From contig CAWFJP010000014.1 in NCBI GenBank assembly GCA_963816145.1, positions 416,001-480,000 on the forward strand: a stretch of 64,000 nt of DNA, read 5' to 3'. This document shows, one piece after another, positions 1-64,000 of this stretch. A program made the position numbers and the translations under genes. The notes beneath the pieces were generated by a model. It saw only the letters and a program-made list of their open reading frames with translations, was not told where the DNA came from and made no database searches. Each line of letters starts with the position of its first letter. The stretch's first letter is position 1. The stretch comes from an uncultured delta proteobacterium (lineage in GTDB: Bacteria; Desulfobacterota; Binatia; UBA9968).

Positions 1-129
1 GTTGGAACTGTCAGCCAATGTGAAGCGTGGTCTCCGATGCCGTTGGAATAGACCGTTAAATTACATGCTTTGCCGGAAATAGGAAGAGGCTGAGGTCGGA
101 TGCTGTGCCGTAAAGTGAAGAGGGTTGTC

Positions 130-205
130 ACCACGAAGACACGAAGAGCGCGAAGTTCGGAAAAGTATTCATCCGAAACCTTCGTGCCCTTCGTACCTTC
201 GTGGT
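130..205. repeat. Gene-less hairpin element with CACGAAG 9-bp-periodic inverted arms
   Basis: ACCACGAAGACACGAAGAGCGCGAAG-TTCGGA...TCCGAA-AC-CTTCGTGCCCTTCGTACCTTCGTGGT; the same arm family flanks the GxxExxY gene at 18320-18774. Confidence 0.85.
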
Positions 206-218
206 AAGTCCCGTGATT

Positions 219-1109
219 TCATGACGTCGCAGCCGTTGCTGTAATTCTGGTAGCCACGCGTGGTGTTATGCCCAGGTCGATGCCTTCGCTGTCGAAGGCT
301 TTCTTCAGGCGGCGGCGGTATTCGCGGCCGACGGCGTATTGCTGCGAGGGTAGAGTTTTGAAGCGGGCTTTGATGATTAAGGTAGTGTCGGTGAAGTTGT
401 CGACGCCGAAAATTTCGATGGGCTCGATCATGGCGCGGGCGTACTCGGGTTCTTTGCGCATCTCCTCGGCGACCCGTTGCATGACGGCGACGACCCGGTC
501 GGTGTCTTCTTTGTATGACACCGCTATGTCGATCACATATGCCGACCAGTCCATGGTTGCGTTGGCCAACGTGGTGATCGACCCATTGGGAAAGACATGG
601 ACGACGCCGGCTTGATCGCGCAGCACCACGGTGCGAAAGGTGACCGATTCAACCACCCCGCCGGTGCCGTTGACGATGGCGATGTCGCCTACGCGAATCT
701 GATTTTCCAGCAATAGAAAAAATCCGCTGACCAAATCACGCACCAAATGCTGGGCACCAAAGCCGACGGCCAGGCCGACGACACCGGCGCCCGCCAGGAT
801 CGGCCCGATGTTGACGCCGATCTGACTCAGCGCGATCAAGACCACGACAAACCACAGCAGGCCGCTGCTGATGGTCCAGAGCACGCCCAACAAAGTCTTG
901 ATGCGTTTCGCGACCGCACCTAGGTCGGGTTCTCCGTGGCCGGTGTTACGGATCAAGAACGCTTCGAGTTTGGTTACGCCGGTGCGCAGCAGCTTGACCA
1001 AGATGTAGGCTAGGGCAACGATCAGTACGATGCGTACCAGCCCCTGCAGCGTGTTGACGCCGAGAGTCATGATTCTAGCGAGGAAAGTTTCCCAAGTGTT
1101 TGGCGACAT
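219..1109 (-). CDS. Small-conductance mechanosensitive channel (MscS family, YbiO-like)
   Basis: TM helices, GAGVVGLAVGFGAQ..D..SG signature, ENQIRVGD..V.G..G.VE. Confidence 0.92.
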   Translation of the reverse strand: MSPNTWETFLARIMTLGVNTLQGLVRIVLIVALAYILVKLLRTGVTKLEAFLIRNTGHGEPDLGAVAKRIKTLLGVLWTISSGLLWFVVVLIALSQIGVNIGPILAGAGVVGLAVGFGAQHLVRDLVSGFFLLLENQIRVGDIAIVNGTGGVVESVTFRTVVLRDQAGVVHVFPNGSITTLANATMDWSAYVIDIAVSYKEDTDRVVAVMQRVAEEMRKEPEYARAMIEPIEIFGVDNFTDTTLIIKARFKTLPSQQYAVGREYRRRLKKAFDSEGIDLGITPRVATRITATAATS

Positions 1110-1375
1110 GATGGATCCTCCTTATTGATCGCTTTTTCAGCGGTTGTCGCAGGAATTCAGTGAAGTTGCTAGATCGACGTACATACTGAGCGACAAATAT
1201 TTTCTTGACTTGAACCGGCGCTGGGATAAGTTGCGGCAAAATAGCACGTCGAGAGGAACGCTGTTCAAAAATTCAAGGTTTAGGAATTCGGATGAATGTC
1301 CGCAAATTATCGCCGTGGGATTCTTGGATTGCGATTTGCGCCTAGGAGTTGTCGATGCAATTCGGTAGTGGCTCA

Positions 1376-2404
1376 ATGACGTTTTACAGACCGACTCCAA
1401 CGAGCGTCCATGACCGACTGAAAGGTCCCGCGAGAATCATGCTTTTGCTCCTTCTGTCGTTGCTGTTTTTGTACCCGGTTTTGGCACAAGCGCAATCGGG
1501 GACCAAGAAAGTCCGTATCGCTCTGCCGACCAAGAGCGTGTCGTTTCTGGCGTTCTATGTCGCCCATCGCAAAGGTTACTATCGCGACGAGGGGATCGAT
1601 CTGGAACCGATCCTGATGCAACCATCACTGGCGAGCACGGCGGTATTGACCGGCGATCTCGACTACAATGGCGCTGTGACCGGCGTGATCGGCGCAGCAG
1701 TGGCCGGGCGGCCGATGAAGGCGGTGCTGTTTACCGTCGCGCGTCCGTTGCAATACCTGATGAGCAAAAAAGAGCTGAAAGACCCGCGCGAACTCAAGGG
1801 CAAGAAAATCGCCGGTAGCTCTCCCGGCGGTACAGTGACATTTCTCACCAAGCTGGTGCTGAAAAATTACGGTCTCGACGTCGAGCGAGACGTTTTCCTC
1901 AATCCGATGGGCGGCACTGGAGCCAGCCGTTTGGCTGCCTTGGAGTCCGGCGTAGTCGACGCGGTGATCCTCGAAAGCCCCGACAATATTCTCGCTCAGC
2001 AAAAAGGTTTTCGCGAACTGATCTTTTTCGGTGATTCCATCGAATTCCCGCAGAATGGCTTCGGCACATCGGAAAAAAAGCTCAAGGAAAATCCCGACGA
2101 GGTATTCAAGATGGTGCGCGCCACGTTGCGCGGCTTGATGTTTAGTTGGGACAAAAAGAATCGCGACCAGGTCCTCGACATCATCATGCGCGAGATGAAA
2201 CCGATCGCGCCGGCGATGGCCAATGAATCCTTCGAGCAGATCATGCGCGTGATCACCAAGGACGGTTCGGTCAAAGCCGAGTCGATCCAAGTGCTCATCG
2301 ATTTGGTGCGCGAAAACGCCAAGGTGACCCGGCCAGTGACGGTCAACCAAGTCGTCGATTTCTCGTTTCTTGAGAAAGCGCAGAAGGAGTTGGGGTTGCG
2401 TTGA
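1376..2404 (+). CDS. ABC transporter substrate-binding protein, NMT1/THI5/SsuA-like
   Basis: Signal peptide, KGYYRDEGID, ELKGKKIA, AALESGVVDA; start codon uncertain (ORF opens at 1349). Confidence 0.85.
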   Translation: MTFYRPTPTSVHDRLKGPARIMLLLLLSLLFLYPVLAQAQSGTKKVRIALPTKSVSFLAFYVAHRKGYYRDEGIDLEPILMQPSLASTAVLTGDLDYNGAVTGVIGAAVAGRPMKAVLFTVARPLQYLMSKKELKDPRELKGKKIAGSSPGGTVTFLTKLVLKNYGLDVERDVFLNPMGGTGASRLAALESGVVDAVILESPDNILAQQKGFRELIFFGDSIEFPQNGFGTSEKKLKENPDEVFKMVRATLRGLMFSWDKKNRDQVLDIIMREMKPIAPAMANESFEQIMRVITKDGSVKAESIQVLIDLVRENAKVTRPVTVNQVVDFSFLEKAQKELGLR

Positions 2405-2453
2405 GACGTCGCAGCGCTGGGCTGTATGCAAAGATTAACATCGCTGGCTGCAA

Positions 2454-3236
2454 CTAACCATCTACGATTTGTCTTGCGCTCATGAGATGCGGATCGTCGT
2501 GAATCATGCGCGCGAAGTTGGCGTGAACGATCCGAGTGATTTCTGCCGACGTTGAATCCCGCAGCGTTGCCACAGTGTTAACGACGTCGGTAATCGCCAG
2601 TGGCATACCCACCTCGTCGTTCTTTTTCAGCCACTTCAGTGCGCCGGGATTATCCGTCTCGGTTAGCAGCAGACGAGCCGGTATCGCTCGCGCGATCTGT
2701 TTGATGTAGTCGGAGTAGAGCACTTCGACACCGATGGTGAAGTAACAGCCGAAGTCGATCATCGCATTGAGAATATCCATCGGGCCGGAGTACCAGTGGA
2801 TGATGGCGCGGCGGACGTTATACTTTACCAGTAAGTCGAGAATTTCCTTCTCGCCGGCTTTGGTGTGAAGATTGACGAATTTGTTCTGCTCGCCTGCCGC
2901 GGCGATGAAATATTCCAGGACTTTTCGTTGTGCGGGATAAGTGCCGGTGTCTTTGACCCAGTGAAAATCGAGACCGATCTCGCCGATGGCCGGGCTCATA
3001 TCGATGTAGCGGCGGAGTTCCGGTAAACGATCCGCGTAATCGGCGGCGCGTCGGGGATGGACGCCGAAGGTTGGCAGAACCAGCGCGGAACGTTTGCCGA
3101 TTTCTTGCAGCTCCAGGTAGGAAGGCAGATCCATCGCCGTGGCGACTGTAAAGATTTGCTGGCTTTCGATCTCTTGCAGCGCGCGGTCCAGTAAATCGCC
3201 GTACTTGTCTAAATGAACATGGGCGTCGATGAGCAT
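2454..3236 (-). CDS. tatD: TatD family metal-dependent hydrolase
   Basis: IDAHVHL, GVHP, IGEIGLD, NLH, IIHWY, LTETDNP motifs. Confidence 0.9.
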   Translation of the reverse strand: MLIDAHVHLDKYGDLLDRALQEIESQQIFTVATAMDLPSYLELQEIGKRSALVLPTFGVHPRRAADYADRLPELRRYIDMSPAIGEIGLDFHWVKDTGTYPAQRKVLEYFIAAAGEQNKFVNLHTKAGEKEILDLLVKYNVRRAIIHWYSGPMDILNAMIDFGCYFTIGVEVLYSDYIKQIARAIPARLLLTETDNPGALKWLKKNDEVGMPLAITDVVNTVATLRDSTSAEITRIVHANFARMIHDDPHLMSARQIVDG

Positions 3237-3268
3237 AGTTGGTTCCGTTTCTGGGGAAGTGAGTTTAA

Positions 3269-3396
3269 GTCATGCCCGCGCTATCGTCACCCCGGTGAAA
3301 ACCGGGGTCCATCCCATCCCGAAAATCTGGATACCGTTTTTCAACGGTATGACGAACTCTGTCCGTCGCCTGATTCCCGCTTTCGCCGGAATGACG
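3269..3396. repeat. REP/dRS3-like palindromic element, one copy nested in another
   Basis: Outer GTCATGCCCGCG...GATTCCCGCTTTCGCCGGAATGAC encloses inner CGTCACCCCGGTGAAAACCGGGGTCCA...TGGATACCGTTTTTCAACGGTATGACG (3285-3354). Confidence 0.8.
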
Positions 3397-3594
3397 ATAA
3401 TGTGAAAGTCGACTGCCAGTCGATGCCCCTGTAAATCTTCGGTTTGTAGCCGAAAGTTGCGTAACGTCAGCGACGATCATAGTTCTCGCCATTCTCCACC
3501 GCAAGCAGGTTGTTTGAACTTGAGGCTGCCTAGGGCTGCGTGTATCATCCGGCGATATCTCGGTGTAGCGAGTTGGCTCTAAGCAAAATTTGAG

Positions 3595-4563
3595 GTGCGA
3601 AATTTCATGAACGTTGTCATTGTTCTCTTGATTTTATTGGGTTTGACGGTGCCGGCCCACGCGCGCAAAGTATCGGTCGGCATTCCGGTGGTCGACGTGT
3701 CGCAGAGCGTGCTGTATGTTGCGCGCGACCGCGGTTACTTCCAGAAGGAAGGGCTCGAAGTCGAGCTGGTGTTGATGCGTGGCGGAGTGGCGAACCAGGC
3801 TTTGATCACCGGCAATGTCGATTTCACCACAGTGCCGACGGCGGCGCTGCAAGCGGGTTTGCAAGGCGCGCCGGTGAAGGTGTTGCTCAGCACCTTTCAC
3901 AAGCCGATGTTCTGGCTTTACTCGCGCCAGGCGATTCGCGCGCCCAAGGATCTGAGCGGCAAGAAGGTCGCGGTGTCGAGCTTGGGCGCGGCGGGAGATT
4001 CGGCGTTGCGCGAGTGGCTCAAGAAAAACGGCATGGACGAGAATCGCGAAGTGGCGATCCTCGCGATCGGCACCACCGCGACGCGCCTGGGTTCGCTGTC
4101 CACCGGCGTCGTCGACGCGGCGATGATGACTTTTCCGCATAACATCACCGCTGCCGAGCAGGGCTTTCGCGAGCTGGTGTCGTTTATCGCCTCGGATATC
4201 ATTCAACTCCAAGGCGCCATCGTCACGCGTGACGGCTTGTTGCAATCCGATCCTGTCATGGTCGAGAAGTTTCTCCGGGCGACAATCCGCGGGCTGATTT
4301 ATTATTCGACCAATCGCAGCGGCGCGGTGCCGATCCTGGCGCGCAACGCCAAGTCGTCGGAAGATTTAGCCGGCAAAGTTTATGATTTGGTCAAGCCGGC
4401 GCTGACCCCGGACGGAATTTTGAACGACGATTTGCAGCGGCGGGTGATGAGTCCGCTGTTGGAGCGGGTTGGGCGCAAGGATATTTCGATCGGCAGATTT
4501 TTTGACTTCGCTATGGCCCGGAAGATTCATGCGGAGCTGAAGGCGGAGAAATGGAAGCCGTAA
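3595..4563 (+). CDS. ABC transporter substrate-binding protein, NMT1/THI5-like
   Basis: Signal peptide, RGYFQKEGLEV, DLSGKKVAVSS, STGVVDAA. Confidence 0.87.
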   Translation: MRNFMNVVIVLLILLGLTVPAHARKVSVGIPVVDVSQSVLYVARDRGYFQKEGLEVELVLMRGGVANQALITGNVDFTTVPTAALQAGLQGAPVKVLLSTFHKPMFWLYSRQAIRAPKDLSGKKVAVSSLGAAGDSALREWLKKNGMDENREVAILAIGTTATRLGSLSTGVVDAAMMTFPHNITAAEQGFRELVSFIASDIIQLQGAIVTRDGLLQSDPVMVEKFLRATIRGLIYYSTNRSGAVPILARNAKSSEDLAGKVYDLVKPALTPDGILNDDLQRRVMSPLLERVGRKDISIGRFFDFAMARKIHAELKAEKWKP

Positions 4564-4568
4564 AAATC

Positions 4569-4610
4569 AGTTCCAACCGTTCCAAAGGTTCCAGAAGTTT
4601 CAACCGTTCC
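4569..4610. repeat. GTTCCAA-type 9-bp-periodic repeat arm
   Basis: GTTCCAACC GTTCCAAAG GTTCCAGAA GTTTCAACC GTTCC between convergent genes. Confidence 0.8.
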
Positions 4611-4647
4611 GAACCTTTGCGATTGTGGCGCGTCGGTTGAGGGCCGG

Positions 4648-5925
4648 TCAACGCAGAGTCTTGAGTCTTTCTTTCCAGTGCTCTTGCCAGTCGGCGCCGG
4701 GGGCGAGGACTTCGGACTCGACGGTGAGCTGCGGGAAGCGGTTGGCGTTCGGCTCGCGGATCACGTGCGGCCCTTCGCGGCCGGCTTCGACGTCGCGGAT
4801 CGCCCGCAAGAGCTGGCGGCGCGCGACGATGATCGCTTTGTCGCTGGGTCCTAAGAATTCTTTGCTGCGGTCGACGATTTCGCCGCAGCCTTCGACGATG
4901 GCGACGTCATGCACGTTGAAGATCCGCCCCATGCCCGAGAAACTCCAAGTCTTCATCGCCTCGCGGTCCTGCAGATAGCGGTTAGCCTTATTGCGTTTGG
5001 GCCGGTAGTCGGGGCCGAGCTCGTCCAAGATTTCTCGATCGCGCTCGATGTCGCGCGGTTCCATGGGCGCGCTGCGGCGAAACACGAAGTCGTAGCGCCA
5101 ATGGTGCGTGTCGTCGATGGGGACATGCCAATAAAGATTGTAGCCGTCGCCGGACATCGGTCCCGGGATCGTCGCCTTGTTGGGAAAGACGAAGTTGGTC
5201 ACGCGAAAAAACGTCCGGCCGTCGACATCGCGCAGCGAGAAGATACGCACGCCATAGTCGGTCTCTTCGGCGTCGATGCGCGGCGCCATGTCGGCGTCAT
5301 AGAGCGCCAGCGGCAGCTTACCGTCGGTGCCGGTCACGGTACGTTTCAAATTATCCGGCACGTTGGCTTGGCGGTGTAGATAGGAAACATGGCTCGGATC
5401 GAGATTGCCTTCGTTGGCCTGAAAGAAATTGCACTCATGATAAAATTTGGAGACCAACACATGGCCCGCTGGCGCGACTAGCGGTTCGTAGTCGGGTAGG
5501 AGCGGCGGTTCGCCCGGTCCCATGTAGGCGAAGACAACGCCGGCGCGCTCCTGGCACGGGTAGGCGGGGTGGTGCACTTTTTCGCAGAAGCGCCGGTCCG
5601 GCGGCTCGCAGGGCTGCTCGATGCAACGGCCTTGGCGGTCGAACAACCAGCCATGATACAGACAGCGCAGGCCGCCATTTTCTACTCGCCCGTAGCTCAA
5701 GTCGGCGCGCCGGTGTGAGCAGTATTGGCCGATCAAACCGAGTTGGCCGTCGTCGCCGCGGAACAGCACCAGATCTTCACTCATGATCCTGACCGGCAGC
5801 GGCGCACCGTCGCTCGGCAATTCTTTGACAAGGGCGACCGGGTGCCAATAGCGGCGTAACAAATTTCCTCCCGGCGTGCCGGCGCCGGTATTAGTGAGCA
5901 AGGCATTTTCTTCTGGAGACAGCAT
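4648..5925 (-). CDS. Rieske non-heme iron oxygenase alpha subunit (phthalate 4,5-dioxygenase/LigXa-like)
   Basis: CSH-x16-CLYH Rieske motif, NLDPSHVSYLH mononuclear iron motif, LLRRYWHP N-terminus. Confidence 0.92.
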   Translation of the reverse strand: MLSPEENALLTNTGAGTPGGNLLRRYWHPVALVKELPSDGAPLPVRIMSEDLVLFRGDDGQLGLIGQYCSHRRADLSYGRVENGGLRCLYHGWLFDRQGRCIEQPCEPPDRRFCEKVHHPAYPCQERAGVVFAYMGPGEPPLLPDYEPLVAPAGHVLVSKFYHECNFFQANEGNLDPSHVSYLHRQANVPDNLKRTVTGTDGKLPLALYDADMAPRIDAEETDYGVRIFSLRDVDGRTFFRVTNFVFPNKATIPGPMSGDGYNLYWHVPIDDTHHWRYDFVFRRSAPMEPRDIERDREILDELGPDYRPKRNKANRYLQDREAMKTWSFSGMGRIFNVHDVAIVEGCGEIVDRSKEFLGPSDKAIIVARRQLLRAIRDVEAGREGPHVIREPNANRFPQLTVESEVLAPGADWQEHWKERLKTLR

Positions 5926-5932
5926 CTTGTTA

Positions 5933-5962
5933 TTTTGGATTCTCGATTTTGGATTTTGGATT
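5933..5962. repeat. 7-bp-periodic TTTTGGA repeat arm
   Basis: TTTTGGA TTCTCGA TTTTGGA TTTTGGA. Confidence 0.65.
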
Positions 5963-6066
5963 GACAGAGTGGTTTTATCACTATCTGCACGTTGGCGGCA
6001 ATCCCCAGTTGACGGGTGATCATGGCCCGTGGTTACTTACGAAGAATATGCTACCGGAGGTACATT

Positions 6067-6948
6067 ATGCCTAACAATTGGGAGACGGTAAGAGTTGATA
6101 ACAGTGACATGCCGCTTTACGTCAATTTACCCGCGAGCGAACGCACCGTGCCGGGGATCATCGTCGTTCACGGGCGCTCGGGCCTGGAGGATTTTATCAA
6201 AGATACCACCAAGATGTTCGCGCAGCTGGGGTACGCGGCGGTGGCGCCGAGCCTTTATCATCGCGACGGACCGGACTGCAAAGACGACAACGAAACGCGC
6301 AAGGCGCGCCTGCGCGACCCGTCGATCATTCGCGACATCGAAGGCGCCATCGGCTTTCTCAAAAATCATATACAGGTCGACGGCAGCCGGTTGGGCATCG
6401 TCGGCTTCTGCATGGGCGGACGGTTGGTCTATCTCTTGTCGGCGGCGAGCAAGGACTTGAAAGCCGGCGTGATGTTTTACGGCAGCAGCACGATGGTGCC
6501 CTACGGTGAAGGCGGACCGACACCCTTCGACCGCACCCGCGAAATCAATTGTCCGATCCAGGGCCACTTCGGCGCCGAGGATCAAAATCCGTCGCCGGAG
6601 GACATGCGTAAACTCGACGCCGAACTGACCAAGTTCGGCAAGCCGCACGAGTTTCACGCCTACGCCGGCGCGGCGCACGCCTTCGTCAACTCCGGATCGA
6701 GAAATTACCGCCCCCACGCCGCGGCGCTTTCGTGGCCCAAGGCGATGGAGTTTTTCGCCCGGCATCTGGTCGGGATAGTCCATGGCCGAGTTTCAGTCGT
6801 TCAAAAGGTTCAAGCCGTTCAAATCGTTTGGATGGGTTCGCGTGCACAACTGATGTCATTCTTAGGCTTGACACTTCTATGGCGTTTGGCGCAAATATGC
6901 TTCATTAAAAGGAGGTCTTTATGGGACAACTCAAAATCGAGGGCGTGA
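6067..6948 (+). CDS. Dienelactone hydrolase family protein; C-terminal ~58 aa is probably read-through
   Basis: GFCMGG nucleophile motif, AAHAF, GGAGG RBS; homology ends near FFARHL (~6770) and the ORF then runs through a repeat arm into the next gene. Confidence 0.88.
   Translation: MPNNWETVRVDNSDMPLYVNLPASERTVPGIIVVHGRSGLEDFIKDTTKMFAQLGYAAVAPSLYHRDGPDCKDDNETRKARLRDPSIIRDIEGAIGFLKNHIQVDGSRLGIVGFCMGGRLVYLLSAASKDLKAGVMFYGSSTMVPYGEGGPTPFDRTREINCPIQGHFGAEDQNPSPEDMRKLDAELTKFGKPHEFHAYAGAAHAFVNSGSRNYRPHAAALSWPKAMEFFARHLVGIVHGRVSVVQKVQAVQIVWMGSRAQLMSFLGLTLLWRLAQICFIKRRSLWDNSKSRA
6790..6830. repeat. GTTCAA-type 9-bp-periodic repeat arm
   Basis: GTTTCAGTC GTTCAAAAG GTTCAAGCC GTTCAAATC GTTT. Confidence 0.75.
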
Positions 6949-7358
6949 CACATTGGTCGATTCCGGTGAACAATTTGGACGAGTCGGAGAAATTTTATGG
7001 CGATCTGTTGGGGCTCAAGCATCTCGGCCGGCTCGGCAATTCGGGCATGTCTTGCTTCAACGTCGGCGACCACAACATTTTGCTCTGTGAGCGTTCCAAG
7101 GACGTCGACAAGGCCCACGTCGAGGAACGCAACGTGCATCACTCGTTTACGGTGGCGCCGGAGACGATTCCCCAGGCGTGCAAAATTTTCAAGGAAAAGA
7201 ACGTGAAGATCGAGGAGCTTTATTATCGCAAGGGCGGCTACTTCCCAGGGCGGGAGCTCTATTTCTTCGATCCCAGCGGCAATCGTTTGGAACTGCGCGA
7301 CCCGACTTGGAAGGCCGGGATGCCGGAGCCTTCTTATGACGAAGTCGCTAATGGGTAG
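6921..7358 (+). CDS. VOC/glyoxalase family protein
   Basis: THWSIPV, FYGDLLGL, YFFDPSGNRLEL; AGGAGG RBS. Confidence 0.9.
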   Translation: MGQLKIEGVTHWSIPVNNLDESEKFYGDLLGLKHLGRLGNSGMSCFNVGDHNILLCERSKDVDKAHVEERNVHHSFTVAPETIPQACKIFKEKNVKIEELYYRKGGYFPGRELYFFDPSGNRLELRDPTWKAGMPEPSYDEVANG

Positions 7359-7369
7359 CAGATAGCGTT

Positions 7370-7480
7370 GGTTCCAATCGTTCCAGCAGTTCCACGGGTT
7401 CCAGATTCGGTTATGAATTCGCGGGAAATCCCGGGGTGGTCACGATTGGAACGGCTGGAACAATTGGAACGTTTGGAACC
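7370..7480. repeat. Complete GTTCCAA-type element (four 9-mers, spacer, four inverted 9-mers)
   Basis: GGTTCCAATCGTTCCAGCAGTTCCACGGGTTCCAG...TTGGAACGGCTGGAACAATTGGAACGTTTGGAACC. Confidence 0.85.
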
Positions 7481-7644
7481 GTCCAATTGCTCCAGCCGTT
7501 TGCGCTAACGCTTCTGTCAACTACTTCTTAACCGGCTCGGGGACGCCGGGCAGCTTGGTTTTCTCGTTGTAATATTCTGCGGAGAATTCCGGTTTAGCTC
7601 CAAGCGACGAATACCTTTGCGCCTTTGTCGCAGTCTTCGCTGTT
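7442..7644 (-). pseudogene. Orphan duplicate of the 3' end and downstream flank of the crotonase gene at 16143-16986
   Basis: 7442-7595 aligns with 16064-16217; it encodes KPEFSAEYYNEKTKLPGVPEPVKK-stop versus KPEFSQEYYNEKTKLPGVPEPVKK-stop; weaker similarity continues to ~7644. Confidence 0.9.
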
Positions 7645-7681
7645 TCCGTTCGTTCGATATACAAGCTTGGGTGTGACCACC

Positions 7682-7718
7682 GTAGACTTTTCACTACTAG
7701 GGGTAGAGGAAAGACTAC
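7682..7718. promoter_or_regulatory. Putative tandem enhancer (bEBP) binding sites
   Basis: Two GTAG-N8-CTAC palindromes 21 bp apart, ~100-140 bp upstream of the sigma-54 motif. Confidence 0.5.
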
Positions 7719-7819
7719 CCTGTGGTCGACACTTTGCCCCTCTCTTGCGGTACCTCGCCAGCGGCGGTTCTTCTGTTCGCATAACCATTTACGCACGCGG
7801 AGTGTCACGCCGGCATTCG

Positions 7820-7835
7820 TGGCATGGCCATTGCG
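7820..7835 (+). promoter_or_regulatory. Putative sigma-54 (-24/-12) promoter
   Basis: TGGCAT-GGCCA-TTGCG matches TGGCAC-N5-TTGC; lies ~50 bp before the ATG at 7885. Confidence 0.65.
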
Positions 7836-7884
7836 CTATGCTTGCGTCAGCCCCTACACTCGTTTTTTTCCAGAAGATGGAAAT

Positions 7885-8994
7885 ATGGCACCTGCTGAAC
7901 AGATCAAACTCAAACGTTCGGGTCTTGGCTTACGCGCGTGTGATGCCGAGCGCGCCTGTCCTGGATTTACATTGTTCGCTCCACTAAGTGACGGAGGCAA
8001 GATTTATCTGATCGACATCGATGGCAAGGTCGTTCACACCTGGCAGATGCCTTATCCTCCGGGTAACTACGGTTATCTGACCGAGCGGGGAACCCTTTTT
8101 TACAATGGCAAGATCGCCGAGGATTCGACTCGATTTATCGACCGGCAACCGTGGAAAGGCGGTGCCGCGCTCGAAGCCGATTGGAATGGGCGCGTCTTGT
8201 GGGAAGTACGCCATTCCGATCACCATCACGACGGCATACTATTGCAGAACGGGAATGTATTGCTCCTTTGCCTGGCACGGCTGCCGCAAGATTTCGTTTC
8301 GAAGATAAAGGGCGGCATGGCGGCCACCGAGCACGGCGGCGAGATGTACGCGGATTATCTCGTTGAGATGACGGTTGAAGGCCGAATCATTTGGGAATGG
8401 CGGAGTTGGGAGCATCTCGATCCAGAAATCGACGTAATCACTGCAGCGCAAGAGCGGCGCGACGAGTGGACGCATGGAAATGGCGTGGCGGAATTGCCGA
8501 ATGGCGACATCGTTGTGAGCTTTCGCACGATTTCGACGGTCATCATCATTGACAGAAAGACCGGAAAGATTGTTTGGAAGCTCGGAGCGCCGCCTTTAGC
8601 TGGCCAACACGCGCCGACGCCGCTGCCGAACGGCAACCTTTTACTTTTCGACAACGGCCCGCACCGTCTCGATCACCCGATGCCATTCTCACGGGTCATT
8701 GAAGTCGAATTGTCGACGAAGCAAATCGTTTGGAAGTATCAAGAGAAAAGAGTCAGCGATTTTTTCAGTCCGAGGATTTCAAACGCGCAGCGACTGCCTA
8801 ACGGCAACACGTTGATTTGCGAGGGGTACTTTGGACGGTTGTTTGAGGTCACGACGGACGGAGAACTGGTTTGGGAATATGTCAATCCCTACTTCGGTGA
8901 AGACCGCGCTGGGTCGAACAATCGCGTATTCCGTGCGTATCGATACGGCGCCGACGAAATTGCCAGAGCCAAAGCGACGGGAGGTGCGGCATGA
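7885..8994 (+). CDS. Arylsulfotransferase (ASST)-like beta-propeller protein
   Basis: HHHD, WTHGN, GQHAP..LPNGNLLLFDNG, SNAQRLPNGNTLICEG, FRAYRY. Confidence 0.88.
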   Translation: MAPAEQIKLKRSGLGLRACDAERACPGFTLFAPLSDGGKIYLIDIDGKVVHTWQMPYPPGNYGYLTERGTLFYNGKIAEDSTRFIDRQPWKGGAALEADWNGRVLWEVRHSDHHHDGILLQNGNVLLLCLARLPQDFVSKIKGGMAATEHGGEMYADYLVEMTVEGRIIWEWRSWEHLDPEIDVITAAQERRDEWTHGNGVAELPNGDIVVSFRTISTVIIIDRKTGKIVWKLGAPPLAGQHAPTPLPNGNLLLFDNGPHRLDHPMPFSRVIEVELSTKQIVWKYQEKRVSDFFSPRISNAQRLPNGNTLICEGYFGRLFEVTTDGELVWEYVNPYFGEDRAGSNNRVFRAYRYGADEIARAKATGGAA

Positions 8995-9938
8995 AAATAT
9001 TCCTGTTGTGTTCCTTGTTGTTAAACATCTGCGTATGCACCGAAGCGGCAGAAAAAATCAGGATCACGGTTCCCGACACGAATGCCGCTTATATGACTTT
9101 TCCATTGGCGCAGAAAAGAGGTTTCTTGACTCATCAGGGCTTCGCAGCCGACGTTCTTTTGATGCGGGGCACGCTGACGGTACCTGCGCTCAATAACGGC
9201 GATATTGATTACCACACAGGGCTTCCGGTTGGCGTTCGAGGGACGGTCGCAGGTTTTCCTCTCAAGATCGTCGCCTGTTATCTGCCGCGCTCCAGCCTCA
9301 TGGTGGTTAGCCGTCCTGACATCAATTCGGTGCAGGATCTCAAAGGAAAAACGGTGGCTGTCAGCTCGTTCGGGAGCACCAATTCCGGAGCATTGCAGCT
9401 AATCGCCAAGCATTTCGGTCTCGATGCGGGAAGAGACATAAAACTCTTGGCTGTGGGTGCCAACGAGGCCCGGCTCGCGGCGCTGAAACAGGGAATAGTC
9501 GCTGCGATGGTGGTGCCTCCGCCCTGGGACTTTTATGCGAAAAAAATGGGGTTCCATGTGATAGCTCGAAGCTACGAATTTTTCAGCTATCCTCAGGTCG
9601 GGCTTATAGTGAACGAAAGCAAGATTAAGCGAAGACCCGACGAAATTAAGCGGGTGATTAAGGCAGGAATCGAAGCCAATCGATACATCCGATCAAATCG
9701 AGAAGGCACAGTGCAAGTCCTCATGGACTGGATGCGGATCGACAAGGATGTCGCTGCGGCTACTTATGAAGCCTTTTTGCCGGCGTTGAGTGAGGATGGA
9801 AACTGCCCCGAAGACGGCATGGGTTTAGTGATTGAAGAAGCAAAGAAAGCGGCCAAGGTAAGTCGCGATGTTTCAATGAAGGACGTCGCGGATCTCTCCA
9901 TTCTCAGGGAGGCGCAGAGGGAACTTGGAATCAAATAA
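8991..9938 (+). CDS. ABC transporter substrate-binding protein, NMT1/THI5-like
   Basis: Signal peptide, DLKGKTVAVSSFGS, RLAALKQG. Confidence 0.87.
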   Translation: MKIFLLCSLLLNICVCTEAAEKIRITVPDTNAAYMTFPLAQKRGFLTHQGFAADVLLMRGTLTVPALNNGDIDYHTGLPVGVRGTVAGFPLKIVACYLPRSSLMVVSRPDINSVQDLKGKTVAVSSFGSTNSGALQLIAKHFGLDAGRDIKLLAVGANEARLAALKQGIVAAMVVPPPWDFYAKKMGFHVIARSYEFFSYPQVGLIVNESKIKRRPDEIKRVIKAGIEANRYIRSNREGTVQVLMDWMRIDKDVAAATYEAFLPALSEDGNCPEDGMGLVIEEAKKAAKVSRDVSMKDVADLSILREAQRELGIK

Positions 9939-9954
9939 CAAGGAAAGGTAATTC

Positions 9955-10166
9955 ATGAAAATCATCCTTTCGGCTTTGCTTGATTTTGTTTTTTCACTTC
10001 TCAGCGTACGCGGCAGAGAAGATCCGCATCGCGATTCCCGAGCCGAACGCCGCCTATATGACATATCCAATAGCGTACAAGAAGGGTTTCGTGACGAACC
10101 AGGGCGTGGCAGTCGAGGTCATTTTGATGAGCGGTAAACTCGCGATGCCGGCGTTAAGCAACGGAG
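9955..10166 (+). pseudogene. Truncated, frameshifted 5' fragment of a paralog of the SBP at 8991
   Basis: AAEKIRIAIPEPNAAYMTYPIAYKKGF...PALSNG aligns with AAEKIRITVPDTNAAYMTFPLAQKRGF...PALNNG and stops abruptly at G|TTAGGG. Confidence 0.85.
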
Positions 10167-10219
10167 TTAGGGCCTGCACCAACACGGGTGTCGAGGCTAT
10201 GTTGAAGATAGGAAAAACC

Positions 10220-10393
10220 ATGAAACGACTCACTCTATTATTTTTCGTAGCGTTGTTGCCCTTCACGGGCTACTCGTCCGCTCAGGAGTCAATCGAGGGA
10301 AAGGGCCAATCAATAAAACGCAAGATCGAAGAAGTGATTTCCGGCTATCTGACCGAACTCAACGGTAAATATAAGTTCGGCAGCCCTGCCTAG
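10220..10393 (+). pseudogene. Truncated exported protein (signal peptide plus ~30 aa)
   Basis: MKRLTLLFFVALLPFTGYSSAQ signal peptide with AGGA RBS; interrupted at G|TTCGGC (10375). Confidence 0.55.
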
Positions 10394-10429
10394 GGTTTGT
10401 TGCAGGTGGGATAGAAAGGAGGGATTTCC

Positions 10430-11405
10430 GTGAACTTCAAGCAAGCCACGTGCGCTGTGATACTCGCTCTTGGAAGCGTCCTTGGCGTTGCCCTCTCCGA
10501 GGCGCAGCAGCCGGGAAAGATGACGCGTGTGGGGTTTCTCGGCACTGGCCCTGCCCCCACGCCCGCCACGCCCTATGGCCCGTTGCGGGAATTCCGGCAG
10601 GGCCTTGACGAACTCGGCTATGTCGACGGCCGGGACGTCGTCATCGAAACGCGCTGGGCAGACGGGCGGATCGACCAGCTCCCCGCCTTGGCTGCCGAAC
10701 TGGTGGGGCTCAAGGTGGACATCATCGTCGGCGTCGGTGCAGTGGTGGCGCGGGCGGCCAAGAGTGCGACGACGACCATTCCCATCGTGATGGCGGTGGT
10801 GATCGACCCCGTTAAATTTAGTCGCGGAGCGGCCCGGTGGCAACCTGACGGGGCTCACCACCTTTGACCCGCAGGAGGCCAGGAAGAAGCTCGAACTCCT
10901 GAAGGAGGTGGTGCCTGGGCTGGCGCGTGTGGCGCTCCTCGGGGATCAAGCGGTGCGGGACGTGAGGGGGCATGCAGAGCAGGCACGTGCATTGGGTCTG
11001 CAGCCGCAGAGTCTCACGATTGCTGGGGCTAGCCCGGATCTGGAGGCAGTCTTCCAGGCCATTAGGAGAGAGCACGCCGACGCGCTCCTGGTCCTGGACC
11101 TGCCCGCGACGGCAACCCATCGCAAACGGATTGCCGAGCTGGCGGCGCAGCAGCGGTTGCCCACCTTGTTTTGGGGCGGCTCGTCGGACGCAGGGGGGCT
11201 GCTCGGCTATGGCACCAGGGTCACCGAGGCGGCGCGGCGCCTGGCGGCCTATGTGGACCGGATTGTCAAAGGGGCGCAGCCCGCCGACCTGCCTTTCGAG
11301 GTCGTCGTGCGCCCCGAGCTCATCGTCAACCTCAAGACGGCGCAGGAGATTGGCGTCACGATCCCGCCAGAGGTGCTCAAGCGGGCAGACCGGGTCATAC
11401 AATGA
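10430..11405 (+). pseudogene. ABC substrate-binding protein (ABC_sub_bind/PF04392-like), frameshifted near 10815
   Basis: LAAELVGLKVDIIV, TTTIPIVM...DPV in one frame; RPGGNLTG...KGAQPADLP...NLKTA..IGVTIP..ADRVI in another. Confidence 0.85.
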
Positions 11406-11445
11406 GGGGCTCAGCTACCAGCTCGACAATAGGCGCGACCGAGCT

Positions 11446-11532
11446 GCCGAACAACCGCCTGCAGCCGACGCCTTCAGCGTCCGCTGTGCGTCGCTGCGGC
11501 TTCCGGGCAGCGGCTGAGGCGCAGCGTTGGCC
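11446..11532 (+). other. attC recombination site (87 bp)
   Basis: R'' GCCGAAC, L'' CCTGCAGCCG, L' CGGCTGAGG (one extra-helical base), R' GTTGGCC. Confidence 0.88.
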
Positions 11533-11584
11533 CTCTCAAGCACCGTCCACCTAAGGCGCGTCCCTTTGGAAAGGAGATCAGGCC

Positions 11585-12565
11585 ATGAATTCCCGCACGG
11601 TACGTGTCGTCTCGCACCTGATTTGTCTGCTTTTCACTGGATTAACGCTGTTTATCAGCCACGCGTTTGCCCAGATCTACAACATTAAGGAAATGAACAC
11701 GGAACAGATCAAGGCGCTCGATCGGGAGAAGACGGTCGTGCTTCTCCCCGTCGGTATCCTCGAAGAGCACGGCCCGTATCTGCCGTCGTTTTCGGACGGC
11801 TATTCAGCCGAGCGACGTACCGTAGACCTTGCCAATGCGATTGTAGAAAGGCCAGGGTGGAAAGTGCTGATTTTTCCTCTCATTCCTTTGGGTAGTGTCG
11901 GAGCCAATATCCTTGGCCAGAAATACGTTTTCCCCGGCTCTTACACCGTCCGTCCTTCAACGCTACGGGCTATCTTTATGGACCTGGCAACGGAGCTAGG
12001 CGAGCAGGGCTTTCGCTGGATCTTTGTGGTGCAGTCGCACGGCGGCTTGGATCACAATCGGGTTCTCAATCAGGCCGGCGACTACTTTCACGGCAGTTAC
12101 GGCGGGCACATGATTAATCTGCGGGCGCTCCTTGGACCCGAACTCCGGCCAAACACGCGCAGCGAAGAAGAACAACGAGACGATCATGCCGGGGTAGGTG
12201 AGACCAGCACCATTCTTTTCCTGCGGCCTGATTTGGTTAATCCGTCTTACAAGAATGCGGAGCCACTCCCGGCACGCGATCGGAAGCATCGCGTCGAGAT
12301 CGCAAAAGCGAGTAACTGGCCTGGTTACTGGGGTTCGCCCGGGTTTGCGAGCGCAGCCTCCGGGGCTAAGCAGTGGAAAGTCAGTTCCTCAAGTTGGGTC
12401 GAGCTTGCTCTCAAGATTTTGGATGGCTTTGATTACCGGCAGATGAAACGCCTCGGCGATGAGATTCGTGTGGATGAAGCTAGCGTCGAGAGAAACTTCC
12501 GGCAGCACAATCAGGAAATCGAAGCAAAGCAGCGGGAATGGTTGCAGCAAAAAGGGCTGGAATAG
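11585..12565 (+). CDS. Creatininase/amidohydrolase family protein with signal peptide
   Basis: LPVGILEEHGPYLP..SD, QSHGG, DHAGVGETS. Confidence 0.85.
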   Translation: MNSRTVRVVSHLICLLFTGLTLFISHAFAQIYNIKEMNTEQIKALDREKTVVLLPVGILEEHGPYLPSFSDGYSAERRTVDLANAIVERPGWKVLIFPLIPLGSVGANILGQKYVFPGSYTVRPSTLRAIFMDLATELGEQGFRWIFVVQSHGGLDHNRVLNQAGDYFHGSYGGHMINLRALLGPELRPNTRSEEEQRDDHAGVGETSTILFLRPDLVNPSYKNAEPLPARDRKHRVEIAKASNWPGYWGSPGFASAASGAKQWKVSSSSWVELALKILDGFDYRQMKRLGDEIRVDEASVERNFRQHNQEIEAKQREWLQQKGLE

Positions 12566-12773
12566 CCCGGCGGCAGCCGATGAAGCTATGAGCGATCTGT
12601 ATGTCGTGTATTTCTTGGAGACAAACCCTGGTATCAGGGCCACGAGCCACGTAGCGGATCTCTCGATCCTCAGACAGGCGCCTCGGTGATAAGATTCCTC
12701 CTCCGGCTGAACCCACTGTTGACGGGAAAACCTTTACACAGCAGAATCAGAAAATCGAAAGGAAACAGCAGGG

Positions 12774-14576
12774 ATGGCTGAAGCAGAAAGGGGTTTTTGG
12801 AGCCAGCGGGGGATTAAGCCATGGTTATTTGAAGCTTTGGCGGAGAACGCAGCGCGAGTTTGCGGCGATAGCGACGCAATTATTTTTCTCAAGAGAAATG
12901 GCGCGCTTCGACATGTCGCGCATTATGGCGCGATACCGACAGCTTCGAAAAAAGGAGAATCTGGCCCGCCGATCGATGACCGCCGCTCCGTGCCTGGCCG
13001 TGCGTTCGTCGATGGGCAAACCGTTCATGTACATGACGTTCAGGCAGGGGACGAGTTTCCGCTCACCAAGGCCGAAGGGCTCGCCTACGGGGTGCGCACG
13101 TCATTGGCCATGCCGTTGTTGCATGAAGGGGTCCCCATGGGCGTGATTCTGATGCGCCGAACGGAAGTACTCCCGTTTTCCGATAAAGAGATAGCTCAGG
13201 TCAAGATTTTCGTTGACCAAGCGGCGAGGGCGTTTGAGAATGGCCAGCTGTTTCGAGAGATAGATGCAAGAAACCATGACCTTGCTGAGTCCCTTGCCCA
13301 GCAAACCGCCACGAGCGAAATTTTGCGCGTGATTGCCAGCTCGCCCACCGACCTTCAGCCTGTTCTTAATGCGGTGGCCGAGAACGCCGCTCGAATATGC
13401 GAGGCGAACGACGCCTTGATTTATCGTTATGACGGTCATCGGATCAGAGGCGTGGCCGACTACGGACCTCTGCCTGGAGACATCGGCAGGGGACCGCGAG
13501 CTGTCGACAGTCAGTCGATTCCTGGCCGAGCGGTCATCAATGGGCAGACGATTCACGTCCATGATTTGTATGCGGTTCCAGAGAGTGAGTTGCGGGCGGG
13601 CTTCTTGAGAAAACATAATACGCGAACGGTTCTTGCGACACCGCTACTATGCCAGGGCAATCCCATCGGAGTGATCATGATCCGCCGAATGGAAGTCCGA
13701 CCGTTTTCGGACCGGCAAATCGCGCTTCTCGAAACCTTTGCCGATCAGGCTGTGATCGCGATCGAAAATGTTCGCCTCTTCCAAGAGATTCAGAACAAAA
13801 ACCGCCAGCTCGAAGTCGCCAATGAGCGGCTGCAGGAGCTGGACCGATTGAAATCGGACTTTGTTGCCAACGTTTCCCACGAGCTGAGAACGCCGCTCAC
13901 CGCGATTAAAGGCGCCATCGATTTGCTGCTCCGCGAAGTGGCCGGACCGCTCAACGAAAAACAAACACATTACCTCGCACGTGTGCGTTCGAACACGCAT
14001 CGTCTCGCCGGGCTGATCAATGATGTTCTGGATCTCTCGAGGATCGAGGAAGGAAAGATCGAGCTGCAAGCCGAGCGGGTGTCACTTGCGGGTCTTGTGC
14101 ACGAAGTTGTCGAGACCTTGAAGCCGCTCGCAACCGAAAGAGAAATTGTGCTTCAGGCGACGATTCCGGAAAGCTCATTGCTCGTGTGGGCAGACCGCGA
14201 CAAGATTACACAGATTTTGACCAATCTGATCGGCAATGCGGTGAAGTTTATCTCAACGGGCGGACGAGTGGCTGTCTCGGCGATAATTGATGGCGAATGG
14301 GTTCGAGTGTCGGTTGCTGACAACGGACCGGGCATTCCCCTGGACGAAAAAGACCGGATCTTCGATAAGTTTTATCAGATTGCCGATGTCGGGGGAGCAA
14401 AGCCGAAGGGCACCGGCCTCGGGCTTGCCATTTCCAAAGCGTTGGTAGAATTGCACGGCGGAAAGATTTGGCTTGAATCGGAGCGGAACCGCGGCAGCAT
14501 TTTTCATTTCACCTTGCCGGTATCCGGGTCGAGGCAGGCCGATTCCCGCGTAAACATTAGTAGCAATCTCGACTAA
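12774..14576 (+). CDS. GAF-GAF sensor histidine kinase
   Basis: Two GAF repeats, SHELRTPL H-box, NLIGNAVKF, DNGPGI, GTGLGL. Confidence 0.93.
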   Translation: MAEAERGFWSQRGIKPWLFEALAENAARVCGDSDAIIFLKRNGALRHVAHYGAIPTASKKGESGPPIDDRRSVPGRAFVDGQTVHVHDVQAGDEFPLTKAEGLAYGVRTSLAMPLLHEGVPMGVILMRRTEVLPFSDKEIAQVKIFVDQAARAFENGQLFREIDARNHDLAESLAQQTATSEILRVIASSPTDLQPVLNAVAENAARICEANDALIYRYDGHRIRGVADYGPLPGDIGRGPRAVDSQSIPGRAVINGQTIHVHDLYAVPESELRAGFLRKHNTRTVLATPLLCQGNPIGVIMIRRMEVRPFSDRQIALLETFADQAVIAIENVRLFQEIQNKNRQLEVANERLQELDRLKSDFVANVSHELRTPLTAIKGAIDLLLREVAGPLNEKQTHYLARVRSNTHRLAGLINDVLDLSRIEEGKIELQAERVSLAGLVHEVVETLKPLATEREIVLQATIPESSLLVWADRDKITQILTNLIGNAVKFISTGGRVAVSAIIDGEWVRVSVADNGPGIPLDEKDRIFDKFYQIADVGGAKPKGTGLGLAISKALVELHGGKIWLESERNRGSIFHFTLPVSGSRQADSRVNISSNLD

Positions 14577-14582
14577 GCTACG

Positions 14583-15936
14583 ATGAAACCTCTCCACGGA
14601 ACCATACTCATCGCCGATGACGACGGCGATATTCGCGACATCCTGAAGGATACGCTCACCAGCCTCGGCGCCAGGATCATTACCGCAAGCCATGGCCAGG
14701 AATGTTTGGATCGCGTGGAAGCCGCCGCGCCGGATTTAATCCTGCTTGATATCGAAATGCCGATTAAGAACGGCCTCGAGGTGCTCAAGGAACTTCGGCA
14801 GCGCGAAAGCGAAACCACCGTCATCATGATCACCGCCTACGGCACGATCGAACGGGCGGTGCAGGCGATGAAACAGGGCGCTTACGATTTCATCACCAAG
14901 CCCTTCGATCTGGATCATGTCGCGCTCACCGTGGAAAAGGCTTTGGAGCGTGAGCGGCTCAGGAGAGGCTTGGAAAGTTTTGCCAAAGAAGCGGGACAAC
15001 GCTATCGGCTGATCGGCGGCGAAAGCCCGAAGATGCGTGAAGCGATCGAAACCGCGCGCAAAGCGGCCGCCAGCAAATCAACAGTCTTGCTTTTGGGAGA
15101 AAGCGGGACGGGCAAGGAAGTTTTTGCCCGGGCAATTCACAACTGGAGTGACAGAAAACACGAGCCGTTCATCGCCATTAATTGCGTCGGTCTGTCGAAA
15201 GATCTACTTGAGAGCGAGCTCTTCGGACACGAAAGAGGAGCGTTTACCGGAGCGAGCCAGCTCAAGAAAGGCAAGCTGGAACTGGCGCACGGCGGCACCG
15301 TGTTTCTCGACGAAGTCGGTGATATCTCGGCCGAGCTGCAAACCAAGTTATTACGATTTCTCCAGGAGCGGGAGTTCGAGCGCGTCGGCGGGACGCAGCC
15401 GATTCGCGTCGATGTTCGTGTCGTCGCCGCGACCAACCGTGACTTGTCGAGCGCAATCAAAGAGGGACGCTTTCGCGAAGATCTTTTCTACCGTCTCAAC
15501 GTGATTCCAATCACGCTTCCGCCGCTGCGTGAACGAAGAGAAGACATTCTGGTTCTGGCCAAATATTTTCTCAGCCGCTTTGCTGCGGAAACCAAAAGAC
15601 AAGTGACAGAAATCGCGCGCGAGGCTGAGGAAAAACTACTGGTGTATGATTGGCCAGGCAACGTTCGCGAATTGGCGAATGTGATCGAGCGCGCGGTTGT
15701 GCTCGGCCAAGGCGCGGATATCGTGCTCAGCGATTTACCGGGGCAAAACGCGGCCAAAGGCGCTGGACTGCCCATCGGATGATCTGTCCTATCGTCATGC
15801 CCTGGAAGCCGCCAAACGCGCGTGTGTCGTCAAAGCTTTGGCCCATACCAACGGCAATCGTGCCGCTGCTGCGAGAGTTCTCGGCCTGCACAAGACTCAT
15901 CTGCTCGATTTAATCAAAACTCTTGGGATTGAGTAA
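14583..15936 (+). CDS. Sigma-54-dependent NtrC-family response regulator; Fis HTH separated by a frameshift near 15770
   Basis: REC domain, [22 protein letters not shown]; the HTH ([18 protein letters not shown]) lies in the 15697-15936 frame. Confidence 0.9.
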
Positions 15937-15941
15937 GATTG

Positions 15942-16102
15942 CGTTCCAATAGTTCCAGCTGTTCGAAAGGTTCCAACCATAAAATCCGAACTGGAAAGCG
16001 GGTCCGGTTCAGGCGAGGCCCAGTTGGCGTCGCCAGTGATGGATTGGGAAATGATTGAACGAGACGATTGGAACGGCTGGAACAATTGGAACGTTTGGAA
16101 CC
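15942..16102. repeat. Complete GTTCCAA-type inverted element
   Basis: CGTTCCAATAGTTCCAGCTGTTCGAAAGGTTCCAA...TTGGAACGGCTGGAACAATTGGAACGTTTGGAACC. Confidence 0.85.
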
Positions 16103-16142
16103 GTCCAATTGCTCCAGCCGTTTTCGCTGACGCTTCTGTCAA

Positions 16143-16986
16143 CTACTTCTTAACCGGCTCGGGGACGCCGGGCAATTTGGTTTTTTCGTTGTAATACTCT
16201 TGCGAAAATTCCGGTTTGCGCCGTTCGGAGAAGGCGGCTGAGCCTTCGTCGTAGTCCTTGCTGTTGCGCAGGTGGGCGTAGAATTCCCGATGCACTTCGA
16301 AACCCTTTTCCCACCCCTGTAATTCGTAGAGAAACTTGTCTTCGATGAACTCGATGGAGTGCTGCGCAATCAGCCGGCCGTTGCGGTTGATGGTAGTCGC
16401 TAGCTCGACGCAGTCGTCGATCGAGCTTGTCCGGCTCGCAGATCTTCTGCACCAGTCCGAGACGGAACGCGGTGTCGGCGTCGATCATTTGGCCGGTAAG
16501 AGCGAACCAGTAGGCCCAGCCGCTGGGCAGCTGGCCGACATAACTCGGCCAGGCAGCCAAATGGGACCAGCGCACTTCCGAGCAGCCGAATTTCGATGCC
16601 GGCACGCAGTAGCGGATATGGCAGGACAGCGCCAAGCTGAAACCGCCGCCGACCGCGTAGCCATTGATCGCGGCGATGATCGGTTTGTGCATTTGCAACG
16701 GGCGCAGGCTCGAATAGCCGCGCGGGCCGGAGCGCGGTCCGGTCATTTCACCTCTGGCGAAGGCGATGTTTTCTTTTAGATCGCCGCCGACGCAAAACGC
16801 GTCCGCGCTGCCGGTTAAAATAATCGACCAGACATCGTCGTCGGCTTTGGCTTTTTGCCAGGCCGCATCGAGCGCCCAATAAAGGTCGCGGCTGATGGCA
16901 TTTTTTTTCTCCGGGCGATTGAGCTTGATGATCGCAATATGGGGATCGCGCTTCTCGTAAATACAAAGGGGTCCTGGTTCGGCCAT
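16143..16986 (-). CDS. Enoyl-CoA hydratase/isomerase (crotonase) family, with a 1-bp frameshift near 16422
   Basis: LNRPEKKNA, AFCVGGDL, KPIIAAINGYAVGGG; removing one base restores the C-terminus ..DYDEGSAAFSERRKPEF.. Confidence 0.85.
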
Positions 16987-17002
16987 GTGTTCCTCCTGTT
17001 AG

Positions 17003-17096
17003 AAATGGATAACGGATAATTGAAAATGGAAAATTTCGGACCGGTTTCGAGCAATTTCGGCTTTCATTGTCAATTTTCAATTATCCATTATCAATT
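17003..17096. repeat. 7-bp-periodic inverted-arm element (AATGGAT/AATTGAA type)
   Basis: AATGGATAACGGATAATTGAAAATGGAAAAT...TTTCATTGTCAATTTTCAATTATCCATTATCAATT. Confidence 0.8.
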
Positions 17097-17097
17097 G

Positions 17098-18306
17098 TTA
17101 ATAAAGCACCTTCTCTTCGTCCAATTTCTTGATCTCGTCGTCGCTGAGACCGAGTAGGTTGCGGGCGATCTCGTGGGTGTGCTCGCCCATGAGCGGCGCA
17201 ACACCGCGGACTTTGCCCGGTGTGAGCGACATACGCATGGGCACGTTCTCGGTGACGACATCGCCGGCTTCGGGCTCGGTGAGGTTGACGAGAAAGCCCG
17301 TGGCGGCGTACTGTTTGTCGTTCTTGAACTGATCTTCGACGTCTTGCACGACGGCGGCGCAGACATCGACGCTTTGGACCAGCTCCATCACTTCATAAGG
17401 ATCATGCTGCAGGGTCCAGCTGGTCACCCACTTGTCGAGTTCGTCTTTGTGACGCACGCGCTGCCAATGGGTGGCGAAATTGGCGCTGCGCTTGAGCCCC
17501 GAATTTTCCAACAGACCGGCGAGGCGTTCCCATTCGTCCTGCGTGTAGGCGGCGATCACACACCAGCGGTCGTTGCCTTTGCATTGATACGGGCCGTAGG
17601 GCGAGGCGACCAGACTGCGGTTGCCTTCGGGCTGAGGTTCGCGCTTGTTGACGGTGTATTCCAAATACCTTGGGCCGAGCAGGGCGGCGCCGATCTCTTG
17701 CTGGGCGTTGTCGATCCATTGGCCGCGGCCGGTTTTTTTCCGTTCAATCAACGCTAGGACAACGCCGAAAGCGCCCGTGACCCCGCCCATGAAATCGGGG
17801 TGCTGTGTGCGCGGCTCGGCGGTGGCCGTGGTCGCGCCCGGGTAATTCCACAAATAGGTCGTCGCCATGGTGTTGCCGACGTTGGGGCCATAGGTGAGAT
17901 CGGCGGCGTGGGGCCCGGAGCAACCCATGCCTTTGACGCGGATCAAGATCATCCGCGGGTTGATCATCTGCAAGTCGGGCCAATCGAGGCCCCACTTCTC
18001 CAAGATGCCCAGGCCGAAGTTTTCCACTAGCACGTCGGACTTTTTCACCAGCTCTTTGACCAGCTCGCGCCCCTTCGGCGTCGACATGTTGACGGTGAAG
18101 GACTTTTTACCCCGTTGCAATTTCATGAAGTCGGGCTTCTTGTTCCACAGCTTGGGGTCTTCGCCGCGATGGCCGTCGCCGCGCAGACGGGTCTCGCAAC
18201 GGATCACTTCCGCGCCGAACTCGCAGAGCACGCGGGCGACGGTGGGACCGGCGGCGCCGGTGGTCAGTTCGATGACGCGAATGCCTTCAAGGGGCAGCTT
18301 TGACAT
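17098..18306 (-). CDS. Family III (CaiB/BaiF) CoA-transferase with catalytic Asp
   Basis: PLEGIRVIEL, DVLVENF, HPDFMGG, APLMGEHT. Confidence 0.92.
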   Translation of the reverse strand: MSKLPLEGIRVIELTTGAAGPTVARVLCEFGAEVIRCETRLRGDGHRGEDPKLWNKKPDFMKLQRGKKSFTVNMSTPKGRELVKELVKKSDVLVENFGLGILEKWGLDWPDLQMINPRMILIRVKGMGCSGPHAADLTYGPNVGNTMATTYLWNYPGATTATAEPRTQHPDFMGGVTGAFGVVLALIERKKTGRGQWIDNAQQEIGAALLGPRYLEYTVNKREPQPEGNRSLVASPYGPYQCKGNDRWCVIAAYTQDEWERLAGLLENSGLKRSANFATHWQRVRHKDELDKWVTSWTLQHDPYEVMELVQSVDVCAAVVQDVEDQFKNDKQYAATGFLVNLTEPEAGDVVTENVPMRMSLTPGKVRGVAPLMGEHTHEIARNLLGLSDDEIKKLDEEKVLY

Positions 18307-18319
18307 TGCAAAATTCCTT

Positions 18320-18774
18320 TCACCACGAAGACGCGAAGGGCACGAAGGTCAGATTTAGGATAATAGAAAACGCTTAATGCCTTTCTTCAAAACCGGTACA
18401 TTGAAATTCATCAACAGCCCTACGTTAACCTTCGCTAGTTTCATATACGTTAAGATCTGCGCTTCGTGGATCTTTAGTAATTGCTCGATGCTCTTCAGTT
18501 CCACGATCAGTCGCTGATCAACCAACAAATCAATTCGATAACCACAATCTAGCCTTGTCCCTTTGTAGCTTACTGGTAAGTCAACCTGAACTTGGAACGG
18601 AATTCCCGCTCGACTGAGTTCTGCAGCGAGGCATTGTTCATATGCGGATTCGAGCAATCCGGGGCCGAGCTCACGATGCACTTCGATGGCACAGCCGATG
18701 ACTCTGTTAGATAACGGGTCAAAATCCACTTCCCACTTTAGCTTCTCTTCGTGTCCTTCGTGTCTTCGTGGTGA
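18320..18774. mobile_element. Putative GxxExxY-carrying element bounded by 28-bp inverted arms
   Basis: TCACCACGAAGACGCGAAGGGCACGAAG (18320-18347) versus the reverse complement of 18747-18774: 26/28 match; the interior is visibly more AT-rich than its neighbours. Confidence 0.7.
18355..18729 (-). CDS. GxxExxY protein (PD-(D/E)XK nuclease-like)
   Basis: GLLESAY motif, RIDLLV....[20 protein letters not shown]. Confidence 0.93.
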
Positions 18775-18790
18775 GTTCCCATGATCGAAT

Positions 18791-19996
18791 TCAGATCACG
18801 CCCTCGGCCTGTAGAGCGACGAGGTCGTCGCTATTCATGCCGAGGTCGCCCACGTAGATTTCCTGGTTGTGTTCGCCCAACAGCGGCGCGGGGCGGTAGA
18901 TGTTACCGGGGGTTTCCATCAGCCGCGGCACGGGGCCGAATTGTTTATATTTGCCGACCACCGGATGGTCCATGTCGACGAATAGGCCGCGCGCTTTGGT
19001 TTGCTCCATCTCAACGAACTCCCCTGCAGTGTTGATCGGCGTTACGGCGATGCGGCGTTTCTGGCCTTCTTCGTATAGTTCCTCTTTGGTGTGCTTCGCG
19101 CAGAACTCGGCGACGGCGCCGACGACGATTTCGGGATGTTTGCGCCGGTAGGCCATCTTTTCGAACTCCGGTCCGGAGATCGACGGCGGACTGCCCATCC
19201 ACTCGACCAAACGGCGCCATTGCTCGACGGGGATGATGAAAATGCGCGCGTAGCCATTCTTGGTCTTGTACGGATCGTAAAGGTCAGTCTCCTCGCCTTT
19301 GCGTGACGCGCGCGCCGGTTTGTCGCCGGTGTAACCGTAGTTGGGAATGAAGTAGCCGGCGATGTGACCGCCGCATTCGTGCATCGACACGTCTATATGC
19401 TGGCCCTTGCCGCTGTCGAGGCGGTGATAAAGCGCCACCGCGATGCCAAAGGCGCCATAGGTCGACGCCATGCCGTAAGCGATTTCTCCCGGCGGCTGTA
19501 GCGGCGGCTCGCCCGGCTCGCCGGCGAGGTAAAGCAGATTGCCGAGCGCTATGCCGGCCATGTCGTTGGCTTTGTAGTCTTTCCATGGACCGTTTTGGCC
19601 GAAGGGCGTGATCGAAGCGACGATCAACGCCGGATTGACCGCGCTCAAATCTTCGTAAGTCAGTCGCAATTCCTTGGCGCGCGATGGCCGAAAGGTTTCG
19701 ATAATCACGTCGGCTTTTTTGCATAGTTCGAGCACGATCGCCCGGCCGTCGGGCTTCTCCACATCAAGCGTGATGCCGCGTTTGTTGGTGTTGAAGTGAA
19801 GAAAATACAGACTTTTTTCCAGGTGCGGCGTGTCGTCTTTGAACGGCGGCACGCGGCGCGATTCGTCGCCCGACGGCGCTTCGATTTTGATTACGTCGGC
19901 GCCCATGTCGGCCAAAAGCTTGGTGCAGTGCAGGCTCAGCGGCCCGCCCAAGTCGAGCACGCGGTAGCCGGTCAACGGTCCTGTCGGTGTTGCCAT
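18791..19996 (-). CDS. Family III CoA-transferase (apparently lacking the catalytic Asp)
   Basis: [40 protein letters not shown]. Confidence 0.92.
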
Positions 19997-20130
19997 GAAA
20001 TTCCTCAGAGCGAAATGAAATTCGATTCGTCGCGATTCTTACTTGGATGAAACTGGGGTGTCAAGGCGGTCGGGACGCAGTTTCGAATTTTAATCACTAT
20101 TGTCGGAAACGAGTTAGGAAAAATACGGAT

Positions 20131-20209
20131 TCATCGCAGAGACACAGAGTTCGCAGAGGTAAGACATGGGGTTTGAAACTTGCCGGCGTGCATTTTGTCT
20201 CTGCGGTGA
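20131..20209. repeat. CGCAGAG-type 9-bp-periodic inverted element
   Basis: TCATCGCAGAGACACAGAGTTCGCAGAG...TTTGTCTCTGCGGTGA. Confidence 0.7.
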
Positions 20210-20273
20210 GATGTTTTTGGGTTTACAAACCGTCGACGCCTTGATTAGTATCAAAATGGTCAGGAGCGCAACC

Positions 20274-21281
20274 ATGATTCAGCTTGTCATCTTGTTAGTG
20301 TTGTTGTTTACGAATCCAGCGGTGTCTTCAGCCCAGACGATGGCGCAGATCGTCGAAGGCGCCAAGGCGGAAAAGGAACTGCTGACCTACGCGACGACCC
20401 AGGCGCCGGTGATGAATCGCTTGGTGCAGGGGTTCAATAAGAAATATCCGTTTATCAAGGTCGAGTACTACCGCGCCGGCGCGGAAAAGATCGCCCAGCG
20501 TTTCGATACCGAAGCCGCCGCGGGGCGTCATGTCGTCGATGTCGTCAACTTGAGCGGTTCGGAGATGTATTGGACGGCCAAGAAAGGCCATTTTGCAGTC
20601 TACGAGTCGCCAGAGCGAAAGTCGATTCGCCCAAGCTACAAGGACAAGCAAGGCTTGTGGACGGCGCAGTACTCGACCATTGCGGTCATCGGCTACAATC
20701 GCAAGCTGGTGGCGCCGGCTGACGTGCCGAAAAGTTATGACGATCTGCTCATGGCAAAATGGAAACGGCAGATCGGCTTGGACCAGACCGATGATGACTG
20801 GTACATGGTGTTAGTCCATGTGATGGGCGAAAAGAAAGCGGCGGAATTCATCCGCGCTCTGGCCAAGCAAAATGTCGAATTCCGCCGCGGCCGGCAGTTG
20901 GCGGCGGAGCTGCTCGCCGCCGGCGAGTGGGCGATGGCGCCGACCATGCGTATCGCCGCCGGCGAAGAGATTCGCAGGAAAGGCGCGCCAGTGGATTGGG
21001 TCGCCATTGAGCCGCTGTTTCCCAATCCGCCCAACGCTTTGGCGCTGGCACGGCGCGCGCCCCATGCCAACGCCGGCAAGTTGTGGATCGACTACATTCT
21101 TTCCAAGGAGGTCCAGGACTATTACGCCAACGAAGTCGGCGTCAGCGTCGGCCGCACCGACGTGGTCCTCGCTAACGAGCGGCTGCGCAAGTTGCGTTAC
21201 GGCGAGATCGATTGGCCAATCTATTTGGAGAAACTCCAGCATTACCAAGACGAATGGCGCAAAACCATGAAGCCTTACTGA
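20274..21281 (+). CDS. Extracellular solute-binding protein (Fe3+/thiamine/polyamine-type)
   Basis: FNKKYPFIKV, PKSYDDLL..KWK, APHANAGKLWIDYILS. Confidence 0.87.
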   Translation: MIQLVILLVLLFTNPAVSSAQTMAQIVEGAKAEKELLTYATTQAPVMNRLVQGFNKKYPFIKVEYYRAGAEKIAQRFDTEAAAGRHVVDVVNLSGSEMYWTAKKGHFAVYESPERKSIRPSYKDKQGLWTAQYSTIAVIGYNRKLVAPADVPKSYDDLLMAKWKRQIGLDQTDDDWYMVLVHVMGEKKAAEFIRALAKQNVEFRRGRQLAAELLAAGEWAMAPTMRIAAGEEIRRKGAPVDWVAIEPLFPNPPNALALARRAPHANAGKLWIDYILSKEVQDYYANEVGVSVGRTDVVLANERLRKLRYGEIDWPIYLEKLQHYQDEWRKTMKPY

Positions 21282-21295
21282 GCGCGGGAGATCTC

Positions 21296-22351
21296 ATGTT
21301 GTTATCCAGATGGAAAGTCTCGAAGGTCGTTTTAGCCGCTGTCACGGTGGTTTGCTGCGATATTGCCGGCGTGGCCGGCCAATCGTCGTTCTTCGAGGGC
21401 AAGAGTATCAGACTGATTGTCGGCTATCCCGCCGGCACCACCCACGACATCTGGGCCAGAACAGTTTCGCCTTACGTGAAAAAATATCTTCCCGGTAATC
21501 CCGATTTCATCGTGCAGTCGATGCCCGGCGCGGGCTCCATGGTGGCGGTCAATTATCTCTATGGTGTCGCCAAACCCGACGGTTTGACGCTGGCGACGTT
21601 CAACGCGGCGCTCTACTTCGAACAGCTCATCGGCCGCAAGGAAGTACAGTTCGACTGGCCCAAGCTCAGTTGGATCGGCAGCTCGACGCCGGCGACGCGG
21701 TTATTCTACATCCGCGCCGACAATCCCTATGCCACCATCGCCGATCTGCGCAGGGCCGCCGAGGCGCCGAAATGTGGCACGGCGGGGCGCGGCAATAGCG
21801 GCTATATACTGCCTAAGCTGTTCGAGGAAGCTCTCGGCCTCAAGCTCGCAATCGTTACCGGTTATCCGGGCGGCGGTGAAGTCGATTTGGCGATCGAGAA
21901 GGGCGAAGTGCAATGCAACTCCACGTCGCTCTCGGTTTATTTCGGCCGCGAACCGTTTCACACCTGGCGCAAGAAGAACTTCGTGCGCGTGCTGATTCAG
22001 ACCGGAAACAAACGTGACGCCCGGCTCGCCGACGTGCCGACGATTTACGAACTCATGGATCAATACAAGACCCCGGAGGCGAGCCGCCGTTTGACCGCGG
22101 TCTTTCTCGACGCCGGACGCTTCGGCTCCTGGCCCATCGCCGCGCCGCCGGGGTTGCCCCCCGAGCGGACAAAGATGTTTCGCGATGCCTTCGTCAGAGC
22201 GCTGAACGATCCGGCTCTGCTGGCGGAAGCGGCGAAGAAACAACTGGAAGTCGAAACCATTCGGGGTGAGGAGCTTGAAAGCCTTGCCAAGGAAGCGATA
22301 GCTCAGCCCCGTGAGGTGGTCGAGCGGCTGAAGGATTTGCTGACCAACTAG
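21296..22351 (+). CDS. Bug/TctC-like tripartite tricarboxylate transporter substrate-binding protein
   Basis: IVGYPAG, MPGAGS, AKPDGLT, TGYPGG, DVPT, APPG. Confidence 0.87.
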   Translation: MLLSRWKVSKVVLAAVTVVCCDIAGVAGQSSFFEGKSIRLIVGYPAGTTHDIWARTVSPYVKKYLPGNPDFIVQSMPGAGSMVAVNYLYGVAKPDGLTLATFNAALYFEQLIGRKEVQFDWPKLSWIGSSTPATRLFYIRADNPYATIADLRRAAEAPKCGTAGRGNSGYILPKLFEEALGLKLAIVTGYPGGGEVDLAIEKGEVQCNSTSLSVYFGREPFHTWRKKNFVRVLIQTGNKRDARLADVPTIYELMDQYKTPEASRRLTAVFLDAGRFGSWPIAAPPGLPPERTKMFRDAFVRALNDPALLAEAAKKQLEVETIRGEELESLAKEAIAQPREVVERLKDLLTN

Positions 22352-22424
22352 TTAATGATGCGACAATACTTTGTGATAACGTTGACAGCCCTGCGACAGC
22401 GCAGAAAGGACTGTTAATTTCGAT

Positions 22425-23441
22425 ATGTCAGCCTATGGCCGCGTGAAAATTGTGCATCGGGCTTTTGTCCGCGCTTTGCTGATCACGGCAATTCTTTTCA
22501 CCTCTCGCGGATCGGTTTGTGCCGCCGATAAGCTGCGCATGGCGTACGTGAGTCCGAGCATCACCTTGTCGCTGCCGTGGGTAGCCAAGGAGCTGGGAAT
22601 TTTGGCGAAACACGATCTGGTCGCCGAGATTCTGCTGATCACTGGCAGCCCACGCTTGGTCCAGACGCTGATCTCCGGCGATGTTGAAGTCGTGTTCGCC
22701 GGTGTCACGGCGCTCACTCGCGCGCGCATCCGCGGTGCGGATGTGGCGATACTCGGTGCAGCGGCTAATCTTTCCAGCCAGAAATTGATTGTCGGCCGGA
22801 ACTCGAAAATCCGCCGTCTCGAAGACGTGAAAGGCGCGACCATCGGCGTGTCGCAGTTTGGTTCCGAGGCCGACACCTTTACGCGCAACGCGCTGGCGAC
22901 GGTCGGACTCCGGCCGGACCGAGATGTGACGATTCTTCAACTGGGCGGCCATCCGCAGGTCGCTGCCGCCATGGTCGCGGGAAAATTGGAAGTCGGTGCG
23001 TTGGCCGGGCTCGCGGCGCTCACCGCGGAACGCGCCGGAGCGCGTCTGCTCACCAGCGCTGTGGAGCTCAAGATTCTCTCGCCCTCCGGCACCTTCGCGA
23101 CCACGCGCGGTTATATTCAGCGCAAGAGAACTGTTGTCGAGCGGCTGATGCGCTCATTTGTCGAAGCGGTGCATTATCTCAAAACTAACCGCGCCGGCTC
23201 GATCGTGTTGCTGCAAAAATACTTCGGCGGTTTGAACATGGAGGAAGCGGCCTATCTTTACGATGAACAAGTCGATTTATTGGAACGATTGCCGGGACCC
23301 AACGACAAGGCGCTGCAAGCGGTGCTCGATCGAGAGAACGATGCGAAGTTGAAAACCATGTCTCCAGCGGATTTTGTCGACGCGAGCTTTTCTAAAGAGA
23401 TCGAAAAAAGCGGCTTGATCGAGCAACTGTATCGGAAGTAG
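22425..23441 (+). CDS. ABC transporter substrate-binding protein, NMT1/THI5-like
   Basis: Signal peptide, DVKGATIGVSQFGS, PDRDVTILQLG. Confidence 0.87.
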   Translation: MSAYGRVKIVHRAFVRALLITAILFTSRGSVCAADKLRMAYVSPSITLSLPWVAKELGILAKHDLVAEILLITGSPRLVQTLISGDVEVVFAGVTALTRARIRGADVAILGAAANLSSQKLIVGRNSKIRRLEDVKGATIGVSQFGSEADTFTRNALATVGLRPDRDVTILQLGGHPQVAAAMVAGKLEVGALAGLAALTAERAGARLLTSAVELKILSPSGTFATTRGYIQRKRTVVERLMRSFVEAVHYLKTNRAGSIVLLQKYFGGLNMEEAAYLYDEQVDLLERLPGPNDKALQAVLDRENDAKLKTMSPADFVDASFSKEIEKSGLIEQLYRK

Positions 23442-23469
23442 TGTTAGTGAGAATGGCAGACCCTGAGGC

Positions 23470-23690
23470 AAAGCTCGAAATCCCAAATCCGAAAGCGGCC
23501 CCGCGGCCCGAAACAAACCCAGCAAATTCAAATCCGAAATCCGAAGTACGAAATCCGAAACAAACTCCAGTCAAATAAACCCAAACCCGAAGAAAATTAA
23601 AACGTCGAATTTAAAAGTTGTTTTGAATTTTGCATATTTTGGTCATTTGAATTTGTTTCGGATTTCGATATTAGAATTTCCGATTTTCGA
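23470..23690. repeat. 7-bp-periodic inverted-arm element (AAATCCG type), composite
   Basis: AAATCCGAAATCCGAAGTACGAAATCCGAAACAAA...TTTGTTTCGGATTTCGATATTAGAATTTCCGATTT. Confidence 0.82.
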
Positions 23691-23760
23691 GTGTTGGCGC
23701 GGCAAATTGTATTGATTAGATTTGTTAGGAATCTAATCCCAAACACGAAAGGAGAAAATC

Positions 23761-24123
23761 ATGGCACGCATCGGACATATCGCATTACTGACCAAGGACA
23801 CTGAGAAACTCGCGGGCTTTTATAAGACTTCGTTCGGTCTCAACGAGGTTGCGCGCAGCGGCGAAGTGGGCGAGAACGGCCAGGCGATTTATCTTTCCGA
23901 CGGGCATATCAATCTAGCGATTCTGCCGGCGCGCAACCGCAAAGAGGGGATCTTTCACTTCGGCATGCAGGTGGAGGACGTCAAGGGCGCGGTCAGCACC
24001 GCCAAGGCCAACGGCGCCACCGGCGGCACGGACAAGCTGCCAAGAGACGGCCGGTTTGCCGAGACTTTCGTCCTCGATCCAGTGGGGACGCGGGTGGATT
24101 TATCGCCGGGGTGGAAAGTGTGA
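23761..24123 (+). CDS. VOC/glyoxalase family protein
   Basis: IGHIAL, LSDGHINLA, HFGMQV, DPVG.RVDLS; AAAGGAG RBS. Confidence 0.88.
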   Translation: MARIGHIALLTKDTEKLAGFYKTSFGLNEVARSGEVGENGQAIYLSDGHINLAILPARNRKEGIFHFGMQVEDVKGAVSTAKANGATGGTDKLPRDGRFAETFVLDPVGTRVDLSPGWKV

Positions 24124-24170
24124 CGTAGCGCTGCGCTGGGTATCCGGCGTCCGGTTTCAAGAGTTCATTG

Positions 24171-24288
24171 CTCATAAACCCCGCCTCTTGAGGCGGGCAT
24201 AACTAAATGGGGTTTCCAAGGGGGCAAGCATCCCCTTTGGTCAAGGGCGGGGTTAAATTCCCGCCCGCGAAGTAGTTTCGTTTAATGA
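24171..24288. repeat. Possible MITE-like element with three internal hairpins
   Basis: Short imperfect terminal IR (TCATAAAC / GTTTAATGA); hairpins CCCGCCTC-TT-GAGGCGGG, CCAAGGGGG..CCCCTTTGG, GGGCGGG..CCCGCCC. Confidence 0.45.
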
Positions 24289-24326
24289 CTGACCCGGTGT
24301 TTACGCGTTGTCATTAGCTCATCGAG

Positions 24327-25346
24327 ATGGTGGGGCAGGTAATGCGATCAATCAAATTCAGCAAGCTCTGTTTGTCGGTAGCGCTCGGAATATTGGTTTT
24401 ACGAGGACAAGTGTTTGCGCAGTCGACGCTGGAGCGCATCAACGCGATCTATGCGTCGCTCGCCGGCGATCACGCCGCGCTTTACGTGGCCCAAGAGATG
24501 GGCTTGTTCCGCAAGTACGGTCTCGATGTGAATCTCAGCTATACCGCCGGAGCGGCGCAGGTGATTCAGACTATGATGGCGGGAGAGAATCAGATCGCCA
24601 CGGCCGGCGGCAGCGGCGTGGTCGACGCCGATTTCGCCGGTGCCGATCTGGTCGCAGTGGCCGGCATGGTCAACATCCCGGCGTTTTATATCGTCGTCCA
24701 ACCGGAGATCAAATCGATTCAAGATTTGCGCGGCAAGCCGGTGGGCATCACCCGCTTCGGCTCGTCCACCGATTTCACCATGCGCTATATTTTGAAGAAG
24801 GCGGGCCTGGAACCGGACAAAGACGTGCCGCTTTTACAAATGGGCGGCCAGCCGGAGCTCGCCGCGGGCATCGAAGCGCGGCGGATATTTGCCGCGCCAA
24901 TGACCCCGCCGGCATTGCAAAAGACCCTCAAGGCCGGAGCGAGAATTCAGATCCCGCCCAAGACCATCGGACTAAGCTTTCCGCACGTCGGTATCGTCGT
25001 GCGCAAAACTTATCTCGCCGCGCACCGCCAGGTCGTGAAGAATTTCATCGCCGGTTATTCCGAGGGCGTCGCCATGCTGCAAAAAGACAAGGAAGGCAGC
25101 AAGAAAGCGATCGCCAAGTTTCTCCACACCGACGACCCCGAAGTTCTCGAAGCCAGTTGGCAGTTCGGCGTCGACGTGATCGAACGCACTCCCAATCTCG
25201 ATCCCGAAATGTTCAAGCTTGTCCTCGACGAGCGCGCCCAAACCCGGCCGGAAGCGAAAAAATATAAACCGGAGCAGTTTTTTGACGACAGTGTGGTGAA
25301 GGAGCTGGAGAAAGAAGGGTTTTTCAAGAAGATCTTTGCGCGGTGA
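24327..25346 (+). CDS. ABC transporter substrate-binding protein, NMT1/THI5-like
   Basis: GLFRKYGLDV, DLRGKPVGITRFGSSTD, PDKDV. Confidence 0.88.
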   Translation: MVGQVMRSIKFSKLCLSVALGILVLRGQVFAQSTLERINAIYASLAGDHAALYVAQEMGLFRKYGLDVNLSYTAGAAQVIQTMMAGENQIATAGGSGVVDADFAGADLVAVAGMVNIPAFYIVVQPEIKSIQDLRGKPVGITRFGSSTDFTMRYILKKAGLEPDKDVPLLQMGGQPELAAGIEARRIFAAPMTPPALQKTLKAGARIQIPPKTIGLSFPHVGIVVRKTYLAAHRQVVKNFIAGYSEGVAMLQKDKEGSKKAIAKFLHTDDPEVLEASWQFGVDVIERTPNLDPEMFKLVLDERAQTRPEAKKYKPEQFFDDSVVKELEKEGFFKKIFAR

Positions 25347-25496
25347 TGAGGTACAAGCGACCAAAGTAACCATCCGTAGAACTACGGTGAATGCGCAAAA
25401 GTGGAAATTGATTCGAAATCGACCCGATTAGTAGAGGAGACATGTTCATTGCGGCCTGGTATGATATCTGACTATTGAAAATCAGTGGGAGATGAA

Positions 25497-25730
25497 ATGT
25501 CACAAATGTTTGCCATTCAAATGGAAGTGCCAGACGATTTAGCACGGTTTCGGTTGCCTCCGGCCGTTGACACGCGTCTCCAACTACTACTGGACCGTCA
25601 AGATGGCGGTGAACGGTTGACTACGGCGGAACGGAAAGAAGCCCAAGGCTTGGTAAATCTAGCCGAGATGCTTTCGCTCCTGCGCTTGCGCGCTCGGCGC
25701 ATAAGCAGCGATCGTCGCGCAAAAAAATAA
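25497..25730 (+). CDS. Small helical protein translationally coupled to an HNH gene (putative antitoxin-like partner)
   Basis: 77 aa, RLQLLLDRQ..G.RLT..E..E; TAATG stop/start overlap with the HNH gene. Confidence 0.7.
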   Translation: MSQMFAIQMEVPDDLARFRLPPAVDTRLQLLLDRQDGGERLTTAERKEAQGLVNLAEMLSLLRLRARRISSDRRAKK

Positions 25731-26146
25731 TGAGCAACATCCCTGCTCGCTCCCGCCGCTTGGTTGTGATGCGGGCGGGAGGGCGATGCGAATATTGTGG
25801 TTTGTCGCAGGATAGCCAAGAAGCCACGTTTCACATCGACCACATCTTGCCTAAGGCCGCCGGTGGTTCATCCATCGCCCAAAATTTGGCTCTTGCATGT
25901 GTCTCCTGTTCATTGCGCAAGGAGGCCCGACGTTCAGCGATTGATCCCCATAGCGGTCGCAGAGTGGCCCTGTTTCATCCGCGTCGCCAGCGCTGGTACG
26001 ATCACTTTCGGTGGGCGGGGCCACGCGTTTTAGGTTTATCCGCGACGGGTCGGGCCACCGTTGCGGCACTTCGAATGAATCGTCCGTTAATATTGGCAAT
26101 ACGCGCGGAAGAGATACTACGGGGGCGGCATCCACCGACGAGTTAG
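25730..26146 (+). CDS. HNH endonuclease
   Basis: CEYC, HIDHILP..GG, NLALACVSC, LFHPR...W..HF. Confidence 0.9.
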   Translation: MSNIPARSRRLVVMRAGGRCEYCGLSQDSQEATFHIDHILPKAAGGSSIAQNLALACVSCSLRKEARRSAIDPHSGRRVALFHPRRQRWYDHFRWAGPRVLGLSATGRATVAALRMNRPLILAIRAEEILRGRHPPTS

Positions 26147-26169
26147 GTCCTGGCGCGGCGCGATTTTTG

Positions 26170-26301
26170 AAGCTCGTCCTCGAGGAGCGCGCCCAAACCC
26201 GGCCGGAAGCGAAAAAATATAAACCGGAGCAGTTTTTCGACGACAGTGTGGTAAAGGAGCTGGAGAAGGAAGGGTTTTTCAAGAAGATCTTTGCGCGGTG
26301 A
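26170..26301 (+). pseudogene. Orphan 132-bp duplicate of the 3' end of the SBP gene (25215-25346)
   Basis: 5 differences in 132 bp, all at third codon positions; ends at the same TGA. Confidence 0.92.
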
Positions 26302-26593
26302 GGCGACGCGCGAATGAGGAGGGAGTTGCCTGGGCATCGAAATGTTAACGCAATGATCATTTATACCCACGTCCTAAATCGCAACCAAAAATGAGTCCGG
26401 AGCTAGGCATATTTGTCGACTGTCCCCAATCGTTCGCAGTGTAATATTCATACACTGACCCGTGTATGACAGAGTGGTGTTTGGTCAAAAACGTTGATAG
26501 ATATTCGAAATCGTTGTCGAAGTCGCCCATCGTGAACGGCTTGAAAAATATTTATACGCTGGTCACTGTACTCACAAGTTAGGTGCCACTCTC

Positions 26594-27052
26594 ATGCTGC
26601 GAGTGTATTGCGACACAGGGGCGTATCGGTCCGAGCTCATGAAGTATGAGCAAGACGGACTGATCTCGGTTCATCAGTTCAAGTATGAAAATGCGAACCG
26701 TCATATAAGGCATGCAGCAGTTCCGTCCAATCCAACGTGGGACGAGATGAAGAACTACACTTGGGCCGACCTAAAGAAAATCGAAGAACTGAGAAACCTC
26801 ACCTGGGAGAGCGTAGAGCACACATCGGACAAGTTGAATGACATCATGGCGCTCGTTGGGACGAAGAACCTAATTGACGCGAAGCATTTGGATTCTGCAG
26901 TTGCTTCCGGGTGCAGCATCTTCCTCACTAGCGACAAGAAAGACATTTGGTCAAAGCGAGAAGCCCTCAAGTCGTTGACCGGGCTTCTAGTTCTTCACGT
27001 CACGACAGAGTGGGCAATCTTTGTTCAATTGGTCGAGAAAAATGACGCCTAA
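26594..27052 (+). CDS. Cassette 1: PIN-domain-like protein
   Basis: VYCDT at the N-terminus, DAKHLDSA, FLTSDK; acidic-residue pattern of PIN RNases. Confidence 0.65.
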   Translation: MLRVYCDTGAYRSELMKYEQDGLISVHQFKYENANRHIRHAAVPSNPTWDEMKNYTWADLKKIEELRNLTWESVEHTSDKLNDIMALVGTKNLIDAKHLDSAVASGCSIFLTSDKKDIWSKREALKSLTGLLVLHVTTEWAIFVQLVEKNDA

Positions 27053-27133
27053 CCCGCGGCTTAAGACTGATGTCAAGAACGCTCGCCTGAGAGGCTCGCT
27101 TATTCGCCACGGCTTAGCCGCATAGCGTTAAAC
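27047..27133 (+). other. attC site 1 (87 bp)
   Basis: GCCTAAC overlapping the stop codon; GCTTAAG / CTTAGC L boxes; GTTAAAC. Confidence 0.85.
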
Positions 27134-27147
27134 GGCACCTTGATCCG

Positions 27148-27969
27148 ATGACACAAGAACACGCGACCGAGAAGCAGCCTATCGCACCCGAATGGGCGAC
27201 TCAGCCGTTTCATCGTTTTCTCGACCAAGCCGAACGACTCGGGGATGTTGTTCAACTTAGCGTCCGTGGCATTTCTGTATTTCTCGCTATCCCCAGCGCT
27301 GTTGCAGTTCTCGCAAAAGTCGAAGAGAAGGACAAGACCACTGAGCATAAGCAGCGATTAGAACGCGTACGCAAGGATGCCGAGTTGGCACAGCGCGAGA
27401 TTGAGACCGGCTTTCCCATCGTCTTCGCAAACGCAACCGTTGCTTTATGGTCGTTTCTTGAATCAATGGTCCGCGCCACTCTTGTTGCGTGGCTGAAGAA
27501 TGACTCAAAAGCGTTCCAAAGTGACGCAATCGCCAAACTGCGCGTTAGATTGGGAGAGTACGAACGACTTATGCAAGACGAGCGATATCACTACGTCGCG
27601 GAACTACTCGAGGCCGAGCTCGCCGCTGGCTTAAGAAATGGCGTCGAACGATTCGAGGTAATGCTAAAACCGTTTGGATTGGACGGTTCTGTTCCAGAAA
27701 AGCTACGTCGCGACATGTTCGAATTCGGTCAAATTAGAAACGCGATTGTTCATAGGGGCGGACACGTTGATCGTCAGCTTTCGAACGCGTGCCCTTGGCT
27801 CGGATTTGCCGTTGGGGAGGAACTGCCAATAGGTCGAGATCATTTCAACCGATACGGGGAAGCTGCACACTACTATGTTATCTTGCTTATCTGCCGCATG
27901 GGCGAGTGTTTCGGGAAAGATATGACCGACGAGAAGCAATCGGTTATTGCAAAGTATGGACCCGGTTAA
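27148..27969 (+). CDS. Cassette 2: HEPN-like protein
   Basis: Helical protein with an R-x4-H motif (RNAIVH) and an upstream SFLE helix. Confidence 0.6.
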   Translation: MTQEHATEKQPIAPEWATQPFHRFLDQAERLGDVVQLSVRGISVFLAIPSAVAVLAKVEEKDKTTEHKQRLERVRKDAELAQREIETGFPIVFANATVALWSFLESMVRATLVAWLKNDSKAFQSDAIAKLRVRLGEYERLMQDERYHYVAELLEAELAAGLRNGVERFEVMLKPFGLDGSVPEKLRRDMFEFGQIRNAIVHRGGHVDRQLSNACPWLGFAVGEELPIGRDHFNRYGEAAHYYVILLICRMGECFGKDMTDEKQSVIAKYGPG

Positions 27970-28035
27970 CAACGCGTTCGAAAGAGGACGCCGTGCGAGA
28001 AAGCGGTAGCGCGCCGTTCAACGCGGGCGTTAGGC
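27964..28035 (+). other. attC site 2 (72 bp)
   Basis: GGTTAAC overlapping the stop codon; GCGTTCGAA / TTCAACGC; GTTAGGC. Confidence 0.87.
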
Positions 28036-28080
28036 AGGCTTGCCGGGTGCGGCCGAGAATGGAACGGGTATAAGACAGAG

Positions 28081-28818
28081 ATGACCGATTACTCAATAAA
28101 AAAGCATCTTCTCACTGAAAAAGAGTCCTCACGGCTTGAGCAACTGGGCGTCGAACTAGCTCCGAGTTCGTTGAAGTTAGAACGAGCGCTTTCACGTCGC
28201 GAGATGTTGGAGGTGTGGGGTATCATTTGGGCCCTCCGGGAACGAACCGCAGATCCAGAGAACGGCATTCAATTTGCCGTCGGGGATTGGTTGGTTGCTG
28301 CCGAATCGAGGTTTGGTAATTTTTGTGACCTTGTCCGAGAGGACGGCCTTCCACGCCCTAGAGTGATGATTTGCTACAAACACCAGGATTCGGAACGAGA
28401 CCAATGGGTTCAACGACTCTGTACTGATTTGCGGTCGAAGTTCGGAGTCGATGCAAAGCTCGACGATTTCGAAGTTGACTACGGTCAATCGTTCAGCGAC
28501 TACATGACATCGGAAATTGATCGCGAATGTGATGCGTTGTTATTCGTTATTACGTCGGCATCAGTTGCAGCCGTGGACGAGAAAAAAGCTGGCGGAGTTC
28601 ATTTTGAAATGCAATTAGCGAATGCGAGGCGAATTCGCGATTTGAGCTTCCGCATAATAGGAGTCTACCGCGAAGGTACTGAGATGACATCGTACCTACA
28701 TGACCTTCGCTACATAGATTTCAGAGATGATGGTTTGTACGGGACCCAGATTCGAGAATTGGCCCTCTCTCTGTGGGGCCAACGGAACAGGCCGCTTCTG
28801 CGGGATCAACTCGCATGA
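28081..28818 (+). CDS. Cassette 3: TIR/SEFIR-domain protein with an unknown N-terminal domain
   Basis: RVMICYKH..WV..L..DL...GVDA.LD, GGVHFE (candidate catalytic Glu), YIDFR. Confidence 0.8.
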   Translation: MTDYSIKKHLLTEKESSRLEQLGVELAPSSLKLERALSRREMLEVWGIIWALRERTADPENGIQFAVGDWLVAAESRFGNFCDLVREDGLPRPRVMICYKHQDSERDQWVQRLCTDLRSKFGVDAKLDDFEVDYGQSFSDYMTSEIDRECDALLFVITSASVAAVDEKKAGGVHFEMQLANARRIRDLSFRIIGVYREGTEMTSYLHDLRYIDFRDDGLYGTQIRELALSLWGQRNRPLLRDQLA

Positions 28819-28840
28819 GATCGATTGAGCGCAACCGGTT

Positions 28841-28904
28841 GCCTAACAACCGGTTTGAGTCCAGCGTTCCTAAACGTAGCGCGACTTAACCGTAAGCGTT
28901 AAGC
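28841..28904 (+). other. attC site 3 (64 bp)
   Basis: GCCTAAC; CGGTTTGAGTC / GACTTAACCG; GTTAAGC. Confidence 0.87.
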
Positions 28905-28926
28905 GGACAGTAGAGGAAATGCATTC

Positions 28927-29469
28927 ATGGCAAAAAGGCGGAAGGCGCGGTTTAGCGTAAGGCCCCGCGATAAGAACGTCTGGGCCAACTCAACGTGGCG
29001 AATATGGCGCGGTGAACTCCGCAGGCGTCCTGGCCCACCCGGCCAGAGCCTATTCAAGGTCGTCGCCGAGAAACTGCCTTACGAATCGATCCGGACGGTT
29101 GAGAAAGTCATGAAGGAGCGTCGCCTCAGCCGAACTGGTGTGTACGTGGCCCACGACTCCATGGGTACCGCACGCTATATAGGCAGAGGGAGAATCTTCA
29201 GTCGGCTAAAGGCACACCATCGGAGGTATCCGCTTGTTTTTCTCTACTATTCGTTCTACGTCGTTCCCAACAAGAGCCATGAACGTGAGGTTGAGACCCT
29301 CCTTATTCGAGCGGCGGGTTCGCTCCTAGAATTTAACCAAAAGAAAAAGCGCGTCACCATATCCGCGGGAAGTATCCGCGACTACGAAGCAGGGACCGTC
29401 TATTTTCAGAGGCACCGTCGTCGTGAGTCGTCGAAAAGAAAGAAAATTTGTGAGAACAGCGCCTCCTAA
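28927..29469 (+). CDS. Cassette 4: GIY-YIG-like nuclease
   Basis: GVY-x9-YIG, RL..H, E.LLI, terminal N. Confidence 0.75.
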   Translation: MAKRRKARFSVRPRDKNVWANSTWRIWRGELRRRPGPPGQSLFKVVAEKLPYESIRTVEKVMKERRLSRTGVYVAHDSMGTARYIGRGRIFSRLKAHHRRYPLVFLYYSFYVVPNKSHEREVETLLIRAAGSLLEFNQKKKRVTISAGSIRDYEAGTVYFQRHRRRESSKRKKICENSAS

Positions 29470-29515
29470 TGCAGACAGGGAAGAAAAGGGGATAAGTCCG
29501 ATTATTGACAGTGGT

Positions 29516-29575
29516 GCCTAACCATTGGGTTGAGAAGGCCGCGGCGGACCGCGCCTCGCACCCTAAACGTAAGGC
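29516..29575 (+). other. attC site 4 (60 bp), degenerate R' box
   Basis: GCCTAAC; GGGTTGAG / CGCACCC; GTAAGGC in place of GTTAGGC. Confidence 0.7.
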
Positions 29576-29810
29576 GTTTACTAGCCCACCCTAAAATGGG
29601 TCAGCCGATCGGGCCAGGTCTAGAATTTGAGCACGAGTGACTTGGATGGTGACTTACAGCTCTACGAAAATTCCTGCGCCAATGACAGCGCATGAATCCC
29701 ATTTGAATATCTCTGCGACGTGGCTGTAAGACCAGTTCATGCGATCGCGTTTATTAAAGCGCGACCGCATGCTCTGGCTTCACACTCGATCTCACGCGTG
29801 ACGTCGAATG

Positions 29811-30101
29811 CTACTTCACTTCGTAACGCTTGACGGTGGCGCGTCCGCCTTGCAAACCGCGTGAATGTTTCTGAATCTCGGTGTGGGCTTCGCCTTTTCG
29901 GTATTTGTCGATGCTCGCCTGACTGTCCCACTCAGAATAGGAGATGAACTCGCCGGGCGCATCGGCGCATTCCAATAGCTTTTCGGACAGACATCCCGGT
30001 TGCTTGATCATGAGAGGGGCGCAGTGGTTTTTCCACAGACTGATCGCTTGGGAAACCTGATCTGGCTTTACGGTAACGAAAATCATTCTGACAAGTGACA
30101 T
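29811..30101 (-). CDS. Antibiotic biosynthesis monooxygenase (ABM) family protein
   Basis: KQPGCLS, SYSEWDS...Y....H; GAGGAGG RBS. Confidence 0.85.
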   Translation of the reverse strand: MSLVRMIFVTVKPDQVSQAISLWKNHCAPLMIKQPGCLSEKLLECADAPGEFISYSEWDSQASIDKYRKGEAHTEIQKHSRGLQGGRATVKRYEVK

Positions 30102-30442
30102 AACGACCTCCTCGTTAATGAATCAAAGCCAAGAACTTTAACTTTAGAAGATTGTGCCGCGAACCGCTTGGCCAGTTTCTGACTGAGCACAACCCTCGTT
30201 TACCCCTCCTTTCGAAGCTAGACGTTGATTTACCGTCTATCACAAGAATGGGGAAAAACACATTCATTTCAACTGCAACTTGACCGGGCGAATCACGCGT
30301 CATTATCCTGCTGGACTCGACTCCTCGGAGGCGGCCCGCGGCGGAATCCGGCCTTGAAGCGACTGGCTTTTCGCCGGAGCGAGTGACCTAGCAGACAATG
30401 ATCCGCAACCGTGGTAAATCGATCCGAGGAGGAACACAGGAG

Positions 30443-31450
30443 ATGAAGAAATCGCAGTTGCCGGTGTGGATATTTTTAATCGGGTGGGTATGCTCTTCCC
30501 CCTCGGTCTCAATGGCCGCGGAGTGGAAGGACAAAGCCGAGGCGGAAGGGAAATTGGTTTTCTACACCACCGCCAACACGGCGGACACCAAAGCGCTTAC
30601 CGATAGTTTCAAGAAGATTTATCCCAAGATCGAGGTGCAGTTTGAGCGCACCACCGATTCCCAGATGATGGAGAAAATCCTTATCGAGTCTCGGGCGGGA
30701 AAGCCGCTTTGGGACGTGGTGTCGACGACAGGATTTTACGGTTATTTGCTCAAGAAACGCGGGCTTTTGGCCGCCTACGATTCACCGGAACGGAAATTTT
30801 TCCGCGAGGGTTTCAAAGATCCCCAGGGATTTTGGACTTCCAACTATACAACCTACGGCATTTTTGGTTTCAACACTAAACTGGTCTCGAAGGCGAACAT
30901 TCCGCGCTCCCATGATGATCTGCTCAAGCCGGTATGGAAAGGACAAGTCGGCATCGAAAGCCGAGCCTATGAATGGTTCACCGCGACGATCAGCGGCATG
31001 GGAAAAGAAAAAGGGCTGACCTTCATGCGCGCGCTGGCGGCGCAGCAGCCCAACCTGCGCGGCGGTCGAACGCTATTGGCTCAACTGGTTGCCGCCGGGG
31101 AGTTCAACGGCACGCTGACTTCCTACATGCACAACTTCGACTCACTCAAGGCGGGCGGTGCGCCGGTCGATTGGCTGCCGCTGGCGCCGTCGTTCGCCAA
31201 CCTCCATCCCGTGGGACTATCCGCAAAGTCGCCCCACCCCAATGCCGGCAAGCTGTTTATCGATTTCATGCTATCGCGGCGCGGTCAGGAGGTGGTGCGC
31301 GCGCTCAAGCGCATTCCCGATCGCATCGATACTCCGCCCGACCCGCCGACGCTGTTGCAGGGAGTAACGCCGGCCTTTACGGCTCCCGAGGTCTATGACG
31401 ACTTCGATCGCTACATTAAGCTCTATCAGGAAATCTTCGGCGTCAAGTAA
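30443..31450 (+). CDS. Extracellular solute-binding protein (Fe3+/thiamine-type)
   Basis: AEAEGKLVFYT, FKKIYPKI, SPHPNAGKLFIDFMLS. Confidence 0.88.
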   Translation: MKKSQLPVWIFLIGWVCSSPSVSMAAEWKDKAEAEGKLVFYTTANTADTKALTDSFKKIYPKIEVQFERTTDSQMMEKILIESRAGKPLWDVVSTTGFYGYLLKKRGLLAAYDSPERKFFREGFKDPQGFWTSNYTTYGIFGFNTKLVSKANIPRSHDDLLKPVWKGQVGIESRAYEWFTATISGMGKEKGLTFMRALAAQQPNLRGGRTLLAQLVAAGEFNGTLTSYMHNFDSLKAGGAPVDWLPLAPSFANLHPVGLSAKSPHPNAGKLFIDFMLSRRGQEVVRALKRIPDRIDTPPDPPTLLQGVTPAFTAPEVYDDFDRYIKLYQEIFGVK

Positions 31451-31562
31451 ATGCTGGCGACGGCCGGACAACCGGCTTCACACGGTAAAATGTAAGCGCT
31501 AAGATTTCTACGAGAGCGATTATCGGTGTTCCGCAAGAGTCGTAGCGATCAAAGGAGGGGTT

Positions 31563-31928
31563 ATGTCGATCAAGCTGAATCACACGATTGTGCCGGCAAA
31601 GGATAAAGAGGCCGCGGCCAAACTGTTCGCGCAGATTTTTGGCCTCAACTACGATGGGCCGATGGGCCATTTTGCCCCGGTGCGGGTGAACGACGAGCTG
31701 ACGATGGACTTCGATAACGCCGACTCCTTCGAGCCGCATCATTATGCTTTCCACGTCAGCGACAATGAATTCGATGCGATCTTTCAGCGCATCCAGGAGG
31801 CCGGCATTGACTGGGGCAGCGGGCCTCGAAGTTCGCGGGACCGGCAACTGAATTCCCGAAAGGACGGGCGCGGCGTTTACTTTCACGTTCTCGACGGTCA
31901 CCTGCTGGAATTGCTGACGCGCCCGTGA
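31563..31928 (+). CDS. VOC/bleomycin-resistance family protein
   Basis: LNHTIV, HYAFHV, GRGVYF...DGHLLEL. Confidence 0.88.
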   Translation: MSIKLNHTIVPAKDKEAAAKLFAQIFGLNYDGPMGHFAPVRVNDELTMDFDNADSFEPHHYAFHVSDNEFDAIFQRIQEAGIDWGSGPRSSRDRQLNSRKDGRGVYFHVLDGHLLELLTRP

Positions 31929-32149
31929 ACTCGCGTTTCCTGGCGAAGCCTTGCGCCGACGTAATCGTCCGATTTGGGTCCATCGCTCGATTACGTCTTA
32001 GCGGTTGGAGCACGAGCAGCGCTGCCAAGGCATAGGTTGTGATTGCGATTGTGACCCTGGGCCATTCAAGCCGAGGCGATAATAATCAACGTTCTGGTTA
32101 CATTCATGTGCGTTTCGCAGCCTGGCTTTTGCTGCTGGAGGAGAATGCA

Positions 32150-33013
32150 ATGGCGCTAGCCAAAGTAGCAGGGAGTTTGTTAGTGGCGATGTCGGTCTTG
32201 GGCTGCTCGACTGCAGGGCTGAGGGTTGACGGGACGCTTGAAAAGATCAAATCGTCGAACACTTTTAACGTTGGCTACATCGCCTCGGTGCCGCCGTTTT
32301 CATTCCCGGGGCCGGACCGGCAGCCTGTGGGCTATTCCATTGATTTGTGTAAGCACGTGGCGAACAGTATTCAGCGCCAGCTTGGGATCAAGCTCAAGCT
32401 CAACTGGGTGCCAGTGACGGCGATAAACCGCATTGACCAGGTTGTTCAAGGCAATGTGGATCTGGAATGCAGTTCGACCACAGCCAGCCTGTCGCGCCAG
32501 GAGAGAGTAGACTTCAGCCTGATGACATTTGTCGACGGCGGCGGCTTGCTGACAAAATCGGACAGACCGCTGCGCGCGCTATCGGATCTGGCGGACAAGC
32601 GCATCGCGATCATTCCCGGGACGACCACCGAGACGGCGCTAACTCAGTTTCTCAAGGAGGAGTTCGTGCCGATTCAACTGCTTCACGTCAAGGACCATGT
32701 GGAGGGTCGCGCTGCGGTTGAGCAAGGATTAGTCGAAGCTTTCGCGTCGGACCGGGGAATCTTGCTTGGGCTGATCGTGACCTCTGCCGAACCGTCGCGT
32801 TTGGCCATTCCGAATTTCCAATTCTCTTATGAACCGTACGGATTCATGTTACGGCGCAACGACGCTGACTTCCGACTCGCGGTCAACCGGTCGCTGGCCG
32901 AGCTTTATCGAACCGGCGGGGTAGGACAGGTTTACGAACGGTGGTTCGGGGCGCTCGGCAAGCCGAGCGCCGAACTCAAGGCGATGTATCTTCTTAACGG
33001 GCTACCTGAATAG
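32150..33013 (+). CDS. Amino acid ABC substrate-binding lipoprotein (GltI-like)
   Basis: VLGC lipobox, GYSIDLC, VDLECSSTT, EPYGFMLRRND. Confidence 0.88.
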   Translation: MALAKVAGSLLVAMSVLGCSTAGLRVDGTLEKIKSSNTFNVGYIASVPPFSFPGPDRQPVGYSIDLCKHVANSIQRQLGIKLKLNWVPVTAINRIDQVVQGNVDLECSSTTASLSRQERVDFSLMTFVDGGGLLTKSDRPLRALSDLADKRIAIIPGTTTETALTQFLKEEFVPIQLLHVKDHVEGRAAVEQGLVEAFASDRGILLGLIVTSAEPSRLAIPNFQFSYEPYGFMLRRNDADFRLAVNRSLAELYRTGGVGQVYERWFGALGKPSAELKAMYLLNGLPE

Positions 33014-33467
33014 ATTGGCAAACTATGAGTCGGCAGTCTGACGAAGAACCCGAAACAAATTTGACTTCAGCATGCCTTGCGCTAGAGAACGCCATTCTTC
33101 GGCCAAAACCGAATCGACGTTTGATATCATAGCGATGAAGAAACGGCCAGATGTGAATTCGGTTCGTGTGAATTCGGTTCGTTTTGATGTTGCAAAGAGT
33201 GTCGCGCGAAAACAATCGTCAAAAGCGTTTTCGCGAGAGGCGACGACGGTTGAAGGCAGTTAACAAGATTGTCCAGCGGAGCAGTTAGACTTGACCACGA
33301 AACGAGAACCGGACGATATGCCCGGCAATGATTTTTAATTGGGTCGTTGCAGCGATCGCAGTTTTGACGGCAGAGCGTCCGCCTGCTCAAGAAAAGAAGG
33401 CTTGTCGCCTGCGGTTTGGCGAAAGTTCGGAGTCGGCAGGGCAGATGTCGTCCTGGTTCACCACCGA

Positions 33468-35129
33468 TTATTTTAACAACTCACGCACCAACGGCGCCAT
33501 GGAGAGCTGGTTCGGAACTGCGCCGGCGAATTTACCCATGACCGCGCGCATGCGTTCGCCGTTGCCGCCGGCCTGGGCAAGGATAAACGGGATGCGGCCA
33601 TCTTGTTCGCACGCGCTGCCGTGCCAGGTGTAGTGCGAAATCGCTGCGAAGTAATAACGTTGCTCGATGGGCAATTGAGTGCAAGCCTTCGCGAGCAGCA
33701 GAATATCGCCGGCGCGGTGGCCGTAGGGGCCGGCGGCGAGCCATTGCATGCGTCTTTCCAGATCGATCAGATCGGGGCGCGGGTTGCGCCTTAAGTACTC
33801 CCCAATCGGCACCAGCCGCTGTCCGTCGAACACTTGGAAGGGTCTGGCGTTTTGAGTCGTCGGCGCCGGTTCGCGGCTAAAGATCAAGTCGATGGTGCCT
33901 TTTAACTCCGGAACCAGCTCGCCGTTGCGATTGGCTTGGTAAAACGCGTTGAGCGCTGGCAAGACATCTTCCATGAAACGCGGGGGGCGCGGCCAGTCGC
34001 AAGGTTCATGCTCTTTCTCGCAGGTGGAACGGTCGGCCAAGTACACGTAGGCCATGAAACCTTGGTACGCGAAGACGGCTTGATAATCGGCGTCGAGGTT
34101 GGCCAGGCTGAGCAAAGGCTTGCGTACCCGGAAGCCGCTTTTTTTGAGCACGGCAAAGGGCGATTTCTCATCGTCGGTGTTGAGCTCATAGTGGTCATCA
34201 TTCAGCGTTGGAATTTGACCATGGTCGGCAACGACAATCACATAAGTGCCGTTCAAGGCATTTTTCTTTTCGTATGCGTCCAGCACTTCGCCGACGCGCT
34301 TGTCGGTGACGAACTGAAGATAGCGAACCTGGCGAGCCAGCGGGTCCTCCGAGACATGGGTGAAGATGTCCACGCCGGGATAATAGACAACCTGGAGGTC
34401 GGGCACGCCGTGGGTGTCGATCGCTTCGATGAGCTTTTGCGTAGCGCTCAAATCGAGCGCGGCGGCGATAGATTTCTCGGCGTCGATCCCTTTGAGGGTT
34501 CCCTTGATCAGATAGGAAAGGAAATCGGTAAGCGAAGCCGGCGCTACAGTTGTGTAAAGCGTCGCGCCGCGGTGCACCGAAAGAAGTGAAACATGCGTTT
34601 TCTTCTTGATCATCTCGTATAGTGTCGGAGTCTTGAGCGCTTTGCCGATGAGATCGTCGCTGACGACTTTGCTCACGTCCGCTGTATCGAGAACCGAGAT
34701 TGGAACTGGCGCGCGGAAGGTTGCGGTTTCGCGCTCAAACCATTCGTCTCCGGGGACACCGTTGGCGGCCGGAGGCGTTCCAGTGAAGAGGGCGGACCAA
34801 GCCGCGATGGTGCTCGATGGCAATATGCTCCACGCCCGGGACGCGGCATAGGCGTGGTCGAAGAGTCCTTGGCGTTTTTCTTTGCCGAGCAGACCGGCCA
34901 AGTTGGGCGCGTTGCCGGAACGAATCGCTTGCATCAATTGATCGGGAGTCGTGCCGTCGAGAGCGAAGATGATCAGACGTCGTCCAGAACTCGACGACTC
35001 CGGGTGGGCGGATTCGAGTTTTTTTTCACCCCCGGTCCAGATGGTGTCCCAGACCAGTGTGCATGACCATTGGAGCAAAATCAGGAATAACAGAAATCCG
35101 CTGGAGTGACGAAGAGGCTGCCGTTTCAT
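33468..35129 (-). CDS. Alkaline phosphatase superfamily (nucleotide pyrophosphatase/phosphodiesterase-like)
   Basis: ALDG, PSST..W..LFTG..P..NG, DIFTH, VADHG, WHGS. Confidence 0.85.
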   Translation of the reverse strand: MKRQPLRHSSGFLLFLILLQWSCTLVWDTIWTGGEKKLESAHPESSSSGRRLIIFALDGTTPDQLMQAIRSGNAPNLAGLLGKEKRQGLFDHAYAASRAWSILPSSTIAAWSALFTGTPPAANGVPGDEWFERETATFRAPVPISVLDTADVSKVVSDDLIGKALKTPTLYEMIKKKTHVSLLSVHRGATLYTTVAPASLTDFLSYLIKGTLKGIDAEKSIAAALDLSATQKLIEAIDTHGVPDLQVVYYPGVDIFTHVSEDPLARQVRYLQFVTDKRVGEVLDAYEKKNALNGTYVIVVADHGQIPTLNDDHYELNTDDEKSPFAVLKKSGFRVRKPLLSLANLDADYQAVFAYQGFMAYVYLADRSTCEKEHEPCDWPRPPRFMEDVLPALNAFYQANRNGELVPELKGTIDLIFSREPAPTTQNARPFQVFDGQRLVPIGEYLRRNPRPDLIDLERRMQWLAAGPYGHRAGDILLLAKACTQLPIEQRYYFAAISHYTWHGSACEQDGRIPFILAQAGGNGERMRAVMGKFAGAVPNQLSMAPLVRELLK

Positions 35130-35372
35130 GGCGGTCGTTGGTGATGCGGCGCGAACCGCCGATGAGAAAAACTCGCAGACTTGCGGATCACTTGCAAGGG
35201 GAAGCTAGCTGAACGTTACGTGATGGGATTTCCCGGAGTTTTTTTGGAAATTAGCCTCGATGCATCGATCAATGTCAATCACTTGTGCTATATCAGAACC
35301 GCGCCGAGCTCTTTGTTGATGATCGCCAGGGCTTGGCGACGTGCCATTTATTCAGAAGAAAGGAAGACTAAT

Positions 35373-36371
35373 ATGAATGGTAGGATATTACTTTGTGTCT
35401 CTTTGCTTGCAGCTATTTGTTGGCCCTCGGCCCTGATTGCCCAGGAAAAAAAACTGGAGCGGCTCCGCGTCGGCGGCGGATCGGCGTCGGCGGCGCAAAT
35501 GTCGATCTGGTTCGCCAAGGAAGGCGGCTATTACGAAAAGAACGGGCTCAACGTCGAAGTGATCAGTATTCCGGGCAGTTCGTTGGCGATTCAAGCGATG
35601 CTGTCGGGGGAATTGCCGATTATTCAAGCCGGCGGCGCGGGGCCGATTCAAGCCGCTTTGTCCGGGACCGATACCGTGATCCTGGCGACCATCGTGAAAA
35701 AATTTAACTGGTGGATTTACGGCCAAACGAATATCGCGCGTATGGAAGACTTGAAAGGAAAAGTCTTCGGCGTGACGCGCTTCGGCACCCAATCGGATCT
35801 CGCCTCGCGCATCGCTCTGCGCAAGGCGGGGCTTGAACCAGACCGCGATGTCACCATCGTGCAGACCGGCGGGCCGTCGGAAACCGTCACTGCCATGGCC
35901 GCCGGCCGGGTCAACGCGGCGGCGATCAGTCCACCGGCGACCCTGCAAGCCAAGCGATTGAAGCTCAGAGATCTCATGGATCTGACCGGCCTCGACGTCG
36001 AGTATCATGTCAACGGCGTGGTGACGACGCGGCGCTATTTAAAGGCCAATGAAGACATTGCGCGGCGCTTTTTGCGCGCTTATATCGAAGGCGCCGTGCG
36101 CGGTATGAAAGACAAAGCCTTCGCGATCAAAACCATGGGGAAATATTTTCGCACCGACGACAAGGAGGTGCTCGACGAAACCTACGAGCTCAGCATCAAG
36201 AATGGATTCGCCGTGCCGCCGTACCCGGCGGGCATTCCCGGTCTGTTGCAGGATTTGGAAAGAACGATGCCTAAAGCCAAAACCGCCAAGCCCGAAGAGT
36301 TCATCGATAACCGCTTGGTGCGCGAGCTGGATCAGAGCGGTTTTGTGAAGTCGGTCTTGGCCGGTAAGTGA
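35373..36371 (+). CDS. ABC transporter substrate-binding protein, NMT1/THI5-like
   Basis: Signal peptide, GYYEKNGLNV, DLKGKVFGVTRFGT. Confidence 0.88.
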   Translation: MNGRILLCVSLLAAICWPSALIAQEKKLERLRVGGGSASAAQMSIWFAKEGGYYEKNGLNVEVISIPGSSLAIQAMLSGELPIIQAGGAGPIQAALSGTDTVILATIVKKFNWWIYGQTNIARMEDLKGKVFGVTRFGTQSDLASRIALRKAGLEPDRDVTIVQTGGPSETVTAMAAGRVNAAAISPPATLQAKRLKLRDLMDLTGLDVEYHVNGVVTTRRYLKANEDIARRFLRAYIEGAVRGMKDKAFAIKTMGKYFRTDDKEVLDETYELSIKNGFAVPPYPAGIPGLLQDLERTMPKAKTAKPEEFIDNRLVRELDQSGFVKSVLAGK

Positions 36372-36390
36372 GGTGAGGATTGGGGAATCC

Positions 36391-36538
36391 TCCCGCGAAG
36401 GCGCAAAGGCGCTAAGTGACAGGCCGGAGGCCTGTCATCCCGAGCGGAGTCGAGGGATCTTCGGATAGATTTCTCCCTTCGGTCGAAATGACATTCCCCC
36501 TCTTTTCCTTTGCGCCCTTTGCGTGCTTGGCGCGAGAT
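36391..36538. repeat. CGCAAAG-type 9-bp-periodic inverted element enclosing a REP-like palindrome
   Basis: TCCCGCGAAGGCGCAAAGGCGCTAAG...CTTTGCGCCCTTTGCGTGCTTGGCGCGAGA around TGTCATCCCGAGCGGAGTCGAGGGATCT...AGATTTCTCCCTTCGGTCGAAATGACA. Confidence 0.82.
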
Positions 36539-36612
36539 ATTCCGAATTCCGCTTGCGGTTGCGATAAATTATATCCCTCGTGACGAGATCGAAATTTCTT
36601 TAGGAGCTGCCA

Positions 36613-37506
36613 ATGGCGCAAACAAGTGAAGATACCTTTCGTGTGACGCTGCTCGGCACCGGAGCGCCGCCGCCGCGTTTGGATCGATTCGGGCCGAGTA
36701 CATTGGTTGAAGTCGGCAAGCAAAAATTTATTTTCGATGCCGGCCGCGGCGCGATGCAGCGGTTGCATCAGTTGGCCATTCCGTTCAGCGCCATCAGCGC
36801 GATGTTTTTGACCCATCATCACTCGGATCATGTGGTTGGTTTTCCCGATCTCTGGCTCACCGGTTGGATCGGCCGTCCCTGGGGACAGCGAGCCCAGCCG
36901 TTGCCGGTTTATGGGCCGGCAGGGACGCGGCAGATGATGGAGCACCTGCCGCTGGCGTTCCATGTCGATATCCGCGTGCGCAGCCGCAGCTATCCGCCGG
37001 ACGGCGTCAAGTTGGACGCGCACGAGATTTGTCAAAGCGCGGTGTTCGATCACGACGGTATTAAGATCAGCGCGTTCGAGGTCGATCATGGCGGCGAGGA
37101 GTTGCCCGCCTATGGGTACCGGATCGATTACCAAGGGCGCTCGGCCGTGTTGTCGGGCGACACGACGTTCAACGAGAATCTTATTCAGCATTCTCAGGGC
37201 GCGGACCTGCTCGTACACGAGGTGACCGCGCTCGCCGGTGGTGCGGCGGAAGATCCAAAACAGTTAAAAAGAATCAGCGCCAACCACACGACGCCGGAGC
37301 AGGCCGGTGAAGTGTTTGCGCGCGTGCGGCCGAAGCTGGCGGTCTACAATCATCTCTTGCTGTTCGGCAGCGCAACGCCGGAAGATTTGTTGCCGGCAAC
37401 GCGCAAAAAGTATGACGGGCCGTTGGCCGTTGGCGAGGATCTCATGCAGATCGACATCGGCAGGGAGATTCTCAGCAGACCGTTCCGGCCCAAGATTACT
37501 TACTGA
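36613..37506 (+). CDS. MBL-fold metallohydrolase (RNase Z/AtsA-like)
   Basis: LLGTG, DAG, THHHSDH, SGDT, HE, HTT, NH. Confidence 0.9.
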   Translation: MAQTSEDTFRVTLLGTGAPPPRLDRFGPSTLVEVGKQKFIFDAGRGAMQRLHQLAIPFSAISAMFLTHHHSDHVVGFPDLWLTGWIGRPWGQRAQPLPVYGPAGTRQMMEHLPLAFHVDIRVRSRSYPPDGVKLDAHEICQSAVFDHDGIKISAFEVDHGGEELPAYGYRIDYQGRSAVLSGDTTFNENLIQHSQGADLLVHEVTALAGGAAEDPKQLKRISANHTTPEQAGEVFARVRPKLAVYNHLLLFGSATPEDLLPATRKKYDGPLAVGEDLMQIDIGREILSRPFRPKITY

Positions 37507-37667
37507 GGATGGTTGCGTAGCCGGTTGTCCGGAGCAATGAGTTCGGAAAACCAGAGGCTGGACTACGCCGCATCAAGTGAGCGCCGCAGTGACGTCAAAG
37601 ATCGCCTGCCATCTGTTGACTCGTGGTGACTCCCTGGGATAACCCAATCGGAGGAAATATCGATCCG

Positions 37668-38660
37668 ATGAAAGCAATTGTCGCATGGCTCATTTCATGG
37701 GCCTGGTTTGTACTTGGGCCGATGGCTCTTGCTGCTACGCCCGAGCCGGTCACCATCGGCTACTCGACCTTCTCCGGCGCCTATTTGCCGCTTTGGCTTG
37801 CCGTCGAGGAACGTATAGGCAGAAAGTATGGTCTTGACCTCAAAGCGATCTATGCCGGTAGAATCCGGCCGCAACAGCTCCTGGCGAGCAACGAGGTGCC
37901 GTTCGTCATGGCCACCGGAACGGGGGCCATCACGTCGCATATTCTCGGCGTCAAGGACCAGGCGATTATTTTTGTCTCGATCAACAAGGTCAATTCGGCG
38001 ATCTTCAGTCGACCGGAGATCAAAACCGCCGAGGAACTGCGCGGCAAAACCGTTGCGACCGGCCGCCCCGGGGCGTTCGGCGATACCATGGTTCGGTACG
38101 TATTGCGGGCCAAGCTCGGTCTCGTCCCGGACCGCGATGTCAAGATGCTGCCCATCGGCGAAGCGCAGTTGACGTTCCCGGCGCTGGAGCGCGGCGTCGT
38201 CCAGGCCGCGTCGCTGACGATCCCTTTCACATTGATCGCGAAGAAAATGGGCTATCGAGAGTTGATCGATTACGACAAAGCGGGTGTCGTCTATCCGTAC
38301 AATACCATCACGACGCTGCGACAAACGCTGAACAAATCTCCCGATCTAACCGAGAAGGTGTTGAAGACCATGATCGAGGGAACTTATATCGCCAAGACTG
38401 ACCGGGAAAAAAGTCTTGCGGTCATGAAGAAGTACATGCGAGGAACCAGCGACGAAATCCTGGAAGAGACCTACCAATACGCCAAGAGCGTGACCGAAGA
38501 GAACCCGACTCCGTCGCTGGAAATCACCAAGGCTGCGCTGGAGATTTTGTCCTATGAGTATCCGAAAGCGAAAGACACCGATCCGAACCTGATCATCGAT
38601 GCGTCGATTATGAAACGCATCGAGCAGAGCGGCTTTATTAAAGCGCTGTATAAAAAATGA
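37668..38660 (+). CDS. ABC transporter substrate-binding protein, NMT1/THI5-like (tandem paralog 1)
   Basis: Signal peptide; shares AIYAGRIRPQQLLA and TSHILGVKD with the next gene. Confidence 0.88.
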   Translation: MKAIVAWLISWAWFVLGPMALAATPEPVTIGYSTFSGAYLPLWLAVEERIGRKYGLDLKAIYAGRIRPQQLLASNEVPFVMATGTGAITSHILGVKDQAIIFVSINKVNSAIFSRPEIKTAEELRGKTVATGRPGAFGDTMVRYVLRAKLGLVPDRDVKMLPIGEAQLTFPALERGVVQAASLTIPFTLIAKKMGYRELIDYDKAGVVYPYNTITTLRQTLNKSPDLTEKVLKTMIEGTYIAKTDREKSLAVMKKYMRGTSDEILEETYQYAKSVTEENPTPSLEITKAALEILSYEYPKAKDTDPNLIIDASIMKRIEQSGFIKALYKK

Positions 38661-38700
38661 GGATGGGATCGACGATGGCTGGACCACGGCGAACAAGGCG

Positions 38701-39732
38701 GTGTTATACATGACGGTCAGACCAAGGATTAGATTGCTCCGCTTCGCGATAGCTATTGGACTGTCGCCGGTGTGGCTGGCGTTGAACTCGATGGCGTCGG
38801 CGGCGACCAAATTGGAACCTCTCACGGTCGCTTATTCCAATTTCACCGGCACCTACGCGCCGCTTTGGGTCGCGGTGGAAGAGAACCTCGGCGCCAAGTA
38901 TGGTTTGGAATTGAAGGCGATTTACGCCGGGAGGATTCGGCCGCAGCAGTTGCTTGCCACTGGTGAGGTGCCGATGGTGCTGGCCACCGCGACTGGAACC
39001 ATCACTTCGCATATTCTCGGCGTCAAGGATCACGTCTTGGTGGCCACGATCACCAACAAAGTCGGCACATCGATATTTGCCAAAGCGGACATCAAGAGCG
39101 TCGATGATCTCAAGGGCAAAACTATCGCCACCGGCCGGCCTGGGGCGTTCTTGGATGCGACGGTGCGTTATGTGTTGCGCAGCAAGTTCAACCTGGTGCC
39201 GGATCGCGATGTAAAACTTTTGCCCACAGGGGAGCCGTCTTTAGGGCTGCAAGCCTTGGAGCGCGGCGTCGTCGAAGCGGCGGCGATGTCGAGCCCGCAT
39301 ATGTTCATCGCGCGCAAAGAGGGTTTCAAGGAATTGGCCAGCTTCGACAAGTTAGGCGTTGAATATCCCTACACCAGCGTGGTGGTGCTGCGCCAGACGG
39401 TGGTGAAGAGCCCTGACCTGATCGAAAGATTTTTAAAAACCATCGTCGAGGGCATTCATATTTTCAAAACCAACAAGCCCAAGACCTTGGCGGCGTTCAA
39501 ACGGTACATGAAGGGCGCCGACGATGAAATTCTCGAAGAGACCTATCAACATACGCGCGCCACTTTGGAAGATGCGCCGCATCCAACGATTCGGTCTGTG
39601 AAAATCGCGTTGGAGATGCTGGCGGCGCAATATCCGCAAGCCAAGCAGACCGACCCCGGCCCGATTGTCGAACCACAGTTCATGAAGCGGATCGAAGACA
39701 GCGGTTTCATCCGGGCGCTGCAAAAAAAATAA
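38701..39732 (+). CDS. ABC transporter substrate-binding protein, NMT1/THI5-like (tandem paralog 2)
   Basis: Close paralog of 37668-38660. Confidence 0.88.
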   Translation: MLYMTVRPRIRLLRFAIAIGLSPVWLALNSMASAATKLEPLTVAYSNFTGTYAPLWVAVEENLGAKYGLELKAIYAGRIRPQQLLATGEVPMVLATATGTITSHILGVKDHVLVATITNKVGTSIFAKADIKSVDDLKGKTIATGRPGAFLDATVRYVLRSKFNLVPDRDVKLLPTGEPSLGLQALERGVVEAAAMSSPHMFIARKEGFKELASFDKLGVEYPYTSVVVLRQTVVKSPDLIERFLKTIVEGIHIFKTNKPKTLAAFKRYMKGADDEILEETYQHTRATLEDAPHPTIRSVKIALEMLAAQYPQAKQTDPGPIVEPQFMKRIEDSGFIRALQKK

Positions 39733-39738
39733 CCTGCT

Positions 39739-40617
39739 ATGGCTGACACCGACGAGATTCTCTATCACAAGCAGCGCCAAGGCGTGCTGATTACGCTCAA
39801 CCGGCCGGCGGCGATGAACGCGGCGACCCGGCCGATGTTGCACAGGCTCGGCGCAGCGCTTGATGACGCCGTCGACGATCCGGAGGTGCGCGCCATCGTG
39901 CTCACCGGCGCCGGCCGGGGCTTTTCCACCGGCATGGACCAGGGCGGCGGCGCGGCGCACCGGCGGGAAATGGTTTGGCCTTATGGCGTGCGGGCCGGCG
40001 AGAATGCCGCGGACTTCATCGACAACTATCGCGGCCATGAGCAAATCTTCATGCGCATCTTCGAATGCCCCAAGCCGGTCATCGGCGCGATCAACGGTTG
40101 GGCCATGGGCGTGGGCTCGTGGATGTCGTTATTCACCCATATCACGATCGCCTCGGAACATGCCGTGTTCGCCCAGCCGGAAGTGCGCCATGGCTCCAAC
40201 ACCGGTTTTATCTGGACCTTACTTGCTGGCTTCAAAGACGGTCTGCGCTACTCGCTCACCGGCGATCATATCGACGCGCAGGAAGCGCTGCGCATCGGCT
40301 TGGTCAATCAAGTCGTGCCGGCAGATCGCTTGCTCGATGAATGTTTTGCCATCGTCGAACGGATCGCCCTTGTGCCGCCGGAAACCGTCAAGCTCAATCT
40401 CCAACTGGCGACCATGGGCATGCAGATGATGGGCTTCAAAGATGCTTGGACGATCGACGGGCAATTGTCGGCGGCGGCGCATACGCTGCTCCGTGAAGAG
40501 CTGCGCCGTCCGCTCGACGAAAAAAGAAAAAGCGAAGGCACCAGGGCGTACTTGCAGATGCGTGACGGGCCGTTTCAACCGGAGCCGTTTGGGCCGCGCT
40601 CCCGTCGGCGCGAATAG
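39739..40617 (+). CDS. Crotonase/enoyl-CoA hydratase family protein
   Basis: LNRPAAMNA, GFSTGMD, PKPVIGAINGW, AQPEVRHG. Confidence 0.9.
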   Translation: MADTDEILYHKQRQGVLITLNRPAAMNAATRPMLHRLGAALDDAVDDPEVRAIVLTGAGRGFSTGMDQGGGAAHRREMVWPYGVRAGENAADFIDNYRGHEQIFMRIFECPKPVIGAINGWAMGVGSWMSLFTHITIASEHAVFAQPEVRHGSNTGFIWTLLAGFKDGLRYSLTGDHIDAQEALRIGLVNQVVPADRLLDECFAIVERIALVPPETVKLNLQLATMGMQMMGFKDAWTIDGQLSAAAHTLLREELRRPLDEKRKSEGTRAYLQMRDGPFQPEPFGPRSRRRE

Positions 40618-40627
40618 GCGCGCGGCG

Positions 40628-40729
40628 CGTTCCAGTGGTTCCAAATGTTCCAACGGTTCCAGCGCGGCGTGGTATAAAAACGAGTTCGAATCGATTGGAA
40701 CTTCTGGAACGTTTGGAACCTACGGAACC
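40628..40729. repeat. Complete GTTCCAA-type inverted element
   Basis: CGTTCCAGTGGTTCCAAATGTTCCAACGGTTCCAG...TTGGAACTTCTGGAACGTTTGGAACCTACGGAACC. Confidence 0.85.
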
Positions 40730-40766
40730 AAAATTGTCGCATTGATCGTAGAAAGATGTAATCCAC

Positions 40767-41636
40767 GTGGGTACGTTTGACACCATTTTATTCGAAAAGC
40801 AGCGGCGCGGCGTCTTGCTGACGCTCAACCGGCCAGCTTTGCGCAACGCGCTCAACCAGCAGATGAAAGACGAGCTGCGGGCGGCGTTGGAGTTGGCGCG
40901 CGACGATGAGGAGATTCGCGCCGTGGTCATTACCGGCGCCGGGGCGGCGTTTTCCAGCGGCGATGATATGAACGAGTCCATGGCAGGAGCTGGGGCCGGA
41001 CCGACTGAGTGGCCCTACGGTATTCCCGAGGGCAGCGCGCTGGTGGACGTCTACGATCGACTGCGCGAGCGCGCTAGGCAGGAAAAGATCGACGAGCAAC
41101 TCTATCGCTGGCAGTACCCCAAGCCGATCATCGCGGCGGTGCACGGTTGGTGTTTGGGCTCGGCGTCGTGGCTGGCATTGTCGTCTCATCTGACCATCGC
41201 CGCGGATGACGCGATCTTCGGCCAGCCCCAGGTGCGCCATAGCGACGCCACGGACTTTATTTGGACGGTTCTTGGTAAATTCAAAAACGCTTTGCGCTAC
41301 GGTCTCACCGGCGATAGTCTCGACGCCAAAGAGGCTTTGCGCCTGCGCCTGGTCAACAAAGTGGTGCCGAAAGAGCAGCTTCTCGAAGAATGCTTCCGGC
41401 TCGTTGAACGCATCGCTTTGGTGCCGCCAGACACGGTCAAGATCAATTTACAAAAGGCGACCGCGGGCTACGAAATGATGGGGTTGGGCAAGGCGTGGTC
41501 GCACAACGCAGAGTTGTCGGCGCTGGCGCAGTTGTCGCGCCGCGAGGAATTTTATTCGCCTTTGGAAGCCGCGCGTGAGCAGGGCGGCTGGAAGGGATTC
41601 TTTGAGCGGCGGGATGCACCGTTCAATAAGAAGTAG
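40767..41636 (+). CDS. Crotonase/enoyl-CoA hydratase family protein (paralog of 39739)
   Basis: LNRPALRNA, AFSSGDD, PKPIIAAVHGW, GQPQVRH. Confidence 0.9.
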   Translation: MGTFDTILFEKQRRGVLLTLNRPALRNALNQQMKDELRAALELARDDEEIRAVVITGAGAAFSSGDDMNESMAGAGAGPTEWPYGIPEGSALVDVYDRLRERARQEKIDEQLYRWQYPKPIIAAVHGWCLGSASWLALSSHLTIAADDAIFGQPQVRHSDATDFIWTVLGKFKNALRYGLTGDSLDAKEALRLRLVNKVVPKEQLLEECFRLVERIALVPPDTVKINLQKATAGYEMMGLGKAWSHNAELSALAQLSRREEFYSPLEAAREQGGWKGFFERRDAPFNKK

Positions 41637-41755
41637 GCGCGAAGCTTGAGGCGCGAGGCTTGAGTAGGAATAGGAATCGTTCAACCCGTTCAAGTAGTTC
41701 CCTTCGGAATCTCAGGGTCTGAGTTTATCGAAGGCAAAACGTTCAAGTCGTTTCG
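41635..41755. repeat. Composite repeat: 7-mer arm, then a GTTCAA 9-mer arm interrupted by a small palindrome
   Basis: AGGCGCG AAGCTTG AGGCGCG AGGCTTG; CGTTCAACCCGTTCAAGTAGTTC[CCTTCGGAATCTCAGGGTCTGAGTTTATCGAAGG]CAAAACGTTCAAGTCG. Confidence 0.7.
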
Positions 41756-41796
41756 AATCGGGAAACGGATAGAGTGATGCGATACTGGAAGTTCAG

Positions 41797-42807
41797 TTGG
41801 CTGCTTGCATTGTTGCGTCACTACATTCTCCTTCGCGATATTACTGCCGGGCGCAGGCGACCGACCCGAAGGTTGTCGAGGCGGCGAAGAAAGAGGGCGG
41901 TGAGATCGAAGCTTACGTCACTCTGCGCACCGATACGGCGCAATATATTTGGAAGATGTTCGAGGCCAAGTATCCGTTTCTGAGAGTAAAGCAGTATAAG
42001 GCCGACAGCGACAAGATGCTCCAGCGCTTGGCCACCGAGTATCGCGCCAAGAAGTATCTCGTCGACGTGCTTAACTTCGGCGGCGGCTTTCACACCCAAG
42101 TGTTGATCGAACAGGGCATCGCCGGAGCTTACCTATCGCCGGAGACGAAAAATTTTGCGCCGGCGTTCAAAGAGAAGAGCGGCTTGTGGACGACGCTTTA
42201 TTACAATCCTCTGACGCTGGTCTACAACACTAAACTGTTGGCGCCCAACGAACGGCCCAAGGACTGGTTCGATCTGTTGCATCCGCGATACAAAGGCCGC
42301 TTGGCCATCGAGCATGAGCAGGTCACCTGGTACGCCGGCATGTTGAAGCGCTATGGCGTGGAGAAGGGCAGGCAATTCATGCAGGGATTGGCCAAGCATG
42401 AGCCGCGTCCCGAGCAATCTTCGCGCGGCAACGCGCTGCTCGCCGCCGGTGAGTTTGCCGCTTACATCGGCCGCGGCCATGTCGCCGAAATGTTCAAAAA
42501 GAAAGGCGCGCCGGTGGATTGGATCAAGAATCCCGATCCGTTGGTGGTCCAGCCCGCGACCGTGCAGATCGCCAAACAAGCGCCCCATCCCAACTCAGCC
42601 AAGCTGCTGATCGACTTCATGCTGTCCGAGCAGGTAGCCGAACTGTTAGCTAAGGAGCAGCGGCTGCCCGGACGCAGCAACGCGGCGGGGCTCGATCCGG
42701 TGTTCAAGGAGATCAACGCGGAAAAAATCCTGCCCTTGTCGATCGAAGAGGTGCAGGCGAACTTTCGAAAATATCTCGAAGAGTATAGAACTTATTTCGG
42801 CAAGTAG
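41797..42807 (+). CDS. Extracellular solute-binding protein (Fe3+/thiamine-type)
   Basis: AAKKEGG, FEAKYPFL, APHPNSAKLLIDFMLS; start uncertain. Confidence 0.85.
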   Translation: MAACIVASLHSPSRYYCRAQATDPKVVEAAKKEGGEIEAYVTLRTDTAQYIWKMFEAKYPFLRVKQYKADSDKMLQRLATEYRAKKYLVDVLNFGGGFHTQVLIEQGIAGAYLSPETKNFAPAFKEKSGLWTTLYYNPLTLVYNTKLLAPNERPKDWFDLLHPRYKGRLAIEHEQVTWYAGMLKRYGVEKGRQFMQGLAKHEPRPEQSSRGNALLAAGEFAAYIGRGHVAEMFKKKGAPVDWIKNPDPLVVQPATVQIAKQAPHPNSAKLLIDFMLSEQVAELLAKEQRLPGRSNAAGLDPVFKEINAEKILPLSIEEVQANFRKYLEEYRTYFGK

Positions 42808-42822
42808 CGGAACGAGTGAAAT

Positions 42823-43206
42823 ATGGCAAAGGCGACGGACAGAGCGAAGGCGGGCCATGTCACGGTCTCAACGGTACGCGGCCGCGCGGAAGCGCACGGG
42901 TTGGCAAAGCAGCTCGAAGCGGCGGGCATCGAGTGCGCGCTTGTGGAAGAACGGCTGACGGTGCTCGCCGGCGCCGGCCGGTACCGCTCCGCTGGTATCA
43001 AAGTGCAGGTCGACCGCAGCGTTGCCAAACGGGCGATCGAGCTGCTGCGCGAGCAGCATGGTGAACTGAAACCGGCTGCCAACAACATGTCCGGCGCTCT
43101 TTCATGGTTCCAATTGCCCGCCGCCGGATGGCTGCGCACGGCCTTGGAGGTTGGCGTCATCCTGGCCGCGGCGACGATATTAGCTTTAGTGTTTTTTCTG
43201 TATTGA
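42823..43206 (+). CDS. Small membrane-anchored protein (DUF2007-like)
   Basis: EA...A..LEAAGI.C, KVQV....A.RA.ELL, C-terminal TM helix. Confidence 0.6.
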   Translation: MAKATDRAKAGHVTVSTVRGRAEAHGLAKQLEAAGIECALVEERLTVLAGAGRYRSAGIKVQVDRSVAKRAIELLREQHGELKPAANNMSGALSWFQLPAAGWLRTALEVGVILAAATILALVFFLY

Positions 43207-43230
43207 AATTATTTGTAGGGGAGAAACGCA

Positions 43231-44271
43231 ATGCTCGATGGCAAACTGAGAATCGCTCCGACCTGTTATCACGTGCTGCACCAAGTGCCGGTGATGACTG
43301 CCCATGAACTCAATTTCTTCTTTGACGAAGGGCTCAAGACCGCCGATGGATCTTACGGCTATGAAATTTTGACCGACTCGATGGTGCCGTTCGGCTTGGA
43401 GAAGCTCGGCATCTCCCAAGCAATGAAAGAGAAGTCGGTGGACATCGCTCTCGATGTCCAGTCGCGCACGGTTTTCTACCAGCGCGCCCGCGGCGCCGAT
43501 CTCTATATCATTTCCGGCTGGCGCAACCAGCATACCAATGTCTGGGTCGCGCCGCCGCATATCAAGTCGCTGCAAGAGTTAAAAGGCAAGCGCGTCGGCA
43601 TCAGCGACTTCAACAGCATCCGCCATTGGGCGATTCAGATTCAACTTAAAAAGGCCGGCCTTGACCTGGAGAAAGACATCGAGTGGGTGCGCATCGGCGT
43701 CAACTCTCGGCTGCATTTAGACGCGATCCGCAGCGGCAAAGTCGAATGCGCGCCGGTTCCGCCCTGGTACGCCAAAGAGTTGCAGGCCGAAGGCTGCAAC
43801 GCGCTGGTGTCGCCGGCGGACCAATATCCCGACGGCCGGCCCGAGCGTATCATCGCCGCCACCGGGCGGATTCTCGAGGAGCGGCCCGATCTGGTCAAAG
43901 GTTTTCTCAAGGCGATGATCCGTTCCTATTGGTTCGTGCGCGACATGCCGAAAAACTACGAGTACATTTCAAATCTGGAAAAGCGGCTGCGCCTGCGCAG
44001 CCCTGATCCCGAAGAGCGCGTTGTCAAACATCTGCGCTCGGCGCAGGATTTGGAAGCGATGCCGTTCCCGCTAGACGGTCGAGCCACCGGCTTTGAAGAT
44101 ATGCTCAAGGAAGAAGAGCGGCTTGGCGAACTGAATTACGACGTCCCGGCGATCAGCGACGTGGTAGCGCAGGATTTGTGCGACGAAGCATTTAAAGAAC
44201 TGCGCGGTCGCAAGGAGTTGGATGAGGAATTTCAACGGCTCAAGGTGATTGAGAAAAGGTGGGGGTATTAG
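43231..44271 (+). CDS. NMT1/THI5-fold protein without a signal peptide
   Basis: FFFDEGL, ELKGKRVGIS, LEERPDLVKGFLKA; no hydrophobic N-terminus. Confidence 0.8.
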   Translation: MLDGKLRIAPTCYHVLHQVPVMTAHELNFFFDEGLKTADGSYGYEILTDSMVPFGLEKLGISQAMKEKSVDIALDVQSRTVFYQRARGADLYIISGWRNQHTNVWVAPPHIKSLQELKGKRVGISDFNSIRHWAIQIQLKKAGLDLEKDIEWVRIGVNSRLHLDAIRSGKVECAPVPPWYAKELQAEGCNALVSPADQYPDGRPERIIAATGRILEERPDLVKGFLKAMIRSYWFVRDMPKNYEYISNLEKRLRLRSPDPEERVVKHLRSAQDLEAMPFPLDGRATGFEDMLKEEERLGELNYDVPAISDVVAQDLCDEAFKELRGRKELDEEFQRLKVIEKRWGY

Positions 44272-44286
44272 AGGGCGCTGCGCGCC

Positions 44287-44322
44287 CGTTCAAAACGTTC
44301 AAGCCGTTCAAATCGTTCAAAA
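44287..44322. repeat. GTTCAA-type 9-bp-periodic arm
   Basis: CGTTCAAAA CGTTCAAGC CGTTCAAAT CGTTCAAAA. Confidence 0.82.
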
Positions 44323-44370
44323 GGATTGGGATGAAATACGCCGCACTGGTGTGGGGAGGGTGAGCCATCA

Positions 44371-45420
44371 ATGAGAGCAACGAATCGCAGATTTTTTCGA
44401 ATTCTATCACTTTTGTCTTTATGTGGCGGACTGTTGGCGGATTCAATCGTTCACGCTCAGGGGGCGAAGAGTTTCTTGGACGGTAAAATAATAACATTCC
44501 TGGTCGGTTCGTCCGCCGGGGGCGGGACGGATGTAACGGCGCGGTTGATTGCGCGTCATATCGAACGCCAGTTGCCGGGCAAGCCGCGCATCGATATCGC
44601 CAACAAACCGGGGGCGGGCGGTATGATCGCGGCGAATGAACTTTACAATCTTAAGAAGCCCGACGGCTTGACTATCAGCACGCTCAATACCGGAGCGCTG
44701 TTTGCGACGGCGACGGGCAATGAGGCGATCAAATTCGACTTGCAGAAGTTTCTCTGGGTCGGCCAGGCGTTCGACGACGCTCAAGTTCTTTATCTTAAGA
44801 CTTCGACTCCCTACACCAGCTTCGATGCGATTAAAAAGGCCAACCGCGAGGGCAAGCAGCCCAAGATGGGCGCTCAGGCCCTGGATCACACCAGCAACGT
44901 GGTGGTCAAGATCGCGGAGCAGATCTTTGGCTTGGACTTCACGGTCATTCCCGGTTATCCCGGCACGCCGCAGATACTGCTCGACATCGAGCGCGGCGCT
45001 CTCGATGGCCGCGCCCAAGGTATCGGCTCCTTGATGTCGACACGGCGCGAGTGGATTAAAAACGGTTACATAAAAATATTGGCGACCTCGAAAAAAAGCG
45101 TGGATTCGCGGATTCCGGGCGTCCCCCCCATGGAAGATATCGCGCCGGCCGGAAGCAAAGGATTGCTCAACGCCCTATACGCGGGGCAAAATCTTGCGCG
45201 CTCCGTGGTCCTGCCGCCGGGCGTGCCGGCGGACCGATTGAAGATCTGGCGCGACGCCTTTGCGGCGATGACCAAAGATGAGGCGTTCAACAAAGAGGCC
45301 GCGAAGCTAGGCCTCGAAGTCGACTTGATTCGCGGCGAAGAAATGAACCGCGACATCGAATCCACGCTTCGCGATAAGCGGTTGATGGACCTTTATCGAA
45401 TGATTGCCTCTGCCAAATGA
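44371..45420 (+). CDS. Bug/TctC-like substrate-binding protein
   Basis: VGSSAGGGTD..AR, NKPGAGG, KPDGLT, GYPGT, LPPGVP. Confidence 0.88.
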   Translation: MRATNRRFFRILSLLSLCGGLLADSIVHAQGAKSFLDGKIITFLVGSSAGGGTDVTARLIARHIERQLPGKPRIDIANKPGAGGMIAANELYNLKKPDGLTISTLNTGALFATATGNEAIKFDLQKFLWVGQAFDDAQVLYLKTSTPYTSFDAIKKANREGKQPKMGAQALDHTSNVVVKIAEQIFGLDFTVIPGYPGTPQILLDIERGALDGRAQGIGSLMSTRREWIKNGYIKILATSKKSVDSRIPGVPPMEDIAPAGSKGLLNALYAGQNLARSVVLPPGVPADRLKIWRDAFAAMTKDEAFNKEAAKLGLEVDLIRGEEMNRDIESTLRDKRLMDLYRMIASAK

Positions 45421-45493
45421 AGGCAAAAGTAAAAAGTAAATAGGCAAAAACCGATTCGATTATCCCAGTTCTGCCTTTTTACTTTTACCTTTT
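45419..45493. repeat. 7-bp-periodic inverted-arm element (AAAAGTA/AAAGGCA type)
   Basis: AAGGCAAAAGTAAAAAGTAAATAGGCAAAA...TTCTGCCTTTTTACTTTTACCTTTT. Confidence 0.82.
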
Positions 45494-45501
45494 GAATTGT
45501 T

Positions 45502-46938
45502 TTGTCTACTCTCGCTATTCTCATCGATTTCGGCAGCACCTTCACCAAAGTCTGCGCGGTGGATTTGGCCAGCGCCCGGTTGCTTGGGCGGAGCCAATCA
45601 CCATCGACCGTGCACAGCGACGTGCGCGAGGGGTTGCTGCGCGGGCTGGTTTCCCTGCACGAACGTCATCGACTCTTTGACCAAACGCCGCGCGATTTAT
45701 CGGTGCTCGAAGATCAGCTCGTTTTGGCGTCGAGTAGCGCCGCCGGCGGGTTACGCATCGTCGTGGTCGGCAACGTTCCCGGATTGACCGTCGAAGCGGC
45801 GAACCAAGCCGCGCTTGGGGCCGGCGCCAAGGTCGTTGGAGCTACGGCGTTCAAACTATCCGCGGCCAAACTCGGGGCGATAGAGGCTCTGCGCCCCGAC
45901 ATGATCTTACTCACCGGCGGGGTCGACGGCGGCGATGCCGAAACCATCATGCATAACGCGCGGCTGCTCGCGCAATCGCCGCAGTCGGTACCGATGGTGG
46001 TCGCTGGCAATCGCGCGGTGGCGGATGATGTCGTGAATTTATTTCAGCAATACGGCAAGGAAGTTCGCTCTGTCGCCAACGTTATGCCGAGCACCGCCAA
46101 GCTCAACGTCGAGCCGGCCCGTGAGGCGATCCGCGAAATTTTCATGGCACGTATCACCCAAGCCAAGGGGCTCGACGGTTTGGCAGGCCTAGTGCCGGTA
46201 GTCTTGCCTACGCCCATGGCGGTGCTGGAAGGCGTGCGTCTCGGCGCCGATGGCGCGGCGGGTAAAAGCGGTTGGGGCGATATGCTGGTGGTGGATGTCG
46301 GCGGCGCGACCACCGATGTTCACTCGATCGGCGACGGTCATGCTGGCGGTGAGAACGTGATTGTCCAGAGCATGGCCGAAGCCTACGCCAAGCGCACTGT
46401 CGAAGGTGATTTGGGAATTCGCTACAACGCCGCGACGATTCTCGAACGTGTGGGCGAGGCTTCGTTGCTCGAAGATTTGCAGCGCATTTTTAGCCAGATC
46501 GCCATCACGGGTGGCATGCTGCGCGGCTATATCGAGCAACTTGGCCATGATACCAGCACGCTGCCACGAGCCGACTGGCATAGCGCCGCGGATGCCGTGC
46601 TCGCCCGGGCTGCTGTCGATATCGCCATCGCGCGCCATGTCGGCCGCCGCGAGCGCATCGTCGCCCGCGAAGGCGAGGCTTGGCTGCACTACGGTAAAGA
46701 TATGCGTGACACGCACACGCTGATCGGCACCGGCGGTGTGTTCGTCCACAATGCCAACGCGGCTTTCATTCTGTGCCAGGGCGGACAAAACGACGACCGG
46801 GTGCAAGCGTTGCGGCCGCGCCTGCCGAAATTGTATTTGGATGGATCCTATCTGCTTTACGCCGTTGGGTTACTTGCCAAGGAGTATCCGTCGGTAGGGT
46901 TACGGCTCTTTCAGCAGAATATGCGGCCGGTCGGTTGA
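45502..46938 (+). CDS. glmL: Glutamate mutase L (GlmL/MutL) family reactivating ATPase
   Basis: IDFGSTFTK, SSAAGGLR, LGAGA, LTGGVDGG, PTP.AV, DVGGATTDVHS, KRTVEGDLG. Confidence 0.88.
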   Translation: MSTLAILIDFGSTFTKVCAVDLASARLLGRSQSPSTVHSDVREGLLRGLVSLHERHRLFDQTPRDLSVLEDQLVLASSSAAGGLRIVVVGNVPGLTVEAANQAALGAGAKVVGATAFKLSAAKLGAIEALRPDMILLTGGVDGGDAETIMHNARLLAQSPQSVPMVVAGNRAVADDVVNLFQQYGKEVRSVANVMPSTAKLNVEPAREAIREIFMARITQAKGLDGLAGLVPVVLPTPMAVLEGVRLGADGAAGKSGWGDMLVVDVGGATTDVHSIGDGHAGGENVIVQSMAEAYAKRTVEGDLGIRYNAATILERVGEASLLEDLQRIFSQIAITGGMLRGYIEQLGHDTSTLPRADWHSAADAVLARAAVDIAIARHVGRRERIVAREGEAWLHYGKDMRDTHTLIGTGGVFVHNANAAFILCQGGQNDDRVQALRPRLPKLYLDGSYLLYAVGLLAKEYPSVGLRLFQQNMRPVG

Positions 46939-47053
46939 TCTTGGAACTGGGTTGTCCCGCCAATAGTCGCGTCTAATGCAAGATCAAAGAACACCTGAGT
47001 CCCGCGTACGCGGCACTCGGGGAATTAAGGTTTGGCTTAAAACCAGCCGTCAA

Positions 47054-47929
47054 TTATTTTATTTTCGCCGCGATTCCGGCAAGCCGATCCATCTGATCCA
47101 AATCTTCGGCACAGGGGCGCAGGATAAATTCATCGACGCCCATCTCGGCTTGGCGCTGGATCGCCGAGCGGACGGCTTCATCGGAGGCTGGCAGGGTACT
47201 TAAGCGTTTCGCCGCGAGTTCGCGATTGTAGCCGTAGTTGTGGTTAATGTACTCGGTGGCATGCTCGGTCGCGTTGGGACCGAGGGCAAAATAGCTGGCA
47301 CCGACCCAGCGCGGCTGACCAGCGCGGCCATGAACTTTCCAGGATTGTAAAATATTTCGCCAAGTTTTGAGCATGGCTTCCGGCTCGCCGCCGCCCGGGG
47401 CCATGTAGCCGTCGCCCCACTTGGCGATGCGCTCGACGATCGCTGGTACATAGCCGCCGATGAGTAGCTCCGGTCCGCCCCGGCGCACCGCTGGTGGGCC
47501 GATGACGCCGGTGTCGGGCGATAACATTTCACCGGACCAAAGTTTGCGAAGCAGCTCGTATTGTTGCTCCGAGCTGCGGCCGCGCCGGTGAAAGTCCGTG
47601 CCGCTGGCGAGGTAATCGTTTTTGCGCACGCCGATGCCGACGCCGAGGGTCAATCGGCCGCCGGAGAGGGTATCGATGGTTGCGGCTTGGCGCGCCAGCA
47701 GCGTGGTTTCGCGCGTCGGCCCGATGACCACGCTGGTCATGAGGCCAATGCGTTTGGTGGCACCGGCAGCCATGGCCAGTACCGAGAGCGGCTCCAGCGC
47801 CTGGGAGACGACACGATCGGTGACGACCACGCTGGAGAACGGCCCGGCCTCGGCGCGGGTGATCCACTCCAACATCATTTCGCCTGATGCAGAGGCGACG
47901 CGGCTAGGTAGTCCTAATGCAATGCGCAT
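47054..47929 (-). CDS. LLM-class flavin-dependent oxidoreductase
   Basis: LARQAATIDTLSGGRLTLGVGIG, LIGG, GDGY. Confidence 0.9.
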   Translation of the reverse strand: MRIALGLPSRVASASGEMMLEWITRAEAGPFSSVVVTDRVVSQALEPLSVLAMAAGATKRIGLMTSVVIGPTRETTLLARQAATIDTLSGGRLTLGVGIGVRKNDYLASGTDFHRRGRSSEQQYELLRKLWSGEMLSPDTGVIGPPAVRRGGPELLIGGYVPAIVERIAKWGDGYMAPGGGEPEAMLKTWRNILQSWKVHGRAGQPRWVGASYFALGPNATEHATEYINHNYGYNRELAAKRLSTLPASDEAVRSAIQRQAEMGVDEFILRPCAEDLDQMDRLAGIAAKIK

Positions 47930-48078
47930 AATAGCTCCATTGTCACAGGGACAAAGTATCCAGGGGCGCGACCTTAAGTCAAACTAATTCGCCAGGCGAT
48001 TTTAGTAATCGCTACTCGCCATGTTATTCTGGATATCGTGACAGCTTCGCTACAATCGATCTTTCCTCGGCCCACTCG

Positions 48079-49899
48079 ATGAAGACTCTTGCACAGACGT
48101 TCGCTGAGCTGCGCTATTCGTTTGTGCACACGCCGCAAGCGATTCGGTTCGTTTGGCGCAACAATCATTGGGGCATCCTCGGCTTGGCTTTTCTCACGCT
48201 TGCCGGCGCGCTGTTGCCGGCGGCACAAGCATGGGTTGGCAAGCTGATCGTCGACGGGGTGGTGGCGGCGATCCAGCATGGCCAGGATCACGATCAGGCA
48301 AAGTCAGTATTTTACTATCTTGTTGTAGAATTGTTGCTGATTCTGTTCGGCACTGGCGTCGTCCAAGCGCGCCGTCTGATTCAGCAGCTCACTCAACTTA
48401 AGCTCGCCAACCAGATTCGCGGCGAGATCATCGGCAAGGCGCTGACGCTGGATTTAGCCTTCTTCGAACACCCGGAGTATTACGACAAGCTGCAAAACGC
48501 CCGGCGCGAGGGTGGCTACAAGCCTGTCGAGCTGATCAACGATACGTTTCAGATCGTGCAAAATGCCATCACACTGGCGTCCTTTGCCGTACTGCTCTTG
48601 CGTTTCAGTCCGTGGCTGGTAGCGATTCTGGTTCTAACCAGCATCCCGGCGTTCATCGCCGAGACGCGCTTCTCGGGGCAAGGCTTTCGGCTATTGACCC
48701 GGCGCGCACCCGAGACCCGGCAGATTAACTATCTTTCCCGGCTGTTGACCGAGGACGCCTCGGCCAAGGAGATCAAACTTTTCAATTTGGGCGGGACTCT
48801 GCTGACGCGCTACATGACCTTGTTCGAAAAGTTTTTTCACGAAGACAAGGCGCTCGCTTGCCGGCGCGCTATGGCGGGCTTTAGCCTCGGGCTGGTCGCC
48901 ACGTTGGGATTCTATGGCTCCTATGCCTGGATCGTTTGGCACACCGTGCAGCGCCGGATCTCGCTTGGCGACATGACGCTCTATCTGGCGATCTTTCGCC
49001 AGGGGCAGGCGACGTTTCAAAACATACTCTACGCTGTCAGCAGCATTTACGAGAACAATCTGTTCATGTCGAATTTTTTCGAGTTTTTAGGCATGACGCC
49101 GCAGTTGGCGATCGCGGCCAAGCCCAAGGTGTTGCCGGCGACGCTGCGCTGCGGCATCGAGTTCCGCGATGTCGGCTTTCGTTATCCGGACAATGACGCA
49201 TGGGTATTGCGCCGCGTGAATCTCATCATCCGTCCGGGCGAGAAGATCGCGCTGGTGGGCCACAACGGCGCCGGTAAGACGACTTTGATCAAATTGTTGA
49301 GCCGGCTTTACGATCCGACCGAAGGCGCGATCTTGATCGACGGGATCGATCTGCGCGACGTCGATCCGCTGGCGCTGCGCCAGAAGATCGGCGTGATCTT
49401 CCAGGACTTCGTCCGTTTTCACTTGCCGGTGAAGGAAAACATCGGCTTCGGCCAGATCGACGCGGCGGCGGATCTGGACCGCATCGTCACGTCGGCACGC
49501 AAGAGCGGCGCCGATACGGTCATCGACCGCTTACCCGATGGCTACGACACCATGCTCGGCCGTTGGTTTAGCGGCGGCCATGAGCTTTCCCTCGGTCAGT
49601 GGCAGAAGGTCGCTCTGGCACGCGCGTTCATGCGCGAGGCCGAGATTCTGGTGCTCGACGAGCCCACGGCATCGGTGGATGCGCAGTCCGAGTACGAAAT
49701 CTTTTGCCACTTTCAGGAGTTGACGGCAGGGAAGATGGCGATCCTGATCTCCCATCGTTTCTCGACCGTGCGCATGGCCGATCGCATCGCAGTCATCGAA
49801 GGCGGCGGTATCGTCGAGATCGGCAGCCATAAAGAGCTGATCGATCGGAATGGCACCTACGCCCGCTTGTTTAGCATGCAGGCGGAAGGGTATCGATAA
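48079..49899 (+). CDS. ABC exporter, fused permease/ATPase
   Basis: TM domain, GHNGAGKT, LSLGQWQK, VLDEPT, SHR. Confidence 0.93.
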   Translation: MKTLAQTFAELRYSFVHTPQAIRFVWRNNHWGILGLAFLTLAGALLPAAQAWVGKLIVDGVVAAIQHGQDHDQAKSVFYYLVVELLLILFGTGVVQARRLIQQLTQLKLANQIRGEIIGKALTLDLAFFEHPEYYDKLQNARREGGYKPVELINDTFQIVQNAITLASFAVLLLRFSPWLVAILVLTSIPAFIAETRFSGQGFRLLTRRAPETRQINYLSRLLTEDASAKEIKLFNLGGTLLTRYMTLFEKFFHEDKALACRRAMAGFSLGLVATLGFYGSYAWIVWHTVQRRISLGDMTLYLAIFRQGQATFQNILYAVSSIYENNLFMSNFFEFLGMTPQLAIAAKPKVLPATLRCGIEFRDVGFRYPDNDAWVLRRVNLIIRPGEKIALVGHNGAGKTTLIKLLSRLYDPTEGAILIDGIDLRDVDPLALRQKIGVIFQDFVRFHLPVKENIGFGQIDAAADLDRIVTSARKSGADTVIDRLPDGYDTMLGRWFSGGHELSLGQWQKVALARAFMREAEILVLDEPTASVDAQSEYEIFCHFQELTAGKMAILISHRFSTVRMADRIAVIEGGGIVEIGSHKELIDRNGTYARLFSMQAEGYR

Positions 49900-49991
49900 T
49901 GCCAGCTGCCAATGACTTATTGAAATCGTTGCCGTCGATTTACCATGGTCGAACCATTGACGTCCGCTTTCCCAAGCCATGGCAGGACGCG

Positions 49992-50037
49992 TCGACGCGC
50001 GGCAACTTCAATGATTCAATTGGATGCCGCGCGTCGA
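49992..50037. terminator. 13-bp-stem hairpin between convergent genes
   Basis: TCGACGCGCGGCA...TGCCGCGCGTCGA. Confidence 0.5.
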
Positions 50038-50062
50038 AGTGGATTGGATGGAAATTGGCGCA

Positions 50063-50188
50063 TTAATCTCCGCTGCTGCTCGATCTCCCCTCCGACGATC
50101 CGCCGCTGCCCTCTTGTGAAACCTCAGGGCAACCTGCAAGCGCGAAAAGCGAGAGCAAAAGCATCACACTCCAAATTTTTTTCAACAT
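50063..50188 (-). CDS. 41-aa lipoprotein not in the ORF track
   Basis: GGAGGAGG RBS 7 nt before the ATG; MLKKIWSVMLLLSLFALAGC-PEVSQEGSGGSSEGRSSSSGD with an LAGC lipobox. Confidence 0.8.
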   Translation of the reverse strand: MLKKIWSVMLLLSLFALAGCPEVSQEGSGGSSEGRSSSSGD

Positions 50189-50251
50189 CGTTAATCCTCC
50201 TCCGCTGAATGTAGTCGAACATATCCGTGGACATGCCGCGAGCTTTGCGTC

Positions 50252-50267
50252 AGCAATTGCGATGCCA
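50252..50267 (-). promoter_or_regulatory. Sigma-54 promoter A
   Basis: TGGCAT-CGCAA-TTGCT on the minus strand. Confidence 0.8.
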
Positions 50268-50407
50268 TCAATTGCGCGATCAAAGCATAGATAAAACCGG
50301 CAACTGCGAACGATGATGCGGCGGAGATTGTGGCAAATTGAAACGTTTTTAAAGTGATTGGGCGTAGCGTTAAAAACTTTGCAGTGTGTTCACTACAAAT
50401 GGTTGTT

Positions 50408-50444
50408 CGTTGCAAAATCCGACGGATCGATGCATTTTACGACG
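50408..50444. promoter_or_regulatory. Putative tandem enhancer sites for promoter A
   Basis: CGTTGCAAAATCCGACG and CGATGCATTTTACGACG, 20 bp apart, 141 bp from the promoter. Confidence 0.6.
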
Positions 50445-50830
50445 TCCGCTGCGGCGGTAAAATTTTGGCTGTCTTGAAGAAACTGGGTTACGCCAGACGT
50501 GATTTGGCGAGGACCGACAGCGGCTCCATAGCTGTGGGACGAGGCTGTCCGTGGTGATCAAACGGCAAATCGATCCCGCTTCCGCAAACGCCTTGCCGAC
50601 CTTATCTTGTCGGCTGTGGTGAGGATGTATTTGATCGGGCCTCGATGGGCGCCTATCGATATACTCCGAAACTGGTGTTCCAGCAGTCACGCAGGGTGGA
50701 TTGGTGCCGCACGGGCGGTCGAGGCGTTTGCCAACAGCCCTTAAGAATGGTTGCTTTGGCGAGGAGGGGCGGCGATCCGCAATACCGCGTTGTGGAGTGA
50801 TGGTGAATTTAGGATGGATGTAAGGATAAT

Positions 50831-50875
50831 CCCAAGTGTGGAGAACTACCTATCGGGCAGAACTCCGCACCTGGG
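50831..50875 (-). terminator. Hairpin downstream of the 55-aa gene
   Basis: CCCAAGTGTGGAG...CTCCGCACCTGGG, 11/13 paired. Confidence 0.4.
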
Positions 50876-50894
50876 CATCGGCTGGTGGGTTCAA

Positions 50895-51062
50895 TTATTC
50901 TGATTCAGGCTTGGGCTCAGGTTTCGGTGCCGGCTTTGGCGCTGGCTTTTCGTCCGGTGAAGGCTCGTCCTGGGCGTAACTGATTGTCACCATCTTTCCG
51001 ATGCCCGGTAGAGCCCAGTTCATTAACGACAATGCAACTACAAGAATCAATGTCTTTTTCAT
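50895..51062 (-). CDS. 55-aa exported Pro/Lys/Glu-rich peptide
   Basis: GGGAGA RBS; MKKTLILVVALSLMNWALPG..SYA-QDEPSPDEKPAPKPAPKPEPKPESE. Confidence 0.7.
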   Translation of the reverse strand: MKKTLILVVALSLMNWALPGIGKMVTISYAQDEPSPDEKPAPKPAPKPEPKPESE

Positions 51063-51114
51063 ATGAATCTCCCAAATGGGTTGTGATGAGGGTTGGTAGA
51101 GTTTTTGTGGTTGT

Positions 51115-51279
51115 TCAATCACCGCTGTCTCTGCGAACCCGTGCGCAGATTCGGCGGTCTCATTGGATTCGCTGGAATCCGTAGAGTTGACTCCCCCTTG
51201 TCGAGCCATGCTTCGACATCCTGCCAAAGCACACAACGAGACCGGCAACGCCAAAATCCAAGTCTCTTCGTTACATCAT
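51115..51279 (-). pseudogene. Degenerate paralog of the 41-aa lipoprotein
   Basis: GGAGGG RBS and ATG followed by an early stop; TWILALPVSLCALAGC lies in a shifted frame; ends SGD-stop like the intact copy. Confidence 0.6.
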
Positions 51280-51343
51280 AATTGTTTTTCCCTCCGCTCG
51301 ATTTTGTCGGACATGTCTTTGAACACGCGCGCACCTTTGGTTC

Positions 51344-51359
51344 AGCAATTGCGATGCCA
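51344..51359 (-). promoter_or_regulatory. Sigma-54 promoter B
   Basis: TGGCATCGCAATTGCT, identical to promoter A. Confidence 0.8.
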
Positions 51360-51501
51360 GCTGAATTGGCCGTCGTCATTTCGATATCTCATGAAATTTG
51401 ATTAGATAAGTCGGGCGTTCATCGCTGCAATATCAAACACCATGACCATCAACCTGATCATGACCGCGAATAAGGCGCTTAAATTGTCGAGCGTGATCGA
51501 G

Positions 51502-51538
51502 CGATGCAAAAATCCACGTGGCGATGCGATTTGCTACA
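51502..51538. promoter_or_regulatory. Putative tandem enhancer sites for promoter B
   Basis: CGATGCAAAAATCCACG and CGATGCGATTTGCTACA, 20 bp apart, 143 bp from the promoter. Confidence 0.6.
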
Positions 51539-51605
51539 CTGTTAACAGGGCCGGCTGCATTATCGTGGGTATGGCGATACCATCTGTTCCCTCGGTGATA
51601 TTGAC

Positions 51606-53183
51606 GTGCGGTATCAATCTGTGTCGATCCTATTAAAACGAATGCGGCTTGGAACAAAACTTATAATCGGTCTGGTTTTCGCTTTAATCGTCATCATGCT
51701 TGTCCATGGCTATCTAAGCCTGCGCCAAGACCAGGAAAATATGACCCGGGAAATGCGCGTAGGCATGTTGGGATTGGCCCGCACCGTTCGAGTTGCGCTG
51801 CAGCATGCTTATGGTGACGAGGGTAATCTACGGGCGACCCAAAGCTTGATCGACGGCATCGGCCGTCCTGGTAACATTCATGGATTGGTCATCTATGATC
51901 CCGCCGGTAAGCGGGCAGCTATATCTGTCTCCTTGATCGACACCGGCAGTGTGCCAAATCTCGATCCGGCACCGGTTTTGAGTATCGATCCCGGTCCAAC
52001 GTTGGCGGATGGGGAAAGTCGGGAGGGTTTCATCGAACACCCTGCGCACCCGGTATATTTTCGAATCGAGCCGATAATGGACAGTCAGAATCACGTCGCT
52101 GGTGCTGTCGTTGTCGGGCGGCGCGGCTTGGGTTTGCCCGACGTTCTGGAATCTCGGCGCGATCGTATCCTGGTAACTACCGGAACTTTGATCGTTGTTA
52201 TGTCACTGTCGATTTTGATAATTGTACGGCGCAATATTTCACGGCCAATCGAGCTGCTCATCGAGCGTATTCGGAACGTCGGGATTGGACCCTGGGATCG
52301 GCGAGTGCCGGTTGAAGGAAACAACGAGATCAGTTTGCTCGCCCGTGAGTTTAATCAAATGTGTGAACGCCTCCAGGATTTGTACGCGTCGTTGGCTCGG
52401 GAAAAGCAGGACAGGGCTGGATTGGAACGAAACCTGCGCCAATCGGAAAAGTTGGCTTCGGTAGGCCAACTCGCGGCCGGGCTGGCCCATGAAATTGGCA
52501 CGCCGCTCAATATCATCGGCGGCCGGGCCGATTTTCTTCTGCGGCGACAGCGCAGTGCAGCGGAGATTAGCGATAATCTACAGACTATTCATTCGCAAAT
52601 TGATCGGATAGCGGGCATTGTGCGCCAGCTTTTGGAGTTTTCCCGGCGGCGCGAGCCGGCAATCCGCGCCGTCGAACTCAAACCTCTGATCGAAAAAATC
52701 GCCAGTCTTCTTGAACATAAAATCGCCGAAAGAAAGGTTTCAGTCGATTATCAAATCCCGGCTGGCTTGCCATGCATTGCTGGCGATCCTGACCAACTGC
52801 AGCAAGTCTTTCTCAACCTTTTCCTGAACGCACTCCATGCGCTGCCGCCGAACGGGCAAATTCGCATCCGTGCTAAGCTGGTTGAGAGCGGAGCGGTCAG
52901 CATTCCCGTGGAGGACGCGCAGCGTGGACTGCAGGTTGAGTTTGAGGATAACGGAACTGGCATTCCAGCTCATCAAATTGGTCAGGTGTTCGATCCATTC
53001 TTTACGACCAAGGACGTCGGCGAGGGTACGGGGCTCGGCCTGTCAGTAAGCTATGGTATCATCAAGGACCACGGCGGCGAAATTAGGGTGGACAGCCAGG
53101 TCGGTCAATTCACTCGTTTTACGATATTTCTTCCGTCGCAACTAGATCTGTCTGCCAAGCCTGAGGCGGTGATTATTCAATGA
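51606..53183 (+). CDS. Membrane sensor histidine kinase (periplasmic domain, HAMP)
   Basis: Two TM helices, LAHEIGTPL, DNGTGI, PFFTTK..GEGTGLGL. Confidence 0.93.
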   Translation: MRYQSVSILLKRMRLGTKLIIGLVFALIVIMLVHGYLSLRQDQENMTREMRVGMLGLARTVRVALQHAYGDEGNLRATQSLIDGIGRPGNIHGLVIYDPAGKRAAISVSLIDTGSVPNLDPAPVLSIDPGPTLADGESREGFIEHPAHPVYFRIEPIMDSQNHVAGAVVVGRRGLGLPDVLESRRDRILVTTGTLIVVMSLSILIIVRRNISRPIELLIERIRNVGIGPWDRRVPVEGNNEISLLAREFNQMCERLQDLYASLAREKQDRAGLERNLRQSEKLASVGQLAAGLAHEIGTPLNIIGGRADFLLRRQRSAAEISDNLQTIHSQIDRIAGIVRQLLEFSRRREPAIRAVELKPLIEKIASLLEHKIAERKVSVDYQIPAGLPCIAGDPDQLQQVFLNLFLNALHALPPNGQIRIRAKLVESGAVSIPVEDAQRGLQVEFEDNGTGIPAHQIGQVFDPFFTTKDVGEGTGLGLSVSYGIIKDHGGEIRVDSQVGQFTRFTIFLPSQLDLSAKPEAVIIQ

Positions 53184-54568
53184 CACAACCCCAGTTAAAG
53201 TCGAAATCCCAGGCCGGTCGGATTCTCGTTGTCGACGACGATCACGCAATGTGCCAATTGCTCTACGATTTACTACGTGATGAAGGATATGACGTCGACG
53301 TAGCGTACGATGGAGGCTCAGCTCTCGAGAAATATCGACTCGCACCATTCGATTTGGCGATCACCGATCTGATGATGCCGAGGATGAAAGGTGTGGAGCT
53401 GGTCTCTCGATTCAGGCAGGTTGACGGCGGCGCATTGGTCTTATTGATCACCGCTTTTGGCACCATTGAGAGCGCGGTTGAAGCGATGCGGGCCGGAGCT
53501 TTTCATTATGTTACCAAGCCATTTCACAATGATGAGATTCTGATCCAGGTTAAACGGGCGCTCGAGCAAAAGTCGCTCCGCGAAGAGGTTCAGCGTTTAC
53601 GCGACGCCGTCGACGCGCGCAACCGTTTTCAAAATGTTATTGGCCAATGCGACGCCATGCAACGGGTCTATGAGATCGTCGCGCAGATCAGTGATCTGCC
53701 GAACAACGTGTTGATTGAAGGCGAAAGCGGCACCGGCAAGGAATTGATCGCCCGCGCCATTCATCAAAATAGTTCGCGCGCGACGGGACCGTTTGTCGCG
53801 GTCAACTGCGCGGCCATTCCGGAAAACCTGCTTGAAAGCGAGCTGTTTGGTTACGTTCGAGGGGCTTTTACCGACGCGCGAAAAGATCGGCGCGGTTTGT
53901 TCCAAGAGGCCAGCAGCGGGATTCTTTTTCTCGATGAAATAGGAGAAATTCCCTTGTCCTTGCAAGCAAAGCTACTTCGCTTATTGGAAGACAAGGAAGT
54001 CCGTCCGCTGGGCGCCAATCAGAGCGAGAAAATCGATACCCGCATCGTGTCGGCGTCCAACCGCGATCTTGCAGATCAGGTACAGCAGGGAAAATTTAGG
54101 CGGGATCTTTATTATCGACTCAACGTCATTCGCATCGAACTGCCGGCCCTGCGCCAGCGCAGCCACGATATTCCATTGCTAGTGAATCATTTTCTACAAA
54201 AGTTCGCCGCCGGCGCGAATCACAAAGTCGACGGCGTTGCCGCCGATGCCATGGCCGCATTAAAGGCCTACGAATGGCCGGGTAACATCCGTGAACTTGA
54301 ACACACCATCGAAAGGGCGGTACTTCTGGGGAAAGGAGCTGTGATTGGGATGGACGATTTGCCGCCCGTCATGGCTAAAAAAGCTGAATTAGAGATTTTA
54401 ATGGCTCAGGGCATAGCCAAACAGTTCACGCTCGCCGATCTCGAACGGGAATATATCGGCAAAGTTTTAGAGTCGACTCAAGGCAATAAGACGGAAGCCG
54501 CTAAGATGCTTGGTGTCGACCGCACGACGCTCTATCGTAAGCTCGAAGAATATAAGATCAAGGAGTGA
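53180..54568 (+). CDS. Sigma-54-dependent NtrC-family response regulator
   Basis: [45 protein letters not shown]. Confidence 0.94.
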   Translation: MTQPQLKSKSQAGRILVVDDDHAMCQLLYDLLRDEGYDVDVAYDGGSALEKYRLAPFDLAITDLMMPRMKGVELVSRFRQVDGGALVLLITAFGTIESAVEAMRAGAFHYVTKPFHNDEILIQVKRALEQKSLREEVQRLRDAVDARNRFQNVIGQCDAMQRVYEIVAQISDLPNNVLIEGESGTGKELIARAIHQNSSRATGPFVAVNCAAIPENLLESELFGYVRGAFTDARKDRRGLFQEASSGILFLDEIGEIPLSLQAKLLRLLEDKEVRPLGANQSEKIDTRIVSASNRDLADQVQQGKFRRDLYYRLNVIRIELPALRQRSHDIPLLVNHFLQKFAAGANHKVDGVAADAMAALKAYEWPGNIRELEHTIERAVLLGKGAVIGMDDLPPVMAKKAELEILMAQGIAKQFTLADLEREYIGKVLESTQGNKTEAAKMLGVDRTTLYRKLEEYKIKE

Positions 54569-54937
54569 ATCATATTGTTAGAATCGTCGCGCCGGAATAT
54601 TCGTAAGAAACCACGCTTCGAAACATAATATAGAAACTGCTGCAGATGGCAAAACAACCGACACCAATTTGCTGCCGCAAGCGCTCAGTGATGAGCTGGT
54701 TTCGTGGTTGAGTTGACCCGCGAATAATGATTCGCTGGCTCGGGTCACAAGTGCAAGGGCCAAGTCGCTTTCGGAGCGATGATTATCCCAAAAACGCTAA
54801 TGGGCCGCTGGTTCAGCCTGCGGGCGCACGGCAATGGATAAAAGACCCGCCGCGAAAAATTCTTGAATTGGTTGCCGTCGATGTGCAATGGTTACTTCCA
54901 ATAACCGTAGCTTGCTGCGGTCGAGAAAGGTTCGCCA

Positions 54938-55897
54938 ATGAAACTCATTGCCACATACGGTGTCCTGCGCCGAAAAATCTCTCCTGCAGCTTTCTACTGG
55001 ATGTTTGTTTTGCTTCTGACCTGCCTCAATGGCGGGGAAGCCGAAGCGCAAACCTCGAAGAGCGCTGAGGTTAAAGCGATTCATCTGGGATTAGTCTCCG
55101 AGATCAACAAGGCGGCCATTGAAGAGCAATTTCGCGACTTCGTCCGCTATGTATCACGGCGGATCGCACCGGGTTCGGAGACGGATGACAAAGTGATCAT
55201 TGCGCCGACACCCTTCGAGCTCGCCAAGCTGCTGGAGCAACGGCGGGTGGATTACTATTTTGAAAGCGTCTATCCGACCTACACGATCAACTACGTTCAC
55301 AACGCCGGCAAGATGCTATTGCGGCGCTGGAAAGGCGGCGCGTCGGAGTATCAGAGTATGATCTTCACCAAGCGCGACGGCGGCATCAAGCAGCTTGCCG
55401 ATCTTCGCGGTAAGATGATGATCTTCGAGGACCCCGGTTCGACCTCCGGCTATCTGATGCCGAAACTTTTCATGTCGCGCAACGGTTTCAAACTGGTGGA
55501 GAAAAAGAGCTACGATCCGAACGCGGTGCCGACAGATATTCAGTATTCCTTCGCTTACTTGCGCAGCAAGCTGATCGAGGCGGTGCTGACCAAGCAAGTT
55601 GCCGCGGGGGCGATCAGCGACGATGACTACGCGGGGCTGGATGAAAAGCGAAAGTCGGAGATGGTCATTCTCGCCGAGACCGAAAAGCTGCCGCGTCATT
55701 TGGTTTCCGTGCGCATCGATCTCGCCCCGCAGACTGTCGGTAAGCTCAACGACCTGCTGGTGGCGATGCATGACGATGCCGAAGGCCAGCGCATTCTCAA
55801 GAAAACCGATCAAACCACCAAGTTCGATCCCCTACCCGGGGGCGAGGCTGCACTGAAGAAACGGCTATTGGATAGCTTTTATACTCCGGCGAGATAA
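54938..55897 (+). CDS. Phosphate/phosphite/phosphonate-binding protein (PhnD-like)
   Basis: YQSMIF, DLRGK, DPGSTSGYLMP. Confidence 0.85.
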   Translation: MKLIATYGVLRRKISPAAFYWMFVLLLTCLNGGEAEAQTSKSAEVKAIHLGLVSEINKAAIEEQFRDFVRYVSRRIAPGSETDDKVIIAPTPFELAKLLEQRRVDYYFESVYPTYTINYVHNAGKMLLRRWKGGASEYQSMIFTKRDGGIKQLADLRGKMMIFEDPGSTSGYLMPKLFMSRNGFKLVEKKSYDPNAVPTDIQYSFAYLRSKLIEAVLTKQVAAGAISDDDYAGLDEKRKSEMVILAETEKLPRHLVSVRIDLAPQTVGKLNDLLVAMHDDAEGQRILKKTDQTTKFDPLPGGEAALKKRLLDSFYTPAR

Positions 55898-56040
55898 TAA
55901 TCGACAGCGCGTTGGGTTGTCTCGAAACCGAGCAACCCCATCCTGATCACCATATTCGTCATTCTCCGATTTGCGGAATGGCGATAATTGTACGGCACGG
56001 CAATTAGCCGTACTTAGGCGGGGAACGCCGCGTCGGTCTG

Positions 56041-56229
56041 TCAGGGCAAAATTTCTAATGCGAGTTCGCGGGCGCGGCGGGCGTGGACGATGCCGACGCG
56101 AAAGCGGTGTTTGGCGCCTTCTTCGGCGTTGGGGCTGCCGTTTGCCGAAGTGAAATCGTCATAAAATGCCTTGAAAAGATTTTCGACGGCTTGGCCGTAG
56201 GCACGCTCGATGGCGTCTTGTTCATTCAT
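56041..56229 (-). CDS. 62-aa hypothetical protein
   Basis: AAAGGA RBS, helical amphipathic sequence, fills the intergenic gap. Confidence 0.55.
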   Translation of the reverse strand: MNEQDAIERAYGQAVENLFKAFYDDFTSANGSPNAEEGAKHRFRVGIVHARRARELALEILP

Positions 56230-56322
56230 GGTAATTCCTTTTTTGACTTGATCTGTAACCACCGCCTGGCGGCTGTCGTGTCGAACAACCTAGCGCGACA
56301 CCGCTGCTCAATCCACTTCCAG

Positions 56323-57456
56323 CTATCCGAGCGCACCAATCTCCGCCATGCTGGCGTCGAACGTGATGCGTTGGTTCTGTTCCGGGGAGCGCAAGATCCA
56401 GAAGGGATCTTTACCATGCTGCACGGCGTCGATGGACTCCATGATCAGGTTGCGCAGCAAGATGACACCTTCATCGGCGGCGCCTAAATGTTCTTTGCTG
56501 CGGTCGTAAATCGGCCCCTGGGTTTCCTGGGCGACGCGGTCCTGGTCGTGCGAGGCGACGCGCCACCAGCCGTCGTCGACACGCGTATAAACACCCGGCT
56601 TGTCGTCTTCAAAGCCGATGGTTTTCATCACCAGCGGCTTGCCGACGTCGCCGTCGGTGTACGGCGTGAAGCGCAGCCAAAACGTCATCGTTTTGGTGTC
56701 GTCGGTGGGCACGCGGAAGCGGATCGCGTGATCCGGTATTCGACCTTTGCGCGCGGTGGTATGGCGCGTGTGCGATGGGAAGACCCAGTGCGAATGTTTT
56801 GGCTTGGAGACGTCCGGCACATGCATGGTGATCTTGGCGCCGTAGGCGGTTTTCTGCCAGCCGATTTCGGGCCGCTTCAGAGCCATCTGCGGATACTCCG
56901 GCGCGTGCAGTGCTACCAGATGGGTCTGGTCGACCGAGTTCTCGGCGCGCTGCAACCAATTGCAGTATTCCGTTCCAGCACCGACCACCCGCTCGCCGTT
57001 TTCCACTAGCAATAAATCGTAGCGCGGTAACAGCGGCGCTGGATCGGGACCGATGTAGGCGAAGATAAATCCGCCGAGCTCCTGAACCTGATAGGCCGGA
57101 TGTTTGATCCGGTCTTTGAATGTGCTGTCGGCAGGTTCGGCGGGCTGCTCCAGACAACGGCCTTTTATATCGTAGAGCCAGCCGTGATAGCAGCAGCGGA
57201 TGCCCGCGTCCTCGACCCGGCCGAATTCTAAAGACGTGCCACGGTGCGAACAGTGCAAATCGACCATGCCGAGGTTGCCCGCGCCATCGCGGAAGAGCAC
57301 GAAGTCTTCACCCAGCAGTCGAGCGGGCACCGGACTGCTTTTGGTTTTGACATGTTCGGTAAACCCCACCGGCCACCAGTAGCGGCGCAGCATTGTTCCA
57401 GCCGGCGTGCCGGGGCCGACTCGGGTTATGGTTTCGTTTTCTTCGCGGGATAGCAT
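56323..57456 (-). CDS. Rieske oxygenase alpha subunit
   Basis: CSHRG...CCYHGW, NSVDQTHLVALH, QD..AQE. Confidence 0.92.
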   Translation of the reverse strand: MLSREENETITRVGPGTPAGTMLRRYWWPVGFTEHVKTKSSPVPARLLGEDFVLFRDGAGNLGMVDLHCSHRGTSLEFGRVEDAGIRCCYHGWLYDIKGRCLEQPAEPADSTFKDRIKHPAYQVQELGGFIFAYIGPDPAPLLPRYDLLLVENGERVVGAGTEYCNWLQRAENSVDQTHLVALHAPEYPQMALKRPEIGWQKTAYGAKITMHVPDVSKPKHSHWVFPSHTRHTTARKGRIPDHAIRFRVPTDDTKTMTFWLRFTPYTDGDVGKPLVMKTIGFEDDKPGVYTRVDDGWWRVASHDQDRVAQETQGPIYDRSKEHLGAADEGVILLRNLIMESIDAVQHGKDPFWILRSPEQNQRITFDASMAEIGALG

Positions 57457-57469
57457 TGCGCGGACTCCT

Positions 57470-57545
57470 CGTTCCAATAGTTCCAGATGTTCCAGTGGTT
57501 CGCAGGCATGTATTCGTGCAAGTGTTCAAGGTTCAAGCGTTCAAC
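57470..57545. repeat. GTTCCAA/GTTCAA repeat arms
   Basis: CGTTCCAATAGTTCCAGATGTTCCAGTGGTTC; GTTCAAGGTTCAAGCGTTCAA. Confidence 0.75.
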
Positions 57546-57567
57546 CGGACCGGATTTATCCGGCGGC

Positions 57568-58659
57568 TCATGAACCTTTTAAGATCTTTGCCAACTCCTC
57601 TTTGAACTGTAGCCCCTCGGCGTCTTCGTTTTTCAGGTAATAGCTGATCGACAGCTTGGGCTCCTGGACGGCGACTTTGTTTTCCTTGAGATACTTTTGC
57701 ATCAGGGTGCCTTCGACCAGATGGGAGCTGCGCGATTCGTGCTTTTGCATGATTTCTTGAGCTTCGCGGGTCGCCATAAAAGCGGCGAATAGTTTTGCCG
57801 AGTTCGGATGCACGGCGTTTTTCGGCACACTCAATTGAAAGTAATCGGTGTTGATCGGTGTGACTCCGGGCACGGCGACCAGCGGCGCGCCTTTGGGCTG
57901 CCATGACCACATGGCGCTGAGCGCATCGCCGAAGTTGGCCATGATCGGAAATTCGCCGCTAACGACGCGCTCTTCTTCACTGTAGCGCAAGCGTCCGCCG
58001 CTCAGCGCGACCAACTTGCGCGCGTAATCTTTGACCTTCTCTTGACCCCAAACGAGCGAAAGTTCGGCGAGCCAGGCTACGTAAGGCGGTATTGCGATCT
58101 TGCCGGCCCAGGCTTGGCTTAACTTCGGGTCCACCAAGTCGGCATAGTTTTTCGGCGCCTTATCTTTGGGAATCAAATCTTTGTTGTAGACGATACCGTT
58201 GGGCGAAGTGTAGGTCAGCACGGTTTCACCGGGAAAGATTTCCATCTCCTTGGTCACCCAAGAAAAAATTCCCGCGTAATTGACCCTCTCCAGCGCATTT
58301 TCCTTGTGCAGCAGCGCTTGATGAGATTGCGAACCGAGAAAAATATCCGATGATACTTTGCGCCCGGCTTTGATCTCGGTAATATGGCGTGCCGCCCGCG
58401 CGTTCATGTCGGGGCCAGCCGCGAAGTTGATTTTGGTTTTGAGTCCGAAGCGTTTGTTGAATGCCACCTCGATGTCGGCGAGTCCTTTGCGTCCGCCGAA
58501 CGTTTGGGCGCCGGCGATGAAAGTAATCTCGTCCTCGGTTTTCGCGCCAGCGACGAGCGATTGTAGAGTGTCGGCGGCGTTCACGTAAGGGACGCTCAAC
58601 AGAATTAACGCGAGCTGTAACAATCTAAAGCGGAAAACTTTGATGACGGACTGTTTCAT
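57568..58659 (-). CDS. Extracellular solute-binding protein (Fe3+-type)
   Basis: Signal peptide, PKNYADL.DP, VPKNAVHPNSAKLF. Confidence 0.85.
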   Translation of the reverse strand: MKQSVIKVFRFRLLQLALILLSVPYVNAADTLQSLVAGAKTEDEITFIAGAQTFGGRKGLADIEVAFNKRFGLKTKINFAAGPDMNARAARHITEIKAGRKVSSDIFLGSQSHQALLHKENALERVNYAGIFSWVTKEMEIFPGETVLTYTSPNGIVYNKDLIPKDKAPKNYADLVDPKLSQAWAGKIAIPPYVAWLAELSLVWGQEKVKDYARKLVALSGGRLRYSEEERVVSGEFPIMANFGDALSAMWSWQPKGAPLVAVPGVTPINTDYFQLSVPKNAVHPNSAKLFAAFMATREAQEIMQKHESRSSHLVEGTLMQKYLKENKVAVQEPKLSISYYLKNEDAEGLQFKEELAKILKGS

Positions 58660-58740
58660 TACTTTCTCCCGATAGAGGTTTTCAATTTCAAGCCGAGGGG
58701 TTCTGAATGTGTAGTCTTATTCGGCACGCTTTCTCAATGT

Positions 58741-58825
58741 CGTCATTCCGGCGATAGCGGGAATCCAGGATTTAGTCCCTGGCCTAAAGGGACGAACCTG
58801 GATGCCCGCCTGCGCGGGCATGACG
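58741..58825. repeat. REP/dRS3-like doublet
   Basis: CGTCATTCCGGCGATAGCGGGAATCCAG...CTGGATGCCCGCCTGCGCGGGCATGACG. Confidence 0.85.
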
Positions 58826-58858
58826 AAGGGGATAATCAGGTCATCGATAAAAAGGCCA

Positions 58859-60013
58859 TCACGCAACCTGAATTTCTCCAGGAACGATGGTGATCATTTG
58901 GTTCTTGGCTGGATCGCGCACGACGCCGACCGGGTCTTCACCGTTTTGCACGGCCTCGATGCAGTCCCGGAACATGCGGCGCAGTTGAATCACACCTTCG
59001 TCGGAGACGCCGAGATGCTCGCCGCTACGGTCAAAGATCGCCCCCTGGCTTTCCTGGGCGCAGCGGTCCTGATCGCCGCGGGCGATCCAGCCGGTCGCTT
59101 CGTCCCAACGGTACTTGCCGAGAACACTGTCGCCCAAGCCTTCGGCGGATTGGTCCTTGGGAATCTTCACTGTCGCTTTGCCGTTTACAATCGGTGCGAA
59201 GTAGAGGGTGAAATGCATCGTGTTGGTATCATCCACCGGCACGCGCCAGCGCAGCGCTTCGTAGCCTTCATGGGTCGCCGCGAAGGCGGCGGGGTGATCT
59301 TCGTTCAGGTGATAGCCGACTTTGTTCATATTGGGGAACAAGAAAAAACTCTTGGTCATGAACGAGCCTGCGGCGACGGTGCGCGTGAAGGTCGCTTTGA
59401 TGCCGAATTCAAATGGATCGGATGTCAGCGTTTCACCTGACCACAAGCTCGTTTTGGGCGTGCGGTGCAGCCATTTGAAGTGATGTTGGTCGACGCTGTT
59501 TTCGACCGCTTGGAGAAAGTTGCAGTGCATCACGCGCCCAGCCATGGCGCGCACGCCGTCATCACGCACCAGCACATCCCAACGAGGCAACAGCGGCGCG
59601 GGTTCGGGACCGAGATAGGCGAACAACATCCCGGCCAGCTCTTCGAGCTTGTAGGATTTTTGTTTGAGGCGATCTTTGTAGGTGCTGTCGGCGGGCTCGC
59701 CGGGCATTTGCAGAATTCTTCCTTCGGTGTTGAACAGCCAACCATGGTAGCAGCAGCGCAGGCCGCCATCTTCGACATGGCCGAACTCCAATGACGTGCC
59801 GCGGTGCGGGCAACGCAGAGTCAGAATGCCGAGTTTGCCGTGATCGTCGCGGAATAAAACCAAATCTTCGCCGAGCAACCGCCGGCGCAATGGCCGTCCC
59901 TTAAGTTCACTGGCAAAACCGATGGGATGCCAGTAACGCCGCATCATATCGCCGCCGGGCGTGCCCGGGCCGACGTGAGTGATGAGTTCATTTTCAGCGA
60001 TGCTGAGGGACAT
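58859..60013 (-). CDS. Rieske oxygenase alpha subunit (paralog of 56323)
   Basis: CPHRG...CCYHGW, NSVDQHHFKWLH. Confidence 0.92.
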   Translation of the reverse strand: MSLSIAENELITHVGPGTPGGDMMRRYWHPIGFASELKGRPLRRRLLGEDLVLFRDDHGKLGILTLRCPHRGTSLEFGHVEDGGLRCCYHGWLFNTEGRILQMPGEPADSTYKDRLKQKSYKLEELAGMLFAYLGPEPAPLLPRWDVLVRDDGVRAMAGRVMHCNFLQAVENSVDQHHFKWLHRTPKTSLWSGETLTSDPFEFGIKATFTRTVAAGSFMTKSFFLFPNMNKVGYHLNEDHPAAFAATHEGYEALRWRVPVDDTNTMHFTLYFAPIVNGKATVKIPKDQSAEGLGDSVLGKYRWDEATGWIARGDQDRCAQESQGAIFDRSGEHLGVSDEGVIQLRRMFRDCIEAVQNGEDPVGVVRDPAKNQMITIVPGEIQVA

Positions 60014-60036
60014 GGGGTGGTTCCAGAATCTTTCGT

Positions 60037-60123
60037 CCGTCATACCGGCGCAAGCCGGTTTCCATCGTGGTCTTCGCTACGTCCGCATAATAACCTGGAT
60101 TCCGGCTTTCGCCGGAATGACGG
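60037..60123. repeat. REP/dRS3-like doublet
   Basis: CCGTCATACCGGCGCAAGCCGGTTTCCA...TGGATTCCGGCTTTCGCCGGAATGACGG. Confidence 0.85.
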
Positions 60124-60177
60124 AACAGAGTTTTGTGCGCGGTACGCTGGCGTAACATTTCGCAGGTTATTACCAAT

Positions 60178-60939
60178 TTAACGGATTCCCTTTCGCTCGA
60201 GAAAGGCTTTGAAGCCCTCGCGTGGCGAATTGGCTTTGAGTTTGTTTTTTCGAGCATTCTGCTCAGCGTCGAAGCGCTCGCGCCACAAGGTGCCGACGCC
60301 GTCGTCGAGGAGTTTTTTTATGCCCTGGACCATGCGCGGATCGTTTGCGCCGATCTGTTTGGCCATGGCGATCGAGCTGTCGAGCAGTTGCGCGCTGGTC
60401 ACGACTTGATTGAGCAGGCCGATCCGTTCGGCTTCTTCGGCGCGTACCGGCCGGCCGGTATAGAGCAGCTCTTTTGCCTTGGGTATGCCTACCACTAGGG
60501 GCAGGGACCAGGTCGAGTTGGCACGGCCATACTTGGCGGCGAGGAATTGAATTTCGGTGTTTTCGCAGCCGATGCGGATGTCGAGCATGGTCGTCAGCTG
60601 GGCGCCGGCGCCGTAGGCGATGCCGTTGATGGCGCCGATGATCGGCTTGGTGAATGTCGCCAGGTGCCAGTTCATCTCGCGCCGTTTGTCCATCCGCGCG
60701 GCCATTTCTTCCGGTGTCGATTTGACCATCTGGTGAATGTCGCCGCCGGAAGAAAACGCCCGCGGTCCGGCGCCGGTGAGGACCACGCAGCGCACTTTGT
60801 CGTCGCCTTCGATGTTGCAGAGTTCTTCATCGAGGTCGGACGCCAGTTCGTAGCTCATGGCGTTCAACTTTTCCGGTCGATTCAATGTGATCACGGCGAC
60901 CGTATCGACGCGCTCACTCAAAATGTTTTGGTAAGCCAT
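60178..60939 (-). CDS. Crotonase/enoyl-CoA hydratase family protein
   Basis: LNRPEKLNA, AFSSGGD, KPIIGAING, EGFKAFLERK. Confidence 0.9.
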   Translation of the reverse strand: MAYQNILSERVDTVAVITLNRPEKLNAMSYELASDLDEELCNIEGDDKVRCVVLTGAGPRAFSSGGDIHQMVKSTPEEMAARMDKRREMNWHLATFTKPIIGAINGIAYGAGAQLTTMLDIRIGCENTEIQFLAAKYGRANSTWSLPLVVGIPKAKELLYTGRPVRAEEAERIGLLNQVVTSAQLLDSSIAMAKQIGANDPRMVQGIKKLLDDGVGTLWRERFDAEQNARKNKLKANSPREGFKAFLERKGIR

Positions 60940-61008
60940 TCAGTTTCTCCTTCAGTGTGGCCACATTAGAACAAAAAGGCGCGAACGGCGCAATCGAGGG
61001 ATAAAATA

Positions 61009-61117
61009 CAGAGAGTTGAGATAGAGATTTGAGACAGAGATTCGGACCGGTCTGCTCTTATAGCGAGCGGCGCTGGGTTTGTCTTACTTCTCTATCTCAA
61101 TTCTCTATCTCATTCTG
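61009..61117. repeat. Periodic inverted-arm element (GAGATAG type)
   Basis: CAGAGAGTTGAGATAGAGATTTGAGACAGAGA...TCTCTATCTCAATTCTCTATCTCATTCTG. Confidence 0.75.
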
Positions 61118-61118
61118 A

Positions 61119-61898
61119 CTACGTCCGCACGGGCTCGTACACTATCGCTTGTTTGACCGCGGCATCGATCTGGGTGGCCATGGGGTTCTGGATCTCTTCG
61201 GCGATATGGCCGATGGCACCCAAGGTTCGGCCGATGAGCGCGAAGGCTTTGGATATCTGCCAGGGATAGCCCATGTCCAGAGCGATGGCAGCGATGGCGC
61301 CGGTGACATTGACCGGGATCAGGCGCTTGCGCCGCTCACTGGAATGTTTCGACAGCCGCTGGATCAGCTCGCAGTATTTGCCGTAGACCTCAGTGCTGCG
61401 GGCAATGTTAAAGAGCGTCTCGGCGCGCGGGTCGCCTTCGGCGTGGGTACGGTGGCCGATGCCGGGCATGCGCTGCTTGCGCGCGGTGTAGTCGTCGATG
61501 ATCTTGGTGGCGATTTCATCATACGCCGGGTTCTTGGTATCCTGCGGTAAGGCGTCGACGAGCATTTTCGCCGACCATTCCGACGAACCCAAATGGACGC
61601 TGCCGGCGCCGCATAACGCCGCCGCCACCGCCGCTTGCATCGCTTCCGGCGCGCAGTGATAGATCAAGCGCGCCGCGATGACGTGGGAGACCATGCCATG
61701 CTCGACCAGGATGATCATCAGCGCGTCCAACATTTTCGCTTCATTGGCGGTCGGTAAACGGCCGCGCAAGATCAGCGACGTCATGTCGGTGAACGTGATG
61801 TGGCCGACCAACTCCTTATTCAGATCGTAGCCGCGCACCAGTATGCGATGCAATTCTGCTTTGCCGATGCCTGTGACTATCTTTGCTGCTTCTGCCAT
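61119..61898 (-). CDS. Citryl-CoA lyase/citrate synthase family protein
   Basis: VRGYDL..EL, EHG, PGIGHR.H..DPR, NVTGAIA, R..G..GH..EE. Confidence 0.87.
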   Translation of the reverse strand: MAEAAKIVTGIGKAELHRILVRGYDLNKELVGHITFTDMTSLILRGRLPTANEAKMLDALMIILVEHGMVSHVIAARLIYHCAPEAMQAAVAAALCGAGSVHLGSSEWSAKMLVDALPQDTKNPAYDEIATKIIDDYTARKQRMPGIGHRTHAEGDPRAETLFNIARSTEVYGKYCELIQRLSKHSSERRKRLIPVNVTGAIAAIALDMGYPWQISKAFALIGRTLGAIGHIAEEIQNPMATQIDAAVKQAIVYEPVRT

Positions 61899-62034
61899 TG
61901 CTAATTCCTCCGTAGATTAGATTTCGCTCGTCTGGATATAGGCCACGCGGCCTAGCAAGGTCAAACGAGCCTGGTTTATTTCCGCAGTTTTTTATGCGTA
62001 AAATGGCCGCCTGAAACGAGGGACACTAGAACCG

Positions 62035-63279
62035 ATGGCTGATTACGCAAAAGAACATTACGACTTTCCCCTGAGCAAGAAGAGCGAACATAAACCGCTC
62101 AATGGCGTGCGCGTGATCGATGCCGGCAACATGGTGGCAGCGCCGTTTGCGACGGTGTTACTCGCCGACTTCGGCGCCAATGTGATCAAGATCGAGCATC
62201 CGAAGTATGGCGACGGCCAGCGCAAGCTCGAACCGATCATGGACGGTATCCCGCTGTGGTGGAAGTCGGTGGCGCGCAACAAACGGTGCATCACCCTCGA
62301 TCTCGGCAAGCCGGAAGGCGCGGACATCTTCAAACGGCTGGTCAAAGGCACCGATGTGGTGGTCGAAAATTACCGTCCGGGCACGTTCGAGAAGTGGGGC
62401 ATCGGCTACGAGGCCATTCGCGCCATCGATCCGCGCATCATCATGCTGCGCATCTCCGGTTTCGGCCAGACCGGTCCGTATAAGAACCGCGCCGGATTCG
62501 GCCGGGTCGCCGAGGCGATGAGCGGATTGACCAACTTGATCGGTGAACCGGATGGCCCGCCAATGTCGCCGGGCTACCCGCTGGGCGACCTGATCGCCGG
62601 GATTTTCGGTTCGCTGTCGGTGATGATGGCGCTTTATCACCGCGATCTGCGCGGCGGCGAAGGCCAGATGATCGACCTTGCTTTGTACGAAGCGGTGTTC
62701 CGCTTCCTCGACTTCGACCCGATCCAATACGATCAGATGAAGACCGTCCATATGCGCACCGGCAACCGCGTCGCCTATGTCGCGCCGAGCTCGATGTTCA
62801 AGACTAAGGACGGCAAATATCTGACCCTGGCGGCGAGCACGCAGAGCGTTTGGTTGCGGCTGGCCGAAGCGATCGGACGCCAAGATATGACGACCGACCC
62901 CAAATTTATCGACAATTCGGCGCGGGTGGAAAATTCCCTGGAGTGTAACGGCATCGTCGGCGCCTGGATCGCACAACACACGCGTGATGAAGTGATCGAG
63001 CACTTCGACAAGCATGGCGTCGCCTACTCGGCGGTATTCGACATGGAAGACGCCTTCCGCGATCTCCAGTATCGCGCCCGCGAAGCGATGGTACGGGTGC
63101 CTGATCCCGATCTCGGCGAGGCGATCGTGCAAAACGTCGTGCCGAAGTTTTCCGGGACACCTGGTTCCGTCGACTTTCTCGGCCGCAAACTGGGCGAGGA
63201 TAACGAAACGATCCTCTGCGGTGAGTTGGGGCTGTCCAAGGAAAAGTTGAAAGAGCTCAAGGACAGCGGAATTGTGTGA
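62035..63279 (+). CDS. Family III CoA-transferase (formyl-CoA transferase-like)
   Basis: LADFGA.VIKIE, RNKRCITLD, ENYRPG, SGFGQTGPY, GDLIAG. Confidence 0.93.
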   Translation: MADYAKEHYDFPLSKKSEHKPLNGVRVIDAGNMVAAPFATVLLADFGANVIKIEHPKYGDGQRKLEPIMDGIPLWWKSVARNKRCITLDLGKPEGADIFKRLVKGTDVVVENYRPGTFEKWGIGYEAIRAIDPRIIMLRISGFGQTGPYKNRAGFGRVAEAMSGLTNLIGEPDGPPMSPGYPLGDLIAGIFGSLSVMMALYHRDLRGGEGQMIDLALYEAVFRFLDFDPIQYDQMKTVHMRTGNRVAYVAPSSMFKTKDGKYLTLAASTQSVWLRLAEAIGRQDMTTDPKFIDNSARVENSLECNGIVGAWIAQHTRDEVIEHFDKHGVAYSAVFDMEDAFRDLQYRAREAMVRVPDPDLGEAIVQNVVPKFSGTPGSVDFLGRKLGEDNETILCGELGLSKEKLKELKDSGIV

Positions 63280-63337
63280 ACGTTTCCCGCGAAAATTCTA
63301 TCAGGTTAACCCCGTGGAGAAAAAGGACAGATGGCTT

Positions 63338-63610
63338 TTACTACGAAGTGTCCATGAGCTTGCGCTCGTGTACAGAGTATGAAATTGCAGCCCCGCAGAC
63401 CACATGGTTCTTCCCTTGATTCGTCATGCCGGCGCAGGCCGGCATCCAGGCGAGGGAGGGGATGGATAGTGGCTTCCGCCGGTATGACGGAAGCTCCATG
63501 CCAGTTCGTCGCCCATGATCTTATCTGCACGTGTATTTTCTTATGGAGGACACGAAGAACACGAAGGTCGGAATGCTAATTATTCGAAACCTTCGTGCTC
63601 TTCGTGGTGA
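63338..63610. repeat. Nested composite: CACGAAG element interrupted by a ~200-bp insert containing a REP/dRS3-like doublet
   Basis: TACTACGAAG|insert|GACACGAAGAACACGAAGGTCGGA...TTCGAAACCTTCGTGCTCTTCGTGGTGA; inner GTCATGCCGGCGCAGGCCGGCATCCA...TGGATAGTGGCTTCCGCCGGTATGAC (63423-63488). Confidence 0.75.
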
Positions 63611-63739
63611 TGCCTAGATTTCTTGCCATTGTAAGCGCCACCCCTGGCGAAAAATCTTAATATGCAGTAGTGAGTTTGGAGCTGCGCTGCGATTCGTGTG
63701 AGTCGCTACACAATTTCATTTTAGGAAGGATTTTCACTC

Positions 63740-64000
63740 ATGATGACCGATCTGGCTCCGCCGCAGATTCGCGGCATGACCGGACTCGAGCTCGCCGCCG
63801 GTGTGTTCGCTAAATGTTCTGACCAGTTGGCGACGCAGTTGAAGATTACACTGACCTCCGGAGCGAAAGACACCGGGCCGCTGCCGTTTAGCATCGGCAT
63901 CAACGGCGACGTCTACGGCGGCATGCGCGCGCCGTTGGAGGTCGGCATGCGCCGCGTCGATATCGCCTACGTCAACCCTTCTGCCATGGTCTCCATGGCC
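63740..64000 (+). CDS. 5' part of a gene running off the window; possibly a TAXI-like substrate-binding fold
   Basis: AGGAAGG RBS, open frame MMTDLAPP...VDIAYVNPSAMVSMA. Confidence 0.45.
   Translation, partial: MMTDLAPPQIRGMTGLELAAGVFAKCSDQLATQLKITLTSGAKDTGPLPFSIGINGDVYGGMRAPLEVGMRRVDIAYVNPSAMVSMA

Follow-up and report, generated by a model that had tools for sequence, protein, structure and literature searches.

A gene cassette inside a cupin gene

The window, the whole stretch of 64,000 nucleotides that was analysed, contains an integron gene cassette of 1151 bp (10376-11526, plus strand, as are all features below), present as a single unit within a small gene for a secreted cupin. Its limits were drawn from the comparison of empty and filled alleles of the locus, from a homologous cassette in another genome (L105), and from the divergence of the window and a second filled allele (L089) after the attC site. 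Its base composition is distinct as well, with a sharp jump in G+C from 0.47-0.53 to 0.63-0.70 over about 10400-11600 (0.47-0.57 around the cassette). Read directly from left to right, the locus shows the junction G/TTCGGC (10375-10381; the slash marks the crossover), made up of the G of the target and the first six bases of the cassette, and then a leader of 54 nt (10376-10429) with a ribosome-binding site GGAGG at 10418-10422. The cargo gene (10430-11405) starts with a GTG at 10430, 55 nt after 10375, and is followed after 40 nt by an attC site of 87 nt (11446-11532), of which the last six bases, TTGGCC (11527-11532), form the right-hand half of R' and come from whatever lay to the right of the crossover. 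The cargo is one open reading frame, oriented as the attC site and preceded by its short leader; in the window it is read in two frames (10430-10867 and 10908-11405), both of which match the periplasmic binding-protein family ABC_sub_bind (Pfam PF04392; E 2.6e-11 and 1e-14). A consensus scan of the plus strand of 9900-11700 found no promoter-like site, which is weak evidence, and the cassette lies in the orientation of the cupin gene, so that the cupin promoter is the only visible source of its transcription.

The two ends of the cassette are related in sequence. As the initial annotation had pointed out, the R'' box of the attC site is GCCGAAC (11446-11452) and its exact complement, GTTCGGC, stands at 10375-10381 (7 of 7 bases), 55 nt before the start of the cargo gene; both readings are correct. 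Such complementarity is expected of the R' of a cassette before it integrates. The heptamer is common by itself, with 29 matches on both strands of the window (13 on the plus strand) against 17.9 expected, a count reached in 2 of 100 shuffles, and the weight of the left boundary therefore rests on the sequence comparisons described below. Judged on sequence features, the unit at 10376-11526 has every one that could be tested for a cassette and for a solitary attC site outside an integron (SALIN).

The attC site

An alignment with 13 attC sites places R'' at 11446-11452, a spacer at 11453-11456, L'' at 11457-11467, L' at 11511-11520, a second spacer at 11521-11525 and R' at 11526-11532. This is the layout of an attC site, R''-spacer-L'' and then L'-spacer-R', with the conserved AAC and GTT triplets and unpaired central spacers of 4 and 5 nt. 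By eye, GCCT[G]CAGCCG pairs with CGGCTGAGGC and leaves G11461 of L'' bulged; the array site arr2_a has a bulged G in the same place. The folding energy of the site was no better than that of shuffled sequences (z -0.70 and -0.21) and thus uninformative, and a covariance model was used as the criterion instead. A regular-expression detector of attC sites, far too noisy in its relaxed form, served solely to collect array sites.

To build the covariance model (R1), the candidate was left out and 11 further attC sites of this genome were used; eight are array sites and three are solitary or clustered (C1, C31 and the site at 28841 in the window). Its structure is supported by the training sites, as 83.8% of cells are paired compared with 71.4 +/- 2.1 in shuffles (none of 500 reached the observed value), and nine of the 17 pairs change on both sides; slid controls gave 24-42%. 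R1 matches 11446-11532 end to end on the plus strand with 34.4 bits (E 5.3e-6 for the window); genome-wide the E value is 6.4e-4, where 150 of 4375 first-look candidates were scored. Five of the 39 listed matches in the window have E below 0.01, namely one training site, the candidate and three others, and these three together with the training site make up a cluster of four attC sites at 27047-29575. The candidate also has the local consensus of the attC sites of the genome, for example TGCAGC-GACG as in the first site of the second array. Its orthologue in the filled allele L089 scores 50.6 bits with R1 and is 86% identical to it, and in one contig of the public run X2 the site carries six small indels, one of them at the bulged G. 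On the strength of the model and the alignment, the attC site is real and of the host's own type.

Integrons of the host genome

The assembly that contains the window (G000) comprises 7.8 Mb in 31 contigs, with 99.5% completeness and an estimated contamination of 6.7%. The integron-integrase model TIGR02249 gave 11 matches in it, two of which exceed the curated cut-off (468 and 466 bits against 265). Both of these integrases lie on contig C15, not on the contig of the window, and each adjoins an array of attC-like sites that share the strand of the integrase gene, which is the inverted arrangement. The integrases of this genome are not IntI1. Other attC sites occur in the genome with no integrase adjoining them, including candidate solitary sites on C1, C31, C11 and C9, and no integron integrase was found above the cut-off in the window.

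The nearest other attC site in the window, at 27047, lies 15.5 kb from the cassette, and the only integrases above the cut-off are those on C15, so that the cassette is solitary in the sense of a SALIN. The cluster of four to which that site belongs resembles the cupin locus in the family of its attC sites, in the lack of a nearby integrase, and in promoterless small open reading frames that are each followed by attC. It differs from the cupin locus, which has one attC site, 15.5 kb away from the cluster, and a demonstrable interrupted host gene.

The interrupted gene and the left junction

The open reading frame at 10220-10393, which the initial annotation recognized as a signal-peptide frame ending NGKYK/FGSPA-stop, is the N-terminus of a cupin gene. 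Positions 10220-10375 are the first 52 codons, signal peptide and linker, of a gene whose full-length homologues (P0009-P0019) are secreted cupins of about 140 aa with a Cupin_2 domain (PF07883); in P0009 that domain spans residues 88-154 and lies wholly beyond the break. The cassette is joined after the G of codon 52, with the crossover between G and TT, and the cupin reading frame (...NGKYKFGSPA-stop) now stops five codons into the cassette. It had been proposed that homology to the 10220 frame would cease at 10375, and it does exactly so. The homologues match up to ...NGKYK and continue LxxTExTFEPGG; in an alignment of six full-length cupins, identity runs to ...SGYLTELNGKYK and ends there; and the residue after KYK is L in all six, none of which ends FGSPA as the window does. 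Intact alleles, described below, read G-T-T at this point.

The initial annotation had also reported that neither attC nor attI lies upstream, and this stands. R1 found no attC site upstream of 10375, nor upstream of the junction in the filled and empty alleles; its only hits there were of 8.8 and 11.8 bits (E 5.4 and 1.1) on a hairpin of 25-30 nt at 10352-10381. The DNA to the left of the junction is conserved cupin coding sequence, and the target is therefore not an attI site. A comparison of the target with the two attI regions of the genome revealed nothing in common beyond GTT. One might nonetheless read the locus as the last remnant of a decayed integron or array at a former attI or attC, with the signal-peptide frame as unrelated debris: the locus is full of gene fragments, and the attC sites elsewhere in the genome that have no integrase beside them are in keeping with such decay. 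We consider this exceedingly improbable, given that the left-hand DNA is cupin coding sequence, uninterrupted in homologues from other phyla and in the empty alleles, which contradict this reading, and that no attC site or integrase gene was found nearby.

Further upstream there is an older junction. Positions 9955-10165 hold an N-terminal fragment of a second NMT1-type binding-protein gene, 56% identical (tblastn) to the start of the neighbouring NMT1 gene. The fragment ends ...AACGGAG/TTAGGG (between 10166 and 10167), and it is at this G/TTAGGG junction, which truncates the NMT1 gene, that the cupin unit begins. All alleles, the empty ones included, have this junction in common, and in contigs of two public runs another upstream sequence is joined to it at the same base. 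In relatives, NMT1 genes are found in tandem.

Empty and filled alleles

A scan of metagenome contigs returned 61 loci, nine of which were inspected. Two of these (L040 and L041) are empty alleles, in which the whole cupin gene is present and the site reads ...AAATATAAG/TTGAGTGCT, that is, AAG/TTGAGT. Three (L047, L049 and L089) are filled alleles that read ...AAATATAAG/TTCGGCAGCC, with AAG/TTCGGC at the site as in the window. In a further locus (L096) the cupin gene is broken after the same G by an ISL3 insertion sequence, and L042, L046 and L048 are distant intact homologues. The uninterrupted site in L040 and L041 reads AAG/TTG and thus provides G-T-T at the junction, in agreement with 5'-GWT-3'. 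The proposal of the initial annotation that the insertion took place at a secondary, GWT-type chromosomal site (attG) is supported by these intact alleles.

In the filled alleles, identity to the window is 99% for the cupin part (10221-10375) and 94-100% for the leader and cargo gene; in the empty alleles, it is 89% for the cupin part and about 79% overall for the flank. These identities fit a single insertion event that would have been inherited by a clade. Contigs in three of four public runs bridge the left junction (pieces 10241-10499, 10265-10659 and 10279-10493). A join that skips the cassette was not seen in the four runs, which is not evidence that those samples lack the empty allele. 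By a 31-letter rule, none of the listed contig pieces bridges the right junction, and the nearest start 17 and 10 letters to the left of the crossover. The stretch in the window, or at least half of its sampled words, occurs in 19 listed runs, from soil and wetland metagenomes. Among sequenced genomes, neither a DNA search of 60 relatives nor a protein search of 30 genomes of the genus with P0009 found a syntenic empty site; the ASST-NMT1 synteny holds in G001, G025 and G027, but the DNA downstream differs. The conclusions draw nothing from the unpublished genomes G005 and G035.

A related cassette was found beyond this locus. When genome contigs were scanned with P0023, the intact form of the cargo protein found in L089, 18 loci emerged, and the nine best were scanned with R1. 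One of the nine has an attC-like site (L105, a Terriglobia MAG with a cargo protein 59% identical), about 70 nt after the gene and with a score of 27.9 bits (E 1.5e-4). Its cassette begins GTTCGGC and has the R'' GCCGAAC, and homology to the window starts exactly at GTT; the L box differs on both strands (GGTT...AACC in L105 and GCCT...AGGC in the window). The bases before GTT, TTAAACAATAG in L105, resemble GTAAATATAAG in the window, and the two targets share a similar AT-rich TAAAnAnnAG/TT. The initial annotation had suggested a search for the cassette in arrays elsewhere; a homologous cassette exists, but it is solitary within its contig stretch of 7 kb and not a member of an array. Presence and absence at one site, together with this related cassette in the Terriglobia MAG, mark the unit as mobile. 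The nearest relatives that lack attC are L103 (a Binatia MAG), with 82% protein and 88% DNA identity, limited to the coding part and within a tandem set of such genes, and L104 (Pseudaquabacterium terrae), with 72%.

The recurrence of the boundaries bears on whether an integron integrase was involved at all. Foreign DNA could have been joined here by illegitimate or homologous recombination, or the join could be an assembly chimera; the sharp jump in G+C, the metagenome-type assembly with its 6.7% contamination, and the ISL3 element that abuts the same G in L096, which may mean that this AT-rich spot is fragile, would each accord with this. The break, however, falls exactly at G/TT, and the first bases of the cassette are complementary to its own R''; the homologous cassette in another phylum has the same two boundaries; and three metagenome contigs, as well as contigs of three of the four runs, show the same junction. 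Transfer by other means also predicts variable junctions among independent filled alleles, which are not seen. We therefore regard such an origin as very improbable.

The right side of the attC site

The right-hand side of the cassette is less orderly than the left. In the window, the G of R' is followed by TTGGCC, 52 nt, a creatininase-family gene at 11585-12565 (PF02633, E 3.8e-40), and a remnant of about 45 nt, at 12640-12685, of the 3' end of an NMT1-type gene, located by aligning the stretch with NMT1 gene ends. From about 12678 on, the sequence is again homologous to the empty allele L040 (blastn of 12680-13000 against 1711-2030 of L040, 90.7%). The empty alleles L040 and L041 lack the creatininase gene and have 205 nt between the cupin gene and a kinase gene. 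To the right of its attC site, L089 has TTAGGC, then a ribosome-binding site and an NMT1-type gene. The window and L089 diverge exactly from the crossover point rightward, which implies that a later rearrangement occurred. A search with P0009 found no 3' part of the cupin gene after the attC site or anywhere in genome G000, and it is missing from both alleles with a readable right side, the window and L089.

The creatininase gene has an orthologue in one of the 60 other genomes of the family that were searched, where it follows an ABC_sub_bind gene with no attC between the two. It seems to go with the filled allele (contigs of 178,847 and 49,616 bp), and two other contigs (121,189 and 10,043 bp) seem to carry truncated and intact cupin copies; both observations rest on coincidences of contig size and are hints only. 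With a limit of E 10, R1 found no attC site behind the creatininase gene, the NMT1-type gene of L089 or the cupin gene of L040, and none in G031. Cupin homologues were also considered as cassette cargo, and this was rejected: in a scan of the 61 loci with default filters, an attC site occurs near a cupin homologue in L044 and L045 only, and in neither does it directly follow the gene.

Taken together with the left side, these data lead us to conclude that an integron integrase very probably placed the cassette at G/TT in a chromosomal cupin gene, an attG site, where it now forms a SALIN. This conclusion draws on the anatomy of the cassette, its exact junction, the empty and filled alleles, and the presence in this genome of integrases and of arrays whose attC sites are of a similar kind. 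The donor would have been a free circular cassette, which one of the two integrases of the genome would have joined to G/TT in the cupin gene; the missing 3' part of that gene would have been lost after the insertion. The attC site may have stayed active thereafter, since the alleles differ to the right of it, starting at the crossover. Several points weigh against this reading. The creatininase gene and the NMT1 remnant, absent from the empty alleles, stand where the 3' part of the cupin gene is expected; the four runs show no join that skips the cassette, and the empty alleles that could be read are only about 79% identical to the flank; no listed contig piece bridges the right junction; the integrases are not on the contig of the window, and the estimated contamination of the assembly is 6.7%; and the IntI1 hotspot motif CRGM, taken up below, is absent from L040. 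The initial annotation's description of the locus as a natural insertion footprint accordingly survives as regards the insertion; the footprint is not a clean one, with the 3' part of the cupin gene missing and a right-hand context that differs between alleles.

The main rival to insertion is a one-step deletion. Here, the cassette would already have been downstream, resident in a small array or brought by an earlier off-site insertion, and by the same integrase chemistry the attC site just upstream of it would have recombined with G/TT in the cupin gene, removing at once the 3' part of the latter and all that lay in between. The absence of that part from both the window and L089 is as this reading would have it, and so is the occurrence of the creatininase gene with the filled allele and not in the empty ones; the cluster of four attC sites lies 15.5 kb off in the window; and deletions through recombination at nearby genome sites have been reported, according to the portions of a preprint available to us (bioRxiv 10.1101/2022.09.11.507474). 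A deletion of this kind nevertheless needs an earlier cassette between the cupin and kinase genes, of which L040 and L041 bear no trace. The bases TTGGCC bear on the choice as well. They could encode Leu-Ala, the residues that follow KYK in the P0009 type of intact allele, the one closest to the filled allele; the filled alleles P0001 and P0004 have the same cupin start as this type, which comprises five sequences of 173 aa on ENA contigs of 339,677, 871,014, 457,165, 21,958 and 19,599 bp. TTGGCC thus fits an insertion followed by a deletion that started 6 nt further on, the chance of an accidental GGC being about 1 in 64, and as putative Leu-Ala codons it mildly favours that order of events. 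Overall, we consider the one-step deletion possible but unlikely.

The cargo gene

The initial annotation held that the cargo is decaying, which is true of this assembly and not of L089 and L047. In comparison with L089 and L047, the gene in the window has gained 1 nt and lost 6 nt near 10814-10826, and its frame is broken; the frame is open in L089 (326 codons, encoding the 326-aa protein P0023) and in L047 (329 codons). The contigs of three public runs that cover the lesion have one base fewer than the window. This assembly is thus the sole source of the frameshift, which may be an error of assembly, and decay of the cargo is a property of the window copy only.

Estimates of dN/dS by the Nei-Gojobori method, which rest on small counts and are high among the inserted copies, were 1.03 for L089 against L047 (22 non-synonymous and 8 synonymous differences), 0.57-0.59 for the window against L089, 0.75 for the window against L047, and 0.35 for L089 against the Pseudaquabacterium gene. 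The inserted copies of the cargo are likely to be under relaxed constraint.

Comparison with known insertions and significance

Classical secondary-site insertions, to which the discussion of the preprint alludes, involve resistance cassettes on plasmids, such as aadB downstream of a plasmid promoter. The cupin locus would resemble these in having a cassette outside attI with a foreign promoter as its source of expression. It differs from such plasmid-borne, clinical and antibiotic-selected cases in being chromosomal and in carrying a non-resistance cargo, probably under relaxed constraint. The work of Loot et al. on SALINs and attC x attG insertion has reportedly been published in Nat Microbiol (2024, 9:228-240).

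In the portions of the preprint available to us, integron integrases insert cassettes at genome sites with the consensus 5'-GWT-3', named attG; such insertions disrupt genes, and imprecise excision at neighbouring sites deletes pieces of the genome (bioRxiv 10.1101/2022.09.11.507474). The same portions count 3400 SALINs in 2469 of 21,105 genomes, and describe the motif CRGM at +6 to +9 as a hotspot motif of IntI1 (bioRxiv 10.1101/2022.09.11.507474). This motif does not define all attG sites; what does belong to their definition is recombination as double-stranded DNA, with cleavage limited to the bottom strand. As far as that text goes, insertion of cassettes at genome sites has been shown in laboratory assays, and in nature deduced from counts of solitary attC sites. 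The cupin locus shares with this system, as described there, a single cassette and attC site away from an integrase or another att site, a join at G/TT (5'-GWT-3') within a gene, the disruption of that gene, and the loss of neighbouring DNA, which the preprint has for imprecise excision. Unlike the cases in those portions, the event here occurred in nature. Its host is an uncultured soil or wetland bacterium that has inverted-type integrases of its own, and the empty and filled alleles both persist in public data. CRGM, in contrast to the IntI1 hotspots of the preprint, is absent from +6 to +9 of the empty allele L040, which has TGCT. The preprint counts SALINs, and in its accessible parts we found no empty-site alleles for natural cases; nor, in the literature searched and insofar as it was accessible, did we come across a natural attG event for which the empty allele had been reported. 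Sequence comparison supports the view of the locus as a natural case of the attC x attG (SALIN) insertion already described, with a right side that is not simple.

Beyond this, we entertain as a doubtful proposition that an attC site outside an integron stays a live recombination site that keeps remodelling its locus, and that the present locus records nested off-site insertions. We base it on the split at the crossover between the window (TTGGCC, creatininase) and L089 (TTAGGC, NMT1-type gene), on the older G/TTAGGG junction that truncates the NMT1 gene and has alternative upstream joins in two runs, and on the related solitary cassette at a similar AT-rich target in another phylum.

The cassette in the cupin gene leaves the picture of how integrons work unchanged. 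Its value lies in the fact that the states before and after one natural event can be read to the base, in a bacterium that has its own integrases. This attC site and the intact cupin site offer a concrete substrate pair for the target rules of non-clinical integrases, and strains can be compared to see what becomes of an off-site cassette, with a cargo probably under relaxed constraint, a frame broken in one assembly and an attC site with indels in another. There is, moreover, a hint that off-site cassettes cause further local rearrangement; if their attC sites do remain live, solitary cassettes would be portable rearrangement hotspots and not dead ends.

Integrons and solitary attC sites in the genome

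Apart from the cassette joined inside the secreted cupin gene, the window carries a cluster of four cassettes at 26594-29575, without an integrase, whose attC matches (27047-27133, 27964-28035, 28841-28904 and 29516-29575) all lie on the plus strand. One cargo of this cluster (28081-28818) has a TIR_2 domain, and a Pfam search of its remaining cargoes gave no match. Two complete integrons are found elsewhere in the same genome, within G000:C15:177000-204000 (loci L023 and L024), both of the inverted type in which the integrase gene and the cassettes share one strand. Their integrase genes occupy C15:184021-185103 and C15:202184-203278, the second with a LexA-like gene immediately 5' of it. Solitary attC matches were also recovered on other contigs of the genome, at C1:351501-351945, C31:585746-585808, C11:214768-214856 and C9:156144-156221; the one on C1 is preceded by a cupin gene whose product is 34% identical to P0009, a full-length cupin homologue.

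The attC of the cupin-borne cassette itself differs in another strain. One contig from metagenome run X2 has six small indels inside this site (window 11461-11509), one of which removes the bulged G of position 11461, and these changes suggest that the attC is decaying in the strain behind that contig.

Relatives of the cassette and its neighbours

A Terriglobia MAG (L105:2940-4100) carries another lone cassette belonging to the family of the one in the window. Its boundary heptamers are identical to those in the window and its target is likewise AT-rich and similar; it lies between a gene for a large repeat protein and an ORF for which a Pfam search found no match. The cargo also has a relative in a Binatia MAG (L103:3001-3954), 88% identical to it in DNA, which sits within a tandem set of binding-protein genes, has no attC, and has a G+C content of 0.68 versus 0.59 for its locus. 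Either the cassette gene came from this gene, or this gene is a cassette gene that has been domesticated.

To the right of the cassette, the creatininase and kinase genes are separated by ∼45 nt (window 12640-12685) that remain of an NMT1-type gene, from its 3' end. The only creatininase orthologue found in the 60 other genomes of the family that were searched is on G031:C639 (L010/L022), from a different genus. There, too, the gene stands directly 3' of an ABC_sub_bind gene, one whose composition is native, and no attC separates them.

Other junctions at the cupin gene

The cupin-gene G that precedes the cassette in the filled alleles is also the base adjoined by an ISL3-family insertion sequence in metagenome locus L096 (600-1990; 1379 bp; inverted repeats GGCTCTTCGCG...). 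The far end of this element shows no target duplication, and unrelated DNA lies beyond it.

Upstream of the cupin gene, a fragment of an NMT1 gene ends within window 10160-10175 as ...AACGGAG/TTAGGGCC (slash, junction), again a G/TT-type junction. It is common to the empty and filled alleles, and in contigs from metagenome runs X1 and X4 other upstream sequence is joined at exactly this base. The unit that holds the cupin gene may thus be an off-site cassette of older date, but no attC was found 3' of this gene in L040, one of the empty alleles. Near a 60%-identical cupin homologue on metagenome contigs L044 and L045 there is an attC-like site (3259-3348), not directly 3' of the gene, and further such sites, likewise not directly after it, occur at L045 7313-7438 and 8286-8351.

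Follow-up and report, generated by a model that had tools for sequence, protein, structure and literature searches.

A decayed chromosomal integron with four single-gene cassettes for putative conflict effectors in an uncultured delta proteobacterium

Within the 64-kb stretch of DNA analysed here (the window), four small co-oriented genes lie one behind another, each followed by a putative integron recombination site. A first-pass annotation had read them as an integron array without integrase, a CALIN, in which all four cassettes look like anti-phage effectors. The locus therefore raises two questions, namely what kind of integron this is and whether its products are likely to act in phage defence.

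A decayed integron with attI and four cassettes

Positions 26305-29575 of the window are a decayed chromosomal integron, in which an attI is followed by four single-gene cassettes, each with its own attC. The features are listed below, with gene coordinates from the ORF list and attC scores from a covariance model (R1).

26305-26430, + strand: degraded 3' stub of intI, the last 42 codons, with two in-frame stops
26392-26584, + strand: attI-like site, ~190 bp, by homology to segments of two relatives (G014 and G012)
26579-27127, + strand: cassette 1, 549 bp, gene for a 152-aa PIN-like protein
26594-27052, + strand: gene 1
27047-27133, + strand: attC1, 87 bp (34.9 bits, E 3.4e-7; R'' GCCTAAC, R' GTTAAAC)
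27128-28029, + strand: cassette 2, 902 bp, gene for a 273-aa HEPN protein
27148-27969, + strand: gene 2
27964-28035, + strand: attC2, 72 bp (19.5 bits, E 0.0046; R'' GGTTAAC, R' GTTAGGC)
28030-28898, + strand: cassette 3, 869 bp, gene for a 245-aa TIR/SEFIR protein
28081-28818, + strand: gene 3
28841-28904, + strand: attC3, 64 bp (32.1 bits, E 1.9e-6; R'' GCCTAAC, R' GTTAAGC)
28899-29569, + strand: cassette 4, 671 bp, gene for a 180-aa basic protein with a GIY-YIG-like motif set
28927-29469, + strand: gene 4
29516-29575, + strand: attC4, 60 bp (34.6 bits, E 4e-7; R'' GCCTAAC, R' GTAAGGC)

For R1 we took 10 candidate attC sites at other loci and none in this window; these had been picked by our own consensus-plus-hairpin scan and are not experimentally defined attC sites. 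The scan served only for that choice; over the genome it was too unspecific (491 loci), and a stricter setting missed attC1 and attC2. First MAFFT alignments of the long attC sites, in which only the R''/R' pairs were aligned, were unfit for a model and were set aside. The R1 structure was paired in 86.1% of cells vs. 19.7-38.7% when the 3' partners were slid. Run over the whole window on both strands with filters off, R1 listed 39 matches at E<=10, five of them with E<0.01. Four of these were the attC sites of the array, all on the + strand and within 2.5 kb, exactly where the first-pass annotation had drawn them and with the lengths it gave (87, 72, 64 and 60 bp); the fifth was a lone site at 11446-11532, and the sixth-best match in the window, which is the best unrelated score, reached 13.8 bits (E 0.16). 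Genome-wide, 22 matches were obtained at E<=1e-3, ten in the integron region of contig C15 and three in the present array, with attC2, the weakest of the four, missing from that list. When 73.9 kb of relatives' loci were searched, all 19 matches fell in the four array-bearing loci, and none fell in the 29 kb of three relatives' loci without arrays.

The cassettes have the expected architecture, i.e., a gene and then an attC whose R'' is complementary to the start of its own cassette. The match of cassette starts to their own R'' was borne out, being exact for cassette 3 (GTTAGGC vs. GCCTAAC, 7/7) and 6/7 for the other three, so that R'' agrees with its own cassette start at 25/28 positions and with the physically adjacent R' at 22/28 over the four cassettes. 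Leaders are 15-51 nt, attC begins -6 to 46 nt past the stop codon, and none of the four reading frames is broken or lacks a family-invariant residue. The stop codon of gene 1 is overlapped by attC1.

In place of an intact intI beside the array, we found the 42-codon stub with its two stops, beginning 3 nt past the stop codon (26301) of the second copy of a duplicated SBP gene end. The stub retains the stretch of box II that carries the catalytic-tyrosine motif (…IIYTHVLNR…) and, by tblastn, matches residues 316-357 of the G012 IntI (55% identity, E 1e-6) as well as both IntI proteins of contig C15. The latter are the products of two intact genes (468.1 and 465.9 bits vs. a cut-off of 265) that were found on checking for intI elsewhere in the genome, as had been proposed.

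Between the stub and the first cassette, a region with conserved blocks at 26436-26468 (palindrome at 26437-26457) and 26553-26583, and a G|TT crossover at 26578-26580, is 71-75% identical to G014:C4:378754-378942 and G012:C72:7269-7428. In all three genomes this homology stops at …CACAAGTTA(G), after which different cassettes follow. The G012 homologue lies directly after an intact intI (TIGR02249, 467.6 bits vs. a cut-off of 265) and before the first cassette; by this homology, 26392-26584 is the predicted attI heading the array. It has no significant similarity to the attI of the C15 integrons. The palindrome was also considered as an SOS (LexA) box and rejected, as it shows no regulon pattern; its motif has 3 occurrences in the genome when up to 2 mismatches are allowed, and this is the sole exact one.

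Like a CALIN, the array has at least two closely spaced, co-oriented attC sites, single-gene cassettes with no sigma-70-like promoter found, no functional intI nearby, and related attC sites in intact integrons elsewhere in the genome; unlike a CALIN, it keeps a recognisable attI and the 42-codon stub of intI. The label is thus apt for the attC cluster but the cluster is not bare, and the description as an array without integrase, while right in that no intact intI adjoins, is incomplete. Since attI and the stub are kept, the locus is a decayed integron and not a set of attC sites of obscure origin. Its intI was co-directed with the cassettes, an orientation shared by the two intact C15 integrons and by G012. 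In class 1 integrons intI is not co-directed with the cassettes, and the present integron differs from them in this respect.

The outer sites tie the array to other integrons. attC1 is 93% identical to the C15 site at 182288-182370, 94% to that at 191539-191610, and 85% to that at 189285-189367, all of which sit inside arrays adjoining the genome's intact intI genes. In attC4 the conserved GTT crossover triplet of R' is mutated to GTA (GTAAGGC); its homologues in G012:C72 (L030:8574-8633) and G017:C34 (L025:5836-5895) end in GTTAGG(C/T), and related copies occur at C30:522807-522860 and C5:179657-179704.

The array region is a foreign insert, as judged from an empty site and a contrast in GC content (0.47-0.54 in the array vs. 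0.58-0.63 in the flanks). In a relative, G004, the SBP gene is followed by 30 bp and then by the ABM-gene flank, without window positions 26306 to about 29645. Insertion at a plain genomic GTT (attG-type) was rejected, because attI and the intI stub lie left of the array and the empty site lacks more than the cassettes alone. In G004 the TIR gene is present as a frameshifted copy that lacks an attC.

Several public metagenomes contain near-identical copies of stretches of the array. Some contigs match up to 27129/27130 or 28031 and then run into unlike DNA, among them one from run X4 in which the HEPN cassette matches to 28031; others match from 27044-27049 or 29515-29518, with unlike DNA beyond. 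One contig each from runs X1, X3 and X5 spans a junction in the same arrangement as the window. The cassettes are thus found in other arrangements, modest support for mobility since the breakpoints were seen in single short contigs. Among 80 further genomes of the family, one carries the HEPN gene and one the GIY-YIG-like gene, a patchy distribution. R1 found no sites beside homologues of the HEPN or GIY-YIG-like genes (in G099, G097 and two viral contigs), nor in 22 loci of PIN-like homologues (default filters, genus-trained model). Together with the G004 copy of the TIR gene, these homologues elsewhere show no visible sign of a cassette context, a point against the account favoured below. 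In viral contigs the GIY-YIG-like family has 2 loci and the PIN-like family 0. The G014 array holds HigB/HigA-like pairs between attC sites, and toxin-antitoxin cassettes are common in related arrays.

The four cassette proteins

The cassettes encode four unrelated small proteins, each with one predicted enzymatic effector module, which for GIY-YIG is recognised at the motif level. The reported PIN, HEPN, TIR/SEFIR and GIY-YIG motifs therefore mostly held, the first three being supported and the last resting on its motif. A Foldseek search of PDB with both fold models of cassette proteins gave no match at E<=0.001.

The cassette 1 product is supported as a PIN-like protein of a family without a Pfam model. 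Six acidic residues (D7, E32, D95, D100, D114 and D117), such as a PIN domain would be expected to have, are invariant in 31/31 aligned relatives, and the best structural neighbours are VapC21, VapC2, VapC15 and VapC11. C6, H98 and K115, which we take to lie outside the PIN signature, are also invariant in the family. None of the 31 members matched a Pfam PIN family at E<=0.1, a PDB sequence-profile search with the family returned nothing meaningful, and the protein had no match in PADLOC-DB 2.0. In contrast to VapC-type PIN toxins, it has a ~55-aa insert (about residues 33-90), no antitoxin gene in its cassette and no Pfam PIN match in the family; no conserved neighbour gene was found beside its homologues in 22 loci.

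The cassette 2 protein is an HEPN protein by fold and family, with an N-terminal helical region (residues 15-118) followed by a four-helix HEPN core. Its RNAIVH motif corresponds to R-x4-H, with R197 and H202 invariant in 42/42 aligned relatives, and its best structural neighbours are the HEPN toxins 8xdj, 5yep and 7ae2. PF18735 was reached by 8/42 relatives, and no Pfam family by the protein itself; a PDB sequence-profile search with the family gave nothing meaningful, and the best PADLOC-DB 2.0 match was SspE (E 0.0065, 12.7 bits). The score of a predicted homodimer was 0.41 vs. a mark of 0.42. The invariant R-x4-H, the four-helix core and the PF18735 matches resemble RNases of the RiboL-PSP and HEPN/MNT types, but the long N-terminal helical region and the lack of an MNT partner set the protein apart from them.

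For cassette 3, Pfam TIR_2 matched residues 95-222 (E 6.2e-12, 46.5 bits; cut-off 28) and SEFIR reached 24 bits (cut-off 23), behind a ~90-aa N-terminal region of unknown family. E176 (…FEMQ…) is invariant in 18/18 relatives and, from its position, may be the NAD-cleaving glutamate of TIR domains. The domain is akin to the single-gene system bSEFIR (PDLC03957, E 8.9e-20), residues 88-236 aligning with profile positions 37-185 of 412. Only this part of the model was matched, and the protein is not a full-length bSEFIR; unlike that system, it has 245 aa vs. a 412-position model, with the N-terminal region first and TIR second.

The cassette 4 product is probably a GIY-YIG nuclease, as suggested by its motifs. 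G71-V-Y73 … R83-Y84-I-G86, R93, E119/E121/E123 and N137 are invariant in 32/32 aligned relatives, and the order, i.e., GVY, 11 residues to YIG, then R, E and N, is that of the GIY-YIG superfamily (PF01541), whose canonical motif spacing it fits. The family (624 homologues) has no Pfam family and differs from the superfamily in that Pfam matched 0/32 relatives and comparison with 27 GIY-YIG domains by hhalign reached a probability of 3%, its motifs being aligned in register. Among ESM Atlas neighbours, PF01541 is found at scores of 0.95 (23% of members) and 0.93 (88%), a PDB sequence-profile search gave 0 matches, and the best PADLOC-DB 2.0 match was PDC-S14 (E 0.01, 12.9 bits).

Defence store, orphan toxins or fossil

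An anti-phage role of the cassette proteins is plausible from their sequences, and we put it no more firmly since the TIR protein alone matched a known defence model. That all four look like anti-phage effectors is thus upheld for folds and motifs, with bSEFIR, partly covered, as the sole defence-model match; when the PADLOC comparison was run, proteins 1, 2 and 4 had nothing better than E 0.0065. Phage resistance has been reported for integron cassettes whose products have TIR, PIN-type or HEPN domains (10.1101/2024.07.02.601719; 10.1101/2024.07.02.601686; 10.64898/2026.03.17.712381). Cassettes as defence stores were published in 2024-2026, and the concept of single-gene stores is in print (10.1101/2024.07.02.601686; 10.1101/2024.07.02.601719), so that the suggestion of undescribed systems is fair for three of the families and not for the concept. 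The present cassettes are like SCI defence cassettes (10.1101/2024.07.02.601686) and the BRiCs of mobile integrons (10.1101/2024.07.02.601719) in being small, mostly single-cassette systems. At the level of fold, they share TIR (Brc236), PIN-type (Brc24) and HEPN (Esos, Taranis) effectors, and an AbiU2-type HEPN is likewise among published integron defence cassettes (10.64898/2026.03.17.712381). Unlike those, the present cassettes come from a soil/sediment lineage, not from Vibrio or clinical plasmids, and are known from sequence alone.

Overall, we slightly favour the reading that a decayed integron with conflict-effector cassettes acts as a small defence store. As the sequence shows, intI has been deleted save for its degraded 3' stub, leaving attI and the four cassettes. 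Excision and re-insertion of the cassettes probably remain possible with IntI provided in trans, since attC1 is near-identical to attC sites of the intact C15 integrons, whose two IntI could act on the array; the last attC would be excepted because of its mutated crossover triplet. Each cassette protein has a short extra region, and the cassettes have no room for a partner gene. The products, i.e., a PIN-like RNase, an HEPN RNase, a TIR/SEFIR domain of NADase type and a probable GIY-YIG nuclease, would be kept inactive by the extra region or by low expression until phage infection, and once triggered would cut RNA or DNA or deplete NAD+ in the style of abortive infection. Such stand-alone conflict effectors are the likeliest nature of the products, at about an even chance. 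A bolder version is possible but rather doubtful: at least two of the PIN-like, 273-aa HEPN and GIY-YIG-like families would be undescribed one-protein anti-phage systems, and the array a defence-only remnant, frozen by integrase loss and still able to feed the two active integrons of the genome.

A sigma-70 consensus scan of 26100-29800 found 0 promoter-like sites where 2.2 were expected by chance, other promoter types lying outside the scan, and no public RNA runs holding the array stretch were listed; the array may therefore be silent cargo. This bears on an unlikely alternative, that the cassettes are real but carry orphan toxins, selfish stabilising modules or silent toxic cargo with no anti-phage role, a VapC-like PIN and the HEPN of HEPN/MNT pairs whose antitoxin was lost or never present. 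The empty promoter scan agrees with it, as do the structural neighbours of proteins 1 and 2, which are toxins of toxin-antitoxin systems, and the wealth of toxin-antitoxin cassettes in related arrays such as that of G014. However, one gene per cassette with short flanks leaves no antitoxin gene, the PIN-like homologues have no conserved neighbour in their 22 loci, and catalytic residues that are invariant across large families argue for selection on activity, not decay. The boundary between a toxin and an abortive-infection effector is thin.

It is less probable still that the real cassettes are a fossil, i.e., unexpressed, decaying remnants or ordinary nucleic-acid enzymes unrelated to conflict. 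The two stops in the intI stub, the mutated triplet of attC4, the frameshifted TIR gene copy in G004 and the empty promoter scan would all suit decay, but that scan was limited to sigma-70 consensus sites, the four frames are intact with all family-invariant residues in place, and near-identical parts of the array recur in several public metagenomes.

The notion that there is no integron, the attC sites being chance palindromes or some other intergenic repeat or terminator, is effectively refuted: hairpin free energies of the bottom strands of attC1-3 did not separate from shuffles (z = -1.58, -0.03 and -0.25), the crude scan fires at 491 places, and Rfam had 0 matches at E<=10 in 24000-32000, but the R1 scores stand with their controls (slid partners, window, genome and relatives' loci), attC1 and attC4 have homologues in arrays beside intact intI, attI and the intI stub lie directly upstream, and the breaks in public contigs fall on the predicted G|TT points. 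The free-energy z-score was dropped as a measure of attC, and the Rfam result is uninformative since, to our knowledge, Rfam has no attC family.

Meaning for integron biology

The array leaves the general picture of integron function unchanged and, read as a small defence store, would be a good, fresh example of an already known phenomenon. It shows how an integrase-less attC cluster can arise in a lineage from the environment, remote from Vibrio and from clinical plasmids, and, since the intI stub and attI can still be read, its origin by integrase loss is read directly. It also adds three families of compact proteins, with about 66, over 600 and over 1,600 relatives or representative clusters, that have a cassette context, keep their catalytic residues and are covered by no Pfam or PADLOC model; they are cheap, well-defined candidates for current screens of integron cassettes for phage defence.

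The array and its attC sites

An imperfect palindrome, bounded by an RYYYAAC-type box at its start and a GTTRRRY-type box at its end, follows each of the four ORFs. Since an Rfam search returned no match, a covariance model was trained on ten sites outside the window (five from contig C15 of the same genome and, from relatives' genomes, two from G012:C72, one from G014 and two from G017). Candidates came from the arrays of the C15 integrons and of three relatives, picked by our own simple consensus-plus-hairpin scan rather than by experiment, and all window sites, as well as any site resembling attC1 or attC4, were omitted. In the training alignment, 86.1% of cells kept the classical pairing (R''/R' and L''/L', one base bulged), a share that dropped to 19.7-38.7% when the 3' partners were slid by 1-3 columns. 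The entire 64-kb window was searched on both strands with filters off; of the 39 matches listed at E<=10, five had E<0.01, and the sixth-best scored 13.8 bits. The four attC sites of the first-pass annotation (87, 72, 64 and 60 bp) were all recovered, on the plus strand and with identical lengths, attC2 with a weak score.

Features of the array, with scores from the attC model
26594-27052, plus strand, ORF of cassette 1, 152 aa
27047-27133, plus strand, attC1, 87 bp; 34.9 bits, E 3.4e-7
27148-27969, plus strand, ORF of cassette 2, 273 aa
27964-28035, plus strand, attC2, 72 bp; 19.5 bits, E 0.0046
28081-28818, plus strand, ORF of cassette 3, 245 aa
28841-28904, plus strand, attC3, 64 bp; 32.1 bits, E 1.9e-6
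28927-29469, plus strand, ORF of cassette 4, 180 aa
29516-29575, plus strand, attC4, 60 bp; 34.6 bits, E 4e-7

Over the whole 7.8-Mb genome, with 150 of 5314 first-look candidates scored, the model gave at least 22 matches at E<=1e-3; among those listed, 10 lay in the C15 integron region and 3 in the window array. In relatives' loci totalling 73.9 kb, the model made 19 matches (E<=0.05), every one inside four array-bearing loci, and three array-less loci (29 kb in total) gave none at the same threshold. Hairpin energy alone did not separate the array's attC sites from shuffled sequence.

The cassette boundaries were examined by base matching and in metagenomes. R'' boxes matched their own cassette starts at 25 of 28 positions, compared with 22 of 28 for the adjacent R' boxes, which is the prediction of the G|TT crossover model; the fit reported earlier for cassette 3 held at all 7 positions. 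Identity of attC1 to three sites within the C15 arrays was 93%, 94% and 85%, and attC4 resembled attC sites of the G012 integron and of a G017 array. Contigs from 4 of the 20 listed public metagenome runs were aligned to the region. Some matched attC1 and diverged at 27129/27130, with three distinct continuations (runs X1, X4 and X5), while in others the match began at 27044-27049 or 29515-29518. X4 carried the HEPN cassette with a few differences per hundred bases and unlike DNA beyond 28031. The junctions attI-cassette 1, cassette 3-4 and cassette 2-3 were bridged as in the window by one contig per run (X1, X3 and X5). Breaks fall where predicted, and these short, single contigs lend the cassette edges modest support. 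GC content was lower in the array (0.47-0.54) than in its flanks (0.58-0.63). We regard it as very probable that these are real cassettes in a decayed integron.

Retained attI and remnant of intI

The segment 26392-26584 showed 71-75% identity to one segment each in G014 and G012, i.e., 2 of the 30 other genus genomes searched (G005, marked unpublished, is counted in the tallies of relatives' genome searches, including this one, and had no other use). In the three genomes the homology stops at …CACAAGTTA(G), after which differing cassettes follow. In G012 the segment lies directly 3' of an intact, co-oriented intI (358-aa ORF; TIGR02249, 467.6 bits), and because of this adjacency we read 26392-26584, by homology, as the attI of the same integron type. 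Its conserved elements are a perfect 7-7-7 palindrome at 26437-26457 and a block at 26553-26583 ending at the crossover, both possibly integrase-binding sites; an exact copy of the palindrome occurs nowhere else in the 7.8-Mb genome.

Upstream, 26305-26430 was 55% identical to the last 42 residues of the G012 integrase. This stub keeps the box II tyrosine motif and contains two in-frame stops; the remainder of intI is missing. The 3' end of the upstream ABC substrate-binding-protein (SBP) gene is duplicated as a 135-nt copy, and the break point falls 3 nt past the stop codon of this copy. In G004, the SBP gene is followed by 30 bp and then by the ABM-domain gene flank, without the window's 26306 to about 29645; the G014 copy of the attI locus has also lost intI. 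The last site, attC4, has GTA where homologous sites in relatives have GTT, a change that should disable crossover at attC4. The earlier description of the array as integrase-less is correct in that intact intI is absent at the locus, but attI and an intI stub remain: the locus is a decayed integron rather than a bare attC cluster.

The SBP-end direct repeats (25212-25346 and 26167-26301, 96% identical) bracket a 955-bp module in which an 81-aa ORF (25485-25730) overlaps a gene for an HNH endonuclease (25730-26146; Pfam HNH, E 2.2e-10; PADLOC PtuB-like, E 2.4e-9). The module is present in G007 and absent in G004.

Integrons elsewhere in the genome and in relatives

The first-pass annotation had allowed for intI elsewhere in the genome, and two intact genes were found on C15 (TIGR02249, 468.1 and 465.9 bits; cut-off 265). 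They lie at 184021-185103 and 202184-203278 on the minus strand (loci L019 and L020, C15:171000-204000), each followed by a cassette array on the same strand, such that integrase and cassettes share orientation. A partial integrase-like match (191761-192156) lies between them on the opposite strand. In relatives, and with names read from translations, the integron or attI adjoins a lexA, imuA-like and imuB-like gene set in L030 (G012:C72) and L022 (G014:C4), with a gene pair including a gp37/DUF5131-like protein nearby; in G014, cassettes separate lexA from the imuA/imuB-like genes.

The top model match in the window was a lone attC-like site at 11446-11532 (37.6 bits, E 6e-8), 40 nt past an ABC-type binding-protein gene apparently split in two frames (10430-10867 and 10908-11405). 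GTTCGGC, the exact complement of the site's R'' box and a 7-mer occurring 13 times in the window, is found at 10375, just 5' of the split gene; 10375-11532 looks like a single cassette alone in the chromosome, a reading that is suggestive only. With known integrons excluded, further matches lay at C14:207807-209747, C1:351386-351945, C5:179657-179716, C30:522802-522861, C3:728660-728743, C6:12372-12426 and C14:593013-593067, two of them pairs, which suggests that the genome holds more integrase-less clusters and lone cassettes.

Cassette proteins and their possible role

None of the cassette 1 protein's 66 homologues falls in a Pfam family, and Y5, C6, D7, E32, D95, H98, D100, D114, K115 and D117 were invariant in 31 of 31. 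Its AF2 model (pLDDT 91.5) gave weak Foldseek matches, the top one a VapC (E 0.019), and an ESM Atlas neighbour cluster (score 0.91) carries PF01850 in 18% of members. We interpret the protein as a PIN-like nuclease carrying a ~55-residue insert. The cassette 2 protein (AF2 pLDDT 95.9; 1638 representative clusters at E<=1e-3) has no Pfam match itself; among 42 relatives, PF18735 (RiboL-PSP HEPN) was found in 8 and PF18737 in 2, and E84, E105, G165, R197, H202 and D208 were invariant in all. In cassette 3, Pfam TIR_2 and SEFIR both scored above cut-off and E176 was invariant in 18 of 18; in relatives, the TIR/SEFIR domain is joined to different N- or C-terminal partners. Cassette 4 has 624 homologues, with no Pfam match in 32 relatives and with GVY…YIG, R93, E119/E121/E123 and N137 invariant. 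Its ESM Atlas neighbours carry PF01541, and hhalign against 27 GIY-YIG domains from the same bacterial order placed the motifs in register, although with a probability of only 3%; the motifs point to a probable GIY-YIG nuclease.

Cassettes of sedentary and mobile integrons have been shown to encode compact phage-defence systems in many cases, including TIR, PIN-type and HEPN proteins (10.1101/2024.07.02.601686; 10.1101/2024.07.02.601719; 10.64898/2026.03.17.712381). Named examples are Esos, Taranis, Brc24 and Brc236. By analogy, cassettes 1-4, each with space for a single gene, would most likely encode stand-alone abortive-infection effectors. At 22 loci from other phyla, the PIN-like homologues had no conserved partner gene. 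Of 80 other genomes in the family, one carries the HEPN gene and one the GIY-YIG-like gene, a patchy spread typical of accessory conflict genes. The first-pass view of all four products as anti-phage effectors found a PADLOC counterpart in cassette 3, which matched bSEFIR (E 8.9e-20) over profile positions 37-185 of 412 only; the other three matched no PADLOC model, which counts against a defence reading. So do the lack of sigma-70-like promoters in a scan of 26100-29800, the lack of model attC sites beside homologues (22 PIN-like loci; HEPN/GIY-YIG-like genes in G099, G097 and two viral contigs) and a broken TIR/SEFIR copy in G004. That copy (L021, G004:C4:125936-126631; 74% identical) lies alone between oxygenase-like genes, is frameshifted into 189-aa and 101-aa frames, and has no attC detectable by the model. 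On balance, we see a defence role for the array as roughly an even call.

From translations, one PIN-like homologue (L047, Parachlamydiaceae MAG, 2000-3650) directly follows an apparent CRISPR-type repeat array, seen as a repeated peptide across all frames of the ORF list, and others adjoin toxin-antitoxin-like pairs or integrase/primase-like genes.

The element type and the concept of integron defence cassettes are already known. The new features are an intI stub and an attI that can still be read at a CALIN, an integron type with intI and cassettes in one orientation within the source lineage, and three cassette-borne protein families for which neither Pfam nor PADLOC has a model.
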